Assembly (NCBI GenBank): GCA_038087875.1
Contig: CM075988.1
Location: 4,340,001-4,404,000 of the forward strand
DNA from: Malacoraja senta
Taxonomy: Eukaryota
Direction of reading: 5' to 3'
DNA length: 64,000 nucleotides
Numbering within the stretch: the stretch's first letter is position 1; every line of letters starts with the position of its first letter. Position numbers and translations under genes: made by a program. This document shows, piece after piece, positions 1 to 64,000 of the stretch. The notes beneath the pieces were generated by a model, which saw only the letters and a list, made by a program, of their open reading frames with translations, did not search any database and was not told the DNA's origin.

Positions 1-636
1 CCTCTATCTGGGGGGTTACATGAGTCTCACTGAGGATGCTTGGCCGGCGAACTGGCAGGAGTTGGAGACGAAAGTGGTTGCCCGGCTGGGGCGCTGGTTG
101 GGCCTGCTTGGAGTTCTTTCCTTTCAGGGGAGGGGTGATGGTCATAAATCAGCTGGTGGCCTCCATGTTATGGTACCGGCTGGCTACTCTTGTCCCACCT
201 TCCATATTTGTAAATGCTCTTCAGAAGAAGCTGGTAGATTTCTTCTGGGGAAATAGGAAGCACTGGGTCTCTGCAGCGGTCCTGAGTCTCCCGTTAGAGG
301 AGGGCGGCCAGTCCTTGGTATGCGTGCGTACCCAGGTGGCGGCTCTCCGTCTCAGGACTCTGCGGATATATATGTATGTAGAGAACCCCCCCAGATGGCA
401 CGCTCTGGCCACGTATTTTTTCGTCGGGGTCATTGCCTAGGGGGGTCTCGCGGCTCCCGGTGGCGGGCATCAGTCGACCCGCCCTAAGGGGTTTGCCTGT
501 TTTCTACTGGGATGTGATCAGAGTGAGGAATTTGGCTGTTTTCAGCCAGCGTGTTGCTCCACGAGGGGAGGGGGATGGTGAGGCTGCGGGAGTGGCCGGT
601 CCTCGCCCAGTCATGGCGAGTGTCGAGGAGAGGCTT
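1..636 (+). mobile_element. Tx1-clade (L1-Tx1) LINE ORF2 fragment, frameshifted, runs off window start
   Basis: Frames give NWQELETKVVARLGRW / VINQLVASMLWYRL / FFWGNRKHWVSAAVLSLPLEEGGQ, typical of the post-RT region of Tx1 ORF2. Confidence 0.8.
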
Positions 637-995
637 CCTTGAATCCAAGTTGAAAGAACTCTGAAGTCATTGAAAGGGAGATACAGATTTACAAGAGTTT
701 TCTGTAAAGTGTACATTTGCTCTGACTGGTCCCTCACCTGACCCTTGCCTGCTGGAAACCAGTGCACCATCTACAAGGTTGTGCGTTTACCGTTTGAACA
801 ACTTTTGCTGGAATTTTCCACCAACTTTCAGCCCGCATATTCGATCTGCTTTCTCTGGAATTTTCCACAATTTAAAAAAAAATGTTGGACCCCCTCATGG
901 CCAGTTTCAATCCAATTTCAACCCTAAAATTGAGGTTGGAAACTGACGGTTTTATACCTTTCCTTTACAATTGTCTTTGGGGGGAGAGGGAGAGG

Positions 996-1028
<33 letters not shown>

Positions 1029-1030
1029 GG

Positions 1031-2066
1031 AGCGCCAGGCTGCGGTGCTGGTCAGGCCTGCTTGGAGTTCTTTCTTTTCAGGGGAGGGTGCTGGTCATAA
1101 ACCAGCTGGTGGCCTTCATGTTATGGTACCGGCTGGCTACTCTTGTACCGCGGGTGTCGAGGAGAGGCGAGCGCCTAGAGTGGTTCTGACTGAGCTTTCA
1201 CCCACTCCGTCAGATCTGCTCATCGGGCCTAGGCTCCGGGATATTTCTCGGGGTGCCGGCTCCACACAACCTGAGCCGCCTTGCTGAGATGATCAGCATA
1301 CCGTTTCGTGATGCGAAGAGACGCACACTGTATCGGATGTTCCTGCACATTCTGCACCTCCTTGCCTTCGTTTTCCGTCCTGACACACCTTGGTGGACGG
1401 TGTTACCACCTGAAGGCGGGGGGAGGTCCCCCGGTGGGGGTCCTTCTATAAGGGAGTTGTCCCCCTTTACATTGGGGACCTGGGGTGGAGACTGTTGCAC
1501 AGAGCGGTGGTTTGTAATAAACGAGTAGGTTCACGGGATCGTCCGCCGCGTGTATTTTCTGTGGCGAGGAAGAGACCGTGTTCCACGTATACATGGAGTG
1601 TGCGAGGTTACTGCCCCTGTACCAATATCTGAAGGGGTTGTTCCTTAAGTTCTGGTTGCATTTTAGTCCCATGATTCTAGTGTGTGGGCATAAGTTAGGG
1701 TGTGGGGGAGAGCCAAGTGGGGGGGGTGGGACCTCCCTGTCGGTTTGCTCCTGGGCCTGGCCAAGATGGCCATTCGTGGGTCCAGGCAGTGGGCGGTCGA
1801 TGGTGAGGCTAGAGTTGGCTGCCTGCCCCTCTTCCGGGCGTACGTCCATGCACGCGTGTCCCTGGAGCGGGAACATGCGGTGTCCACGAGGACTCTGGAG
1901 GCCTTCCGTGGGCGCTGGTCACCACATGGGGTGGAGAGTATAGTAAATAATGAATGTACTGTTGTACTATAATGATTTGTTTTGATATAATGTATCTTTT
2001 GATTATGTATTGATGTGTTGTATCATTGAGTGTGTCGAATAAAGTTTTTGAAAAGTAAAAAAAAAG
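1031..2066 (+). mobile_element. 5'-truncated, internally deleted Tx1-clade LINE with intact 3' end, flanked by (GA)n
   Basis: Starts with sequence similar to ~80-195; C-terminal zinc finger (CIFCGEEETVFHVYMECARL, ~1551-1610); AATAAA plus A-tail at ~2038-2066; (GA)n at ~984-1030 and 2066-2083. Confidence 0.85.
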
Positions 2067-2682
2067 AGAGAGAGAGAGAGAGATAATGTTTAAGGTTGGT
2101 GAACTGTGGTCATAAATTTTAACCATGGTTCTTTTTTTTGGAAAATTCTGCTGGAGTCTCCGATCAAAGAGAATAGTTTGACCTTTTTCCACGCCGTTTA
2201 TGGATAACTTCGCAGCAAACTACCACATCTATCTCCCGTCAGAAAATCTGGACATTGCCCTCAGTGGCATAACTGAGCCACTGTCAGCAGCAGAAAATTA
2301 CTCATTTATTGCCGCTTTCTAGTTTGCTCATTAAAATATCTTTAGGCTGTAATACACCATCCCCGTGAGCCCTTAAAAGACGTTTTGTGTGTTGCCTTTT
2401 CAAATGCAGATCCAATTATACTATACTCTGCTATGCCCTGCAAAAAAAAACTCTTATTAGATTTGTCATGCACAATTCCTCTTTGTAAAAGCATGTTGAC
2501 TCTGTCTAATCATATATAGCTTTTCAATTGTCCTGTTAACAATTCTACAAGAATGGAATATATTTATAGATTTTGGTCACGTATACAGTGTAATAAATAC
2601 AGTGAAAGATACAGATGCTTTGAGTGCTGTCCAGTCAAATTATACTATACATTAACACATTCATGTATACACATTAATGTAT

Positions 2683-2856
2683 TCAAGTGAGAGTTAGATA
2701 TACTGTAGCTCTTAGCTGATCAAGGGATCTGGGGAGAAAGCAGGGGCGGGGGTACTGATTTTGGATGATCAGCCATGATCATATTGGTCGAATTGCTAGC
2801 TCGAAGGGCCGAATGGTCTACTCTTGCACCTATTTTCTATGTTTCTATGTTTCTAT
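2683..2856 (+). mobile_element. CR1 LINE 3' tail fragment
   Basis: gaagggccgaatgg...(ttctatgt)n tail shared with other CR1 ends in the window. Confidence 0.75.
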
Positions 2857-3475
2857 TCAGGCCCATATACAACTACAACAGGTAGTGCAAAGAGAAAAAC
2901 ACCAGAGTGCAGAGTATAATGTGGTGACCATACATTTTCAGAGAAAGCGCAGGGTACAAACAATGCAAGGGCTGCAATGAGGTAGGTTGGGAGATGGGGG
3001 AGGTGACTGCAGGGAGGAAGCTGGTGCTGAATATGGTGGTTCGAGCTTCCAAGCCTTTGCATAATCTGCGGTTTCTTTCCAACTGACGTCAAGCCAACAG
3101 GAATGAATGAATGAATACTTTATTGTCACATGTGACAAGTTACAGTGAAATTCTTTGCTTGCATCCTCAAGGTGTGCAAATAGTCGCCACATGAAGGGCA
3201 CCAACAAAGTTACAACGTTTACAGTTGCCTCATTCCTTCGTTGTTCAATCCATGGTGCTATGTACTGTCTTCCAACCTTTTGGATCTGTTCCAGAATTAG
3301 GGTGTTCTGGAAGATCACTGCTAAACTATTCACTTTCGTGATTGCCAACCATTTTGTTACCAATGCTGCATTAATATTCAGAGTATTGTAACAGTTATTA
3401 ATTCCTTAATGTTTTTGTCTCATGTATCCCCCTGCCATTTCTGTTATGGTGAAAGCAAAATCAAATAGATATTTC

Positions 3476-3722
3476 AGAAACATAGAAACATGGAAAAAAG
3501 GTGCAGGAGTAGACCATTCGGCCCTTCGAGCTAGCACCACCATTCAATAAGATCAAGGCTGATCATCTAAAATCAGTACCCCCTTTCCTGCTTTGTCCCC
3601 ATATCCCTTGATTCCTTTAGCCCGAGAGCTAAATCTAACTCTCTCTTGAAAATATCCAGTGAATTGGCCTGCATTGCCTTCCTGTGGTAGAGAATTCCAC
3701 AGATTCAAAACTCTCTGGGTGT
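3476..3722 (-). mobile_element. CR1 LINE 3' end fragment
   Basis: Reverse complement encodes RVLNLWNSLPQ followed by the CR1 3' UTR. Confidence 0.75.
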
Positions 3723-4135
3723 TACAGTTTTTTGTCAGCTCTTTTTACTCATCTCTGAGGAAGGATGTACTGGCTCTGGAGTGGGTCCAGAGAAGGTTTA
3801 CAAGAATGATCCCAGGAATGAGTGGGTTAACATATGATGAGCGTTTGATGGAATTGGGCCTGTACTCGTTGGAGTTTAGAAAGATGAGGGGGGGACCTCA
3901 TTGAAACTTACAGAATAGTGAAAGGCTTGGATAGAGTGCATGTGGAGAGGATGTTTCCATTAGTGGGAGAGTCTAGTACCAGACGTCACAGCCTCAGAAT
4001 TAAAGGGCGTTCCTTTAAGAAGGAGATGAGGAAATGTTTATTTTGTCAGATGGTGGTTAATCTGCAAAATTATTTGCCGCAGAAGGCTGTGGAGGCCAAG
4101 TCAATTGATATTTTTAAGGCCAAGATAGATAGATT

Positions 4136-4276
4136 CTGAAGAAGGGTCTGAAGAAGGGTCTCGACCTGAAATATCACCATTCCTTCTCTCCAGAGATGCT
4201 GCCTGACCTGCTGAGTTACTCCTGCATTTTGTGTCTAAGTTCGATTTAAACCAGCATTTGCAGTTCTTTCCTACAC
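4136..4276 (+). mobile_element. Penelope-derived short repeat with degenerate hammerhead-like core
   Basis: ctgaagaagggtctcgacctgaaatatc...ctgagttactcc...cagttctttcctacac; flanked by atagatagatt / atagatatatt (probable TSD). Confidence 0.7.
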
Positions 4277-4708
4277 ATAGATATATTTTAATTCGGAGTC
4301 ACGTGAGTGATTCCGTGTAGAACCCCACCAGTCGGCATGCGCATCATTACGTCTGACGCATGGCGCTCATCCAGCAGTACGTTTAAAAAGCCTCAGGTAA
4401 GTGTCAAACTTAGTCGGAGGTCGTTTTTTCTGCGCTTGTTAAATCTTGTTACGGGAGGGCAAGTCCAAGCATGGAGAAATCGTTGCGAGCAAGGTGAGCC
4501 ATTGCGAAAGTAACTAAGGACCACGGGAGTGCGGGGTAGCGGGCGGCCGCCTAGTTCATCTACAGAGTAGCGCTAATAGTGAAACCAGCGACTGCAGACT
4601 TGGTGTCTGAGGGCACCGTGGCTGCGTCGGTGGGGCATAAAGCCACCAGGAAGTCTGTACGGCCGATAGACTCCGACGAGTCCGGTCGGGAGGGTTCCCC
4701 CTCCAAGA

Positions 4709-6229
4709 ATGGATACCGTGTTTGGTCGGTTATCCAGGATGGAGCTCCTAATGGAGGGGATAATCCATCAAGAGCGCCGGCCTCTCCAAGAGCCCGAGCT
4801 AGCAGCACCTACTACAGGGCTGCCTAATGTCTCCCTCTTGGAGGAGGAGAGCATAACGGGTCAGTATGAGTCTGACGCCGAGTCTGTGGGCTTAGAATTG
4901 GAGGCTGCCCCAAGGGACGAAGGGCACGAGCCAGAGGTCCCATTCCTGGCAGCAAGATTTGCCGTCCCGACAGATTCTGGAGAGCTGCTGGGTGAAGAAT
5001 TGGCTGCTACAATAAATTACTTGGCCTCACACCAGCTTCAGGAGCTGACCATGGACGCAACAGCTAGGAAATATGACACACCGGCTAATTGTATCCTGCT
5101 TAAAGTGCCGGCAGTAAACCATGCCATCTGGGGCCATATGGGAGTAGGCATCAGGGCGCAGGAGATGAAGCTGCAAAGGGTACTGAAGCTACTCGCTTCC
5201 GGCATTACGGCATTCGGGAGGTCAGTGGATGGTGGGCACCTGACTGAGCTTCAACAGGATGCCCTGGCTCTCATGTGCAATGTGCACTTTGAGATAAACT
5301 GCCTTAGAAAGAGCGCCATCCGCCCTACAATCAACCCAAAATTCACTGCCCTGTGTAAGCCTAGCAACGTCCAGCCACCAAATCTTTTGTTCAGGGAAGA
5401 CCTCGCTAAACGGGTGAAGGAGCTGGACGACGAGGCAAAGACCGTCGGGCTCATTAAGGTGCCAATGACCAGCAGAACCCTTCGGAGGCAGCACCCCTAC
5501 AAGCGGTTTGCCGAAACCGGGTCCGGGCAAGGACCAAGCCGGCCATTCAAGGTGCGCAGCTGGCGCACTCCAGCTGGAGGCATTTATTGTACCACCAAGC
5601 ATCACTTACATGTTCAGCTTCAGATAGACAACACCACGACAGTGGCGTATGTGAATCATATGGGTGGAATCAAGTCAGAATCTTGTAACAGATTGGCTAA
5701 CCTTATTTGGCATTGGTGCATTAAAATAAACATTTGGGTATCAGCTGTCTACTTGCCAGGCAGGTTCAACATGGTGGCAGACACCAGGTCACGCAAATTC
5801 AATGACAACACAGAATGGATGTTGAATCATGATGTATTTAATGATATTTTTGTTCGGTATGGGATGCCAGATATCGATTTGTTTGCATCCAGACTCAATC
5901 ACCAGGTACCGAAGTATGTTTCATGGGAACCAGACCCAGGGGCAGTAACGGTAGACGCTTTCGCGCTACATTGGGGCGGAGTGTTTATATATGCATTTCC
6001 TCCATTCTGCCTCATCAGTCGGTGCTTGACCAAGATCAAGCAGGACTCTGCTTCAGGTGTTTTGGTGGTGCCTGACTGGCCTGCACAGCCATGGTTCCCT
6101 CTCATTTCGGACATTATAACTCAACCTATTATGGTGGTTCCAAAATGTAATAACCTATTGGTGAACCCTGTGACTGGGGATCAACACCTGTTGTATGATC
6201 GTATTAATTTGTTAATTTGCAGGTTTTAA
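4709..6229 (+). CDS. DIRS Gag fused in frame to RNase H C-terminus and N6-adenine methyltransferase-like domain (506 aa)
   Basis: Gag-like KYDTPANC..LKVPAVN..IW; RNase H DNTTTVAYVNHMGG and YLPGRFNMVAD; MT motifs DLFAS, DAF, YAFPPF, VVPDWPAQPWFP; no RT motifs. Confidence 0.8.
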   Translation: MDTVFGRLSRMELLMEGIIHQERRPLQEPELAAPTTGLPNVSLLEEESITGQYESDAESVGLELEAAPRDEGHEPEVPFLAARFAVPTDSGELLGEELAATINYLASHQLQELTMDATARKYDTPANCILLKVPAVNHAIWGHMGVGIRAQEMKLQRVLKLLASGITAFGRSVDGGHLTELQQDALALMCNVHFEINCLRKSAIRPTINPKFTALCKPSNVQPPNLLFREDLAKRVKELDDEAKTVGLIKVPMTSRTLRRQHPYKRFAETGSGQGPSRPFKVRSWRTPAGGIYCTTKHHLHVQLQIDNTTTVAYVNHMGGIKSESCNRLANLIWHWCIKINIWVSAVYLPGRFNMVADTRSRKFNDNTEWMLNHDVFNDIFVRYGMPDIDLFASRLNHQVPKYVSWEPDPGAVTVDAFALHWGGVFIYAFPPFCLISRCLTKIKQDSASGVLVVPDWPAQPWFPLISDIITQPIMVVPKCNNLLVNPVTGDQHLLYDRINLLICRF

Positions 6230-7199
6230 GGAGGCCATACCTGGGTCTGGGACTATCCAATCGTACCGTGGATATCATCACATCGTCCTGGAGGGATAGT
6301 ACAAAAAAGCAGTACATCTCTCATGTCAGGAAATGGCAGGAGTTTTGTTTACAAGGGAACATTAGTTACCACACAGCTTCCATCCCAGATGTGTTAGAGT
6401 TTCTGTCCAAATTGTATTTTGATGAAGGGTTGAGCTATAGTGCCATCAATAGTGCCAGGATTGCTCTGTCATCGTACTTATGCTTGGGGTCAGAACTACA
6501 GTCTGTAGGATCTCATCCGTTAATATCCCGGTTTATGAAGGGTGTTTTTAATTCCAATCCCCCCCAGGCCTAGATATTCAGAAATCTGGGATGTGAGTGT
6601 GGTACTCACGCTGCTTCGTCAGTGGGGTCAAGCCACATCCTTGTCTTTGGTAAAGATTACCCTGAAGTTGGTCATGCTCATGGCGTTAGTGTCAGCGCAG
6701 AGGGTTCAGACTCTGCAGAAGTTGCGACTGGACAGGATGGTGTCATCTGGGAATGATGTTATGTTTTACATATATGATCTCATAAAACGGAGCAGACCAG
6801 GGGTGTCAGGATTCAAGCTTGTACTGTCAGCATATCCCACGGATTTACGACTGTGTGTAGTGGTGTACTTGCGATGGTATATCGAGATCACCAAGGGCCT
6901 CAGAGGCTTGGAAGTATCATTGTTTATTAGCCACAAAAAGCCACATAGGAAAGTGTCGGTTCAGACCATTTCAAGATGGCTGAAAAGTGCTGGTTTGTGC
7001 AGGAGTTAATACTGACAATTTTAAATCTCACTCCACCAGGGCGGCATCAACGTCAGCAGCGAGGGCAATGGACGTCCCTCTAGACCATATCCTCGCGGCC
7101 GCAGGATGGTCAAATGAACTGACATTTCACAGGTTTTATAATAAACCACTTATCGAAACCGGGGTGTTCGCCCATTCAATTTTAAGTTCTGTTTCATAG
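6217..7199 (+). pseudogene. DIRS tyrosine recombinase with two frameshifts
   Basis: Overlapping ORFs 6217-6573, 6542-7009, 6987-7199: STKKQY, SAQRVQTL, TISRWLK, HSTR, AAGWS, FHRFY (R-H-R-W-Y catalytic set). Confidence 0.9.
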
Positions 7200-7889
7200 C
7201 TTCCCCCTGCGAGAGAGGGGTCGCTATTGTATTTTTCTTTATTTAGTTTGTGAATTAAAGCATCAACATGTTAATCTGTACCATGTTTCACTGTATTGCT
7301 CATTATTCACTCCTCCTGAGTCAACTGTTGCAGTGTGAGACGCCTGGATTTGTATCTACGGCATGAAATCACAGAGCTTTGAAATCTTCATGGAATCACT
7401 CACGTGACTCCAAAGTAAAATAGTAAGATTAAATGAGAACTTACCAGTTTGAAGTTTGATCTTTATTTTATGAGGAGTTACGATGAGCGATTACGTGCCC
7501 ACCGTTCCCGGCCCTCAATATCATAAAGGTCAACTGGAAGGTCTGTTTTATATTCTTACCATGTTACTTCAGTTACTATTATCTGTAATTTCACACCGCT
7601 GCTTTGAAGATTGACGCGCATGCCGACTGGTGGGGTTCTTCACGTAATCGTTCATCGTAACTCCTCATAAAATAAAGATCAAACTTCAAACTGGCAAGTT
7701 CTCGTTTAATCTTACTATTCTTGATTAGTATGGGTGTCAGGGGTTATGAGGAGAAGACAGGAGAATGGGGTTAGGAGGGAGATATAGATGAGCCATGATT
7801 AAATGGCGGAGCAGACTTGAAGGGCCGAATGGCCTAAATCTTTTCCTATCACTTATGATCTTATGACCTTATGACCTGTTGTGCTGGTA

Positions 7890-8190
7890 GGAAATTGTAA
7901 AAGGTCGAGGTTCTCGTTGAGGTAGAAGTTGATATGCGCCATAATTATTCTCCCAAAGCTCTTCATCACCACGGATATTAGTGCCACCGGTCGATAATCA
8001 TTGAGGCACGTCACCTTACTCTTCTTGGACCCTCCATTATTGATGCCCTCTTAAAGCTGGTGGGAACCTCAGACCTCAGTAACTAGATGTTGAAGATGTC
8101 CGCAAATACTCCAGTCAGTTGGTCTGCATGGGTTTTAAGAACACAACCAGGTATATCATCATGGTCAGATTCTTTCCGAGGGTTCACCCC
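7890..8190 (-). mobile_element. Rex1/Babar LINE RT fragment
   Basis: Minus strand reads [24 protein letters not shown]. Confidence 0.7.
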
Positions 8191-9329
8191 CCCCCCCCCC
8201 ACCCATTGACCTCACATCCCCAACCTTTCTGTGGCAAAGAATTACACAGATTCACCACCCTCTGATTTGTGAAATTCCGCCTCTTCTCCTTCCCAAAGGA
8301 ACGTCCTGAGGCTGTGACGTCTCATCCTCCACTCTTCCCCTCATGGAAACATCCTCTCCACATCCACTCTGTCCTAGCCATTCACTATTCTGTATGGTTC
8401 AATCAGGAATATCTCCCTTGTCCTCCGATAAGGGTCTGTTGTGTGGATGTGCAGTCGTCCCTAACATTGTGGAGTCATATCTCATGGAAACAGGCCTTTA
8501 GGTCCACAAGGAGTGCACAAATAATCAAGAATCAATCAACATTAATTGCATTATTATTCCACCCTCCCTCCGTATTCTGGATCGAACTGAAAGCTTCTTT
8601 CTGAAAGTTCCTTAGGATAAAAGGTCAATGGCATAAAACTGAGATATGGACTAGCTTCTTCGGTGAGTGAGCTGTAAGTCTTAGGAATTCTCTATCTCAG
8701 AGATCTGCAAATGATCATTTACTGAGTAACTTTGAAGGTGAGGTTAATACACTTATGGATTCAACTGGAGATGGAGAGATACAGGGATCAAGCAAGAAAG
8801 TAGATAAGCTGAAGGATCAGCCATGATATCGAGTAGCTGAGCTGACAGCCCTTCTACTCTTCACATCTCATACATTCTTGTACTTAACGGTTTTTGTAAA
8901 AAATAACTTTTTGAGTTACGTGGAATATTCCTTATGTGGGTACTGAGTTGGTGGGAGGATAATGTTGGATCTTGTTCAGAATTTCAGATCTAACCAGCAA
9001 ATGTAAGATAACCAGTGGGAAACCTGCAGATGCTGGTTTACATGAAGGGAGACCAAAAATGCTGGAGTAACTCAGTGGAACAGGCAGCGTCTCTGGATAA
9101 AAGGAATGAGTAATGTTTCAGGTCGAGACCCTTTTTCAGACATAAGATGAAGGATGGCAACAAGATGACATAAAGCATACCTTCTTCTTGCTTTGGATAG
9201 GCTGCAGAAACATAGAAACATAGAAAATAGGTCATTCAGCCCTTCGAGCCAGCACCACCATTCAATATGATCACGGCAAATCAGTACCCTGTTCCTGCTT
9301 TTTCCCCATATCCCTGGATTCCTTTAGCC

Positions 9330-9473
9330 TTTCTTCTTCTTCTTGCGTATGGCGTGCCCAGCTTAAAGTAGTAGGACAACTTGTTCTATTGGATCTTGTT
9401 TGATTGTGCACATCAGGTTGATTGCATTCATCAAAACAGGGCAGACTACGTGAAGGTTGCAATCTCCCACCCC
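9330..9473 (-). mobile_element. 144-bp non-autonomous retroposon with (AAG)n tail and 9-bp TSD
   Basis: TSD cctttagcc at 9321-9329 and 9474-9482; tail appears as ttcttcttcttc on +; interrupts a CR1 tail. Confidence 0.8.
9420..9473 (-). ncRNA. Minimal HDV-like (delta) ribozyme fold, this copy probably inactivated
   Basis: P1 GGGGTGG/CTGCCCT, P2 GATTGCA/TGCAATC, P3 ACC/AGT (one mismatch), L3 TTCACGT, J4/2 TGAA (catalytic C position is T). Confidence 0.75.
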
Positions 9474-9511
9474 CCTTTAGCCCTAAGAGCCAGTGATCAT
9501 AGACTGCCACG

Positions 9512-9753
9512 GACCAGTGATCACCCCATACACTGGCGCTAGCCTACACACTGGGGGCAGTTTACAGAAGCCAATCAATCTACAAACCTATACGTCTTTG
9601 AAGTGTGGCAGGAAACCAGTCCACCCAGAGAAAACCCACGCGGTCACGGGGAGAATGTACAAACATCCGTACAGACCACACCTGTAGTCGGAATCGAACC
9701 AGGTCTTTGGTGCTGTAATGCCGCAACTCTACCGCCACACCACTGAGTCACCC
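9512..9753 (-). mobile_element. HE1/V-SINE-type tRNA-derived SINE
   Basis: tRNA-like A/B box head and shared core (tttgtacattctccccgtgacc...ggtttcct). Confidence 0.8.
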
Positions 9754-10649
9754 AAAGAGGCACAGTAGTAGGGGAAAGAACAGTTCTAACACTTGAGAAA
9801 CAATAGTTTTAATTTAAGGAACAAGTATATTCTAGATGTTCCCTACACAGTGCTATTTATCTTGGGAATAAAACTCTAACACTGACATATATAGTCAGTC
9901 TATCAATTCCAATCGAGGTAGAACATAATCTTTCCATCGGACAAGTCAGGGAGTCATATAGCACGGAAACAGGCCCTTTGGCCCAACTTGCCCATACCGA
10001 CCCATCTTCACTTGTCCCACTTGACTGCATTTGGTCCATATGCCTCTAAACCTTTCCTCTCTATGAACCTGTCTGAGAGTGTTGCACTTATTATAATTAA
10101 TATATTTCAACTTGCTGCTGGAATTTGTACAGTCTTGAAAGGACACAAAACAGTGAATACTTTATGGAAATGAAGGCTTCAATAAATGCAAAATGAAATG
10201 AAAATATACTGTCAAGTTGGACCAAATGGAGAACTTTAGATCAGTTTAAAAGGGAAATTATTTTTCAGTTTATTGGACTATAAATTCTCTCCTGGGTTTA
10301 TGAATATGATAAAATAGCAATATAGTAGGATATGAAATTTGGAATAGTGGAAGTGACTGAAGTTACAAAATATGAATAGCAAATGACACCACGAGAGGGG
10401 TTTAAGCTTGTTGTCTGATGTTGTTTAAGTTTGTTGTCAAGACAGTGTGAAAAGGTGGTCGGAGGAAATAGGTGGAATGCAGTGAAAAATAACAGCATAA
10501 AAAGCAGCGTTTAGTCAACAATAATTTGCTCGCCGAAGATAGACACCAAATACTGGAGTAACTCAGCGGGACAGGCAGCATCTCTGGAGAGACGGAATGG
10601 GTGACGTTTCGGGTTGAGACCCTTCTTCAGACCCGTAACGTCACCCATT

Positions 10650-11505
10650 CCTTCTTTCTGTTCCTCTACCCCCTGAGATCCTCTATCCTCCAGTACTTCT
10701 GGGAGATTGTTTGTGTCTCCCTTAGTGAAGACAGATCCGAAGTACCTCTTCTGCCATTTCCTTGTTCCCCATAATAATTTCACCCGTGTCTGCCTTCAAG
10801 AGACCCACATTTGACATTGCTATTCTTTTTCCCTTAACATATCTAAAGAGGCTTTTACTGTCCTTCTTTATATTCCTGGCCAACTTCCCCTCGTACTTCA
10901 TCTTTTCAGCCCGTATTGCCCGTTTTGTTTCCTTCTGTTGTCCAATGAAAGTTTCCCAATCCTCTGACTTCCGACTACTCTTTGCTGTGTTATACATCTT
11001 TTCTTTTAGTTTTATTCTATCCCTAACGTCTCTTGTCAGCCACGGTTGCCTTCTACTCCCCTTAGAATCTTTCTTCATTTTTGGAATGAAATGATCCTGC
11101 GTCTTCTGGATTATGCCCAGAAATTCCTGCCATTGCTGTTGCACCATCATTCCTGCTAGGATCCCTTTCCAGTCTACCTGGGCCAGCTCCTGTCTCATGC
11201 CTTCATAGTCCCCTTTGTTCAACTGCATCACTGACACTTCTGATTTAACCTTCTCCTTCTCAAATTGCAGATTAAAACTAATCATATTATGATCACTACC
11301 TCCAAGCGGTTCCTTTACCTCGAGTTCTCTTATCAATTCTGGTTCATTGGACAACACTAAATCCAGAATTGCCTTTTCTCTGGTCGGCTCCATTACAAAT
11401 TGCTCTAAGAATCCATCTCGGAGGCATTCTACAAACTCTCTTTCTTGGGGTCCAGAACCAACCTGATTTTCCCAGTCTACCTGCATATTGAAATCCCCCA
11501 TCACC
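10650..11505 (-). mobile_element. CR1 LINE ORF2 fragment (end of AP endonuclease and linker)
   Basis: ORF 10722-11528: VVMGDFN..VDW, PTREKAILDLVL, LGGSDHNMISF, KKDSKSLFRYVKGK. Confidence 0.88.
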
Positions 11506-11626
11506 ACCTCTTCTTGCTCACTTTCCATAAAGTAATTATGTAAAATATCAGTATGGTGCGTGTACTGCTATTACATAGTGCCATATCTTAGTCATAGTGT
11601 CATACAGCATGGAAACAAGCCCTTTG

Positions 11627-11880
11627 GGCAGCATGGTGGCATAGTGGTAGAGTTGCTGCCTTGCAGCGGTTGCAGCTGGGTTCGATCCCGACTACGGGTG
11701 CTGCCTGTATGCATTTCTCCGAGATCTTCGGTTTTCTCCCACACTCCAAAGACGTACAGGTTTGTACGATAATTGGCTTGGTATATGTGTAAATTGTCCC
11801 TAGTGTGTGTAGGATAGTGCGGGGATCGCTGGTCGGTGTGGGCCGAAGGGCCTGTTTCCGCACTGCATCTCTAAACAAAA
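11627..11880 (+). mobile_element. HE1/V-SINE-type SINE
   Basis: tggcatagtgg A-box, ggttcgatccc B-box, core and gggccgaagggcctgtttcc tail. Confidence 0.8.
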
Positions 11881-12331
11881 AAATAAATAAAACATGCTCG
11901 CATCGACCTACATACCCCATCTACGCTAGTCTCAACTCCCTGCATTTGGCCCATCTATACTATTACTAAAACTCTCATCTTGACGACTTCCGGTCTGCGT
12001 TGTAATTACATTTGCACAAAAACGCTACCCTATATCGCTAGGATTTTCCCGTCACCGTACTCACCGTTCTCCTCTGCTCCAAGCCACCAAGTTTTGTTCC
12101 GATCGGTGAAATAATAGAAAAGTTATGAAGGTTTAATAAGTCGCGAGATCAGCAGATTGGTCTTTACGCCTGTCAGTCACCATGAAGGTAAGGCCCCTTC
12201 CGGGGGTGTGGAGAATAAAGCCCCGGAGGCAGGGCGTGAGTCAGTCAGCCCGGAAGCCATGAGTGAGAGTTGAGTCCAGAACTGTGAGTCCACCAGCCGT
12301 TCGTGAGTGTACTGTGAGTCTAGAAGCTGTG

Positions 12332-12475
12332 GCTCAGTCCAGAGGTCGCGCTCAGTCTGGAGGTCACACTCAGTCCAGAAGTCGCACTCAGTGCAGAGGT
12401 TGCCCTCAGTCCAGAGGTCGCACTCAGTCCAGAGGTCGGACCTGCGTCCAGAAGTGGTGCTCAGTCCAGAAGTCG
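12332..12475 (+). repeat. 18-bp tandem repeat (ctcagtccagaggtcgca)
   Basis: About 7-8 diverged units seen directly. Confidence 0.85.
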
Positions 12476-12518
12476 GGCATGAGTATAGTCAAGAGAGTTT
12501 TACTGGCATATGTCCCGG

Positions 12519-13285
12519 ATGTGTGTGTGTGATGGAGGGTGTGTGTGTGTGAGTGTGTGTGAGTGTGTGAGAGATGGAGGGTGTGTGTGTGTGTGAGTGT
12601 GAATGTGTGTGCATGAGAGAGATGGAGGGTGTGTGTGTTTGTGTGTGTGATGGAGGGTGTGTGTGTGTGCATGTGTGTGTGTGTTAGATGGAGGGTCTGT
12701 GTGAGTGTGGGTGTATGTGTGTGAGATGGAGTGTGTGTGAGAGAGAGATGGAGTGTGTGTGTGTGAGATGGAGGGTGTGTGTGATAGAGTGTGTGTGTGT
12801 GATGGAGTGTGTGTGTGTGTGAGATGGAGGGTGTGTGTGATAGAGTGTGTTTGTGAGATGGAGGGTGTGTGTGTGCGAGGTCGAGGGTGTCAGTGTGTGC
12901 GTGTGTGTGAGTGTGTGTGTGCGTGAGATGGAGGGTGTGTGCGTGAGATGGAGGGCGTGAGGGTGTGTATGTGTGTGATGGAGGGTGTGTGTGTGAGTGA
13001 GTGAGATGGAGGGTGTGAGTGCGTGACAGTGAGATGGAGGATGTGAGTGTGTGAGTGTGTGTGTGTGAGATGGAGGGTGTGCATGTGAGTAAAATGGAGG
13101 GTGTATGTGTGAGTGAGATGGAGGGTGTGAGTGTGTGTATGTGTGAGTGAGATGGAGCGTGTGTGTGTGTGTGAGATAGAGGGTGTGTGTGTGTATGAGA
13201 TGGTGTGTGTGTCAGATGGAGTGTGTATGTGATGGAGGGTGTGTGTGTGCGATGAAGTGTGTGTGTGTGTGTGTGTGTGTGATGG
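12519..13285 (+). repeat. Compound (GT)n / gatggagg microsatellite array
   Basis: Repeated gatggagggtgtgtgt units. Confidence 0.95.
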
Positions 13286-13801
13286 ATGAGTCCACCAGCC
13301 GTGAGTGAGTGAACTGTGAGTCCACCAGCCGTGAGCGACTGAACTGTGAGTCCACCAGCCGTGAGTGAGTGAAATGTGAGTCCACCAGCCATGAGTGACT
13401 GAACTGTGAGTCCACCAGCCGTGAGTGAGTGAACGGTGTGTCCACCTGCCGTGAATGAGTGTACGGTGAGTCCACCAGCCATGAGTGAGTGAACGGTGAG
13501 TGCACCAGCCATGAGTGAGTGAACTGTGAGTCCACCAGCAATGAGTGAGTGATCTGTGAGTCCACCAGCCGTGAGTGAGTGGACTGTGAGTCCACCAGCC
13601 GTGAGTGACTGAACTGTGAGTGCACCAGCCGTGAGTGACTGAAATGTGAGTCCACCAGCCATGTTGACAAAACTGTGAGTCCACCAGCCGTGAGTGACTG
13701 AACTGTGAGTTCATCAGCCGTGAGTGACTGAAATGTGAGTCCACCAGCCATGTTGACAGAACTGTGAGTCCACCAGCCGTGAGTGACTGAACTGTGAGTC
13801 C
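13286..13801 (+). repeat. 30-bp minisatellite (gtgagtccaccagccgtgagtgagtgaact)
   Basis: About 17 head-to-tail units; a similar unit occurs at ~12281-12320. Confidence 0.95.
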
Positions 13802-14292
13802 AAGAATCCATTCGGCCCACAATGTCCATACTAGCCCTATGGAAACCAGTCCCTTCAGCCCACAACACCCATATTAGTGCTCCAGAACCCCCCCCCCCCC
13901 CCCCCGACTGGCCACCAATATTGGAATTGGTGGAGAGGTGGAATATTGCATTGGGGGACTAGCCCTCCCGTATGAGAATGGGACCCAACGGGTCCCACTT
14001 AGTCTAGTATACCTCTAAACCTGTCCTAACTCTTTCTCTCCCTCTCCCCTGACTCTCCATTTGAAGATGGGCCTTGACCTGAAACATCTCATGTTCCTTT
14101 TCTCCAGAGATGCTGTCTGACCCGCTGAGTTACTCCAGCAATTTGAATCTATCAAATATTTTTTAATCAGTGTGTTGTGTATATTATGTTAGAATATCCT
14201 GCATACACTATCTGTGTGTGGTATATTTATCTTACATTTGTATTGCATGTGTGAATATAATGCATCTATCACCTGTATGCAGAATGTATTGG

Positions 14293-14615
14293 TTTAGTTT
14301 AGTTTAGTTTAGAGATACAGCATGACCACAGGTCCTTTGACCCACAGATTCCACGCATACAATCGATCATCAATACACAATGGTTCTATGTTATCCCACT
14401 TTCCCATTTTCTACACAGCAGCAGCAATTTACAAAAGGCCAATTAACCTACGAACCCACACGTCTTTGGGATGTGGGATGAAACCAGAGCACTTGGAGGA
14501 AACCCACGCAGCGACGGGGAGAACATGCAAACTCCACACAGACAGCACCTGAGGTCAGGATCGAACCTGGGTCTCTGATGCAGTGAGGCAGCAGCTCTAC
14601 CACTGTGCCGCCACT
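14293..14615 (-). mobile_element. HE1/V-SINE-type SINE
   Basis: Full-length reverse copy with (taaac)n tail. Confidence 0.85.
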
Positions 14616-16185
14616 GTGGTGTACATACAGTCAGTGAATAGTTTACACACAGTCTGGGTACAGTGTACATAACAATAATTTGTCATTGCCATGTGTTTTC
14701 TTCTAAAATTGCTTTTGCAAGATGGAGGAAGTGCAATATATTACATGCTCATATGCATTATTCTTCGGAGCGAGGACGTTTTGAAACCTCTGATGTGCAA
14801 TATTTACTGGGCTTCAGTATGAATAAAGTAGTAAGTACCTTGGCAAGTCTACAAGTGAGTCACTTTCTCAGTAGGTGCATTCAATATTGCTATTACACCA
14901 AGCTCATCGGGAGTTTCCTCAAATAACCCGGTTACTCAGGCTGAATTGGATTAGTTCCATCATCAGTGAGGATATTTCTCAAATTAAGAGCCATTCCACA
15001 GACATATCTATCTCTTATTTGTCAGAGCAGCCTCAGCCAGCTGCCAAAGGAAGGGAGAGATGCCGGAGAAGGTGGTGAGACTCAGGTGAAGGAAGTTGAA
15101 TAGGATAAGGGGAAGCACAAACCACTTTCAGCTGGCAACTCTGTTGTTCAATATGCAGCAATGAAGTCATTCTCCGGCGCGGTTATTTACTTTCGTCCAA
15201 GTGCGATCAAGGACATTGAGAATAGATTGAATGTCTTGATGAAAAAGGAGCGGTGTGTTATGACTGTGCACGGTTACAATATTAAGGACAGACTAACTTC
15301 CGAAAGTCAAAACACCGCAATAAAAGACGGATGTCCAATCTCTCCTGAAGTTTAACTATAATTACAAGAAAGGCAGAATAGTATCACAGGGTTTACTAAT
15401 CTATCCGTGATGGATTGTCAATGTGCTGCCCATTAATATCACCGCTAGTGGAGTCTGGATGACTTCTAAAGAAAATCAAGCCACGGCTTGTGACAAAATT
15501 ATGACGTGAAAAGAGTAAATGCTGTAAACACTGCATTAGGAGTTTGATTAAAGTGGAATTCATACCCGAGGAGAGAGTGGTATCTGTCGTTCAACTATGG
15601 AGATATAAATAACAGAGCTGAAATGCTTCAGGTCAGTGAGGATCATAAGCTCAGAATCAGATGGAATCAAAGGGAATCATACCGCACGGAAACAGACCCT
15701 GCAGCCCAATGAGACCATATCAACCATCAACTACCCGTTTGCTGGAAATACTACTTTATTCCCACAGTGTCTCATCTTCTCCTCCCACCGACTAGATTCT
15801 ACCACTCACCCGCACGCACAACCGTGTTTGATATTTAACCACAATACACTTGGGACAGAAACTGGCATTTGTGAATGAATAAGATGTGTTTACAGGGCTG
15901 AAGAGGATCATTTATATCTGAGAATTTGATCCTGAATATATTAGAGTGCATTTAAGAGGTTTGTAATATTTTGGAAATGCAACTCATGGGTAATTGAGAC
16001 ATGATTTGTGACAAGTATTTCATAACTGGGAGGAACAGATGCTTTGGACAAGATGATCTCCTCCACTCGATTATTTCTCCCCTTGGGTTTAGTTCTTTTA
16101 AGTCTATTTGTGGAGACTGATTGCCAGAAATACTCAACAGTTAACTCCCAAGTAAGATGAAAGCAAACAAGATGGCCTAGAACTT

Positions 16186-16400
16186 ATGTGTAGGAAGGAA
16201 CTGCAGATGCTGGTTTAAACCGAAGATAGACACAAAATGCTGGAGTAACTCAGCGGGTCAGACAGCATCTCTGGAGAAAAGAAATAGGTGACGTTTCGGG
16301 TCTGAAGAAGGGTCTCGACCCGAAATGTCACCTATTCCTCTTCTCCAGAGATGCTGTCTGACCCGCTGAGTTACTCCAGTTTTTTGATTCTATATTTGGG
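16186..16400. mobile_element. Foldback Penelope-derived repeat with central hammerhead-like core
   Basis: Arms ctggagtaactcagcgggtcagacagcatctctggaga / tctccagagatgctgtctgacccgctgagttactccag around ctgaagaagggtctcgacccgaaatgtc. Confidence 0.75.
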
Positions 16401-16726
16401 CAATAACTTAAGGTCAGTCGTGTTCTTGAATAAACAATATTTTGTTAATGGATGAATTATTTAATTGTACACGCAGTATCAAAAAGCAAACTGTGCATGC
16501 AGGACAGTGCAAAACTATTAAGCCAAATGGCACTTGGAATTTAGTTAGCGTCGAATTCAGTCCCAAGGAGAAGGTGGAATCCATGGGGAAACATTAAATA
16601 CCATAGAAAATGTGAATTATTGATTAAATGAAATGGGACTTACTGCACCAAGCAAACTATTGAGTCTGCTGAGACACATTGCCTGGGATTCCCATGAACT
16701 CCAGAATAAGAAAGGATGCAGGACTT

Positions 16727-17033
16727 TGGTTTGGAGTTACATCACGGAAACAGGCCCTTCGGCCCATCGAGTCCGTGCCGACCAGCAATGCCCGCACATT
16801 AACACTATCCTACACACACACACACTAGGGACAATTTACAATTCTACCACGCCAATTAACCTACAAACCTGTACGTCTTTGGAGTGTGGGAGGAAACTGG
16901 GGCACCTGAAGAGAACCACGAAGTCACGGGGAGAATGTAAAACTCGGTACAGATAAGCACCCGTAGTAAGGATTGAACCCGGGTCTCTGGTGCTGTAAGG
17001 CAGCAACTCTACCGCTGCATCACTGTGCCGCCC
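16727..17033 (-). mobile_element. HE1/V-SINE-type SINE
   Basis: Full-length reverse copy. Confidence 0.85.
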
Positions 17034-17779
17034 TTAGTTTGTGTGGCTGAGGAAACAACTTGAATCATTGCAGATTTGAATATTAGATTAGCAATAAGCA
17101 TATTTCGCTGCACAAAATAATGTTTTTTAATACCCTTTATATGAACGCTGGGGGTATTAGGTGTTAGAAGTGGATTTATTAGCTGCTATTCAAAATATTT
17201 GTATCTGGGAGCTCTGCCTCAATATTAGCGCTTACAACATAGAATATCGAATACAGATGCTGTATCCCCAGGAACCTCCACCACCCCCCCCCATCTAATT
17301 TCAGTCCGAAGAAGGATTCCGACCCAAAATGTCACCGGTCCTTTTTCTCCAGAGATGCTGCCTGACCTGCTGGGTTACTCCAGCATTTTGTGTCGTTCTT
17401 CAGTATAAACCAGTATCTGCAGTTCTTTCCAACACATAGAACAGCACAGCACAGGAACAGGCCCTTCAGCCCACAATATTTGTGTTGAACATGATTCCAA
17501 GTAAAACTGATCTCATCTGATTGTGCATGATCTATAACGCATTATTCCTTGCACTTCCCTATCTAAAAGCCTCTTAAACCCCACAAACATATCTGACTCC
17601 ACCACTACCCCAGGTAATACTTTCCAGGCCCCCACTATACTCCACGTATAAAACTTGCCCCGCACAACTCCATTAAACTCTCCCCCTCTCCCCTTATAAC
17701 TACTCTATGCCCTTTATTATTGGACATTTCCACCCTGGGAAAAAGGTCTGACTGTCTACCCTATCTGTATGAACCTTGA

Positions 17780-18098
17780 TTTAGTTTCGTTTCGTTTTGA
17801 GATACAGCATGAAAACAGGCCCTTTGGCCCACCGAGCACATGCCGACCATCGATCACCCCTTCACACTAGTTCCATGTTATCCATCTTTCCCCACATACT
17901 AGGAGCAATTTACAGAGTCCATTTAACCTATAAACTCACACGTGTTTGAGATGCGAGAAGAAAACGGAGCTCCCGGAGGAAACCCACGCATCACAGGGAG
18001 AGCATGTAAACTCCGCACAGACCGCACCCGAGGTCAGAATCAAACTCAGGTCCATGGCGCTGTGAGGCAGCAGCTGTACCAGCTGTGGCACTGTGCTA
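17780..18098 (-). mobile_element. HE1/V-SINE-type SINE
   Basis: Full-length reverse copy. Confidence 0.85.
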
Positions 18099-18341
18099 TA
18101 CTGCTGCATCCATTGAGTTGACAGGGTGCGTACATGGGGGCAGGACAAGAGTGAATATCTACTCTGCTGTTTATCGGGGAGAATGTTACAGACTGACAGT
18201 AGGTTTGAAGGGAAGCACATTTGAGGAAAAGGTTGTGATTATTGTAACGAATACTATGAATGCTACGAGTTTAGAAGGATGAGGGGTCCCCGATTGAAAC
18301 TTACCGAAGAGTGAATGGCCTGGACAGAGTCGATGTGGAGA

Positions 18342-18652
18342 GGCAGCATGGTGGCGCAGTGGTAGAGCTGCTACCTCACAGCACCAGATTCAATCACGTC
18401 TAAGGGCGCTGTCTGTATGGAGTTTGAACTTTCTCCCCGTGACCTGTGTTGATTTCCTCCGAGGTCTTCGGTTTCCTCCCACACTCCACAGACGCACAGG
18501 TCTGTAGGTTAATTGGCTTGGTGTGTGTGTGTAAATTGTCCCTTGTTTGTGTAGGATAGTGTTAATGTGTGCGGGGATCGCTGGTCGGTGCGGACTCGGT
18601 GGAACGAAGGGTCTGTTTCCGCGCTGTATCCCTAAACTAAACTAAACTAAAC
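18342..18652 (+). mobile_element. HE1/V-SINE-type SINE inserted in a CR1 3' fragment (18265-18958)
   Basis: Head, core and (taaac)n tail; CR1 sequence continues on both sides. Confidence 0.85.
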
Positions 18653-19019
18653 CAGTGGGAAACCACAAGGCCATGACCTCAGAATAAAAGGACGTACCTT
18701 TAGAAAGAAGAAGAGGATGAATTTCTTTAGTCAGAGGGCGGTGAATCGGTGGAATTCATTGCCACAGACAGCTGTGAAGGCCAAATCATTGGGCATTTTT
18801 AAGGCGCAGTTTGACGGATCCTCTATTAGTAAGGGTGTCAGGGTTCATGGGGAGCATGCAGGAGAATGGGGTTGAGAGGGAAAGATAGATGTCATGATTG
18901 AATAGTGGACTTGATAGGCAGATTGGCTTAATTCTGCTCCTATAACTCATGGGCTTATGTTCCTTTGATTTTAAAAAATGATAAGAAATTGAAGGATACT
19001 CAGCTTAATAGGGAGATGA

Positions 19020-19320
19020 CAACACGGTGGTGTACCTGGTCAAGCTGCTGCCTCACAGCCCCAGAGGCTCAGGTTCGATACTGACTTTGGTTGCTATCTG
19101 TGTGGAGTTCGCATGTTATCCTTGTGACCCCTTCCATGTCCTCTAGTTTCCACCCACATCCCAATGACGTGCGGGTTTGTAGGTTAATTGGCCTCTGTAC
19201 ATTGTTTGCTAGAGTGTAGGGAGTGAGTGAGACAGTGGGATAAGGTAGAACTGGTGAGAACGGGTGATCTATGGTTGGCGTGTCTGTCTCCATGCTGTAT
19301 CTTTCACTCAATCAATCAAT
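19020..19320 (+). mobile_element. HE1/V-SINE-type SINE (diverged)
   Basis: ggttcgatactgac B-box and core. Confidence 0.75.
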
Positions 19321-19844
19321 TAAAAACTAGAAAGTTAATTATAATAAGTATATTTGAACAAGTGACGTCAAATCTCAGGTAAGGATGAGGAACAGTAAAA
19401 ATCTTATTTGTAACACCAAACCAAATTCCATATAAGGACAGGTCGCACCCTGGACACTCCCTCTTCTCTCCTCTCCCATGAGTGAAAACGCACGCCACCA
19501 GATTCGGGAACAGTTTCTTCCCAGCTGTTATCGGGCAACTGAATCATCCTACCACAACCAGAGAGCAGTGCTGAACTACTATCTACCTCTTTGTTGACCC
19601 TCAGACTATCCTTGATCAGACTTTACTGGCTTAACCTTGCACTAAATGTCATTCCCTTATCATGTATCTATACACAATAAATGGCTCAATTGTAATCATG
19701 TATTGCCTTTCTACTGACTGGTTAGCAAGCAACAGAAGCTTTTCACTGTACATGTGACAATAAACTAAACTAAACTAAATTAAGCAGGCACAGTGAAATG
19801 GGAAGTTTATTTCACTAATGCCACAATTCTGGACTCACTTTGAG

Positions 19845-20351
19845 CCCCACCGCGGGGCCGTGGACTTACCATCGGAGCTGATCCCTTGCCTGGGATCGAC
19901 ACTCCAACTGCGGCCTGCGGATTTCAACATCGCGGAGCTCGCAGTCTCGGGTTGAAACCGAGTCGGGAAGCTCCAACGATGCAAAAGCTTTGACTAGCCC
20001 TGACCCGGGGTCCGATCGCCCGGCGCAGGGAGTTGAGATACCCCCAATGCAAGAGGTTGATCGTCCCGACACAGAGGGCCCAATCGCTGGCTATGGGTGC
20101 CAATATTATCCCGTCATCAGAAGGCTCGAGGCCTCCGACCACGGGAGAACAAAGAAGGGAAGAGATTGAACTTATTTTTCACCTTCCATCACAGTGAGGA
20201 ATGTGGAGGAGTCACTGTGGTGGATGTTTATATTAAAATGTATTTTGTGTGTCCTGTTGCTTTTTATCGGTATGACTGAATGGCAAATCAAATTCCTCAT
20301 GTGGTGCAAAACATACTTGGCTAATAAAGTATGATTATGATTATGATTATA
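19845..20351 (+). mobile_element. GC-rich retroposon ending in a LINE-type 3' tail (related copies at 41060-41650 + and 35230-35485 -)
   Basis: Shared ccttccatcacagtgaggaatgtggagg...ggctaataaa followed by a short tandem tail. Confidence 0.6.
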
Positions 20352-20870
20352 AAGTGCTGGGGAGTAATTCGGAGAAAGTCAGGATAGGCTGTGGGCGGTG
20401 ATATAACAGTGCTAACTGAATAATTTTCAGTTGTGCAATATTGGAAACGACACCAAGGTATCAGTGCTTGATGACAGAAGTGTCATCAGAACCAATTTCA
20501 TGGAATAACTGCATCCATGCAAACTAATCATTACCAGCCATACTAATCATACAATCCACTTGAAGTTAATTGGGCAGATGGTGTGATGATATTTATCCCA
20601 GAGTACAGAGCAAAATGGAAGATGCCTTACAGGAGCTAATGACTTATAAATGATCTCAAGATTACAGGACACTTAGAGTTGCTAAAGGCCATTCTGCAGC
20701 TCTTAATTCATAACTCCAAATAATAGTCGAACATAAAGCATAGAGCAGTACAGCACAGGAACAGGCGCCTCAACACACAATATCTGTGCCACCAGTATGC
20801 GATTAATCTAATCTCCAATGCCCACATGTCATCTATACATCTCTATTCCCTACAATTAAAAAATAATAAT

Positions 20871-21155
20871 AACAGCGCAGAAACAGGCCTTTCGGCCCGC
20901 CGAGTTAGCCCCATCCAGTCCTGCTCACAAACACTATCCTACACTTGGGACAATTTTGACATCTATATCAAGCCAATTAACCTACGAACCTGTACGTCTT
21001 TGGAGTGTGAGAGGAAACCGAAGATCTCAGAGGAAACCCACACGGTCACGGGGAGAACGTACAAACTCTGTACAGACAGGCACCCGTAGCCAGGATCAAA
21101 CCCGGTTTCTAGCGCTGTAAGGCAGCAACTCCACTGTTGTGCCTTCGTGCCACCC
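20871..21155 (-). mobile_element. HE1/V-SINE-type SINE
   Basis: Reverse copy with core and head. Confidence 0.8.
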
Positions 21156-21628
21156 TACATATTCAATTGCATATCTAAACATTTCTTAAATGCCACTATT
21201 GTTCTTTGTTTCCACCACCACCCCTAGCAATGTGTTCCACGGCCCACCTCACTCTGTGTATAAAAACGTGCCCAGCACATCTTCTTTAAACATCCCCACT
21301 CTGATCTTGAATCTACGGGCTCTACTCTTTAACATTTCCACCGCACAAGATAGGTTCTGAATGTATCTGGGCCTCCCCAAAATTGTATAAACCTCTATCC
21401 CTCCCCTCAACCTCCAACACTTCAGAGAAAACAATCCAGGTTTGTTCAACCCCTTTTGTACAGCTAATATCCAGTCAACATTCTGATAAACTTCTTCTGC
21501 ACTCTCTCCACATTCCTCCTGCAACAGGGCGATCAGAATTGCATATAATTCTCTAGATACGGTCTGTCATACAGTAGAGCTGCATCATGACATCCTGACT
21601 CTTGCAACCAATGCCTGGACAGATGAAG

Positions 21629-21905
21629 GTGAGCACAGTGGCGCAGTGGTAGAGTTGCTGCCTAACAGCAACAGAGACCCGAGTTTGATTCTGACTACGA
21701 GCGCTGTCTGTAGGTGTTCCTTGTGACCACATAGGTTTTCTCTGGATGCTCTGGTTTCCTCCCATAATCCAAAGACGTACAGATTTGTGGGTTAAGTGGC
21801 TTCTGTAAATTGTCCCTATGGTGTAGGATAGAACTAGTATATGGGGTGATTGCTGGCTGGCCTGGGCTCAGTGGGCCAAGGGGCCGGTTTCCATGCTTAA
21901 TATAC
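21629..21905 (+). mobile_element. HE1/V-SINE-type SINE
   Basis: gtggcgcagtggtagagttgctgcc head and core. Confidence 0.8.
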
Positions 21906-22007
21906 CACATGCCTTTTTTATCACTCTTTCTACTTGTGTTGCCACTTTCAGGGACCTATGGACCTGGACCCGGACCCCGAGATCCTTCCGTACATCAATG
22001 CTGTAAA

Positions 22008-24440
22008 GTTCTTGGTTCTTGGTTTCTTGTTCCTCCAAAATATTCCAAATGGAATTTAAACTGGAGGGAGGACTTAAGCCAGAAATGGTTTTTGGGAAGA
22101 AAGAGCTACCTTAAATTTAGTTGCATCTGGTTGGGTAACTATAGTAGGGTGGAGATTATTCCATGCTTTAATTGTGCGGGGGAAGAATGAATTGCTGTAC
22201 ACATCTGTCTTGGTAGCTGGAATCACAAATTGGATCGAATGCCCTCGTCTGCTCCTAATTGGTTTGGGTTTGGTGTAGGTCTTGTAATCTATGTCGAGCT
22301 GACCATTTAACATTTTGTAAAAACAGGTCAAACGGTGAGCTTCACGTCTGTCTTGGAGAGGGTTCCACCCCAGAGAATTCAGAAGTTTGGTAACACTCGC
22401 TTCTCTCTCATAGGTGTTAGTAACAAATCGAGCTGCCTGTCTTTGGACACGTTCGATGGAAGAAATGTTTTTGTTTGTGTATGGGTCCCATGCTGCAACT
22501 GCGTAGTCCAAATGAGGTCTAACGATGGTGAAGTATAGCTTCTCCTTGACAGAAGTTGAACAATGATGAAAGTTGCGTCTCAGAAAGTTTAGGACACCTG
22601 TTGCTTTCACCGTTGCATGATGAGTCTGACCATTCCAACGCAGATCATTCTGCAATTTGATGCCAAGATACTTGGTTTGTTTGGATTCTTCAAGGGTGGC
22701 ACCAAGTATATTGTAAGATGTTTTGCCTGGATTCCTCTTTCTGGTGACACGCATGGTTTCACATTTGGAAGGGTTGAACTGCATGCCCCATTGTTGTGAC
22801 CACTCAACCATAGTATCTAGATCCTTTTGAAGAGCATCTTCATCATCAGCTGACCTAATTGGATGGTACAGCAAACAATCATCAGTGAATAGTTTGGTCG
22901 TACTTGTGACTTTTTCATGGATGTCATTTATGTAAAGCAAAACAGATGTGGGCCAAGTACTGTGCCCTGAGGTGTACCACTCAACACTGGATGCCAATCG
23001 GAGCTCTTTCCGTTCACACACACACGCTGAAAATGTTTTGTCAGGAAACTGGAAATCCATTGTTTCGTGTTGGAACGAATACCATAGAAATCAAGCTACC
23101 GAAGCAGTCTCTGGTGTGGGATGACATCAAATGCTTTAGAAAAGTCCAGCACTACAAAATCCATGATGACGTTACTATCAAGGTGCTTGGCCAGGTCATT
23201 TGTTGTCAGGATAAGCTGAGACTCACATGATCTATGCCTCCTAAATGCATGTTGGTTGTCAGCAAGAATGTTATATTTGCTCACGTGTCTCATCAGATTA
23301 CTATCAATTACATGCTCCAGTAATTTGCAGCAAGTACTTGTTAATGAAACAGGACGATAATTCGCTGGCTTGGTGGTTGAACCCTTCTTAAAGAGAGGAG
23401 TGATGTTAGCCTTCCTCCAATCCAGCGGAACATCACCTGAGTCAAGCGATTGTTGGAAAATGAACCGCAAAACTGGAGGCAGTTCTTCGGCCGCGATCTT
23501 GCGGCTTGATTCTGTATCTGATCTGGTCCAATTGCTTTTGTTGTATTAATGTTGAGCAATAACTTCTTGACACCTTCAACCTCAATTTTAATTACAGGCA
23601 TACCAGCATACGGGCTGGGCGGTAGATCTGGAAATGATGAAGGCTCCATATCTTCCCAGGTGAAAACGTGTTGAAATTGGTTTGCAAGAGCTTCTGGTTT
23701 CGCCTGGTCCTCAGTGATCAGACAGTTGTTCACTTTAAGCATCTGGACACCAGTGTTGTCTGTCCGTCTGGATTTCACATATCTCCAAAAAGCCTTGGGT
23801 TGCTCTCCCCCAAGAATAGAAGAAACATGTTGTCTATGAGCACTCCTAATAGCACGATCAACTTGCTTTCGCACTCTAGTAAAATTGTCCCAGTCCAGTT
23901 TTGTACCCCTTTTTTAGGTACGGATATAAGACTTCTCTTTCTTACTGCAGAGACGTTTCAGTTTTGCCGAAAACCAAGGAGGACGCATATGGTCCTTAAT
24001 AAGTTTTTGAGGAACATGATTTGCAACAATATTATTTAAAGAGCCACACCCAGTTGTCTTGTACGGATCTTTTATCTGGTCGCAGGTTGAATAAATCTTT
24101 TCCCAGTTTTTTTGCTAAGTCTTTAAATTTCTCACTGTTCACTTTTCTCCAGAGGGAAATTTTTCACGGTGGTTTTGAAGGAACTTTAAGCTTTGTGTGC
24201 AATTTTGCTTGGATAATATAATGATTGCCAATTCCAGCACACGATGAAACTTCCGAAATTAAACCTGGATGCGAAGTGAACAATAAATCTAAAGTATTTT
24301 CGGTGCCACTTGCCTCATCACGCCTGGTAGGGAAAGTGACTTTTTGGGACAGGTGATTTTACAGAGCAAGGTCAGCTAGGGCTTCCTGGAGAGCCCCTTT
24401 TGGTTTGCTTTATGTGCCGTCAGACCAATCTACACCTGAG
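22008..24440 (-). mobile_element. 5'-truncated CR1/L2-group LINE with near-complete, frameshifted RT and (CCAAGAA)n tail
   Basis: ORFs 23341-23874, 23096-23470, 22074-23060: ANYRPVSLTSTCCKLLEH, LDFSKAFD, LYINDI, FTDDCLLY, KYLGI, VRPHLDY...WDPY, SFFPRTIKAWNNL. Confidence 0.88.
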
Positions 24441-24805
24441 TTCATATAGATATTTTGTTGTTATCTATAACTAGCCACCCTCCATCCCTCCCCCATTATA
24501 GTATTCATTTCCTCCATAAGGTTTTTTGTATCTTGTACTCCAGATTTTGTTGTCTCTCTTGTGTTGGTGTAATATGCTTAAAACCACAGGCCTTTGTTCG
24601 GCTCCTGTCCATCACAATTATGGTCCCAAGCTAGTAAGGATGCTAATAGATCTAATTATGATTCACCTGGCAACTTGACAATGGTATATGAGATTGTAAA
24701 TAGAAAAGAAAAAGAAACATGGATTATTGCTTTAAATGGAAGCAGAAGATTAAAAGAAGGGTCGTGAACAGCCCTCACATTTCAGTGAATAGGACTGGAT
24801 GTCAT

Positions 24806-25114
24806 TTTAGTTTAGTGTAGTTTAGAAATAAAGCACGGAAACAGGCCCTTTGGCCCACCAAGTCCGCACTGACCAGTGATCCCCGCACGCTAACACTATC
24901 CTACAGACAAGGGAAATCTACATTTATACCGAGCCAATTAACCTACTAACCTGTACGTCTTTGGAGTGTGAGAGGAAATCGAAGATCTTGGAGAAAACCC
25001 ACGCGGGTCACGGGGAGAACGTACAAACTCCGTACTGACGCACCCGTAGTCAGGATCGAACCTGGGTCTCTGTGCAGCAAGGCAGCAACTCTACCGCTGA
25101 GCCACCATGCCACC
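24806..25114 (-). mobile_element. HE1/V-SINE-type SINE
   Basis: Full-length reverse copy. Confidence 0.85.
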
Positions 25115-25311
25115 CAATCATATTCCAGATCATCTGCTCATGGGTTCCCCTGGTACAGGATTCTAAAACTGAGCTCTTCATCTTCCTAATGCCGCCATTC
25201 GGTTTACGTGGTGATTGAAAGCTCCTTCAGGCTGGGGCGCCGTGTCCACAGGGTTGGGGTGAGCCATTGCTCCGTGAAACAGCCCACGTCCCTCTGATGT
25301 ACCAGTCTTGC

Positions 25312-25613
25312 TTAGTTTAGAGATACAGCATGGAAGCAGCTCCTTCGGCCCATCGAGTCCATGCCAGCCGCCGTTTACCCGTTCACGCCAGTTCTTTGTT
25401 ATCCCACTTTCTCATCCACTCTCTACACACCAGGCACAGTTTACAGAGGACAATTGCCTATGGGCGGCATGGTGGCGCAGCGGTAGAGCTGCTGCCTTAC
25501 AGTGCCAGAGACCTGAGTCCGATCCTGACTATGGGTGGTGCCTGGATGAAGTTTGTTCGTTCTCCCTGTGACCGCGTGGGTTTTCCCCAGGTGCTCCAAG
25601 TCCTCCCACACTT
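25312..25613. mobile_element. Two HE1-type SINE halves in opposite orientation (25312-25452 -, 25462-25613 +)
   Basis: 3' half reversed, followed by the 5' half forward. Confidence 0.7.
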
Positions 25614-26039
25614 CTAGGATAAATGGCTTGGCAGGACGTCAGAGATAGGGGGTCACTGGGTTCTCTTCCAGGGTACAAGAGGTACATGTAGCAACTGATT
25701 TGGAGGGCAACCATTATCCTTGCAAGTAGTTTGCTAGAGCTGCGAGGGAGGATTTAAACTATAGCGGGTGTGGGCTGGGAACCAGGGGAGGCAGTCAGCA
25801 AGCAGGACCTGATGGGAAGGTAGAGGTTATGACAAGTACAACTTGTCTTACTCACAGACACTCACGCACACGCCGCACACACTGACACACACACACACAC
25901 ACACACATAGGAATCCACTCATGCACAATGCACACACACAGCATACACATTAACACATGTACACACACCAACACACTCCCACGCACACACGGCATACACA
26001 TGCACACACTGGTCTGGGACTGGTCAGACCACCTTTGGA

Positions 26040-26900
26040 ATATTGTGGGGTTGGACAGGCTAGATGCAAGAAGATTGTTCCCGATGTTGGGGAAGTCCAG
26101 AACAAGGGGTCACAGTTTAAGGATAAGGGGGAAGTCTTTTAGGACCGAGATGAGAAAATCATTTTTCACACAGAGAGTGGTGAATCTGTGGAATTCTCTG
26201 CCACAGAAGGTAGTTGAGGCCAGTTCATTGGCTATATTTAAGAGGGAGTTAGATGTGGCCCATGTGGCTAAAGGGATCAGGGGGTATGGAGAGAAGGCAG
26301 GTACAGGATACTGAGTTGGCGGTGCAGGCTCGAAGGGCCGTATGGCCTACTCCTGCACCTATTTTCTATGTTTCTATGTTTTTATGTGAGTAATTGTGGG
26401 CACCATATCTGAGGAAGGATGTGCTGGCTCCAGAGAGGGTCGAGAGGAGGTTTACAAGAATGATCCCAGGAATGAGTAGGTTAACATATGATTAGCGTTT
26501 GTCGCACTGGGCCTGTACTCGCTGGAGTTTAGAAGAATGAGGGGGGAACCTCATTGAAACCTACTTAATAGTAAAAGGCCTGGATAGAGTGGATGTAGAG
26601 AGGATGTGTCCACTGGTGGGATAGCCTAGGACTAGAGGTCATAGGCTCAGAATTAAAGGACATTCCTTTCGGAAGGAGATGAGGAAGAATTTCTATAGTA
26701 TGTGGAATTCTTTGCCACAGAAGGCTGTGGAGGCCAGGTCAATGGATATTTTTAAGGCAGCGATAGATACATTATTGATTAGAACGGGTGTCAGGGGTTA
26801 TACGGAGAAAGCAGGAGAATGGGGTTAGGAAGGAGAGGTAGATCAGGACTTGATGGGCCGAATGGCTTAATTCTGCTCCGTTCACTTTTGATCTCATGAC
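26040..26900 (+). mobile_element. Two tandem CR1 LINE 3' fragments (26040-26388, 26390-26900)
   Basis: TRGHSLRI...FFTQRVVNLWNSLPQ...FKRELD; second copy LRKDVLA..RRFTRMIPG. Confidence 0.85.
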
Positions 26901-27077
26901 CTTTTCACTGTGCCTCGTGACAATAATAAACTAAACTAAACACTGCCTTTCTTACATTGTTCTACCTACATCCACAACCCTTCCAATATGTGGGAAGAGT
27001 TCGAGGTGATCTGGTATATTGGAAGATGGCCAACAGTGCAGCCACTGTCTATACTGTCATGCACATGAACACACACA

Positions 27078-27108
27078 CTGAAGAAGGGTCTCGACCCGAA
27101 ACGTCACC
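27078..27108 (+). ncRNA. Minimal type I hammerhead-like core (representative intact copy)
   Basis: CTGAAGA-A-GGGTC tc GACCC-GAAAC-GTC: CUGANGA box, stem II, GAAA, GUC cleavage triplet; stem I weak in this copy. Confidence 0.65.
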
Positions 27109-27562
27109 TATTCCTTCGCCCCATAGATGCTGCCTCTCCCGCTGCGTTTCTCCAGCATTTTTGTCCACCAACTATACTGTCATGTACTTCAGAGCCAAGG
27201 GATGGAGGCCACTAGATCTTGGTATTTGGAAGCCGTCTCATTGGCATTCCATGAATTTATCATCCCCACTATTTCTGCTTTCTTGACATTTCCAGTGTAT
27301 ATGTAGAATGAAATCTTCCATGACTAGTGTCTGATCCTTGTTAAATGACCTCATGTAATAATGTGTACAGTCGTACGTTACAATTTCTATTTAAAGGTTT
27401 ATAGTCTATAAGCTTTAAGGTGAAAGGGGCAAAGTTTAAAAGAGCCATGTTTTTAAAACGTTGAGCTGTGGGTGTTAGAGGTAGTGGTGGAGGCAGATAC
27501 AATAGTAGGATTTAGGAGGCTTTTAGACAAGCACATGGATGTGTAGGGAACGGAAGGATATG

Positions 27563-27764
27563 TGTGTAGGAAGGAACTGCAGATGCTGGTTTACCCCGGA
27601 GATAGACACAAAAAGCTGGAGTGGGACAAGCAGCATCTTTGGGTAGAAGGAATGGGTGACGTTTTGGGTCTGAAGAAGGGTCTCGACCCGAAATATCACC
27701 CATTCCTTCTACCCTGAGATGCTGCCTGTCTCGCTGAGTTACTCCAGGATTTTGTGCCTATCTT
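27563..27764. mobile_element. Foldback Penelope-derived repeat with 12-bp TSD inside a CR1 tail
   Basis: TSD cggaaggatatg (27551) / cggagggatatg (27765); inverted arms around ctgaagaagggtctcgacccgaaa. Confidence 0.75.
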
Positions 27765-28093
27765 CGGAGGGATATGGATCATGTGCAGGCAGATGAGATT
27801 AGTTTGGTTTGGCATCATCTTCAGCATGGACATTGTGGTCAAAGGGCCTTTTCCTGTGCCGTGCTTTTCTATATTCTATGTTTTATAAACTCCCATCAAT
27901 GTTTTCTATCTTTTGCTGTTTCCTATCTCCAATGGAAGATATGATAGGAAATGAACAATGGCAAACTGATTGACGTAACGATTTTCAGAGTTAGGGACCC
28001 TTCTTTCTACTGCCTTCACACCATTCTTTATTATCAGGCACTTTCCCATTTTGCCTATCCTGGGACATTCAGTTTCCAACCTTATTCATTGAG

Positions 28094-28401
28094 GGGCAGC
28101 ATGGTGGCGCAGCAGTAGAGTTGCTGCCTTACGGCACCAGAGACCTGGGTTCGATCCTAACTATGGGTGCTGTCTGTATGAAGTTTGTACATTCTCCCTG
28201 TGACCATTGGGTTTTCCCACGATGCTCCGGTTTCCTCACAAACTCCAAAGACGTATAGGTTTGTAGGTTAATTTGGCTTCTGTAAATTGTCCCCAGTGTT
28301 TAGGATAGTGCTGGTGCATGGGGATCTCTGGTTGGTGCGGACTCTGTGGGCCAAAGGGCCTGTTTCCACACTGTATCTCTAATCTAAAACTAAACTAAAC
28401 C
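28094..28401 (+). mobile_element. HE1/V-SINE-type SINE
   Basis: Full-length with A/B boxes and (taaac)n tail. Confidence 0.88.
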
Positions 28402-28464
28402 ATGGTTCTGTATAGGATCATTATAAAATCACGACTATTTATGTTTCATCATGCCATGAATTTA

Positions 28465-28996
28465 TTAATGAGACCACACCTGGAGTATTGTGTGCAGTTT
28501 TGGTCTCCAAATTTGAGGAAGGACATTCTTGCCATTGAGGGAGTGCAGCGTAGGTTCACAAGGTTAATTCCCGGAATGGCGAGACTGTCATATGTTGATA
28601 GAATGGAGCGGCTGGGCTTGTATACTGGATTTAGAAGGATGAGAGGGAATCTTATTGAAACATATAAGATTATTAAGGGTTTGGACACGCTAGAGGCAGA
28701 AAACATGTTAAGAATAAGGGGTAAGCCATTTAGAATGGAGATGAGGAAAACACTTTTTCACACATAGAGTTGTGAGTCTGTGGAATTCTCAGCTCAGAGG
28801 GCGGTGGAGGCCGGTTCTCTGGATACTTTCAAGAGAGAGTTAGATAGAGCTCTTAAAGATAACAGAGTCAGGGAATATGGGGAGAAGGCAGGAACGGGGT
28901 ACTGATTGTGGATGATCAGCCATGATCACATTGAATGGCGGTTCTGGCTCGAAGGGCCGAATGGCCTACTCCTGCACCTATTGTCTATTGTCTATT
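28465..28996 (+). mobile_element. CR1 LINE 3' end
   Basis: RPHLEYCVQFWSP..RKDI.AIEGVQRRFTRLIPG; (tattgtc)n tail. Confidence 0.88.
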
Positions 28997-29257
28997 TCTC
29001 TTGATTTGAATGCTGTGTGAATCCAAACAGAAAGCCTTCAGGTTAGCACAGTGCAAAGGTGAGGGCTTTGGGGGTGAATTTATCATCCATGCTTAAGATT
29101 ATAGCGTTAAAGGCATTCCATTTATGTCACACTGAAGTGTCACTGAATCAATCACCAATCCATTTTCACAAACAATGTAAAAGGTTGTTTAGTTTTCATG
29201 TGGTGGATTGCACTGAAAGACTGAAACGCTGAATCACCCATTATACTTAAACACTTA

Positions 29258-29805
29258 AGGGCCTGTCCCACGAGCATGCGACTGCATGCGGCAAGCGCGA
29301 CCTAACGTGGTCAGTTGAGCCGTACGGCCTCGTGGGGCCGGTCCCACTTCGACCGCCGGAGCCGTGTGGAGTTGTGCGGAGCTGATCCCGACATCGCGCG
29401 GGGCTCCGAAAAACTGACACTGTTCAAAAATTCCGCGCGGCAACGGCTTGCCGGCCCACAGCCGCCTCGATGCCGTACGCAGCGTCTTGACGCCGAACGT
29501 CACGCGCGAACTCCCTCGACAGGCGTGCAAAAGCGTCTCGACGCCGTACGCAGCGTCTTGACGCCGAACGTCACGCGCGAACTTCCCGCGGACTTCGCTC
29601 GAACTTCACATCACTCACTCGACCTCCGCGCGGCCCCCGCTTCCCGGTTTGGTCCGCTCGCCGCATGCAGTCGCATGCTGGTGGGACCGTCCCTGTACGG
29701 GGATCACTCGACCTCCGCGCAGCCCCCGCGCGGCCCCCGCGCGGCCCCCGCTTCCGGTTTGGTCGCGCTTGCCGCATGCATTCGCATGCTCGTGGGACAG
29801 GCCCT
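29258..29805. mobile_element. PIF/Harbinger-type MITE, CpG-rich
   Basis: TIR AGGGCCTGTCCCACGAGCATGCG (~45-50 bp, near perfect), TTA on both sides. Confidence 0.85.
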
Positions 29806-29812
29806 TTATGAT

Positions 29813-30131
29813 GTTTAGTTTAGTTTAGACATACAGCACTGAAGCAGGCCCTTCGACCCACAAAGTCTGCACCGACCAGCGATCCCTGCACATTAACACT
29901 ATCCTACACACAAGGGACAATTTTACATTTACACCAAACCAATTAACCTACAAACCTGTACGTCTTAGGAGTGTGGGAGGAAACCGAAGATCTTGGAGAA
30001 AACCGACGCAGGACACCGGAAGAACGTACAAAGTCCGTACAGACAGCACAAGTGGTCAGGATCGAACCCGGGTCTCTGGCGCTCGAAGCGCTGTTAGGCA
30101 GCAACTCTACCGCTGTGTCACCATGCCACCC
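29813..30131 (-). mobile_element. HE1/V-SINE-type SINE
   Basis: Full-length reverse copy. Confidence 0.85.
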
Positions 30132-30424
30132 GATGCTTGAGAGTGGGTGTTGTTGGAATATTGCATTAATTTCTGGTCCCTGTGAGCAGCAGTTCCAGGA
30201 ATATAATTAAAACGATATCCCATCTTTGGGCTCGTATGCTTCAAGATAGGCTCCGGGTATGGATACGTTCTGGAGGAGCAAAATATCAGGACGATGAAAT
30301 AATGAAAGATAACATTATAGGAGATGGATGCTCGGAGAGAAAGGCATGAATATAAAGGGCATCGGCAACGAAGTGGAATGGCATGAACAATATATTTTCA
30401 GAGGGTCATCTCTCTCTGCGACAG

Positions 30425-31215
30425 AACCCATTCCATTCCCACACTGACCTTTCTGTCCTGGGCCTCCTCCATTGTCAGACTGAGGCCAAATGCAAATTGG
30501 AGGAACAGCACCTCATATTTCACTTGGGCAGCTTACACCCCAGCAATATGAACATTGACTTCTCTAACTTCATGTAGCCCTTGCTTTCCCTCTCTCTCCA
30601 GTAGAGGGGGGGGGGGGGGAGAAGGGGGAGAAGGAGGAGAAGGGGGAGAAGAGGAGAGAAGGAGTGGAGACGACATTTAAGAAGCCAGAGATTCACGGCT
30701 GTGAAGCTCGGCAGACATTACCATTACTGCTCGGTTATCCTTGGCTCTGAAAACTACTGTTTATGGGTTTTTCCCAATGGACCAATGAAATTCACCAGTC
30801 AGCACCGGCTACAACCTATGACCTCCTGGCAACCCCCCACCACTGCACCTACGGCACGAGAATTCTCGCTACTCTACATGGCGTCAAAATTCTGGTCGCC
30901 GCTAATTTTTCAACATGTTCCCTGGCAACCACACGCGACCATGTGGCGACCATCCCTCCCACACCCTGAACCCTGCTAGTTTCACTGTTCACATCACTTC
31001 ATTATCATCCCTCCCACAGCCAACAATGGACCATTGTGGGCTCCATCTTGCCTTGGTCATCTGTGCTGGACTCATTTATTCTGTACCGTTTCGTACCTCT
31101 AGTTTCCTTCACCCCTGAGGAGGCTGAAGAAGGGTCTGGACACAAAACGTCGCCTATTCCTTTTCTCCAGAGATGCTGCCTGACCCGCTGAGCTACTCCA
31201 GCTTTTCGTGTCCAT
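30425..31215 (+). mobile_element. Penelope-like element 3' end (ORF C-terminus, UTR, hammerhead-like repeat), interrupted by a MITE fragment
   Basis: SHTDLSVLGLLHC...KLEEQHLIFHLGSLHP..MNIDFSNF*; ctgaagaagggtctggacacaaaacgtc at ~31124. Confidence 0.75.
30601..30950 (-). mobile_element. Internal fragment of the Harbinger-type MITE family seen at 60043-60843
   Basis: Reverse complement matches ~60140-60590, including the C/T tract. Confidence 0.75.
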
Positions 31216-31930
31216 CAACAAGCCTGATGCCTGGAGCCCCTGCAGCCCTTTGAATGGGAGATAGATCAACGTTCAAGCAGCAAAGGCACTTCAGATCGAA
31301 GAGGCAGATTGTAGAATGGGTGGGCTCAGTCTACCTGGAAAGGTTCCCGATCCTGGTAATCCCCAGGCACCTGCAGGGGCTTCCTCCATCGCCTTCGACT
31401 GGCTCGGCCCCTGAACCGATGTCCCTCACCTCTCCTGGCCATCTTTGTATCCCGGGGGCACCTGCTGCAGCTGGCCATGAAAGCGCTGGAGGCATTACAC
31501 TCCTCACGTCCGTCTCTCCATCCGCTCTGTCCTGGTTCTGCAGTTGGATGACCATTCATGTCCTCGGACCCGTTTACCCATTCAGCAGCCGCGGCCCCTC
31601 GGGAAGGCTTGGGAGTGGAGGGCATGGATACACATGGTTCCTGCTTGAAGCAGCTGATCTCAATACCTCCTTTGGATTCAAGACTCATTCCAGCAGGTGG
31701 ACATACAATCATTCTTCCCTGGGACATTTGGCTAGAGATATTCTTTCCTGCTCTGTGCAATTTTTAGCAAGGTGGCCTGGTGTTCAGATCTCCTCCCTGC
31801 CTCCCGGTCACACAGAAGGTCCAGGGGGACCAAACGTCTTGCCCTGGACTGGAAAGTCAACCCTGGACCTCAAGTCATGGACCTCAAATACTTTTCTTGA
31901 CAAACATAATAGGGCACAATTTCTACAACT

Positions 31931-32254
31931 TTCTTTAGACTTTACTTTAGACCTTAGAGATACAGCATGGAAACAGGCCCTTCGCCCACTAGGTCCGCGG
32001 CGACCAGCAATCACTCCCATAGACCAATACTATCTATCCTACACATTAGGGACAATTTACAATTTACTGAAGCCATTTATCCTACAAATGTGTACGTCTT
32101 TGGAGTGTGGGAGGAAACCAGAGGAGCCGGAGAAAACCCACGCAGTCACAGGGAGAACGTACAAACTCTGTGCTGACAGCACCCGTAGTCAAGATCTAAC
32201 CCGGGTCCCTGGCGCTGTGAGGCAGTAACTCTACCACTGTGGCACTGTGCCGCC
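31931..32254 (-). mobile_element. HE1/V-SINE-type SINE
   Basis: Full-length reverse copy. Confidence 0.85.
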
Positions 32255-32857
32255 TTCTGTTGTAAACAAGCCTGCAGGTACCTTGGGATTCTACGAAATA
32301 GCACGAGGAGACAAGCATTTCTGCAGTTTTTTCTCTCCAAAGCCGCGGATCCTAACACTGACAGGCACAAAAGGTGGCAATTTACAGGGTGATTATTTAG
32401 TCCAGCAATGATCAGAGTATCTGTGTGTGTGGCTGACTCTGTGAGTGCAAATGACAGGGATAAAACAAATTAGCTGGTCCTCCATCAAGTAAAATACTGC
32501 ACTGGGATCAAAATAACCGCCCGTCTCATTTACAAAGCTCACATGCAAAAAAATCTGCTCTTTAATTTCACAAGGCGCTGGTACACAGCACTGCTGAAAA
32601 AATAAAAGTGATTGAATTTCTCAGTAAATCACAACATGCCGAACAAGAAACAATCCAATCACATGGTGCCTGATGCGTTTTAGTGAGGGACAGTGCTACA
32701 CGATGTCCGCAGGTCTCTTCAGAGAGAAAGCTTGTGCCTTGCTTTGTAGATCAATGTTATATGTCTCACTCAATCCTGTACTGAGGCAGCACATAAAGGT
32801 AAAAATCTGACTGCCATTTCTGTAAGCATTGACGGAATTGTTTCAGCCGCTTTCTTC

Positions 32858-32992
32858 CAGTCTGAAGAAGGGTCTCAACCCGAAACGTCACCTATTCCTT
32901 CTCTCCAGAGATGCTGCCTGTCCCGCTGAGTTGCTCCAGCTTTTTGTGTCTATCTTCGGTTTAAACCAGCATCTGCAGTTCCTTCCAACACA
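32858..32992 (+). mobile_element. Penelope-derived repeat with intact hammerhead-like core (32862-32892)
   Basis: agtCTGAAGAagggtctcaacccGAAAcGTCacc. Confidence 0.75.
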
Positions 32993-33059
32993 CAATTGTT
33001 TATCTTGCTCTGAGGCTTCTAGTCCTGCTGAAGCTGGTTGCAGAATTCAATCCAGAGGT

Positions 33060-33945
33060 CATCAAATCATACAGTTTAGAAACAGGTTCCACACTCCAAT
33101 TTGTTCATGCCAACCAAGATGCCCCACCTACGCTAGTCCCACCTGCCCATGTTTGGCCCATATCAGTCTGAATAAGTTCATAAGTCATAGGAGCAGAATT
33201 AGGCCATTCAGCCCATCAAGTCTACTCTGCCATTCAACCATGGTGGCTCTATCTTTCCCTCTGAATCCCATTCTCCTGCCTTCTCCCCGTAACCTTTGGC
33301 ACCCTTATTAAACAAGAATGACAATCCCCCCCTTCAAATACCCAATGGCTTGGCCTCCACAGCCGACTATGGTAATGAATTCCATCGATTCACCACCCTC
33401 TGACTGAAGAAATCCCTGCTCATCTCTTTTTTGAAGGTATGTCCTTTTATTTTAAGCCGCTGATCCTAGACCAGTTGAAAACATCCTCTCCACATACACA
33501 CTATCCAGACCTTTCACTATTCGCTAAGTTTTAATGAGGTTTCAATTATTCCCATCCATGTACCTCTCCAAATGTATTTTAAATGTTGTCATTGTATCTA
33601 GCTTAAGTACCTCGACTGGCGGCTCGTTCCATATACCCACCACCCTTTGAGTGAAACAGAAGCCCCTCAGGTTCATGTTGAATCTTTCCCCTCTCACCTT
33701 AAAGCTTTGTCCTCTGTTTCTTGATTCCCCGATCATGGGTAAAAGACTTTCACCCTTTTGTTAACACATAATCTATTCTCCTCATGATTTTATACACCTT
33801 TTAATGCACCTTCATCGAAATCATTCCACATCCTCCTGCGCTCCAAGGATCCTTGCAAATCTTCTCTGCAATCTTTCCAGCTTAATGCTATCCTTCCTAG
33901 ACCAGGGTGACCAAAAGTGAACATGATGCTCCAAATATGGCCTCA
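33060..33945 (-). mobile_element. Cluster of CR1 LINE 3' fragments
   Basis: FTQRVVGIWNE, RPYLEH..HFWSP-like segments and CR1 tails on the minus strand. Confidence 0.7.
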
Positions 33946-34070
33946 TGTGGTCAATGATCACTGATGTGGTTCCAAGGAGGGCAAAACTGGGTTTGTTTTA
34001 ATTTCAGTTGTATATGTATATTTACATATATGTATATAGGTAATCCATTCCCCTTCAGTTCCTTTCCTAC

Positions 34071-34120
34071 ACTAAACTAAACTAAACTAAACTAAACTAA
34101 ACTAAACTAAACTAAACTAA
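34071..34120 (+). repeat. (ACTAA)10 microsatellite
   Basis: Seen directly; same motif as the SINE tails. Confidence 0.95.
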
Positions 34121-37100
34121 GCTAATCTAATCTAAACACCCCAAACTCTGCAAGCCTACTCTTCAATGGTATGAACATTAAACTCTACAATTTCAGATAA
34201 CCCATCCCCCCTGAGTTCCTTTCCTACTCGCTCCACTCCACCCAGGGTCTCTCTCCCTTTGTTCACCTTTTCCACACAGTCCCTCGTCATTGTCCCACCT
34301 TTTTTCCCCACCATTTCCAACCTTTTTCCATTGGCCTGTCTACATTTGTCTTCACTAATCTTTTCCTCTTCACATATCTAAAGAAGCTTTTACATTCAGT
34401 TTTTATATTCCACGCAAGCTTTCTTTCCTGCTCTATTTTCCCACATAATTGACCCCTATGTCCTCCTCTGTGTCTATCTTAAGAAACAATTAGACGGGTA
34501 CATGGGTAGGATGGGTTAAGAGGAATATGGGCCAAATGCAGGCAGGTGGGACTAGTGAAGATGGAGCATGATGGTCGGTGTGGGCAAGTTGGGCTGAACA
34601 GTCTGTTTCCACGCTGTTAGACTCTATGACCCTACAAACTTGAAATAAGACACTGCATCCTGTTCTGATAACAATGGATGAGACAGAGGAGAACTAAAAG
34701 TTAATCTTGACTATGAAGAACAGACAGTAGAGTAAATAAAAGGCACAACATGCTGGAGTAACTCAGTAGGTCAGGCACTTTCTCTGGAGAACATAGATAG
34801 GTGACTTTGCAGGTTAGGTCCCTCCTTCAGACTGATTATGATTGGGGTGGGGGGGGTGCGGGTTGTAAAAGCTGGAAGAGGGTGGGCAGGACAAAGCCTG
34901 GTAAGTGACAGGTGGATAAAAGTGTGGGGGAGGAGGGTGTAAGTAAGCTGAAAGAGAGGGGCAGGACAAAGTGTGGCAGGTAATAGGTGAACACAGCCAG
35001 AGGGGGTGGGGGTTGATAGGCAGATGGTTGGACAAAGGCCAGAGGTAAAACGACCAAAGGCATGAGATAAGGAGAGAAGTACAAATTGTGAAGCCAGAGA
35101 ATGAATTGTAGATGGAAGGGGATGCGGGAAAGGGGAAGTGGGGAAATTATTGTAAATGTGTATGAAAGAACTGCAGATGCTGGTTTACACCAAAGATAGA
35201 CACAATTTTGTTTTTGCAATACAACAGCAATACAACAATACAACAACATTTTATTTGTTGTCATTTGAACCTCATTGAAGTTCAAACGAAATTTGGTTTC
35301 TGCAGTCATACAACAAGAAAAGAACCAAGACACAACACAATTTACACAAACATCCATCACAGTGAATCTCCTCCTCACTGTGATGGAAGGCAAAGTCTTA
35401 TCTCTCCCCTACACTCCCCATTCTCCTCCCGATGTCAAAGTCAAAGCCCCCGGCGGGTGATGGTAAATAAGTCCCGCAGCCATTAAAATGCTGGAACAGG
35501 CAGCATATCCGGATAGAAGGAATGGGTGACGTTTTGTGTCAAGACCCTTCTTCAGACTGAGAGTCAGGGGAGAGGGATGCAAGAGAGGGATACAAGAGGA
35601 AGGGTAAGGTGTGAAAACGAGACATTAAAAGAGATGTGGATCAAGGATAATCTAGAATAGATAGTAGGATTAAACGAGAACTTGCCAGTTTGAAGTTTGA
35701 TCTTTATTTTATGAGGGGTTACGTTGAGGGATTACGTGAAGAAGAACCCGTCCAGCCGCACACGCGTCAATCTTCAAAGCAGCGGAGTGAAATCACAGAC
35801 AACAATAACTGAAGTATGATAGTAAGATACGTAAAGACTAGAACTACCAGCTCGATCTTTATGAGGGCGGGAGCGGAGGGCACACAGTCCCTCAACGTAA
35901 CTCCTCATAAAATAAAGATCAAACTTCAAACTGGCAAGTTCTCGTTTAATCTTACTATTTTACTTCGGAGTCACGTGAGTGACTACGTGAAGATTTCAAA
36001 GCTCTGTGATTTCATGCCGTAGATTCAAATCCAGGCGTCTCACTGCATTGATTGACTCTAAATAAGTAAAGCAATCAACAATGCATAACCACAACATGGA
36101 TGCAATCAGTTAATGGTTAAATTATCACCACAATAGTAGCCCCTTTATCACAAGAGGAATACTTAATACTAAATCCAAAATAGCACCACCAAATAACCAC
36201 AGGTACTATAATCTCCTTATGGTAATACTTATGAAACATTCTTTCACTTTGGCCTATGGCCGCGAATATATGTTCTATTGGAACATCCAAATCCTTGGCC
36301 GCCGATGTTGATGGTGCCCTGGTGGAATGAGATTAAAATTTGTCAGTATCAATACCTGCATCAAGCAACACCTGCTTCAGCCATCTTGAAATAGTCTGAA
36401 CCGACATTTTCTTATGCAGCTATTTATGGCTAATAAAAATGCTGATACTGCACCTCTTAAGATTCTGGTGGCTTCAATCTAACATTGTAAATGTGATACT
36501 ACACATAGACATGGATCCGTAGGATATGCTGAAAACCCCAACTTACATCCTATGATTCCAGATCTACTCTGTTTAATCAAATCATAGAAATAGAACATAC
36601 TAGTATCTGTTGCTATTTCCATCATGTCTATTCATAGTTTCTGCAACGTTTGCACTCTCTGTGCTGAAACCAGTGCCCTGAACATAACTACCTTAATGGT
36701 AATTTAGGCCAAGGACAGCACTGCAATAGGAGTCCATTAACAACAAGCATAACACATCTCTAACATTCCAGATTTTTGTATACCTGTGTCTAGGAGGCTT
36801 AGAATTGAAAATTCACTTCATAAATCTTCAGACCAAAGGGTATAACCCTACAAAATTTTATTCTGATCTCCTCCATAGATATGCGGAAAAGGCACTCCTT
36901 GCAGTATTCATAGCACTATAGCTTATCTGTCTAATAAAAAATAAAGAGTTGACAGAAACTCTAACACGTCTGAGATGTCTGTAGTGTGATATGTAATATT
37001 CTGCCTTAAGCAAAACATATCCCATTTCCTTATGTAAGAAATGTACTGCTTCTGGGTACTATCCCTCCAGGTTGCAATAATATCCACAGTACGATCTGAT

Positions 37101-38128
37101 AGTCCTCTTCCGATATATGGCACACCTTAGAATCTGCAAATCAACAAACCAATACGATTTATGTAAAGGATGTGAATCATCAGTTATAGGGTGCACAAAC
37201 AGGTTACTTCTGTTTGGGAAAATCATAAGAGGCTTTGTGATCATTTTTAACACCAGAGGGTACCATGGTTGTGTAGGTCCAATCTGGTACCACCAATACT
37301 CCCGAAGCGGAGTCCTGTTTGATCTTCTGTATACACTGACTAAATGAGGCAAACATGGAGAAAATGTATACAAAAACATTCTACCCCAATGCAGCGAGAA
37401 ACATCCACCGCTACTGCCCCAGGATCAGGTTCCCAAGACACATATTTAGGTAATTGGTGGTTAAGTCTGGATGCAAACAAGTCAATCTTTGCCGTGCAAC
37501 AATATTATTAAATTTGTCACGATCCAACATCCATTCTGTATTATCATTGAATTTACATGACCTTGAGTCTGCAACTATTTTGAATCTACCTGGTAGGTAG
37601 ATTGCCAAACCAAATATTTCTGGTAAAAACACCAGGTCCAGATCACGTTAGCCAGTCTATCACAAGATTCTGACAATACCACTCAAATGATTAACATACG
37701 TTCTATTCCGTAGTGTCAATCTATACCTAAACATGCAAACTTTGCATATCAGAGCAATAAGCTTTAGGCCATAAAATGTTCCTAAAACTCTCATTAATGA
37801 TCCCTTGTTATTGGATCAAAGGTACTTTCTCCACATTCCATCTACCTTCACAGCTGGAAATACTTATAAGTATGAACCCAACTTAGAGCACTAAAATTAG
37901 TCTTTAGCATAATGGAAGGTGTTTCAACCAGGATCTCTCTGGAGGCATTTGAGACACTCATGATCCATCATAGTATTCCAGTAATAACTGCAGCTGGCAA
38001 ATACATGGCCTGGCAAAAAATGCCCTAAATGTATTCTCCATGCCTATATCCATGCTTATTGTAAATGCTGATAATGCAGCGTTCTAAATTGTACAGCTGA
38101 AAATAAGCAATAGTTTGCAAAGCAGGCT

Positions 38129-38234
38129 TAATTGAGGGTTGGTGCTCTGTAATGAGCTTAATACAACTTCCAATTAAATGCCTAATTGAGGGTTGGTGCT
38201 CTGTAATGAGCTTAATACAACTTTCAATTAAATG
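38129..38234. repeat. ~54-bp tandem duplication inside DIRS copy 2
   Basis: taattgagggttggtgctctgtaatgagcttaatacaactt..aattaaatgc occurs twice. Confidence 0.85.
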
Positions 38235-39774
38235 CAGCCTTAATCCTTGGGCGGAATCACAATAATGTGTTCTCATTTAATAATGGAACCCAAATAATCA
38301 ATAACTGTGTTTGGTAATTGTTTAGATTTATCTGGATGGTTAATAAATCACCAAAGTGAGCTTGATTCTTGACACTCATGGTTCTGTTGTAGCCTCCCTA
38401 CAATCAGAATATATCAAAATAGGCCATTACCAAATGGCCCTGAGTTCTTAGTAATGCTAAGATTGGTTCCAACAGCCTGGCAAATAGTCTCAGAGCTAAG
38501 ACTAAACCTTAATACAATGTTTTAAGTTGCCATAATTGACTCATCCAGTTAATTTTAAAATATCTATGATTATTTACCATATACAGTCACATAGTAAAAT
38601 GCATTTTAAGATCTATGCTACCCATATAGCATTTTCTTGAAATTGGCTGCATAGTATTGGCAAATGTTCCAAAACTGTTTATTATACTGTACAAAAAAGG
38701 GTTAAAACTTGTCAGATCTAGAATAATTCTACACCCACCATCCTTATTTGCTCTCATAACACGCTTGGCATAAATTGATGGTGATGGTGAACTGACTTCT
38801 TAATCATCCCTTTTTCACAATATTTCATGTTTTGTCTGAATCTACATATTCTCTTATTTTGAGAAAATATGTGTCTGGTTTTAAATACCTTAGTAGGAGA
38901 AACCAAATATGGGTAAAATTCAATTCTAAACCCCACAATACTGTACAGTATAAATACATCAAATTGCCATTCTTATAGCAGGAATTGTAATCTTTCCCAA
39001 CTTGTAAGTGTAAAACATTAATATGTTTCTTACAGAACCAGACCCCCTACCTCAGGGTTTGCCTATGGCAATTGTTATCCCTTGACCTTAGTGGAATATT
39101 GTAACCTCCACATACCTCAGGAGGAGTGCGCCTACAACGCAAATATGGGAAAGACCGATTTAATCCTTCACTGTCCCCAGTCACCACACATTGGTAGGGA
39201 AAACTGCCTTCGATTTGATCTGCCAATCACACAGGATCATTCCTTTTTTGGCTAGATTCTTTCCAAAACACATTATTAGGCAATTAAATATTAGATGGTG
39301 TACAGAGCCCCCCAAACGTAGGGTATATATTAGGTCTTATAGCACTTTTATAAATACAGTTTATTTCAAAGTGCGCACTACACATGAGTGCTAATTCAAA
39401 CTTGTTGTGATATAGACACATGCTCTCCATCCAACCTCTGGTCAAAAGGCCATAATGCCTGACCAGTAATTTCAACACCCTCTCCCCTGCTGAGACTGCT
39501 TACAATGCTCAATACTGCGGGATTCATATTTATAGACAGCTCATACATGGTTAGAACCTGGAGCCGCTGGGAGAGCAAGTAATTTATTGACATTGCTAAT
39601 TTATCTCCCAATGGTTCCCCTGATAGTTTTGGAACCACACTTTTATATTTTGTGCCAAACCTGGTCCTTTAGGCTCTGTTATTGGGCTCTGGTCCTCATA
39701 TGATTCGTTTACTGAATCTTTGTATGAAATAATCCTCCTCATCGAGGGGCGAATTGGCATCCTGCTTCAGGTGT

Positions 39775-40205
39775 TTCTAGCGCTGGCTCTCCCATAGGCC
39801 TACGCATAGTAAACCCTTTCCCAGGTGCTCGCCGTGCGGGCTCTCCTGTAGGCCCATGCATAGGCAGCCCTCTTTCAGGTGCTGCTGGCGCTGGCTCACC
39901 TGTAGGCCAATGCTTAAACTGTCCTCTCCAGACATTGTAGACCAACGTATAAAAAATGCCTTTATCCAGGCATTGCTCACACTGGCTCCCCTGTAGGCAG
40001 GCGCTGAGCCGGACCTCCCAATTACTCCCTGCGCTGGCTCTCCCTTAGGCCAACGCTGAGCCAGACCTTCTAAAGCACTCCATGCGCTGGCTCTCCTATA
40101 GACCAACGCTAAGCCCGGACCTCCACCAGGCACTCCCTGCGCTGGCTCTCCTGTAGGCCAACGCTAAGCCGGACCTTCCCCAGGCATTTCCTGTGCTGGC
40201 CTCCC
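39775..40205. repeat. ~54-56-bp tandem repeat in the gag region of DIRS copy 2
   Basis: Repeated gctggctctcctgtaggccaacgctaagccggacct. Confidence 0.8.
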
Positions 40206-40731
40206 AACGCGGTTCTGAATAGAACAAAATATCTGCCTGAGTCGGGGATCCTCCGGTCTGACTTTCCAGAGTCTACTGGCCACCCGGCCTATTTCTCTTG
40301 CGCTCTAATGGCGCTACAACGGTATATATATTACCGTATAAAATCAAAAGGGCGCCCGCTACTCGCAGACCCACGGTCTCTTGCGTTACCTGCGGTATGC
40401 CTCTAAATCCTTTATTCATTCTGACTTGTGTTGCCCCAACTACAAGTCCTCTGAAGAAATCGACCAGAAAAACATAAGTAAACACTTACCTTCAGACTTT
40501 TTACTTACCGGTTTGGAGGAGCTCTGCTCACTCCAAACACATCGGTCACTGCGCTATGCGTCTGACGATATGACGCATGTGTGGCTGGACGGGCTCTTCA
40601 CGTGACTCCGAAATAAAATCATAGTTATCTAGGAGAAGGTGACAACAAAGCATACAGAGATAAAATTAAATTGTGGACAGTCAGACTGGTTGGGTAACTG
40701 GGAAGGGGGAGGGATGGAGAGGGGGAATGCA

Positions 40732-41012
40732 TCATCATCGTTGCAAACATCAACGGGCACAGTGCCTTACAATGTTATGTACGACAGTGATCGCAACTTC
40801 TACTGAAGTGTGGATGGCCGTTGGCTCGCTAGGAGCTCATCCGCCCTTTGACAGGCCTTGTTTTTGGACCTGCTGGGGGCCCACAACCCCCTCCTCACCT
40901 GGCAAACCCGGCAGGGGACACGGTTTAGTCGCCGACTATCCAACCATGGAGCAGGTAGCACGGGATTACATGGTACCCGTAGCAGGGGGAACTCCCCCCG
41001 ACCTGACCTGTA
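40732..41012 (-). mobile_element. Short structured retroposon with (GAT)n tail
   Basis: Interrupts the Penelope UTR; catcatcatc at the left end; hairpin-rich other end. Confidence 0.55.
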
Positions 41013-42164
41013 TCAGGGTTACTTGAAGTTAGAGAAGTCAATATTCACCAACAGTCTCTTTGTTTTTTAGCCTGTAGTTAAATGTTGTTTTAGTGTGTCC
41101 TTAGTTTTGTATTATGTGGTGGTTTTGGTGGGGTGGGGGGGGGCTTTTTAATCTCTTTCCTCAATGGAGATGCAACTTTTTCCGTATCGTATATCCGTCT
41201 GCACTGTGGCCTAACATCGTGGAGCTGGCGGCCTCTTGTCAGGGATCGACCTCGGAAGCTCCAACCGTGGGAGCCTGCGGACTTTCGGGACCGGCTTCGG
41301 GAGCTCCGAGCCGCAGGACCTTCGACCGACCCGATCACGGGTGTTGCGATCGCCTCGATGTGGGAGCTTCGATCACCGGCTGCAGGAGCGTCAATCCCCC
41401 CGACTGCAGATGGTTCAAGTGCCCCAACTGCGGGAGAAAAAGGAGGAACGAAGATAAGACTTTATTGCCTTCCATCACAGTGAGGAATGTGGAGGAACCG
41501 CTATGGTGGATGTTTATGTTAAATTTGTTATGTGGTTGTGTGTTTTATTGCTTTTTTGGTATGACTGTATGGCAAATCAAATTCCTCGTATGAAGTACAT
41601 GCTTGTTTGGTTTTCATACTTGGCTAATAAAATCACTTACAATTACAATTGCCGCTCGGGTGTAAGCTGCCCAAGCTAAATATGAGGTGCTGTTCCTCTA
41701 GTTTGCGTGTGGCCTCACTCTGACATTAGAGGAGGCCCAGGCCAGAAAGGTCAGTGTGGGAACGGGAAGGAATGTTAAAATGGTTAGTAACCGGGAGATC
41801 CGTCAGGCTTTGGTGGACCGAGCACCAAGTTTACATCGAGTTAAGAGACAAGAAAGAGTAAAAGAGATTAATTGGGTTGTTTTACTGCTACCTTATTGTA
41901 TAAATAAACTGATCGAGAAACAGGAGAGGCTAGTTGCAAAATTAATCCAGGGATCACAAGGGTTTTTGATTTTAATGTAAGTTGGACAAATAAATTGACA
42001 ACAGTTGTTTTCAGGGCAGTTTTATAGGACAATAAATCATAGAACCAGTGAGTTTAATGAGAATTTTCTTTGCAAAATGAGACAGTTAACTCACAATCTC
42101 AAATAGATCCTCTGGAGATGTGATCACATTATGATAGAATTTTGTTTGCAGTTGAAAACTATAA

Positions 42165-45100
42165 TTTTACTTCGGAGTCACGTGAGTGACTACGTGAAGA
42201 ACCCCGTCAGGGCGCATGCGCGTCATTACGTCGGACGCATTGGCGACAGCGGCAGCGGGAGCTCGGAGCTCCTTCTGCAACGTGAGTAAATACAGCTCCA
42301 CCAAAGTCGGGGAGACTTTGGAGGAGTTAGGAAAAGTAAATAAATTGTTTCTGTCTGTGTTTTTCCCCTATATACAGGAACAAGGAAGAGGTGCAGGCTG
42401 CTGCCGACAAGGAGAGAGAGAGCTGCGGGACGCAGTCTCTGAAAGGCAGCCTGTCACCTCGGGGGAGTCGCAAGCCGGTAGCGGTGCGGCCACAGACTTG
42501 GCAAAGTGCCCAGCCGGGTACACAGCCACCGCCAGTCGGGCGGTCAGCATACGCCAAGTCTGTCAGGGCTATAGACTCCGTAGAGTCGGGCCACGAGAGT
42601 CCCGTCGGGGACAGGATACCGTTCCTCAGCGGTTATCCAAAAGGAGCAGCTCATACAGGGCTGCTCCCAGAGACGCTCCAGGAGGAGTAGTGCAGGTGGG
42701 AAGCCATAGAGAAGGCTCCACTGGCAGTGCCTAGGAGAGGTTCTGTTTCATAAAGCCACACTCCAGGAGGAGTAGTGCAGGCGGGAAGCCTTAGGGAAGG
42801 CTCCGCTGGCAGTGCCTAGGAGAGGCCTGCTTCATAAAGCCATACTCCAGGAGGAGTTGTGCAGGCGGGAGGCCGTGGGGACGGCTCCGCTGGCAGTGCC
42901 TAGTAGAGGCCTGCTTGAAAGCACCCTCTTTGCAAGAGGTGAGTGCAGAAGGGCAGATACGCTCTGACCCTGAGTCCGACGACATCCAAAGGGAGGGTAG
43001 GCAGCTGCCAGAGCTGACACCGTGTGCAGCACGGTTTGCCATGTCGTCGGATGCTGGTGAGTCTCTGGGTGAGGAACTTGCCACCAGCATAAATGACCAA
43101 GTCTCACATCAGCTACAGGAGCTGACAATGGATGAGACAGTAACGAAGTATGAAGTCCCAATCAACTGAGGACAGTTAAAAGTTCCTGTTGGGAACAGGA
43201 AGAATTGGGGCACGATGGGCATACTAATAAAAGCCCAGGAGCATGTGAAGCTCCAGCATATTTTTAAAGTTGCTGGCATCTGGTATAACGAGCTTTGCCA
43301 GGATGGTGGATGGAGAGGCCATGACAAATTACAACAAAAGGCGCTATTGTGGAGTGCCCACTTTGAGATCAACTGCCTCCGCAAGATGCGATTAGACCAA
43401 CCATCAATGATAAATATGCTTCACTCTGCCAGCCTGGCACAGTGCAACCGGCACAGCTGTTTGGCGAGGATTTCGCACAGCAGGTGAAGGAGCTGGAGGA
43501 GGAGGCTAAGAAGCCAGCCACATATTCACCAAAGCGGAAGTATCCCTATAAGGGAGCAGACTGGTCCGGGCAAGGGACGAGTCCAGCTACGATGCAGCGC
43601 AGTTGGCGTTCGGCTGTAGCACCGCCACGGAGGTGAGATATCCAGCTCAAGGCCGGGGAAGAATGCCAGGTGGTAAGGAGGTAAGAGGGTCTGGTTCTCA
43701 TGTAGACAGATCTAATGTGATACAATTAAATGTTTACCTCAGATATGTTTATACTGAAGGTTATTCAAGGGCATTGAATAAAGCTTAAATGCAAATTCTG
43801 ATTTACCCATGCAACATGTTCCAAAAACGGGGTTTGTCTTCAGCTCCTAGAGGGATTGCAAAGTTGTTAAAACCTATTCTAGGCATGAAGAGAAGTCAAG
43901 GTCATGTGATCATGGTTTAGCTAGATATCTTGATTGTAGGACAATCAAAGGAAACAGCTGAAGCATCAGTGGTAGTTGGTAAAAACCATTTTTTAATTGG
44001 GCTTTATAAGCTATTCTGAGGAATCTAAATTTATACCTGTGACACAAATTCACTAGTTGGGTTCACAATGGACTTAATCAACATCATTGTGACCTTGCCC
44101 AGGCAAAAAAGGGGACAGCTAATTAAGAGCTATATCAAGTTAATTGCTAACACACAGCCTTCAATTAGCCAGGTGACAAGACTGCTGTGGTCATGGCTGG
44201 CAGCATTTCCAGCAGTTTAATATGGCCACTTTATTATCTACAATTACAAAGGTCAAAGGAACAAGCATTGAGGATACATTGGGATCATTATAATAGACCT
44301 ATGCTTCTATCAATAGAGGCTGTTGCTGATGTACAATGGTGGATTCAGCATGTGTCCACTAGTAGTTCCAAAGTGTTATTGGACCAAGCTTCCATGATTT
44401 GCAGACAGATGTCAGAGCACTTCGGTAGGGTGCTACTGATACAAGATCCAGCGGTGGAGACAGATGAACATTGCTTCTGCATACATGGGGAATTAACCAA
44501 GAGTATTTTATGGACTCAAGGCTTATGGCACTAACTAAACTAGTTGGCATGTGCAGTGCAAAATAGACAACACTGCAGCAGTTGCTGATATGAATCACAT
44601 GGGTGGAATCAAATCGTTATCATGTGACAGGTTGGCAAATACAATTGGACCTGGAGTAGGGATAGAGAGATTTGGATTGGAGCTATCTATCTGCCAGGGA
44701 AACTTAATGTAGTACCAGATGGCAGCTCACGAAAATTCCATCATAACACAGAGTGGATGTGGAACCAGGATGTGTTCAAGAACATAGTACTTCTATATGG
44801 AAGGCCAAAATATGTTTCATAGGCACCAGAGCCAGGGGCAGTGGCAATTGATGCTTTTTCACTAAATTAGGATGATATGTTTGTGTACATTTTCCCACCA
44901 TTCTGCCTCATAGGTCGGTGTTTGAGAAAATCAAGCAGGATGCCGCTTCAGGGGTTTTGGTGATACCAAATTGCCTGATTCAATCATGGTTCCCTTTGAT
45001 GTTACAGATAGCGATCCAACCTCTTTTTGCTGATTCCAAACAGTAGGAATTTGCTGGAGCATCCAGTAACGCATTAAGTTCATCCGTTATGTGACGGTAT

Positions 45101-46656
45101 GGATCTGTTTGTTTGCAGGTTTCAAGAATGCCTTACATTGGTCGAGGACTTTCTAGGCCAACGGTGTATATACTCGCTGCAGTCTGGAGAAAGAGTACTC
45201 AAAAACAGTATATGACTTATGAAAAAAAAAAAAAAAAAGGAACAATATTGTGTTCAAAAGAATATTCAATATGATACTGTAGTTATTGAAAATGTGTTGG
45301 AGTTTATCTACACTTTATTATGATGAAGGTCTTAGCTATACTGCTATCAATATAGCTAGAAGTGCTTTGTCCGCATATCTTGTAATAGGTACACGGACAC
45401 AAAGTATAGGTTCTCACCCTCTCATATCTAGGTTGATGAAAGGAATCTAATTCCAAACCGCCTAAGCCTAGGTATATGGTAATCTGCGAGGTAAGCGTTG
45501 TTCGTAACATACTTCGTCATTGGGTCCCTGTCACGGCTATAACTTTGTTAAAATTAACCATGAAATTGGCTATGCTAATGGCATTGGTGTCAGTACAGAG
45601 AGTGCAGACTTTCCAAAAAACTTCAGTTCGAGAGAATGGAAGTGAATACAGAGAATGTTCTGTGTTATATTTCTGACCTGCTCAAACAAAGCAGGCCAGG
45701 TGTGACAGGTTTTAAGATTGTGTTCTCAGCATATCCTACAGCTCCATGTTTATGTGTAAGGACACATTTGTTACATTACATTGAAGCCACAAGGGCTTTA
45801 AGACAAGAAGAAACAGGATTATTTGTCAGTTACAAAAAGCCAACATAAAAGAGTGGCAGTTCAGACTATCTCAAGGTGGTTAAAGCAAGAGTTGGTTCAG
45901 GCAGGAATTAACATTTATGTGTTTACATCTCATTCCACTAGCGCAGTAGCAACATCCGCGGCCAGGGCGATGGACGTTCCCATCGACCATATATTAAAAG
46001 CCGCAGGTTGGAAAAATGAACTTGTGTTTCAGCAATACTACCATCGGCCGATTGCCGATGGAGGGCTGTTTGCTAACTCAATATTGAGTGCTGTTGCTAT
46101 TGTTTAAAGTCTGTTTTCAATACTGTTTCATTCTGTTTCGTTTGTTGCCCTACATTAAGAGGGTTTATTGGTTGTTTTATGACTAAAAATAAAACTGTTT
46201 TGTTTTTGCATGATATGTAATGTCATGTTTACAGCATTATTGATGATACTCAGTCAATCGATGCAGTGAGAAGCCGGGATTTTGATCTGCGGCATAAAAA
46301 TCACAGAGCTTTAAAATCTTCACGTAGTCACTCACGTGACTCTGAAGTAAAATAGTAAGATTAAACGAGAACTTACCAGTTTGAAGTTTGATCTTTATTT
46401 TATGAGGAGTTACGCTGGTGATTACGTGCCCGCCACGCCCAACCCTCTCTCATAGAAAAAAGGTCATAATGGTAGTTCTCATGTTGATCATCTTAATATG
46501 TTACTTCAATTATGGTTTTGTCTGTGATTTCATACCGCTGCTTTGAAGATTGACGCGCATGCGCCCTGACGGGTCTTCTTCACGTAATCACCAACGTAAC
46601 TCCTCATAAAATAAAGATCAAACTTCAAACTGGTAAGTTCTCGTTTAATCTTACTA
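42165..46656 (+). mobile_element. DIRS1-type retrotransposon, decayed, partial RT deletion (copy 3)
   Basis: Termini ttttacttcggagtcacgtg...aatcttacta; ICR 46317-46428; Gag, RT (GLSSAPR), RNase H/MT and YR (VSVQRVQT, TISRWLK, HSTS, AAGWK) remnants. Confidence 0.92.
42676..42915 (+). repeat. ~84-bp tandem repeat (about 3 units) in gag of DIRS copy 3
   Basis: ctccaggaggagtagtgcagg...ggctccgctggcagtgcctagg repeated. Confidence 0.85.
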
Positions 46657-46817
46657 TTTTGAATTTAAATGAAGCCAGTTGTCTAGAGGTGAGGGCTGTT
46701 TCATCTTAGCTAGTTGGGGAGTTAGAGTGAAAGATTGAACAGATGATTAACAAGGGAATATTCAAGGAATATTTCAGAATTCTCAATGCAACTGTATTCC
46801 ATTGAAATATAGAAATA

Positions 46818-47236
46818 GTAGTAGGCCCCCTCGGTCATGACTGACCATGGGTGATGCATTCTGGTTGGCTGCAAGGCTGGGCAATGTCATATGGAGGACA
46901 GGCTGTTGCCCATGCAACAAGGGCCCCCCCCCCTTTCCACGTTACTGATCGATCCAAAGGAACAGCAGGGCCGTTACAGTTTGGCACCAGCGCCGTCGCA
47001 GGAGCTGCCAGAGCGAGGTTGTAGACAACGACGAACTGCCTTAGGGGCTCCGACTCCGGATTTTCTTGACGTTTACTCCTGGAGTCTTTTCCATGACTGG
47101 ATATGGCCACAAGGCAGTGGAGGTTTTAAATCAGAGTTTTCCTCTCCTAGATGGACTGCTGACGAGCCCCATCTGCCCGAGGGGGCGGGAGCATCTACCT
47201 TCCCGTGCAGGTCTATAGCACCTGCCCACTGTCCGT
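46818..47236 (-). mobile_element. 419-bp non-autonomous retroposon (RTE-like) with 12-bp TSD and (TAC)n tail
   Basis: TSD aatatagaaata at 46806-46817 and 47237-47248; ctaggagaggaaaactctg motif resembles RTE 5' UTRs. Confidence 0.7.
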
Positions 47237-47584
47237 AATATAGAAATAATTCACCTGTTATTAACTCTAGAAGTTAAGGAAGCATTGCTTTAAAGAAAGA
47301 AAAGACACAAAGTGCTGTAGTGAATCAATGGGTCAGGCAGCATCCCCGGGGAACAGGGATAGGTCATTGGCGACCCTCTTTGATTGGACTTTACTGGCTT
47401 TATCTTGCACTAATCATTATTCACATTCTTCCCTTTATTATCATGTATCTGCACACTGTGGATGTCTTCATTGTAATCATGTATTGTCTTTCCACTAACT
47501 GGTTAGCACGCAACAAAAGCTGCACACTGTACCTCGGTACACGTGATAATAAACTAAAAGCAAACTCATGTTTCGGGTCGGAAC

Positions 47585-48052
47585 TTTAGATATTAGACGT
47601 TGGAGATACGGCGCGGAAACAGGCCCTTCGGCCCACCAGGTCCGCTCCGACCAGCGCTCACCCCGTACACGAACACGATCCTGCACACTGTAAACAATGG
47701 ACACGAAAAGCTGGAGTAACTCAGCGGGTCGGACAGCATCCCTGGAGAAAAGTCATTCCTTTCGCTGTCTGACCCGCTGAGTCACTCCAGGTTTTTGTGC
47801 CCATCTTCGGTTTAAACCAGCGTCTGCAGTTCCTTCCCACACACAGGGTCAATTTACAACTTTGACAAAGCCAATTGACTTACAAACCTGTATGTCCTTG
47901 TAGTGTGGGTGAAAACTGGAGCACCCGGTGGAAACCCACGCAGGTCACGGGGAGAACATACAAACTCCGTACAGACAGCACCCGTAGTCAGGATGGAACC
48001 CGGGTCCCTGGCGCTGTAAGGCAGCAACTCTACCGCTGAGCCACCATGTTGC
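47585..48052 (-). mobile_element. HE1-type SINE interrupted by a foldback Penelope-derived repeat (~47695-47845)
   Basis: SINE halves flank ctggagtaactcagcggg...cccgctgagtcactccag. Confidence 0.8.
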
Positions 48053-48096
48053 TCCTTCTTCAGAACTTTGGGGAAATTGAAGAATTAGCGCAGATA

Positions 48097-48330
48097 ACAA
48101 TAGACAATAGACAATAGGTGCAGGAGTAGGCCATTCGGACCTTCGAGCCAGCACCACCATTCACTGTGATCACCCACAATCAGTACCCCGTTCCTGCCTT
48201 CTCCCCATATTTCTTCACTCCTCTATCTTTAAGAGATCTATCTAACTCTCTCTTGAAAGCCTCCAGAGAATTGTCCTCCACTGCCTTCTGGGGCAGAGAA
48301 TTCCATAGATTCACAACTCTCTGTGTGAAA
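48097..48330 (-). mobile_element. CR1 LINE 3' end
   Basis: FTQRVVNLWNSLPQKAVE...FKRELD...GEKAGTGY. Confidence 0.85.
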
Positions 48331-48589
48331 CTAAAAAATAATTTAGAGATTAGGTTGATTATGAGGAGAATCAAATACACAGGACAAGATGTTAAGAAGT
48401 CCCTTGTGCCAATAGGTGGGGAGCATTTCACGACATTCGTTGTTGTTGAGAGTGGTAGACGCTCAACATCGGGGGAGGGGGGGGGGGTAACCTTCAGGAC
48501 AGTTGGGCACAGGACACATCATCAGAGTAAATTAGGAAGAATTGTGTGGAAATAATTGTGGGAGATTAGACAGGTAGAAAATCGGAACA

Positions 48590-48847
48590 GAAGAACATTA
48601 GAGCATAACAATTTGCTACCAATATTCCCTCTACCCAAGGATGATAAGGAATGGAATTTGTTACCACCCAACACACGTGCTGCTCCCGATGTTAAGTCAT
48701 TTAAAAAGGGGAGTGAGCAACTAGATCTCCTCAACTTGGTCAAAAAGGCCCACTTCAAAATTTAATGGCTACTCTACTCACTCCGACCTGTGCGAGATAA
48801 CCACTGACGAGGTGTTTGCGCAGTAATCAACCAGAACCAGAACCAGG
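48590..48847 (+). mobile_element. LINE 3' end with (AACCAG)n tail
   Basis: KEWNLLP...VKSFK C-terminal motif, stop, then aaccagaaccagaaccag. Confidence 0.55.
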
Positions 48848-49509
48848 ACTAGGAGCTGAATCAGCCATTGTCCTCTCGAATCTGCTCGGTCATTCTCCAA
48901 GCCATTGAAAAATATCTGATCTTACACCCTTCCTTAGTTCAAACCTCCGGACGTTATAATCTCTCACTTTCTTCCTTTTAATTACAAAACCAGTTTCTTC
49001 CCCAGTCACAGAACCGACCCACATCCCTCTGCCACTCTTAGTAACCTTCCATCAAGAGTAATTCACATTCTGATTGGTAAGATGTTCATGACATCCAGCA
49101 GTTCACGTGCTCCTTCAATGCTCATTCAAATCTCTTTCAAATATCTTGTTTTTTCCTCCTCAATGAAATAGTCTGTAATTGACAAATTTACACCTTCCAC
49201 CTTTTCTCAATGAACCCTACGCTTCTTGAGGAGAACACTGCAGCAACTATGGACAATATGATCGAATATGACAGTTTCTTTGATGATTCTATTATGGCTG
49301 TTATTTGGTCTGTTAATTAAAAAATTGTTCTTCTATTCTTTGAATACATGCTCTTCCTTACCTTTGTGTATTTGAATCATTAAGCCCAATATAAGATGAT
49401 TAAGGTTTGTTGATAATTGTCCATTAAGTGAATAAATGAATAAGATTGTAAAAAAGCAATGAGACACGTTGAGAATCAGAAGGCAGGGGGAGAAATTGCT
49501 AGAGGTTTG

Positions 49510-50170
49510 CGTGGCATAGTGGCGCAGCGGTAAAGTTGCTGCCTTACAGCGCTTGCAGCGCCAGAGACCCGGGTTCGATCCTGATTACGGGCGCTGTCTG
49601 TACGGAGTTTGTACGTTCTCCCCGTGACCTGCTTGGGCTTTCTCCGAGATCACAAGGGTGATCTCCGAGATCTTCGGTTTTGACCCAAAACGTCATCTAT
49701 TCCATTTTTTCTCCAGAGATGCTGCCTGGCCTTCAGAGTTAGTCCAGCATTTTGAGTCTATCTTCTTAAAGTCAATGTTGGATCCAAATGTTGGATCAAC
49801 ATTAGATCCAAAAGACTGTAGGGTATCCTAATGTTGTGTTTCAAGCTCACATTGTGGTCCAGTGCAACAGTATAGAGGGTGAAAAAGGGATAGACTTTAG
49901 ATACAGCGGGAAAACAGGCCATTCTGCCCACCAAGTCCACGCCAACCCAATACACTAGTTCTATCCTACACACTAGGGACAATTTTACCGAAGCCAATCA
50001 ACCTACAAACCTGTACATCTTCGGATTGTGGAAGGAAACCGGAACAACCAGAAAAAACCCACACGGTCTCAGTGAGAACGTGCAAACTCCATATAAACAG
50101 CACCCGTAGTCAGGATCAAACCCGGGTCTCTGGCACTGTGAGGCAGCAACTCTATCACTGTTCCACTATG
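49510..50170. mobile_element. HE1-type SINE copies (49510-49680 +, 49893-50170 -)
   Basis: Head and core motifs. Confidence 0.8.
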
Positions 50171-51486
50171 AGGGGATATAGAGAGTCATTCATAGAGTCA
50201 TAGAGCCCGACATCCCTGCTGACCAAGATGCCCCATCTAACCTAGTCCCATTTGTCCACAACTGGTCCTAATTTCTCTGAACCTTTCCTTTCGTTGTATC
50301 TGTCCAAATGTTTTTAAAATGCTGTTATTGTACCTGCCCCAACGAACTCCTCCGGCAGCTCGTTCCATATACCCAGCACACTCTGAGTGAAAAGGTGGCC
50401 ACACACGATCCTACTAAATCTTTCCCTCTCACCTTAAACCTATGTCCTCTGGTTCTTGATTCCCCCAACACTAGGTAAGAGACTCAGAATGGGAGTCAGA
50501 GTTAAAATGGCAGGCAAATATCTCGCTGTGAGGATGACCCTAAACATATAAATTTAATGGTTTATTTAACATAATTTCACATTCCTGAACACTAAAGAGG
50601 TAAGCTATTTACATGATAATCCTACAGACATCAACGTTAGGGTGCCTGTTCCACATGTTGGAGGTCCCTCATCCAAAACGACTGCACATACGTGTTCACA
50701 TATGGAACAATAGTCTGGTCCGCAGGCAATTATGAACCAACACCTTTGTCCAGACCTGACATTTGGGTTCGAAGACTGAAGGCCTGGAGGGGAGAAGGAT
50801 GGCTCGTTGGCGAACCGACTAAGGTGATGGCTGCAATGGGCCTTTATGGCCATTGGCAGCTCGGGCTGTGTAAAATGGCACCAAAATGTGTTGACTGTTG
50901 CAATTGGACTCAGTGGACCGCTTCTATGCAATGGGGACTTCATCAGGAATTGTCTTTATGTATGGTAATAATCTCACCAGCCTATATGCAAAACAATGGC
51001 AGCGGTAGAGTTGCTGCCTTATAGCACTTACAGCTCTAGAGACCCAAGTTCGATCTCGACTCTGGGTGCTGTCTGTACGGAGTTTGTACGTTCTCCCCGT
51101 GACCGCGTGGGTTTTGGAATGGAATACTTTATTGTCACGTGACAAGTCACAGTGAAATTCTTTGCTTGCATACCCAAGGCATGCAAATAGACATGCTGAG
51201 TCAGGAAAACATACAGCAGAGAAATAGGCCATTCACTCTCACCTCTGCCATAGCGACCATCACACACCCACTGATACTGAACCCAATTATTACCACTTAG
51301 TCTGTGGCCATTTTGTTTTGACCCCCTTGCTCATTTTACATTGACCTAACTTTAAGAATAAGGGGGAGGCCATTTAGGACTGAGATGAGGAAAAACCTTT
51401 TCACCCAGAGAGTTGTGAATCTGTGGAATTCTCTGCCACAGAAGGCAGCGGAGGCCAATTCACTTGATGTTTTCAAGTGAGAGTTA

Positions 51487-52780
51487 AGGGCCTGTCCCAC
51501 TTAGGCGACTTTTTAGGCGAGTGCAGGAGACTCTGCGCTCTGGTGGTCTCTGGTGAGTCTCCTTCATGGTCGCGAGGAGTTCCCGCATTCTGGGAACTAG
51601 TCGCGGCCTCAGTATGGTCACCACAAATTTGTCAACATGTTGAAAAATTTTCTGCGACCAAAAATTGGTTGCCATGGAGAAAATTTTGTAGTGGTAGGTG
51701 CAATTGTAGTGGGGTTGCCATGTAGTTATCAAGTCCAGTCACATTTATTTATATAGCACATTTAAAAGCAACTCTCGTTGACCAAAGTGCTTTACATTTG
51801 TTATAAGAATAATATAAACAAACAAACTACATACATATATACATGTAGCCCTCGCTCAGAGGACGTCAGGAAAGGCTTGGGAGAACAGATAAGTTTTTAG
51901 TCTTGACTTAAAGGAGTCGATGGAGGGGGCAGTTCTGATGGGAAGGGGGATGCTGTTCCACAGTCTAGTAGCTGCAACCGCAAAGGCGCGGTCACCCCTG
52001 AGCTTATGCCTAGACCGTGGGACATTCAGCAACCCCAAGTCGGCTGATCTGAGGGACCTGGAGGTGGAGTGGTGGGTGAGAAGACTTTTAATGTAGGTGA
52101 GGGCAAGCCCATTGAGGGCTTTGTAGACATGGAGGAGGATCTTGAAGTTTATACGGAACCGCACAGGGAGCCAGTGGAGAGAGGCCAGGATCGGGGTGAT
52201 GTGGTCCCTTTTTCGGGTGCCCGCCAGGAGTCTCGCTGCGGCGTTTTGGACCAGTTGCAGGCGGGACAGGGAAGATTGGCTGATGCCAGTGTAAAAGGAG
52301 TTGCAGTAATCTAGGCGGGAGGAGATGAATGTGTGGATGATCTTTTCGAGGTCATCAAACTGGAGGAATTGTTTTATTTTAGCTATTGTCCGAAGCTGAA
52401 AGAAGCTAGCTTTTACCACGGCATTGACTAGTTAGTCAAATTTCAGTGCTGAGTCAAATATCACGCCAAGGTTTTTGAAGTGAGGTTTGAGTAGTGGGGT
52501 AAGGCTTCAAAGGCTGCCTGCTATCATTTTGATTGAGTCCGAGGGGCCGAGAAGGATGACCTCAGACTTACTCTCGTTTAGTTATGGATAGTCGAGGTAG
52601 TCGTAGGTAGTTTAGTTAATCGCCTTTGCTGACAAGGCATTTTCATAGGCTCATTGGGGAAAAAAAGTAAGCATGAGTTTTCAGAACCAAGGAAAACCGA
52701 CCGGTAATGTTAAATGCCCGCCAAATTTCACAGCTATGTATCTATGGCTTCTTGAAAGTTGTCTGGCTTCTTAAAGGTTA
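51487..52780 (+). mobile_element. Harbinger-type MITE (left part), inserted in CR1 at TTA, interrupted by L2, running into the C/T array
   Basis: TIR agggcctgtcccacttaggcga; 52586-52780 matches ~60390-60550. Confidence 0.8.
51730..52578 (-). mobile_element. L2 LINE 3' portion
   Basis: ORF 51856-52419: SRLDYCNS, LQLVQNAAARLL, HITPILASLHWLPV, GDRAF..LWNS; L2-type 3' end gtaaagcactttg...tgctatataaataaa; tagttat on both sides. Confidence 0.9.
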
Positions 52781-54274
52781 CTCCCCCCCTTCTCCCCCCC
52801 CCCCTTCTCCCTCTCCCCCCCCTTCTCCCTCTCCCCCCCCTCTCCTCCCCCCCCCTTCTCCTCCCCCTCCCTTCTCCTCCCCCTCTTCTCTTCCCCCCCC
52901 CTTCTCCTCCCCCCCTTCTCCTCCCCCCCTTCTCCTCCCCCCCCTTCTCCTCCCCCCCCTTCTCCTCCCCCCCCTTCTCCTCCCCCCCCTTCTCCTCCCC
53001 CCCTTCTCCTCCCCCCCCTTCTCCTCCCCCCCCTTCTCCTCCCCCCCCCTTCTCCTCCCCCCCCCTTCTCCTCCCCCCCCTTCTCCTCCCCCCCCCTTCT
53101 CCTCCCCCCCCCTTCTCCTCCCCCCCCTTCTCCTCCCCCCCCTTCTCCTCCCCCCCCTTCTCCTCCCCCCCCTTCTCCTCCCCCCCCTTCTCCTCCCCCC
53201 CCTTCTCCTCCCCCCCCCTTCTCCTCCCCCCCCCTTCTCCTCCCCCCCCTTCTCCTCCCCCCCCTTCTTCTCCTCCCCCCCTTCTCCTCCCCCCCTTCTC
53301 CTCCCCCCCTTCTCCTCCCCCCCTTCTCCTCCCCCCCTTCTCCTCCCCCCCTTCTCCTCCCCCCCTTCTCCTCCCCCCCTTCTCCTCCCCCCCTTCTCCT
53401 CCCCCCTTCTCCTCCCCCCCTTCTCCTCCCCCCCTTCTCCTCCCCCCCTTCTCCTCCCCCCCTTCTCCTCCCCCCCTTCTCCTCCCCCCCTTCTCCTCCC
53501 CCCCTTCTCCTCCCCCCCCTTCTCTCTCCCCCCCTTCTCTCTCCCCCCCTTCTCCTCCCCCCCCTTCTCCTCCCCCCCCTTCTCCTCCCCCCCCTTCTCC
53601 TCCCCCCCCTTCTCCTTCCCCCCCTTCTCTCCCCCCCATCGCCCCCCTTCTCCCGCCCCCCTTCTCCCGCCCCCCTTCTCCCGCCCCCCTTCCCTCCCCC
53701 CTTCCCCCCCCTTCCCCCCCCCCTTCTCCCCCCCTTTCTCCCCCCCTTTCTCCCCCCCTTTCTCCCCCCCTTCTCTCCCCCTTCTCTCCCCCCCTTCTCT
53801 CCCCCCTTCTCTCCCCCCTTCTCTCCCCCCTTCTCTCCCCCCCTTCTCTCCCCCCCTTCTCTCCCCCCCTTCTCTCCCCCTTCTCTCCCCCCTTCTCTCC
53901 CCCCTTCTCTCCCCCCTTCTCTCTCCCCCTTCTCTCTCCCCCCCTTCTCTCCCCCCCTTCTCTCCCCCCCTTCTCTCCCCCCCCTTCTCTCCCCCCCCTT
54001 CTCTCCCCCCCTTCTCTCCCCCCCTTCTCTCCCCCCCTTCTCTCCCCCCCTTCTCTCCCCCCCTTCTCTCTCCCCCCTTCTCTCCCCCTTCCCCTTCTCT
54101 CCCCCCTTCTCTCCCCCCTTCTCTCCCCCCCTTCTCTCCCCCCTTCTCTCCCCCCCTTCTCTCCCCCCCCTTCTCTCCCCCCCTTCTCTCCCCCCCTTCT
54201 CTCCCCCCCCTTCTCTCCCCCCCCCTTCTCTCCCCCCCCTTCTCTCCCCCCCCTTCTCTCCCCCCCCTTCTCTC
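52781..54274. repeat. Long polypyrimidine array, (C6-7TTCTCCT)n then (C6-7TTCTCT)n
   Basis: Seen directly; almost no A or G on the + strand. Confidence 0.97.
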
Positions 54275-54474
54275 NNNNNNNNNNNNNNNNNNNNNNNNNN
54301 NNNNNNNNNNNNNNNNNNNNNNNNNNNNNNNNNNNNNNNNNNNNNNNNNNNNNNNNNNNNNNNNNNNNNNNNNNNNNNNNNNNNNNNNNNNNNNNNNNNN
54401 NNNNNNNNNNNNNNNNNNNNNNNNNNNNNNNNNNNNNNNNNNNNNNNNNNNNNNNNNNNNNNNNNNNNNNNNNN
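54275..54474. other. Assembly gap (200 N)
   Basis: Run of N. Confidence 0.99.
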
Positions 54475-55169
54475 TTGGGGCAGCAGTATTACAGAAGCTT
54501 GGAGTGATCAAGAACCGTGCCCTTAACAGGGGCACCACCCAGCGATGAGATATTAATGTGACCGTATCAGCAGCCTACAGATACTGGGAACAAGCCAGAA
54601 AAAACACAAGAAAGCAAAAGGAACCCGAGAAGGAACGATCTATATTTTAATGCGGTAATCACGGCGTTGTTTACTTGTTTTTATTCTGTGAAGGGTCAAC
54701 TGTGTCAGAAACAGTCTCGTCGGCCATAACATTTTAATTGAAAGCATTGGTTTTGATCAATGCTGATCCTAATTGTTTTCTTTTGGAATATCTCAGTGAA
54801 TCTGTGGTTTGGAGTTACAACAGTTTAAAACAGTAGAGAGACACAAAATGCTGGAATAACACAGTGGGTCAGGCAGCATCGCAACGTGTGTAGTTTGTAG
54901 CCCTTCTTTGAATACTTGAAGGGGCTGCTCCTCAAGTTGTGGCTGCACTTCAGCGCCTCCCCTTCTGCCTTTGAACCTGCAATAAACTTGCTTTCACAAA
55001 AGACAAAGTGTGGATGTTTGTCCTTGGCCTAAGGTTCAGGAGCCGGCCAATACCAGCTTCCGCTTTACTGCAAGTGACCCAGACTGTGACCTTGTTATAT
55101 GGCGTAACAGCGGAAGTGATTAAACGTGTCTTTAAAAGTGTCCACGTGTAAACAGTTGCAAGCTGCAGA

Positions 55170-55625
55170 CAGACACTAAATGCTGGAGTAACTCAGCGGG
55201 TCAGGCAGCATCTCTGGAGACAAGGAATAGGTGACGTTTTGGGTCGAGACCCTTCCTCAGACTGAAAGTCAGGGGAAAGGGAAGCGAGAGATATAGAAGG
55301 TACAGAAAAGTACTGTCAACAATGGACAGCAGTGGGCTCCTGGGTCGTCAGTGCCAGCTCCGATGATTAAAGAGCCCACAATGGTCCATTGTTGACTGTG
55401 GAAGAAGTGATAAGGAGGGGTCACAAACAGTAAAACTACCAGGACGATTGGGGTGGGGGAGGGACGGAGAGAGAGGGAATTGAACGGTCATTTGAAATTG
55501 GAGAAATCAATATTCATACCGCTGGGTTGTAAGCTGCCCAAGTAAAGTATGTGGTGCTGTTCCTCTAATTTGATCTGGTGTAACTCTGCCAGTGGAGGAG
55601 GCCCAGAACTGAAAGTTCAGTATGG
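55170..55625 (-). mobile_element. Penelope-like 3' end
   Basis: Terminal repeat with hammerhead-like core (~55231-55263) and ORF C-terminus homologous to 57207-57345. Confidence 0.7.
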
Positions 55626-56691
55626 GTATTAATTGATACTTTATTATTACATGTGACATGTCACAATGACATTATTTGTTTTGCTACCGTACACAAGGTA
55701 TGCAAAGAGTCTCCACCTAAAGGGTGCCACCAAAGTTACAAGTGTTCAATGTAGTCCCAATGGTCTCTCTTTGTTCATATCATAAGTGATTGAAGCAGAA
55801 TTAGGCCATTCGGCCCATCAACACTACGCCATTCTATCTATGGCTGATCTCTCTCCCTCCTAACCCCATTCTCCTGCCTTCTCCCCATAACCCCTGATAC
55901 CCGTACTTATCAAGAATCTATCTATCTTGCTTTAAAAATATCTGTTGACGACCTCCACAGCCTTCCTTGGCAAAGAATTCCACAGATTCACCGCCCTCTG
56001 ACTAAAGAAATCCCTCCTCATCTCCTTCATAAAGGAACGTCCCTTAATTCCGAGGCTTTGTTCTCTTGGGGGCCCCCCATGCCGGGTCCCTCCCTGTTCC
56101 CGGCGCCCGCCCCCCCCCCCCACTCCCCCGTGCCGGGTCCCCCTTGTTCTTGAATGTGTAGGGGGGATAAAATGTTTGGTAACCAGGAGTGCAAGCTGCT
56201 CCCGGGATGAAACTGAAATAAAATGGGCTCAAAAGTTCCTTCAACCATAATGAGTTCCAATCACGGCGGCTGGGAATTTAAATTCAGATAATGAGTTGTG
56301 TTCCAGAATAAAAAGCTAATAGCAGTAATAGTGTCCATTAAACTCCCCGGATTTCACATCACAATCTCGTAGCAAGAGCAGAAAAGAATTAGCAATCTTT
56401 AACACAGAGGCAAATGCATTAATAAAGGCTGGTGGCTGGTTTGAAGAACGGCATAGAGATGCCTCCCAGCGTGAGGATTAGCATGTGTGATGCTGCTGAC
56501 TGTGGCCAAATGTCGCTCAGAGAATATAAAAAAGAATCAGAGACTAAATAACAGAGAATAAAATCAGAGTTATGTCTTAATTAACAGTTTGTTCATCTCA
56601 GTTAATTGCTGTGTAGTGTGCAGTGCTGGTCGCCACGTTACAGGAAGGATATGAAGGCTTCTGAGGGGGTGCAGAAATGCTTCACTAGGAT

Positions 56692-56886
56692 AAACACAAA
56701 ATGCTGGAGTAACTCAACGGGACAGGCAGCATCTCTAGAGAGAAGAAATGGGAAGGGTCTTGACCCGAAACGTCACCCATTCCTTCTCTCCAGGATGCTG
56801 CCTGTCCCACCGAGTTACTCCAGCATTTTGTGTCTGTCTTTGGTTTAAACCAGCGTCTGCATTTCCTTCCAACACATGTTGGCTGG
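56692..56886. mobile_element. Foldback Penelope-derived repeat with TSD inside a CR1 fragment (56605-57000)
   Basis: TSD ttcactaggat / ttcaccaggat. Confidence 0.7.
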
Positions 56887-57004
56887 TTCACCAGGATGCT
56901 GTCTGGATTAGAGGTTATTGGCTATGAAGAAACGATGGACAAACTTGGATTGTTTTTGTTCAGGAGCGTGGAGGCTGAAGGGAGACCTGAGAGAAGTTTC
57001 TGAA

Positions 57005-57615
57005 CGAAGATAGACACAAAGTGCTGGAGTAACTCAGCGGACAGGCAGCATCGCTGGCGAGAAGGAATGGGTGACGTTTAGGGTCGAAACCCTTCTTCAG
57101 ACTGATGTCATGGGAGTGGGTGGGAGAAAGATAGAATGTAGTCTGGACAATAAGACTGGTGGGAGAACAGGGAAGGGGAGGGCATGGAGGGAGAGGGAAA
57201 GCAAGGGTTACTTGAAGTTAGAGAAGTCAATGTTCATACCGCTGGGGTGTAAGCTGCCCAAGCAAAATATGAGGTGCTGTTCCTCCAATTTGCGCTGGGC
57301 CTCACTCTGACAATGGAGGAGGCCCAAGACAAAAAGTCAGTGCGGGAATGGGAAGGGGGAGTTAAAGCGTTGAGCAACCGGGAGATCAGATAGTTTAAGG
57401 CAGATTGAGCGGAGGAGTTGGCGAAAACGATCGCTGAGCCTGCGCTTGGTCTCACCGATGTACAGAAGTTGACACCTGGAACAGCGGATACAGTAGATGA
57501 GGTTGGAGGAGGTGAACCTCTGCCTCACAGAAAGGACCGTCTGGGTCCTTGGACAGAGTCGAGGGGGGAGGTAAAGGAACAGGTGTTGCATCTCCTGCGG
57601 TTGTTGGGGAAAGTA
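57005..57615 (-). mobile_element. Penelope-like element: GIY-YIG endonuclease remnant and 3' terminal repeat
   Basis: SSNLIYCIRCSRCQLLYIGETKRRLSDRF; hammerhead-like core at 57071-57103. Confidence 0.88.
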
Positions 57616-57632
57616 TAACATACAATGTGGGA

Positions 57633-57897
57633 GGCATGTGGCAGTGGTGGTCGAGTTGCTGCCTTACAGCACCAGAGACCTGGGTTCCATTCTAAATACG
57701 GGTGCTTTCTGTACGGAGTTTGTACCTTCTCCCCGTGACTGCGTGAGATTTCTCCTGGTGCTCCAGTTTGCTCCTACACTCCCAAGACGTACAGGTTTGT
57801 AGGTTAATTTGTCCTTAGTGAATGGGGATCGCTGGTAGGCGTGGATACGGTAGGTTGTAGGCCCTGTCTCCATGCTGTATCTCTAAACTAAACTAAA
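57633..57897 (+). mobile_element. HE1/V-SINE-type SINE
   Basis: Head, core, tail. Confidence 0.8.
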
Positions 57898-58265
57898 TGT
57901 ATAGTGTATTTGAACAGGTCACACAGAATAGAAATATTAAAGACTACAGGGCATAGCTTTAAGGTGAGAGGAAGATAACATTTAAAGGAGATGTGCGGGT
58001 ACAATATTGACACAGAGTGGTGGGTGCCTTGAAGGCGGTGTCAGGGATGGTGATAGGGAGGGGTTGCTGGTGGAAGTACACACAAGAGTGGTGTCTAAGA
58101 TGCATTTAGATGGGCACATGAACATACAGAGAATGGTGGAATATGCATCAGTTGCAGGCAGATGGGTTAGTTGAATTTGGCATCATTTTTGGCACGGACC
58201 TTTCATGAGCTGAAAGGTCTATTGTACGATGTTGTACTATTCTATCTTCTGTATTCATTTCATTT

Positions 58266-58587
58266 CACGGTGGCCGCGGGTGATAGCGCAACTGGCCTTA
58301 TAGCGCCAGTGACCCGGGTTTGGTCCCGACTGCGGGGTGCTTGTTTGTACAGAGTTGATACGATTTGTCCGGGTGTTTCGCTTTCCTACCACATTCCATA
58401 GACGTGGAGATTTGCAGGTTAATTGGCTTCTGCAAATTATCTCCAGTGTGTGTAGGATAGTGTTAGCATGCGGGGATTGCTGGGCGAAGCGGCTCGGTGG
58501 GCCGAAGGGCCTCTTTCTGCACTGTATCTGTAAACTAAACTAAACTAAACTCACCTGAACTAAACTAACTAAACTAAAAACTAAACT
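58266..58587 (+). mobile_element. HE1/V-SINE-type SINE (diverged)
   Basis: Core and long (taaac)n tail. Confidence 0.75.
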
Positions 58588-58850
58588 GTTATACTGCTGT
58601 GCTGAGATATTCCAGTATTTGTATTGTCAATCTACCTGCACCAGTATTGGGGTTATCAATTAATTGAATATTTTTGTATTATATATTATCAACGTGTATG
58701 GTGCTGACAGGCCTGTTATGCTGCTGCAAGTAAGAATGTCATTGTTTCATTGCTGGGACATACAATAATTAAACATTATTGACATGACTCTCTCTTGACC
58801 TCTGACCTGTTGCACATAATGCATCGCTCGGATATATTCATGTCTAGTAC

Positions 58851-59230
58851 GTGTAGGAAGGAACTGCAGATTCTTGTTTACACCAAAGATGGACACAAAA
58901 TGTTGGAGTAACTCAGCGGGTTAGGCAGCATCTCTGGAGCAAAGGACCAGGTGACATTTCGGGTTGTAACCCTTCTTCAGTCTCAGACTTGAGGGGGGGG
59001 GGGGGGGGGGGGAAACTGAAGGTATGAAAAGTTACAGAACAAATCAGAGTCACCACCGATGACCCAGGAGGCCATTATGGTCCATTGTTGCCTGTACCTA
59101 TTTTGTACTTTTTCATTCCCTCTCCCCTGACTCTTGGTCTGAAGAAGAGTCTCGACCCGAAACGTCACCCATTCCTTTTCTCCAGAAATGCTGCCTGACC
59201 CGTTGAGTTACTCCAGCAATTTGTGTCTAT
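58851..59230. mobile_element. Foldback Penelope-derived repeat with two opposed hammerhead-like cores
   Basis: Cores at ~58951-58981 (-) and ~59140-59170 (+). Confidence 0.75.
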
Positions 59231-59307
59231 CATCATGTATTGTATTATCTGCTTTGATTAAATGGCATTCAAGCAGATGTTTTCCACTGTATCTCGGCAT
59301 TGTGGTA

Positions 59308-59601
59308 CCTTACAGCGCTTGCAGTGCCGGAGTCCCGGGTTCGATCCTGACTACGGGTGCTGTCTGTACGGAGTTTGTACGTTCTCCCCGTGACCTGCGT
59401 GGGTTTTCTCCGAGACCTTCGGTTTCCTCCCACACTCCAAAGACGTACAGGTTTGTAGGCTAATTGGCTTGGTGTAAGTGTAAATTGTCCCTAGTGTGTG
59501 TGTGTCGGGTGGTGTTAGTATGTGGGGATCGCTGGTCAGCGCCGACTCGGTGGTCCAAAAGGCCTGTTTCCGCGCTGTATCTCTAAACTAAACTAAAACT
59601 A
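59308..59601 (+). mobile_element. HE1/V-SINE-type SINE (near consensus)
   Basis: B-box, core, tail. Confidence 0.88.
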
Positions 59602-60042
59602 ATCGTGTGACATTAATAAACCTCTCCCTGAAGGAGGGAAACTCTAATTAAGGCAATCTTCCTGTTTAAATAAGCATAATATTTATTTGAAAATTAAAGC
59701 AAGCTAGTACATAGAAAATGGAGCATTTATTCAAGACATACTTGTTTGATCTGTGGTAGTGTCTCCGTGCCTACATGAACCAATCTGGGAAAAGACTACA
59801 CTTGAAACGTGGAAATTTAGAAGGTATTTTAGTCATTGTTATTGTCAGAATTCCTTTGATCAATTCTGCTGTTGTTTCCTTCTGTAGACCAGTCAAAGCT
59901 CGTGAAGTTTTAGGGTTATTAATGTTACCCTTTTGAAAGAAAAATCTTTCAAATTTAAAATAAAAGCAGAAATATGGAAATGCTCAGCAGATTTTATAGA
60001 GGTTTGAACATTTTCTAAGGAAACCTACTCGAGGATCAGCTA

Positions 60043-60843
60043 TGGGCCTGTCCCACTTAGGCGACTTTTTAGACGACTGCAGGAGACTTATGGGCCTGTC
60101 CCACTTAGGCGACTTTTTAGGTGACTGCAGGAGACTATGCAGTCGCCACATGGTCGCCACATGTTCGCGGGTAGTTGCCGGGGAGTCGCCTTCATGGTCG
60201 TGAGGTGTTCCCGCATTCTGGCAACTGGTCGCGGCTTCATTATGGTCGCCGTGAATGTTTCAACATGTTGAAAAATTAGCGGTGACTAGAATGAAGCCGC
60301 CATGGAGAGTAGCGCGAATTCTCGAGCCTAGGTGGTTCGCCAAGCGGTCCTAATGGGTTTTCCAGAAGGTCGAAGGTTCTCGGAGGTTCACGTAGGTTGT
60401 AGCTGGTGCTGACCGGTGAATTTCATTGGCTCATTTGGAGAAAAAAAAGGTAAGCAGTTGTTTTCAGAACCAAGGATAACCGACTGGTAATGTTAAATGT
60501 CTGCCGAGCTTCACAGCCGTGTATCTCTGTTTTCTTAAACGTTGTCTCCACTTCTTCTCCCCCCTTCTCCCCCTCCCTCTCCCCCTCTTTTAAAGGACTT
60601 ACCATACATTGTGCTTTAGCCATCTTTTTTACAGTGCCATCCTTCCTGTTCATCGCCGTGTGTGTCTGTTTCACCTTGGCTTTGCACCGTGTGAATTTTT
60701 TAGACAGCGCCCCCCCCTGCTTGCCCTGTCCCCCGCCTGCATAACGGGCTGGTGAAGGAAGCGATGTGTTTGTGTGTGTGTGTGTTCCACCTCTGACAGT
60801 CGCCGGAAGTCTGCTGAAAAATCGCCTAAGTGGGACAGGCCCA
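60043..60843. mobile_element. Harbinger-type MITE with duplicated left terminus
   Basis: TIR tgggcctgtcccacttaggcga / tcgcctaagtgggacaggccca; first 48 bp repeated at 60091. Confidence 0.85.
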
Positions 60844-60959
60844 TAACATTAAATTTAATTAGCAACGACTGTTTCACTATCTTCTTACACAGACCTCAGC
60901 CAAGGTCAGGGCTGAACCTAGCTGGGAGCTGTGTGAAAGCAGCGTATCTTTAAGCATGG

Positions 60960-61490
60960 ACCAAACATAAACTAGGCAATGGTTTCACCAAACACTGCAC
61001 TCAGCCCGCCAAGGCCTGCTGCGGCTATTGGTCGCCAACCATTTCAACTTTCCTTCCCCTTCCCGTACCAACCTTTCTTTCCTTGACCTCCTCCATTGCC
61101 AGAGAGAGGCCACACACAATGACGAGATGAATACCTCCTCATGTTCCGCTTGGCTGGTTTACAATGCAACAGCTTTTATACTGAACTCTCCAATTTCAAA
61201 ATATGCACCTTCCCCCCAACCACTTTCCTCTCTCTTTCTCCAGCCTCCGGTGTGAGTACATTTCTCCCACCATCTCCCACCACCCTGGTCACCTTACTCC
61301 TTTTCCCTTCTCCATGCACATCTTCCACGTCTGAATCCTACGTTTTCATTTAAATCCCCCCTCTTTTCCCTTCCACCCTGTCTCCTTCCTTCCCATTTCC
61401 CCCTCACCAGCTTTACATTTCACCCCTCCTCTTCGCTCCTTATCTGACACCCTTTTCACCTCCTCTCTTTGTCACCTGCAACACCCATCT
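60960..61490 (+). mobile_element. Decayed Penelope-like 3' end
   Basis: VANHFNFPSPSRTNLSFLDLLHCQ followed by a pyrimidine-rich UTR. Confidence 0.65.
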
Positions 61491-61492
61491 GA

Positions 61493-61739
61493 ACCGGGTT
61501 CGATCCCGACTACGGGTGCTGTCTGTACAACGTTTGTACGTTCTCTCGTGACCGCGTGGGTTTTCTCCGGGTGCTCTGGTTTCCTCCCGCACTCCAACAA
61601 CATACAGGTTTGTAGGTTGATTGGCTTCAGTAAAGTTCTAAATTGTCCCTAGTGTGTAGAATAGTACTAGTGTACGGAGATCGCTGGTCGGCGCAGACTC
61701 AGTGGACCGACAGGCCTTTTGCCAGACTGTATCTCTAAA
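61493..61739 (+). mobile_element. HE1/V-SINE-type SINE (5' truncated)
   Basis: B-box, core, tail. Confidence 0.8.
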
Positions 61740-62131
61740 GACACCCTTACTAATCAACTTTTCAATTTCCCTTTAAAAATGTCAAATGACATGGCATCCA
61801 AGCCGTCTGTGACAATGAATTCCAAAGATTCACCATCCTCCTTTCTTTATTTAAATTAAAATTAAAGGCATTTAAATTCATGTAGTGATTACATTCCAGA
61901 CCTAAATGGTAACAGTGATCATAAAATGTTCAGTTACAAGGAAAACCAATCTTCATGAATGTCTTTCAAAGAAAACAATGTCTGTCAGTCATACCTGGCC
62001 TTGTCTACAGGTGATTCCATACATAGGTTTTCACTTTTCACCATTTTTTTATATTCAATAAATCTGAGCATTACAGTAATGTCCACATCCTGTGAATGAA
62101 TGATTAAATAACTTAGCTTGTGGCTATATTT

Positions 62132-62362
62132 GGTTTAGTTTAGTTTAGTTGAGAGATGCAGTGCGGAAACAGGCCCTTCGGCCCTTCGGCCCACCGTTCA
62201 ACGCTGACAAGCGATCCCTGCACATTAACACTACCCGACACACACAAAGGACAATTTTACATCTATACCAAGCTAATTAACCTACAACCCTGTACGAAGG
62301 GCCAGTGTGGAAAAAGGCCCTTTGGCCCACCGAGTCCGTGCCGACCAGCGTTCCCCTACACT
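62132..62362 (-). mobile_element. HE1-type SINE 3' fragments
   Basis: Tail and partial core, partly duplicated. Confidence 0.7.
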
Positions 62363-62439
62363 AACCTCTGCCCACAGTCCCCCCTGCAGCCCAACACTCT
62401 CCCCCTCAATCCCCCTAGTCCACTTCCTCTGCCCTTTCT

Positions 62440-64000
62440 TTGGTGAGTCTGACCACCAATGCTGAGCAGATGAAGAAGGAGGTGAGCAGACTCCGGCGAG
62501 GCCAAGGTGCAGGTCCCGATGGTGTCACTCTAGGGTGCTCAAGGCATGTGTTTAGGAAGGAACTGCAGATGCTGGAAAATCGAAGGTAGACAAAAGTGCT
62601 GGAGAAACTCAGCGGGTGCAGCAGCATCTATGGAGCGAGAAGGGTTTCGGCCCGAAAGGTTGCCTTTTTCATAATAGGCAATGTTTCGGGCCGAAACCCT
62701 TCTTCAGACTGCTTAAAATTTATAGTGGATGTCGGTCAGAAGTCTGTCACCTGCGATGGAGATAGTGAGGTCAAGAAATGGTAGGGAAATGTCGGAAATG
62801 GTGCAGGTGTATTTTGAGTGCCGGATGGAAGTTAGTGGTGAAGCGGATGAAGTCAGTCAGTTGTGTGTGGGTGCAGGAGGTGGCACCAAAGGAATCGTCG
62901 GTGTAGCGGAGGTAGAGGTCGGGAATAGGGCCCTGGCATGCCTCGAACAAGGTTTGTTTGACATACCCGACAAAGAGGCAGGCGTAGCTGGGGCCCATGC
63001 ATGTGCCCATAGCTACGCCTTGTATTTGGTGGAAATGGGAGGAGTCAAACGAGAAGTTATTGAGGGTAAGGACCAACTCCGCTAGGCAGAGGAGAGTATC
63101 AGTGAACGGGTATAGGTTGATTCTCTGGTCAAGGAAGAACCGGAGGGCATGGAGACCATCCTGGTGGGGGATGGAGGTGTAGAGTGACTGGACGTCCATG
63201 GTGAAGATGAGCGGATGGGGGCCTAGAGAATGGAATGCCTGGAGACAACGGAGAGTGTCTGAGGTGTCTTGAACATAGGTAGGGAGGGATTTAACCAGGG
63301 GGGATAGGATGGAGTCAAGGTATGTGGAAATAAGTTACCAGGACACTCTGAACAAGGGTTTCGGCCTGAAACGTTGCCTATTTCCTTCACTCCATAGATG
63401 CTGCTGCACCCACTGAGTTTCTCCAGCACTTTTATCTGCTCAAGGCATGTGCCAGCCAGTTGTGCGGAGTACTCCAACATACCTTCAACCTGAGCCTGAG
63501 CCTGGAGAAGGTTCCCGTGATGTGGAAGACATCCTGCCTGGTTCCTGTACCAAAGAGGACGCGTCCCAGCTCCTCCAATGACTACAGACCGGTGGCGCTG
63601 ACTTCACACATCATGAAGTCCCTGGAGAGGCTGGTGCTCACTTACCTGGTGACCCCTGGTTAAACCCTACCTGGACCCCCTGCAGTTCGCTCACCAAGCA
63701 AAGTTGGAGGTTGAGGACGCCATCACCCACCTGCTCCATCATTCCTATGCTCACCGGGATAAGCCGGGAAGCATTGTGAGAATCATGTTTTTTGACTTCC
63801 ACAGTGCTTTTAACACCATCCGGCCTGCACTGCTAGGGAGCAAACTGACGAAGATGCGGGTGGATACTCCACTGGTGTCTTGGATCACCAACTACCTGAC
63901 TGGACGACCACAATATGTCAGGCAACAGAACTGTGTCTCGGACATGGTGGTGAGCAACACAGGGGCCCCACAGGGATGGTCCTTTCTCCATTCCTGTTCA
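62440..64000 (+). mobile_element. Rex1/Babar LINE RT region (62440-62550, 63437-64000), runs off window end
   Basis: AGPDGV; FNLSLSLEKVPVMWKTSCLVPVPK...[40 protein letters not shown]. Confidence 0.88.
62551..63436 (-). mobile_element. Penelope-like insertion: RT core between two inverted terminal repeats, 15-bp TSD
   Basis: TSD tgctcaaggcatgtg at 62536-62550 and 63437-63451; ORF 62771-63199 MDVQSLYTSIPH...QIQGVAMGT.MGPSYA...YLRYTDD. Confidence 0.88.

Follow-up and report, generated by a model that had tools for sequence, protein, structure and literature searches.

The question raised by this locus is how a short retroposon with no open reading frame acquires an exact 5′ end. A minus-strand copy of such an element, 144 bp long, runs from position 9473 to position 9330 of the window (the whole stretch of 64,000 nucleotides analysed here). 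A first-pass annotation of this DNA proposed that its first base is also the first base (G1) of a minimal HDV-like ribozyme, and that it belongs to a ribozyme-headed SINE family released from read-through transcripts and mobilised by a LINE. Below we consider the state of this copy, the family to which it belongs, the reality of the ribozyme fold and the LINEs of the same genome.

Results

The copy in the window

Re-reading of the minus strand agreed with the proposed HDV double pseudoknot, with its 7-bp P1 including a G1-U pair, perfect 7-bp P2 and nearly no P4. The 9-bp target-site duplication abutting G1 and the (AAG)n tail were also present at the positions proposed. The features of this copy are as follows.

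9474–9482, minus strand: upstream 9-bp target-site duplication, GGCTAAAGG, adjoining G1
9420–9473, minus strand: HDV/CPEB3-type ribozyme head of 54 nt without P4 (element nt 1–54), dead in this copy by its sequence
9467–9473 with 9438–9444, minus strand: P1 (nt 1–7 with 30–36)
9458–9464 with 9420–9426, minus strand: P2 (nt 10–16 with 48–54), 7 perfect pairs
9455–9457 with 9445–9447, minus strand: P3 (nt 17–19 with 27–29), one mismatch in this copy
9448–9454, minus strand: L3 (nt 20–26), TTCACGT
9447, minus strand: mismatched position of P3′, A in this copy and G in 27 of 30 copies (G27>A)
9436–9437, minus strand: J1/4
9431–9435, minus strand: P4 remnant, 5 nt in place of P4
9427–9430, minus strand: J4/2 joiner (nt 44–47), TGAA in this copy versus CGAA in intact copies
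9430, minus strand: catalytic position, T in this copy and C in intact copies (C44>T, within a CpG)
9345–9419, minus strand: non-coding body (nt 55–129)
9366–9382, minus strand: 3′ stem-loop (nt 92–108), 7 bp with a 3-nt loop in intact copies and one mismatch in this copy
9330–9344, minus strand: (AAG)n microsatellite tail, (AAG)4 followed by AAA
9321–9329, minus strand: downstream 9-bp target-site duplication, GGCTAAAGG

All 7 pairs of P1 form in the window copy, three of them as G-U wobbles (G1-U36 among them). When compared with an intact copy (L010), it differed at 11 of 144 positions, and four of these changes affected the ribozyme (G>A at 27 and C>T at 31, 41 and 44). Intact copies passed the HDV descriptor described below, whereas the window copy failed it on P3 and on the catalytic C. 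An Rfam search with the window copy gave no HDV-class match even at E≤10, because this copy is too decayed. Since the catalytic C and one P3 pair have been lost, the window copy appears to be a dead relic; judged from its sequence, it is a dead member of a very abundant 144-base element. It had been suggested that the ribozyme died by CpG decay. This holds for the catalytic position, where C44>T lies within a CpG, but not for the P3 mismatch: G27>A is outside a CpG, and CpG decay thus accounts for part of the damage only.

An abundant family with a uniform 5′ end

We searched the 1.94-Gb assembly that contains the window for related copies. With the element as BLAST query, 2,237 first-look candidates were obtained. 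Forty matches were scored; except for the window's own copy they were 92–94% identical, and 38 of them started at query base 1. Exact-pattern counts were 4,113 for a 28-base head pattern (the genome therefore holds at least 4,113 heads), 2,409 for a 28-base pattern of the 3′ end and 1,879 for a perfect core extending from L3 to P2′. The head was present in 29 of 30 loci sampled through the 3′ end, and this sample is unbiased for head presence because of the way it was drawn. The sole tail without a head in this sample (L033) proved to be a 5′-truncated copy in single-copy DNA. These counts bear out the claim that the window copy represents a ribozyme-headed family.

Exact duplications of at least 7 bp were identified in 59 of 76 unique copies. 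The duplication ended at G1 in 25 copies and reached one base into the G run in a further 18, i.e., 43 of the 59 ended at G1 or one base in, and in the remaining 16 copies the end was 1–3 bases away. The exact first base is therefore uncertain by one. Together with the 38 BLAST matches that begin at base 1, these duplications confirmed the prediction that 5′ ends of the family lie at G1. Target-site duplications were 9–14 bp long and varied from copy to copy, and upstream flanks were mutually unrelated. The family was dispersed and multi-copy, with target-site duplications, a 3′ repeat tail and no ORF, which are the features of a non-autonomous non-LTR retroposon. Its flanks and duplications differed between copies, unlike the site-specific 28S rDNA insertion that defines R2 SIDEs.

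The other two predictions made for the family consensus also agreed with the data: GGT was found in P3′ of 27 of the 30 best copies, and CGAA was the majority state of J4/2 (21 of the 30). We observed two main subfamilies, A with CGAA and B with CTAA, the latter accounting for roughly one in three of the first 100 perfect cores. The two consensus sequences differed at 9 positions. The ribozyme held two of these (nt 8, in a joiner, and nt 45, the free N of CNRA), and none of the 9 fell in the 46 constrained ribozyme positions (estimated chance about 0.02). Both subfamily consensuses, and likewise all related heads, retained the catalytic C and the CNRA joiner.

Evidence for the ribozyme fold

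The descriptor was composed of elements from the RNArobo supplement (PMC4870747): L3 TYYHCGY, a 3-bp Watson-Crick P3, J1/4 RN, a P4 region of at least 4 nt, J4/2 CNRA and a 6-bp P2. P1 was set to 7 bp here because the P1 length printed in this supplement did not fit a 7-bp P1. Intact copies satisfied the descriptor from G1, with P1 of 7 bp, P2 of 7 bp and P3 of 3 bp, and carried the conserved single-stranded positions TTCACGT, GT and CGAA (subfamily A) or CTAA (subfamily B). In 632,536 nt of real sequence the descriptor had 45 matches, all 45 in this 144-bp family, and it had no match in 38 Mb of first-order Markov sequence. A relaxed descriptor run over the first 316 kb of sequence revealed no further HDV-like motif. 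The whole descriptor was still passed by 11 of 27 unbiased copies and by 18 of the 30 best copies. As a separate observation, the Markov matrix gave an estimate of mild CpG depletion in the genome sequence (observed/expected near 0.5).

Rfam searches pointed to the same class at low scores. With an intact copy, 3 of 4 matches at E≤10 were HDV-class families aligned from G1, namely RF00094 (HDV; 20 bits, cut-off 50), RF02682 (F. prausnitzii; 14.4 bits, cut-off 44) and RF00622 (CPEB3; 11 bits, cut-off 35), and the gathering score was not reached for any HDV-class family. Thus, of the two checks proposed along with the fold, the descriptor matched intact copies from G1, but Rfam scores stayed under the cut-offs. 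Folding energy did not single out the head. Nested P1 and P3 formed the predicted minimum-energy structure (−12.4 kcal/mol), and no excess of stability over shuffles was seen for this nested fold (z +0.92; 168 of 200 shuffles folded at least as well). Also, P1.1 was weak, consisting by position of one C-G pair and U-U. The 3′ stem-loop (nt 92–108) was the minimum-energy fold of an intact copy, with an energy no better than that of shuffles (z −0.06), and it is a possible recognition site for the reverse transcriptase. From the descriptor, the Rfam alignments and the heads described below, we conclude that the first 54 nt are a minimal P4-less fold of the HDV/CPEB3 ribozyme class, for which self-cleavage is predicted.

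A LINE with a CPEB3-type head and other short families

Further families were found by listing the sequence that precedes other (AAG)n tails. One of them was a young single-ORF LINE of the same genome, with an (AAG)n tail and a 3′ UTR of only ~25 nt before it. The one full-length copy that we read had an uninterrupted 1014-aa frame, in which Pfam recognized the domains of an APE-type endonuclease and of a reverse transcriptase and gave no match to RNase H. More than 50 of 150 scored matches to the LINE protein were at least 86% identical. The 5′ end of this LINE is G1 of a complete HDV-type ribozyme fold with a real P4, which scored 52.6 bits against RF00622 (cut-off 35). When 59 candidates from the genome were scored with this model, 51 had E≤0.001 and 39 were above the cut-off (best score 64.2 bits), and none of 14 control genomes was matched by it. 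All six further LINE 5′ ends that were inspected began at the P1 strand, directly after unrelated flanks, and in two LINE copies duplications ended within two bases of G1. RTE had been put forward as a possible clade for the mobilising LINE; the layout of this LINE (single ORF, APE and RT, no RNase H match) fits the description of Vingi, and it is perhaps a Vingi element.

A second LINE lineage was ~60% identical in protein, and the 5′ start of the single copy seen seems to be an imperfect fold of the same kind. An 11-nt identity between nt 8–18 of the 144-bp element and the 3′ UTR of this second lineage lacked significance (E 0.23, very small database). Besides, intact CR1-like and DIRS-like frames were present in the sequence and, like the mild CpG depletion, suggest a non-mammalian host. 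By protein comparison, a LINE of the window was placed only as 'Chordata/Arthropoda'.

Several other short (AAG)n-tailed families carry ribozyme heads as well. For example, a ~205-nt family had 20 exact head matches, a duplication abutting G1 and a head scoring 37.1 bits with RF00622. A ~170-nt family provided a second, independent P4-less head, in which P4 is replaced by five bases and the joiner is CCAA (scores of 36–44 bits). Further CPEB3-type heads were located at loci L108, L109 and L110.

Covariation among heads and their relationship to the 144-bp element

No compensatory changes were found within the 144-bp family, the helices of which are invariant; covariation therefore comes from the other families only. 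We aligned 13 heads from the same genome, leaving out the 144-bp element. The double pseudoknot and P4 were paired in 94.0% of cells of this alignment, as compared with 39–49% when the partners were slid, and 13 of 25 pairs changed on both sides, which was reached by none of 500 shuffles. A six-family table that includes the element, read by a parser that picks the best register, contained 4 non-pairs among its 100 cells, and at least two types of pair occurred at 12 of 17 helix positions.

A covariance model (R1) was then built from the 13 heads and searched against 110 kb. It recognized intact heads of the 144-bp element over the full 54 nt with 27.7–32.1 bits (E 3e-5 to 3e-4) and the window copy with 18 bits (E 0.045). 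At E≤10, R1 found nothing in the 110 kb beyond the element heads and the window's dead copy. Since a model made without the element finds its heads, the element head is a minimal representative of the family of ribozymes at the 5′ end of the LINE. Statistically, then, the fold of the element belongs to a covarying family of heads that is also found on an autonomous (AAG)n-tailed LINE.

Search for a partner LINE and RNA reads

No LINE with the head or the 3′ end of the element was found by exact-pattern extension of the element ends. The candidates that came up were all discarded. A pattern of the head followed by a long P4 had 56 matches, all of which were copies of the short element with a chance CGAA. 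Of two matches to the head followed by other sequence, one reflected a 3-bp deletion and the other was a 3′-truncated copy with a single-copy flank. Similarly, two matches to other sequence followed by the 3′ stem-loop were both rearranged copies. Apart from the tail, the body of the element resembled neither the sampled LINEs nor any of the other short families, and the element thus cannot be explained as a simple internal deletion of those LINEs. The last bases of the LINE before its (AAG)n tail resembled those of subfamily B, and no shared 3′ region beyond these bases was found. Regarding the proposal that a LINE mobilises the family, the genome does contain a LINE with the same type of tail and the same class of ribozyme at its 5′ end, but the body of the element shares with it the tail only. 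The partner LINE of the 144-bp element is therefore inferred.

Reads of a poly(A) RNA run (X24) covered the element on both strands. No pile-up of read starts at G1 was seen in this one raw poly(A) run, in which an abundant flanking repeat blurs the 5′ junction. As a tail-less RNA of 144 nt is not expected in a poly(A) library, this result decides nothing.

Discussion

Proposed life cycle and alternative explanations

We consider it likely that the 144-bp element is an ORF-less non-autonomous non-LTR retroposon which is headed by a P4-less ribozyme, freed by self-cleavage and mobilised by a LINE. The initial interpretation is thus supported overall, with self-cleavage and release from read-through transcripts as its predicted steps. 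A copy residing in any transcribed region would be co-transcribed with its surroundings from host promoters. Its head would then fold and cut the RNA just 5′ of G1, leaving a promoterless RNA with a defined 5′ end. The LINE reverse transcriptase might prime on the (AAG)n tail at the nicked target, possibly helped by the 3′ stem-loop, and would copy the RNA to its very end, so that new copies would begin at G1 and be flanked by 9–14-bp duplications.

A different explanation, which we regard as unlikely, is that the fold is kept while cutting has been lost or is irrelevant. The head would then act as an internal promoter, as a binding site for the LINE protein or as a 5′ protector, and transcription initiation would set the 5′ end. 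Several points would fit such roles: the first 77 nt of L1Tc and NARTc (Pr77) are described as both promoter and ribozyme (PMC3383444), a review notes a cap-like protective role for the R2 ribozyme fold and the retention of the native 5′ UTR in Vingi-based tools (PMC13708176), a P4-less form with a weak P1.1 could be slow, and X24 had no start pile-up at G1. However, the catalytic C and CNRA are conserved throughout, which a structural role alone would not require, and the perfect core is kept in 1,879 copies. Promoter function also finds little in the sequence, as there are no Pol III signals and the unrelated upstream flanks argue against a shared external promoter. The absence of signals bears on a further possibility, i.e., that the element is a classical Pol III SINE with a head derived from a small-RNA gene, the likeness to HDV being a coincidence. 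Our Pol III search was based on the A- and B-box motifs. It detected weak A-box-like (nt 5–15) and B-box-like (nt 37–47) matches, but with 3 mismatches each, a level expected by our estimate about once by chance per 144 nt, and a Pol III head therefore has little support. No A or B box occurred within 2 mismatches and no tRNA-like fold was present, in agreement with the earlier statement that Pol III boxes are missing. ARAGORN found no tRNA, and Rfam gave no tRNA, 5S or 7SL match even at E≤10. Considering also that the head of the element was found by R1, a model made from the LINE and other heads, we view this explanation as very improbable.

Finally, the fold might have arisen purely by chance at the terminus of an ordinary retroposon. 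The nested energy, no better than that of shuffles, and the scores under the Rfam cut-offs would fit such an accident. Against it, random sequence of 38 Mb yielded no descriptor match and 632,536 nt of real sequence yielded none outside the family, and the same architecture, built from different helix sequences, recurs at the 5′ ends of the LINE and several families. A chance origin is very unlikely on these data, and release by a ribozyme followed by LINE-mediated insertion is the reading that we prefer.

Implications

LINEs terminated by ribozymes, and short parasites of such LINEs, have been known since 2010–2012, and the 144-bp element is therefore not a new kind of element. What look new, relative to the literature that was searched, are the P4-less ribozyme in an animal repeat and the CPEB3-type head of a LINE. 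A P4-less HDV-like ribozyme, formerly seen in metagenomes and phages, now appears at the head of an animal repeat, and at least 1,879 copies with a perfect core are potential cut sites inside host transcripts. Besides, the LINE and several dependent families match the CPEB3 family above the Rfam cut-off in what is apparently a non-mammalian vertebrate, while a 2021 study (PMC8233481) reports no member of the family outside mammals. This makes it possible to test directly how the CPEB3 ribozyme arose and, by extension, to address the long-standing problem of how HDV-type ribozymes originated. If the LINE is a Vingi, a clade with bipartite derivatives gains a 5′ ribozyme that would explain them.

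A broader hypothesis can be put forward tentatively, although we hold it to be somewhat less probable than its negation: 5′ ends of the RF00622 type would be a property of a vertebrate LINE lineage and its dependants, the intronic ribozyme of mammalian CPEB3 would derive from such a head by domestication, and a core of ~54 nt would suffice. If this were true, the present genome would supply the outgroup that is missing from phylogenies of the CPEB3 ribozyme. The two independent P4-less families, with thousands of copies, would show that the ~54-nt core is enough in an animal cell. Also, the vertebrate LINE lineage behind the CPEB3 ribozyme would be single-ORF and perhaps Vingi-like.

Comparison with known systems

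HDV-like ribozymes are described in a review (PMC6765202) as freeing both LINEs and non-autonomous SINEs from co-transcripts. Among the closest cases is the NARTc/L1Tc pair of Trypanosoma cruzi (ingi clade; Pr77, L1TcRz), in which, as here, an ORF-less dispersed retroposon and a LINE both begin with an HDV-like ribozyme, thought in the accounts available to release the RNA from co-transcripts (PMC3185411, PMC3383444, PMC4035085, PMC6765202). However, NARTc is an internal-deletion copy of L1Tc with 77 nt in common, whereas the 144-bp element is unlike every sampled LINE in its head sequence, in its body and over most of its 3′ end. Unlike NARTc, the element also has a P4-less ribozyme, an (AAG)n tail and a large animal genome as its host. 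The R2 SIDEs of Drosophila are similar in that a 5′ ribozyme is described as setting a precise terminus, the 3′ end as priming and mobilisation as occurring in trans (PMC3414825, PMC6765202). Their insertions are confined to 28S rDNA, and R2, the LINE from which they stem, encodes a restriction-like endonuclease; in contrast, the 144-bp family is dispersed and the LINE found here has an APE-type endonuclease.

The bipartite derivatives of Vingi (reptiles, hedgehog) and of RTE resemble the element in being short and ORF-less, the known ones, as described in PMC5786205, keeping the ends of their LINE. According to the same source (Kojima 2018), bipartite non-autonomous LINEs are known from four clades only, RTE, Ingi, Vingi and R2. 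The compact LINE described here, in which one ORF carries APE and RT and gives no match to RNase H, has the organisation that a review presents for Vingi-1 (PMC13708176). A literature search, mostly of papers outside subscription, found nothing that links Vingi to a ribozyme, no CPEB3-type ribozymes in retroelements and no report of the element's sequence.

The P4-less form of the head has parallels in drz-Mtgn and in the theta ribozymes of gut phages, which are presented as ~50-nt P4-less double pseudoknots (bioRxiv 10.1101/2023.06.13.544163). According to that preprint they are metagenomic or phage-borne and located next to tRNAs, whereas here such a fold heads an animal retroposon with thousands of copies. 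With the mammalian CPEB3 ribozyme (RF00622) the element shares L3, J1/4 and the CGAA joiner, all equal to the Rfam consensus, but its head lacks P4 and scores only 11 bits. The CPEB3 ribozyme is a single intronic copy, said in a 2021 study (PMC8233481) to be absent outside mammals or the CPEB3 gene; the LINE head and other heads of the present genome pass the RF00622 cut-off with 35–64 bits.

Tandem ribozyme units and a second LINE lineage

In two full-length copies of the main LINE, the single-ORF, (AAG)n-tailed family whose 5' end is a complete CPEB3-type ribozyme, we found that this ribozyme was preceded by 4-6 tandem partial ribozyme units of 26 nt, each starting where the P1 strand ends and running to P3', whereas other LINE copies had a single unit. 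The two arrays are as follows:

L092:3350-3466, minus strand: tandem partial ribozyme units of a full-length LINE copy
L097, minus strand: tandem partial ribozyme units of a full-length LINE copy

The P1 strand of the LINE and its pairing partner had in common a palindromic GATC, which may have allowed the reverse transcriptase to slip back at the 5' terminus of the RNA.

A second LINE lineage (L093:543-636, L094 and L096) encoded a protein approximately 60% identical to that of the main LINE and ended in a short (GAA/AAG) tail. In the single copy examined, the 5' end seems to form an HDV-like fold, although an imperfect one. Between the 3' UTR of this lineage and the element (nt 8-18) there was an 11-base identity, which was not significant (E 0.23).

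Copies of the element and related tailed repeats

The element was located within another, very abundant repeat, both in the window (9200-9320) and at three further loci (L009, L010 and L084), and reads of this flanking repeat overwhelmed read mapping. The reverse arrangement was also observed: in L084 the flanking repeat had itself landed inside an element copy. This mutual nesting indicates that the periods of activity of the two families overlapped. Another copy, L083 (G000:C1:98148470-98149060), had an inverted duplication at the 3' stem-loop. The element was also present in contigs of sequencing runs X1, X4 and X17, which were labelled as other organisms (A, B and E), and the family is therefore common to several organism labels. 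The copies in these contigs varied at the same positions (nt 8, 31, 32, 42, 44 and 45).

A listing of the sequences that precede (AAG)n tails revealed at least three additional tailed families, recognised as recurrent 3' ends (L085 and L087); an Rfam search of these two loci detected no ribozyme head. A further (AAG)n-tailed repeat, L088 (G000:C1:343326000-343327570), contained a 234-aa frame that bears a CCHC zinc knuckle; the stretch from this frame to the tail lacked a reverse transcriptase. This repeat may be a gag-only non-autonomous LINE.

Other features of the window

The following were also observed in the window:

4670-7010, plus strand: long open reading frames (519, 121 and 156 aa)
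12330-13800: large simple-repeat array, TG-rich and with 30-base units
22000-24040, minus strand: LINE fragment with reverse-transcriptase frames and a 3' tail of a 7-base repeat, (CAAGAAC)n
52780-54270: large simple-repeat array with a C-rich unit of 14-15 bases

Judged by eye alone, the frames at 4670-7010 look like a DIRS-type retroelement. The LINE at 22000-24040 belongs to a family distinct from the (AAG)n group. After the 52780-54270 array the translation was a run of X, and the sequence there is therefore masked or N.

Similarity to the mammalian CPEB3 ribozyme

Two heads, those of L110 and L109, resembled the mammalian CPEB3 ribozyme. Their P1 appeared truncated or mutated in both copies; their P4 hairpin and P2 seem especially near the Rfam consensus for this ribozyme.
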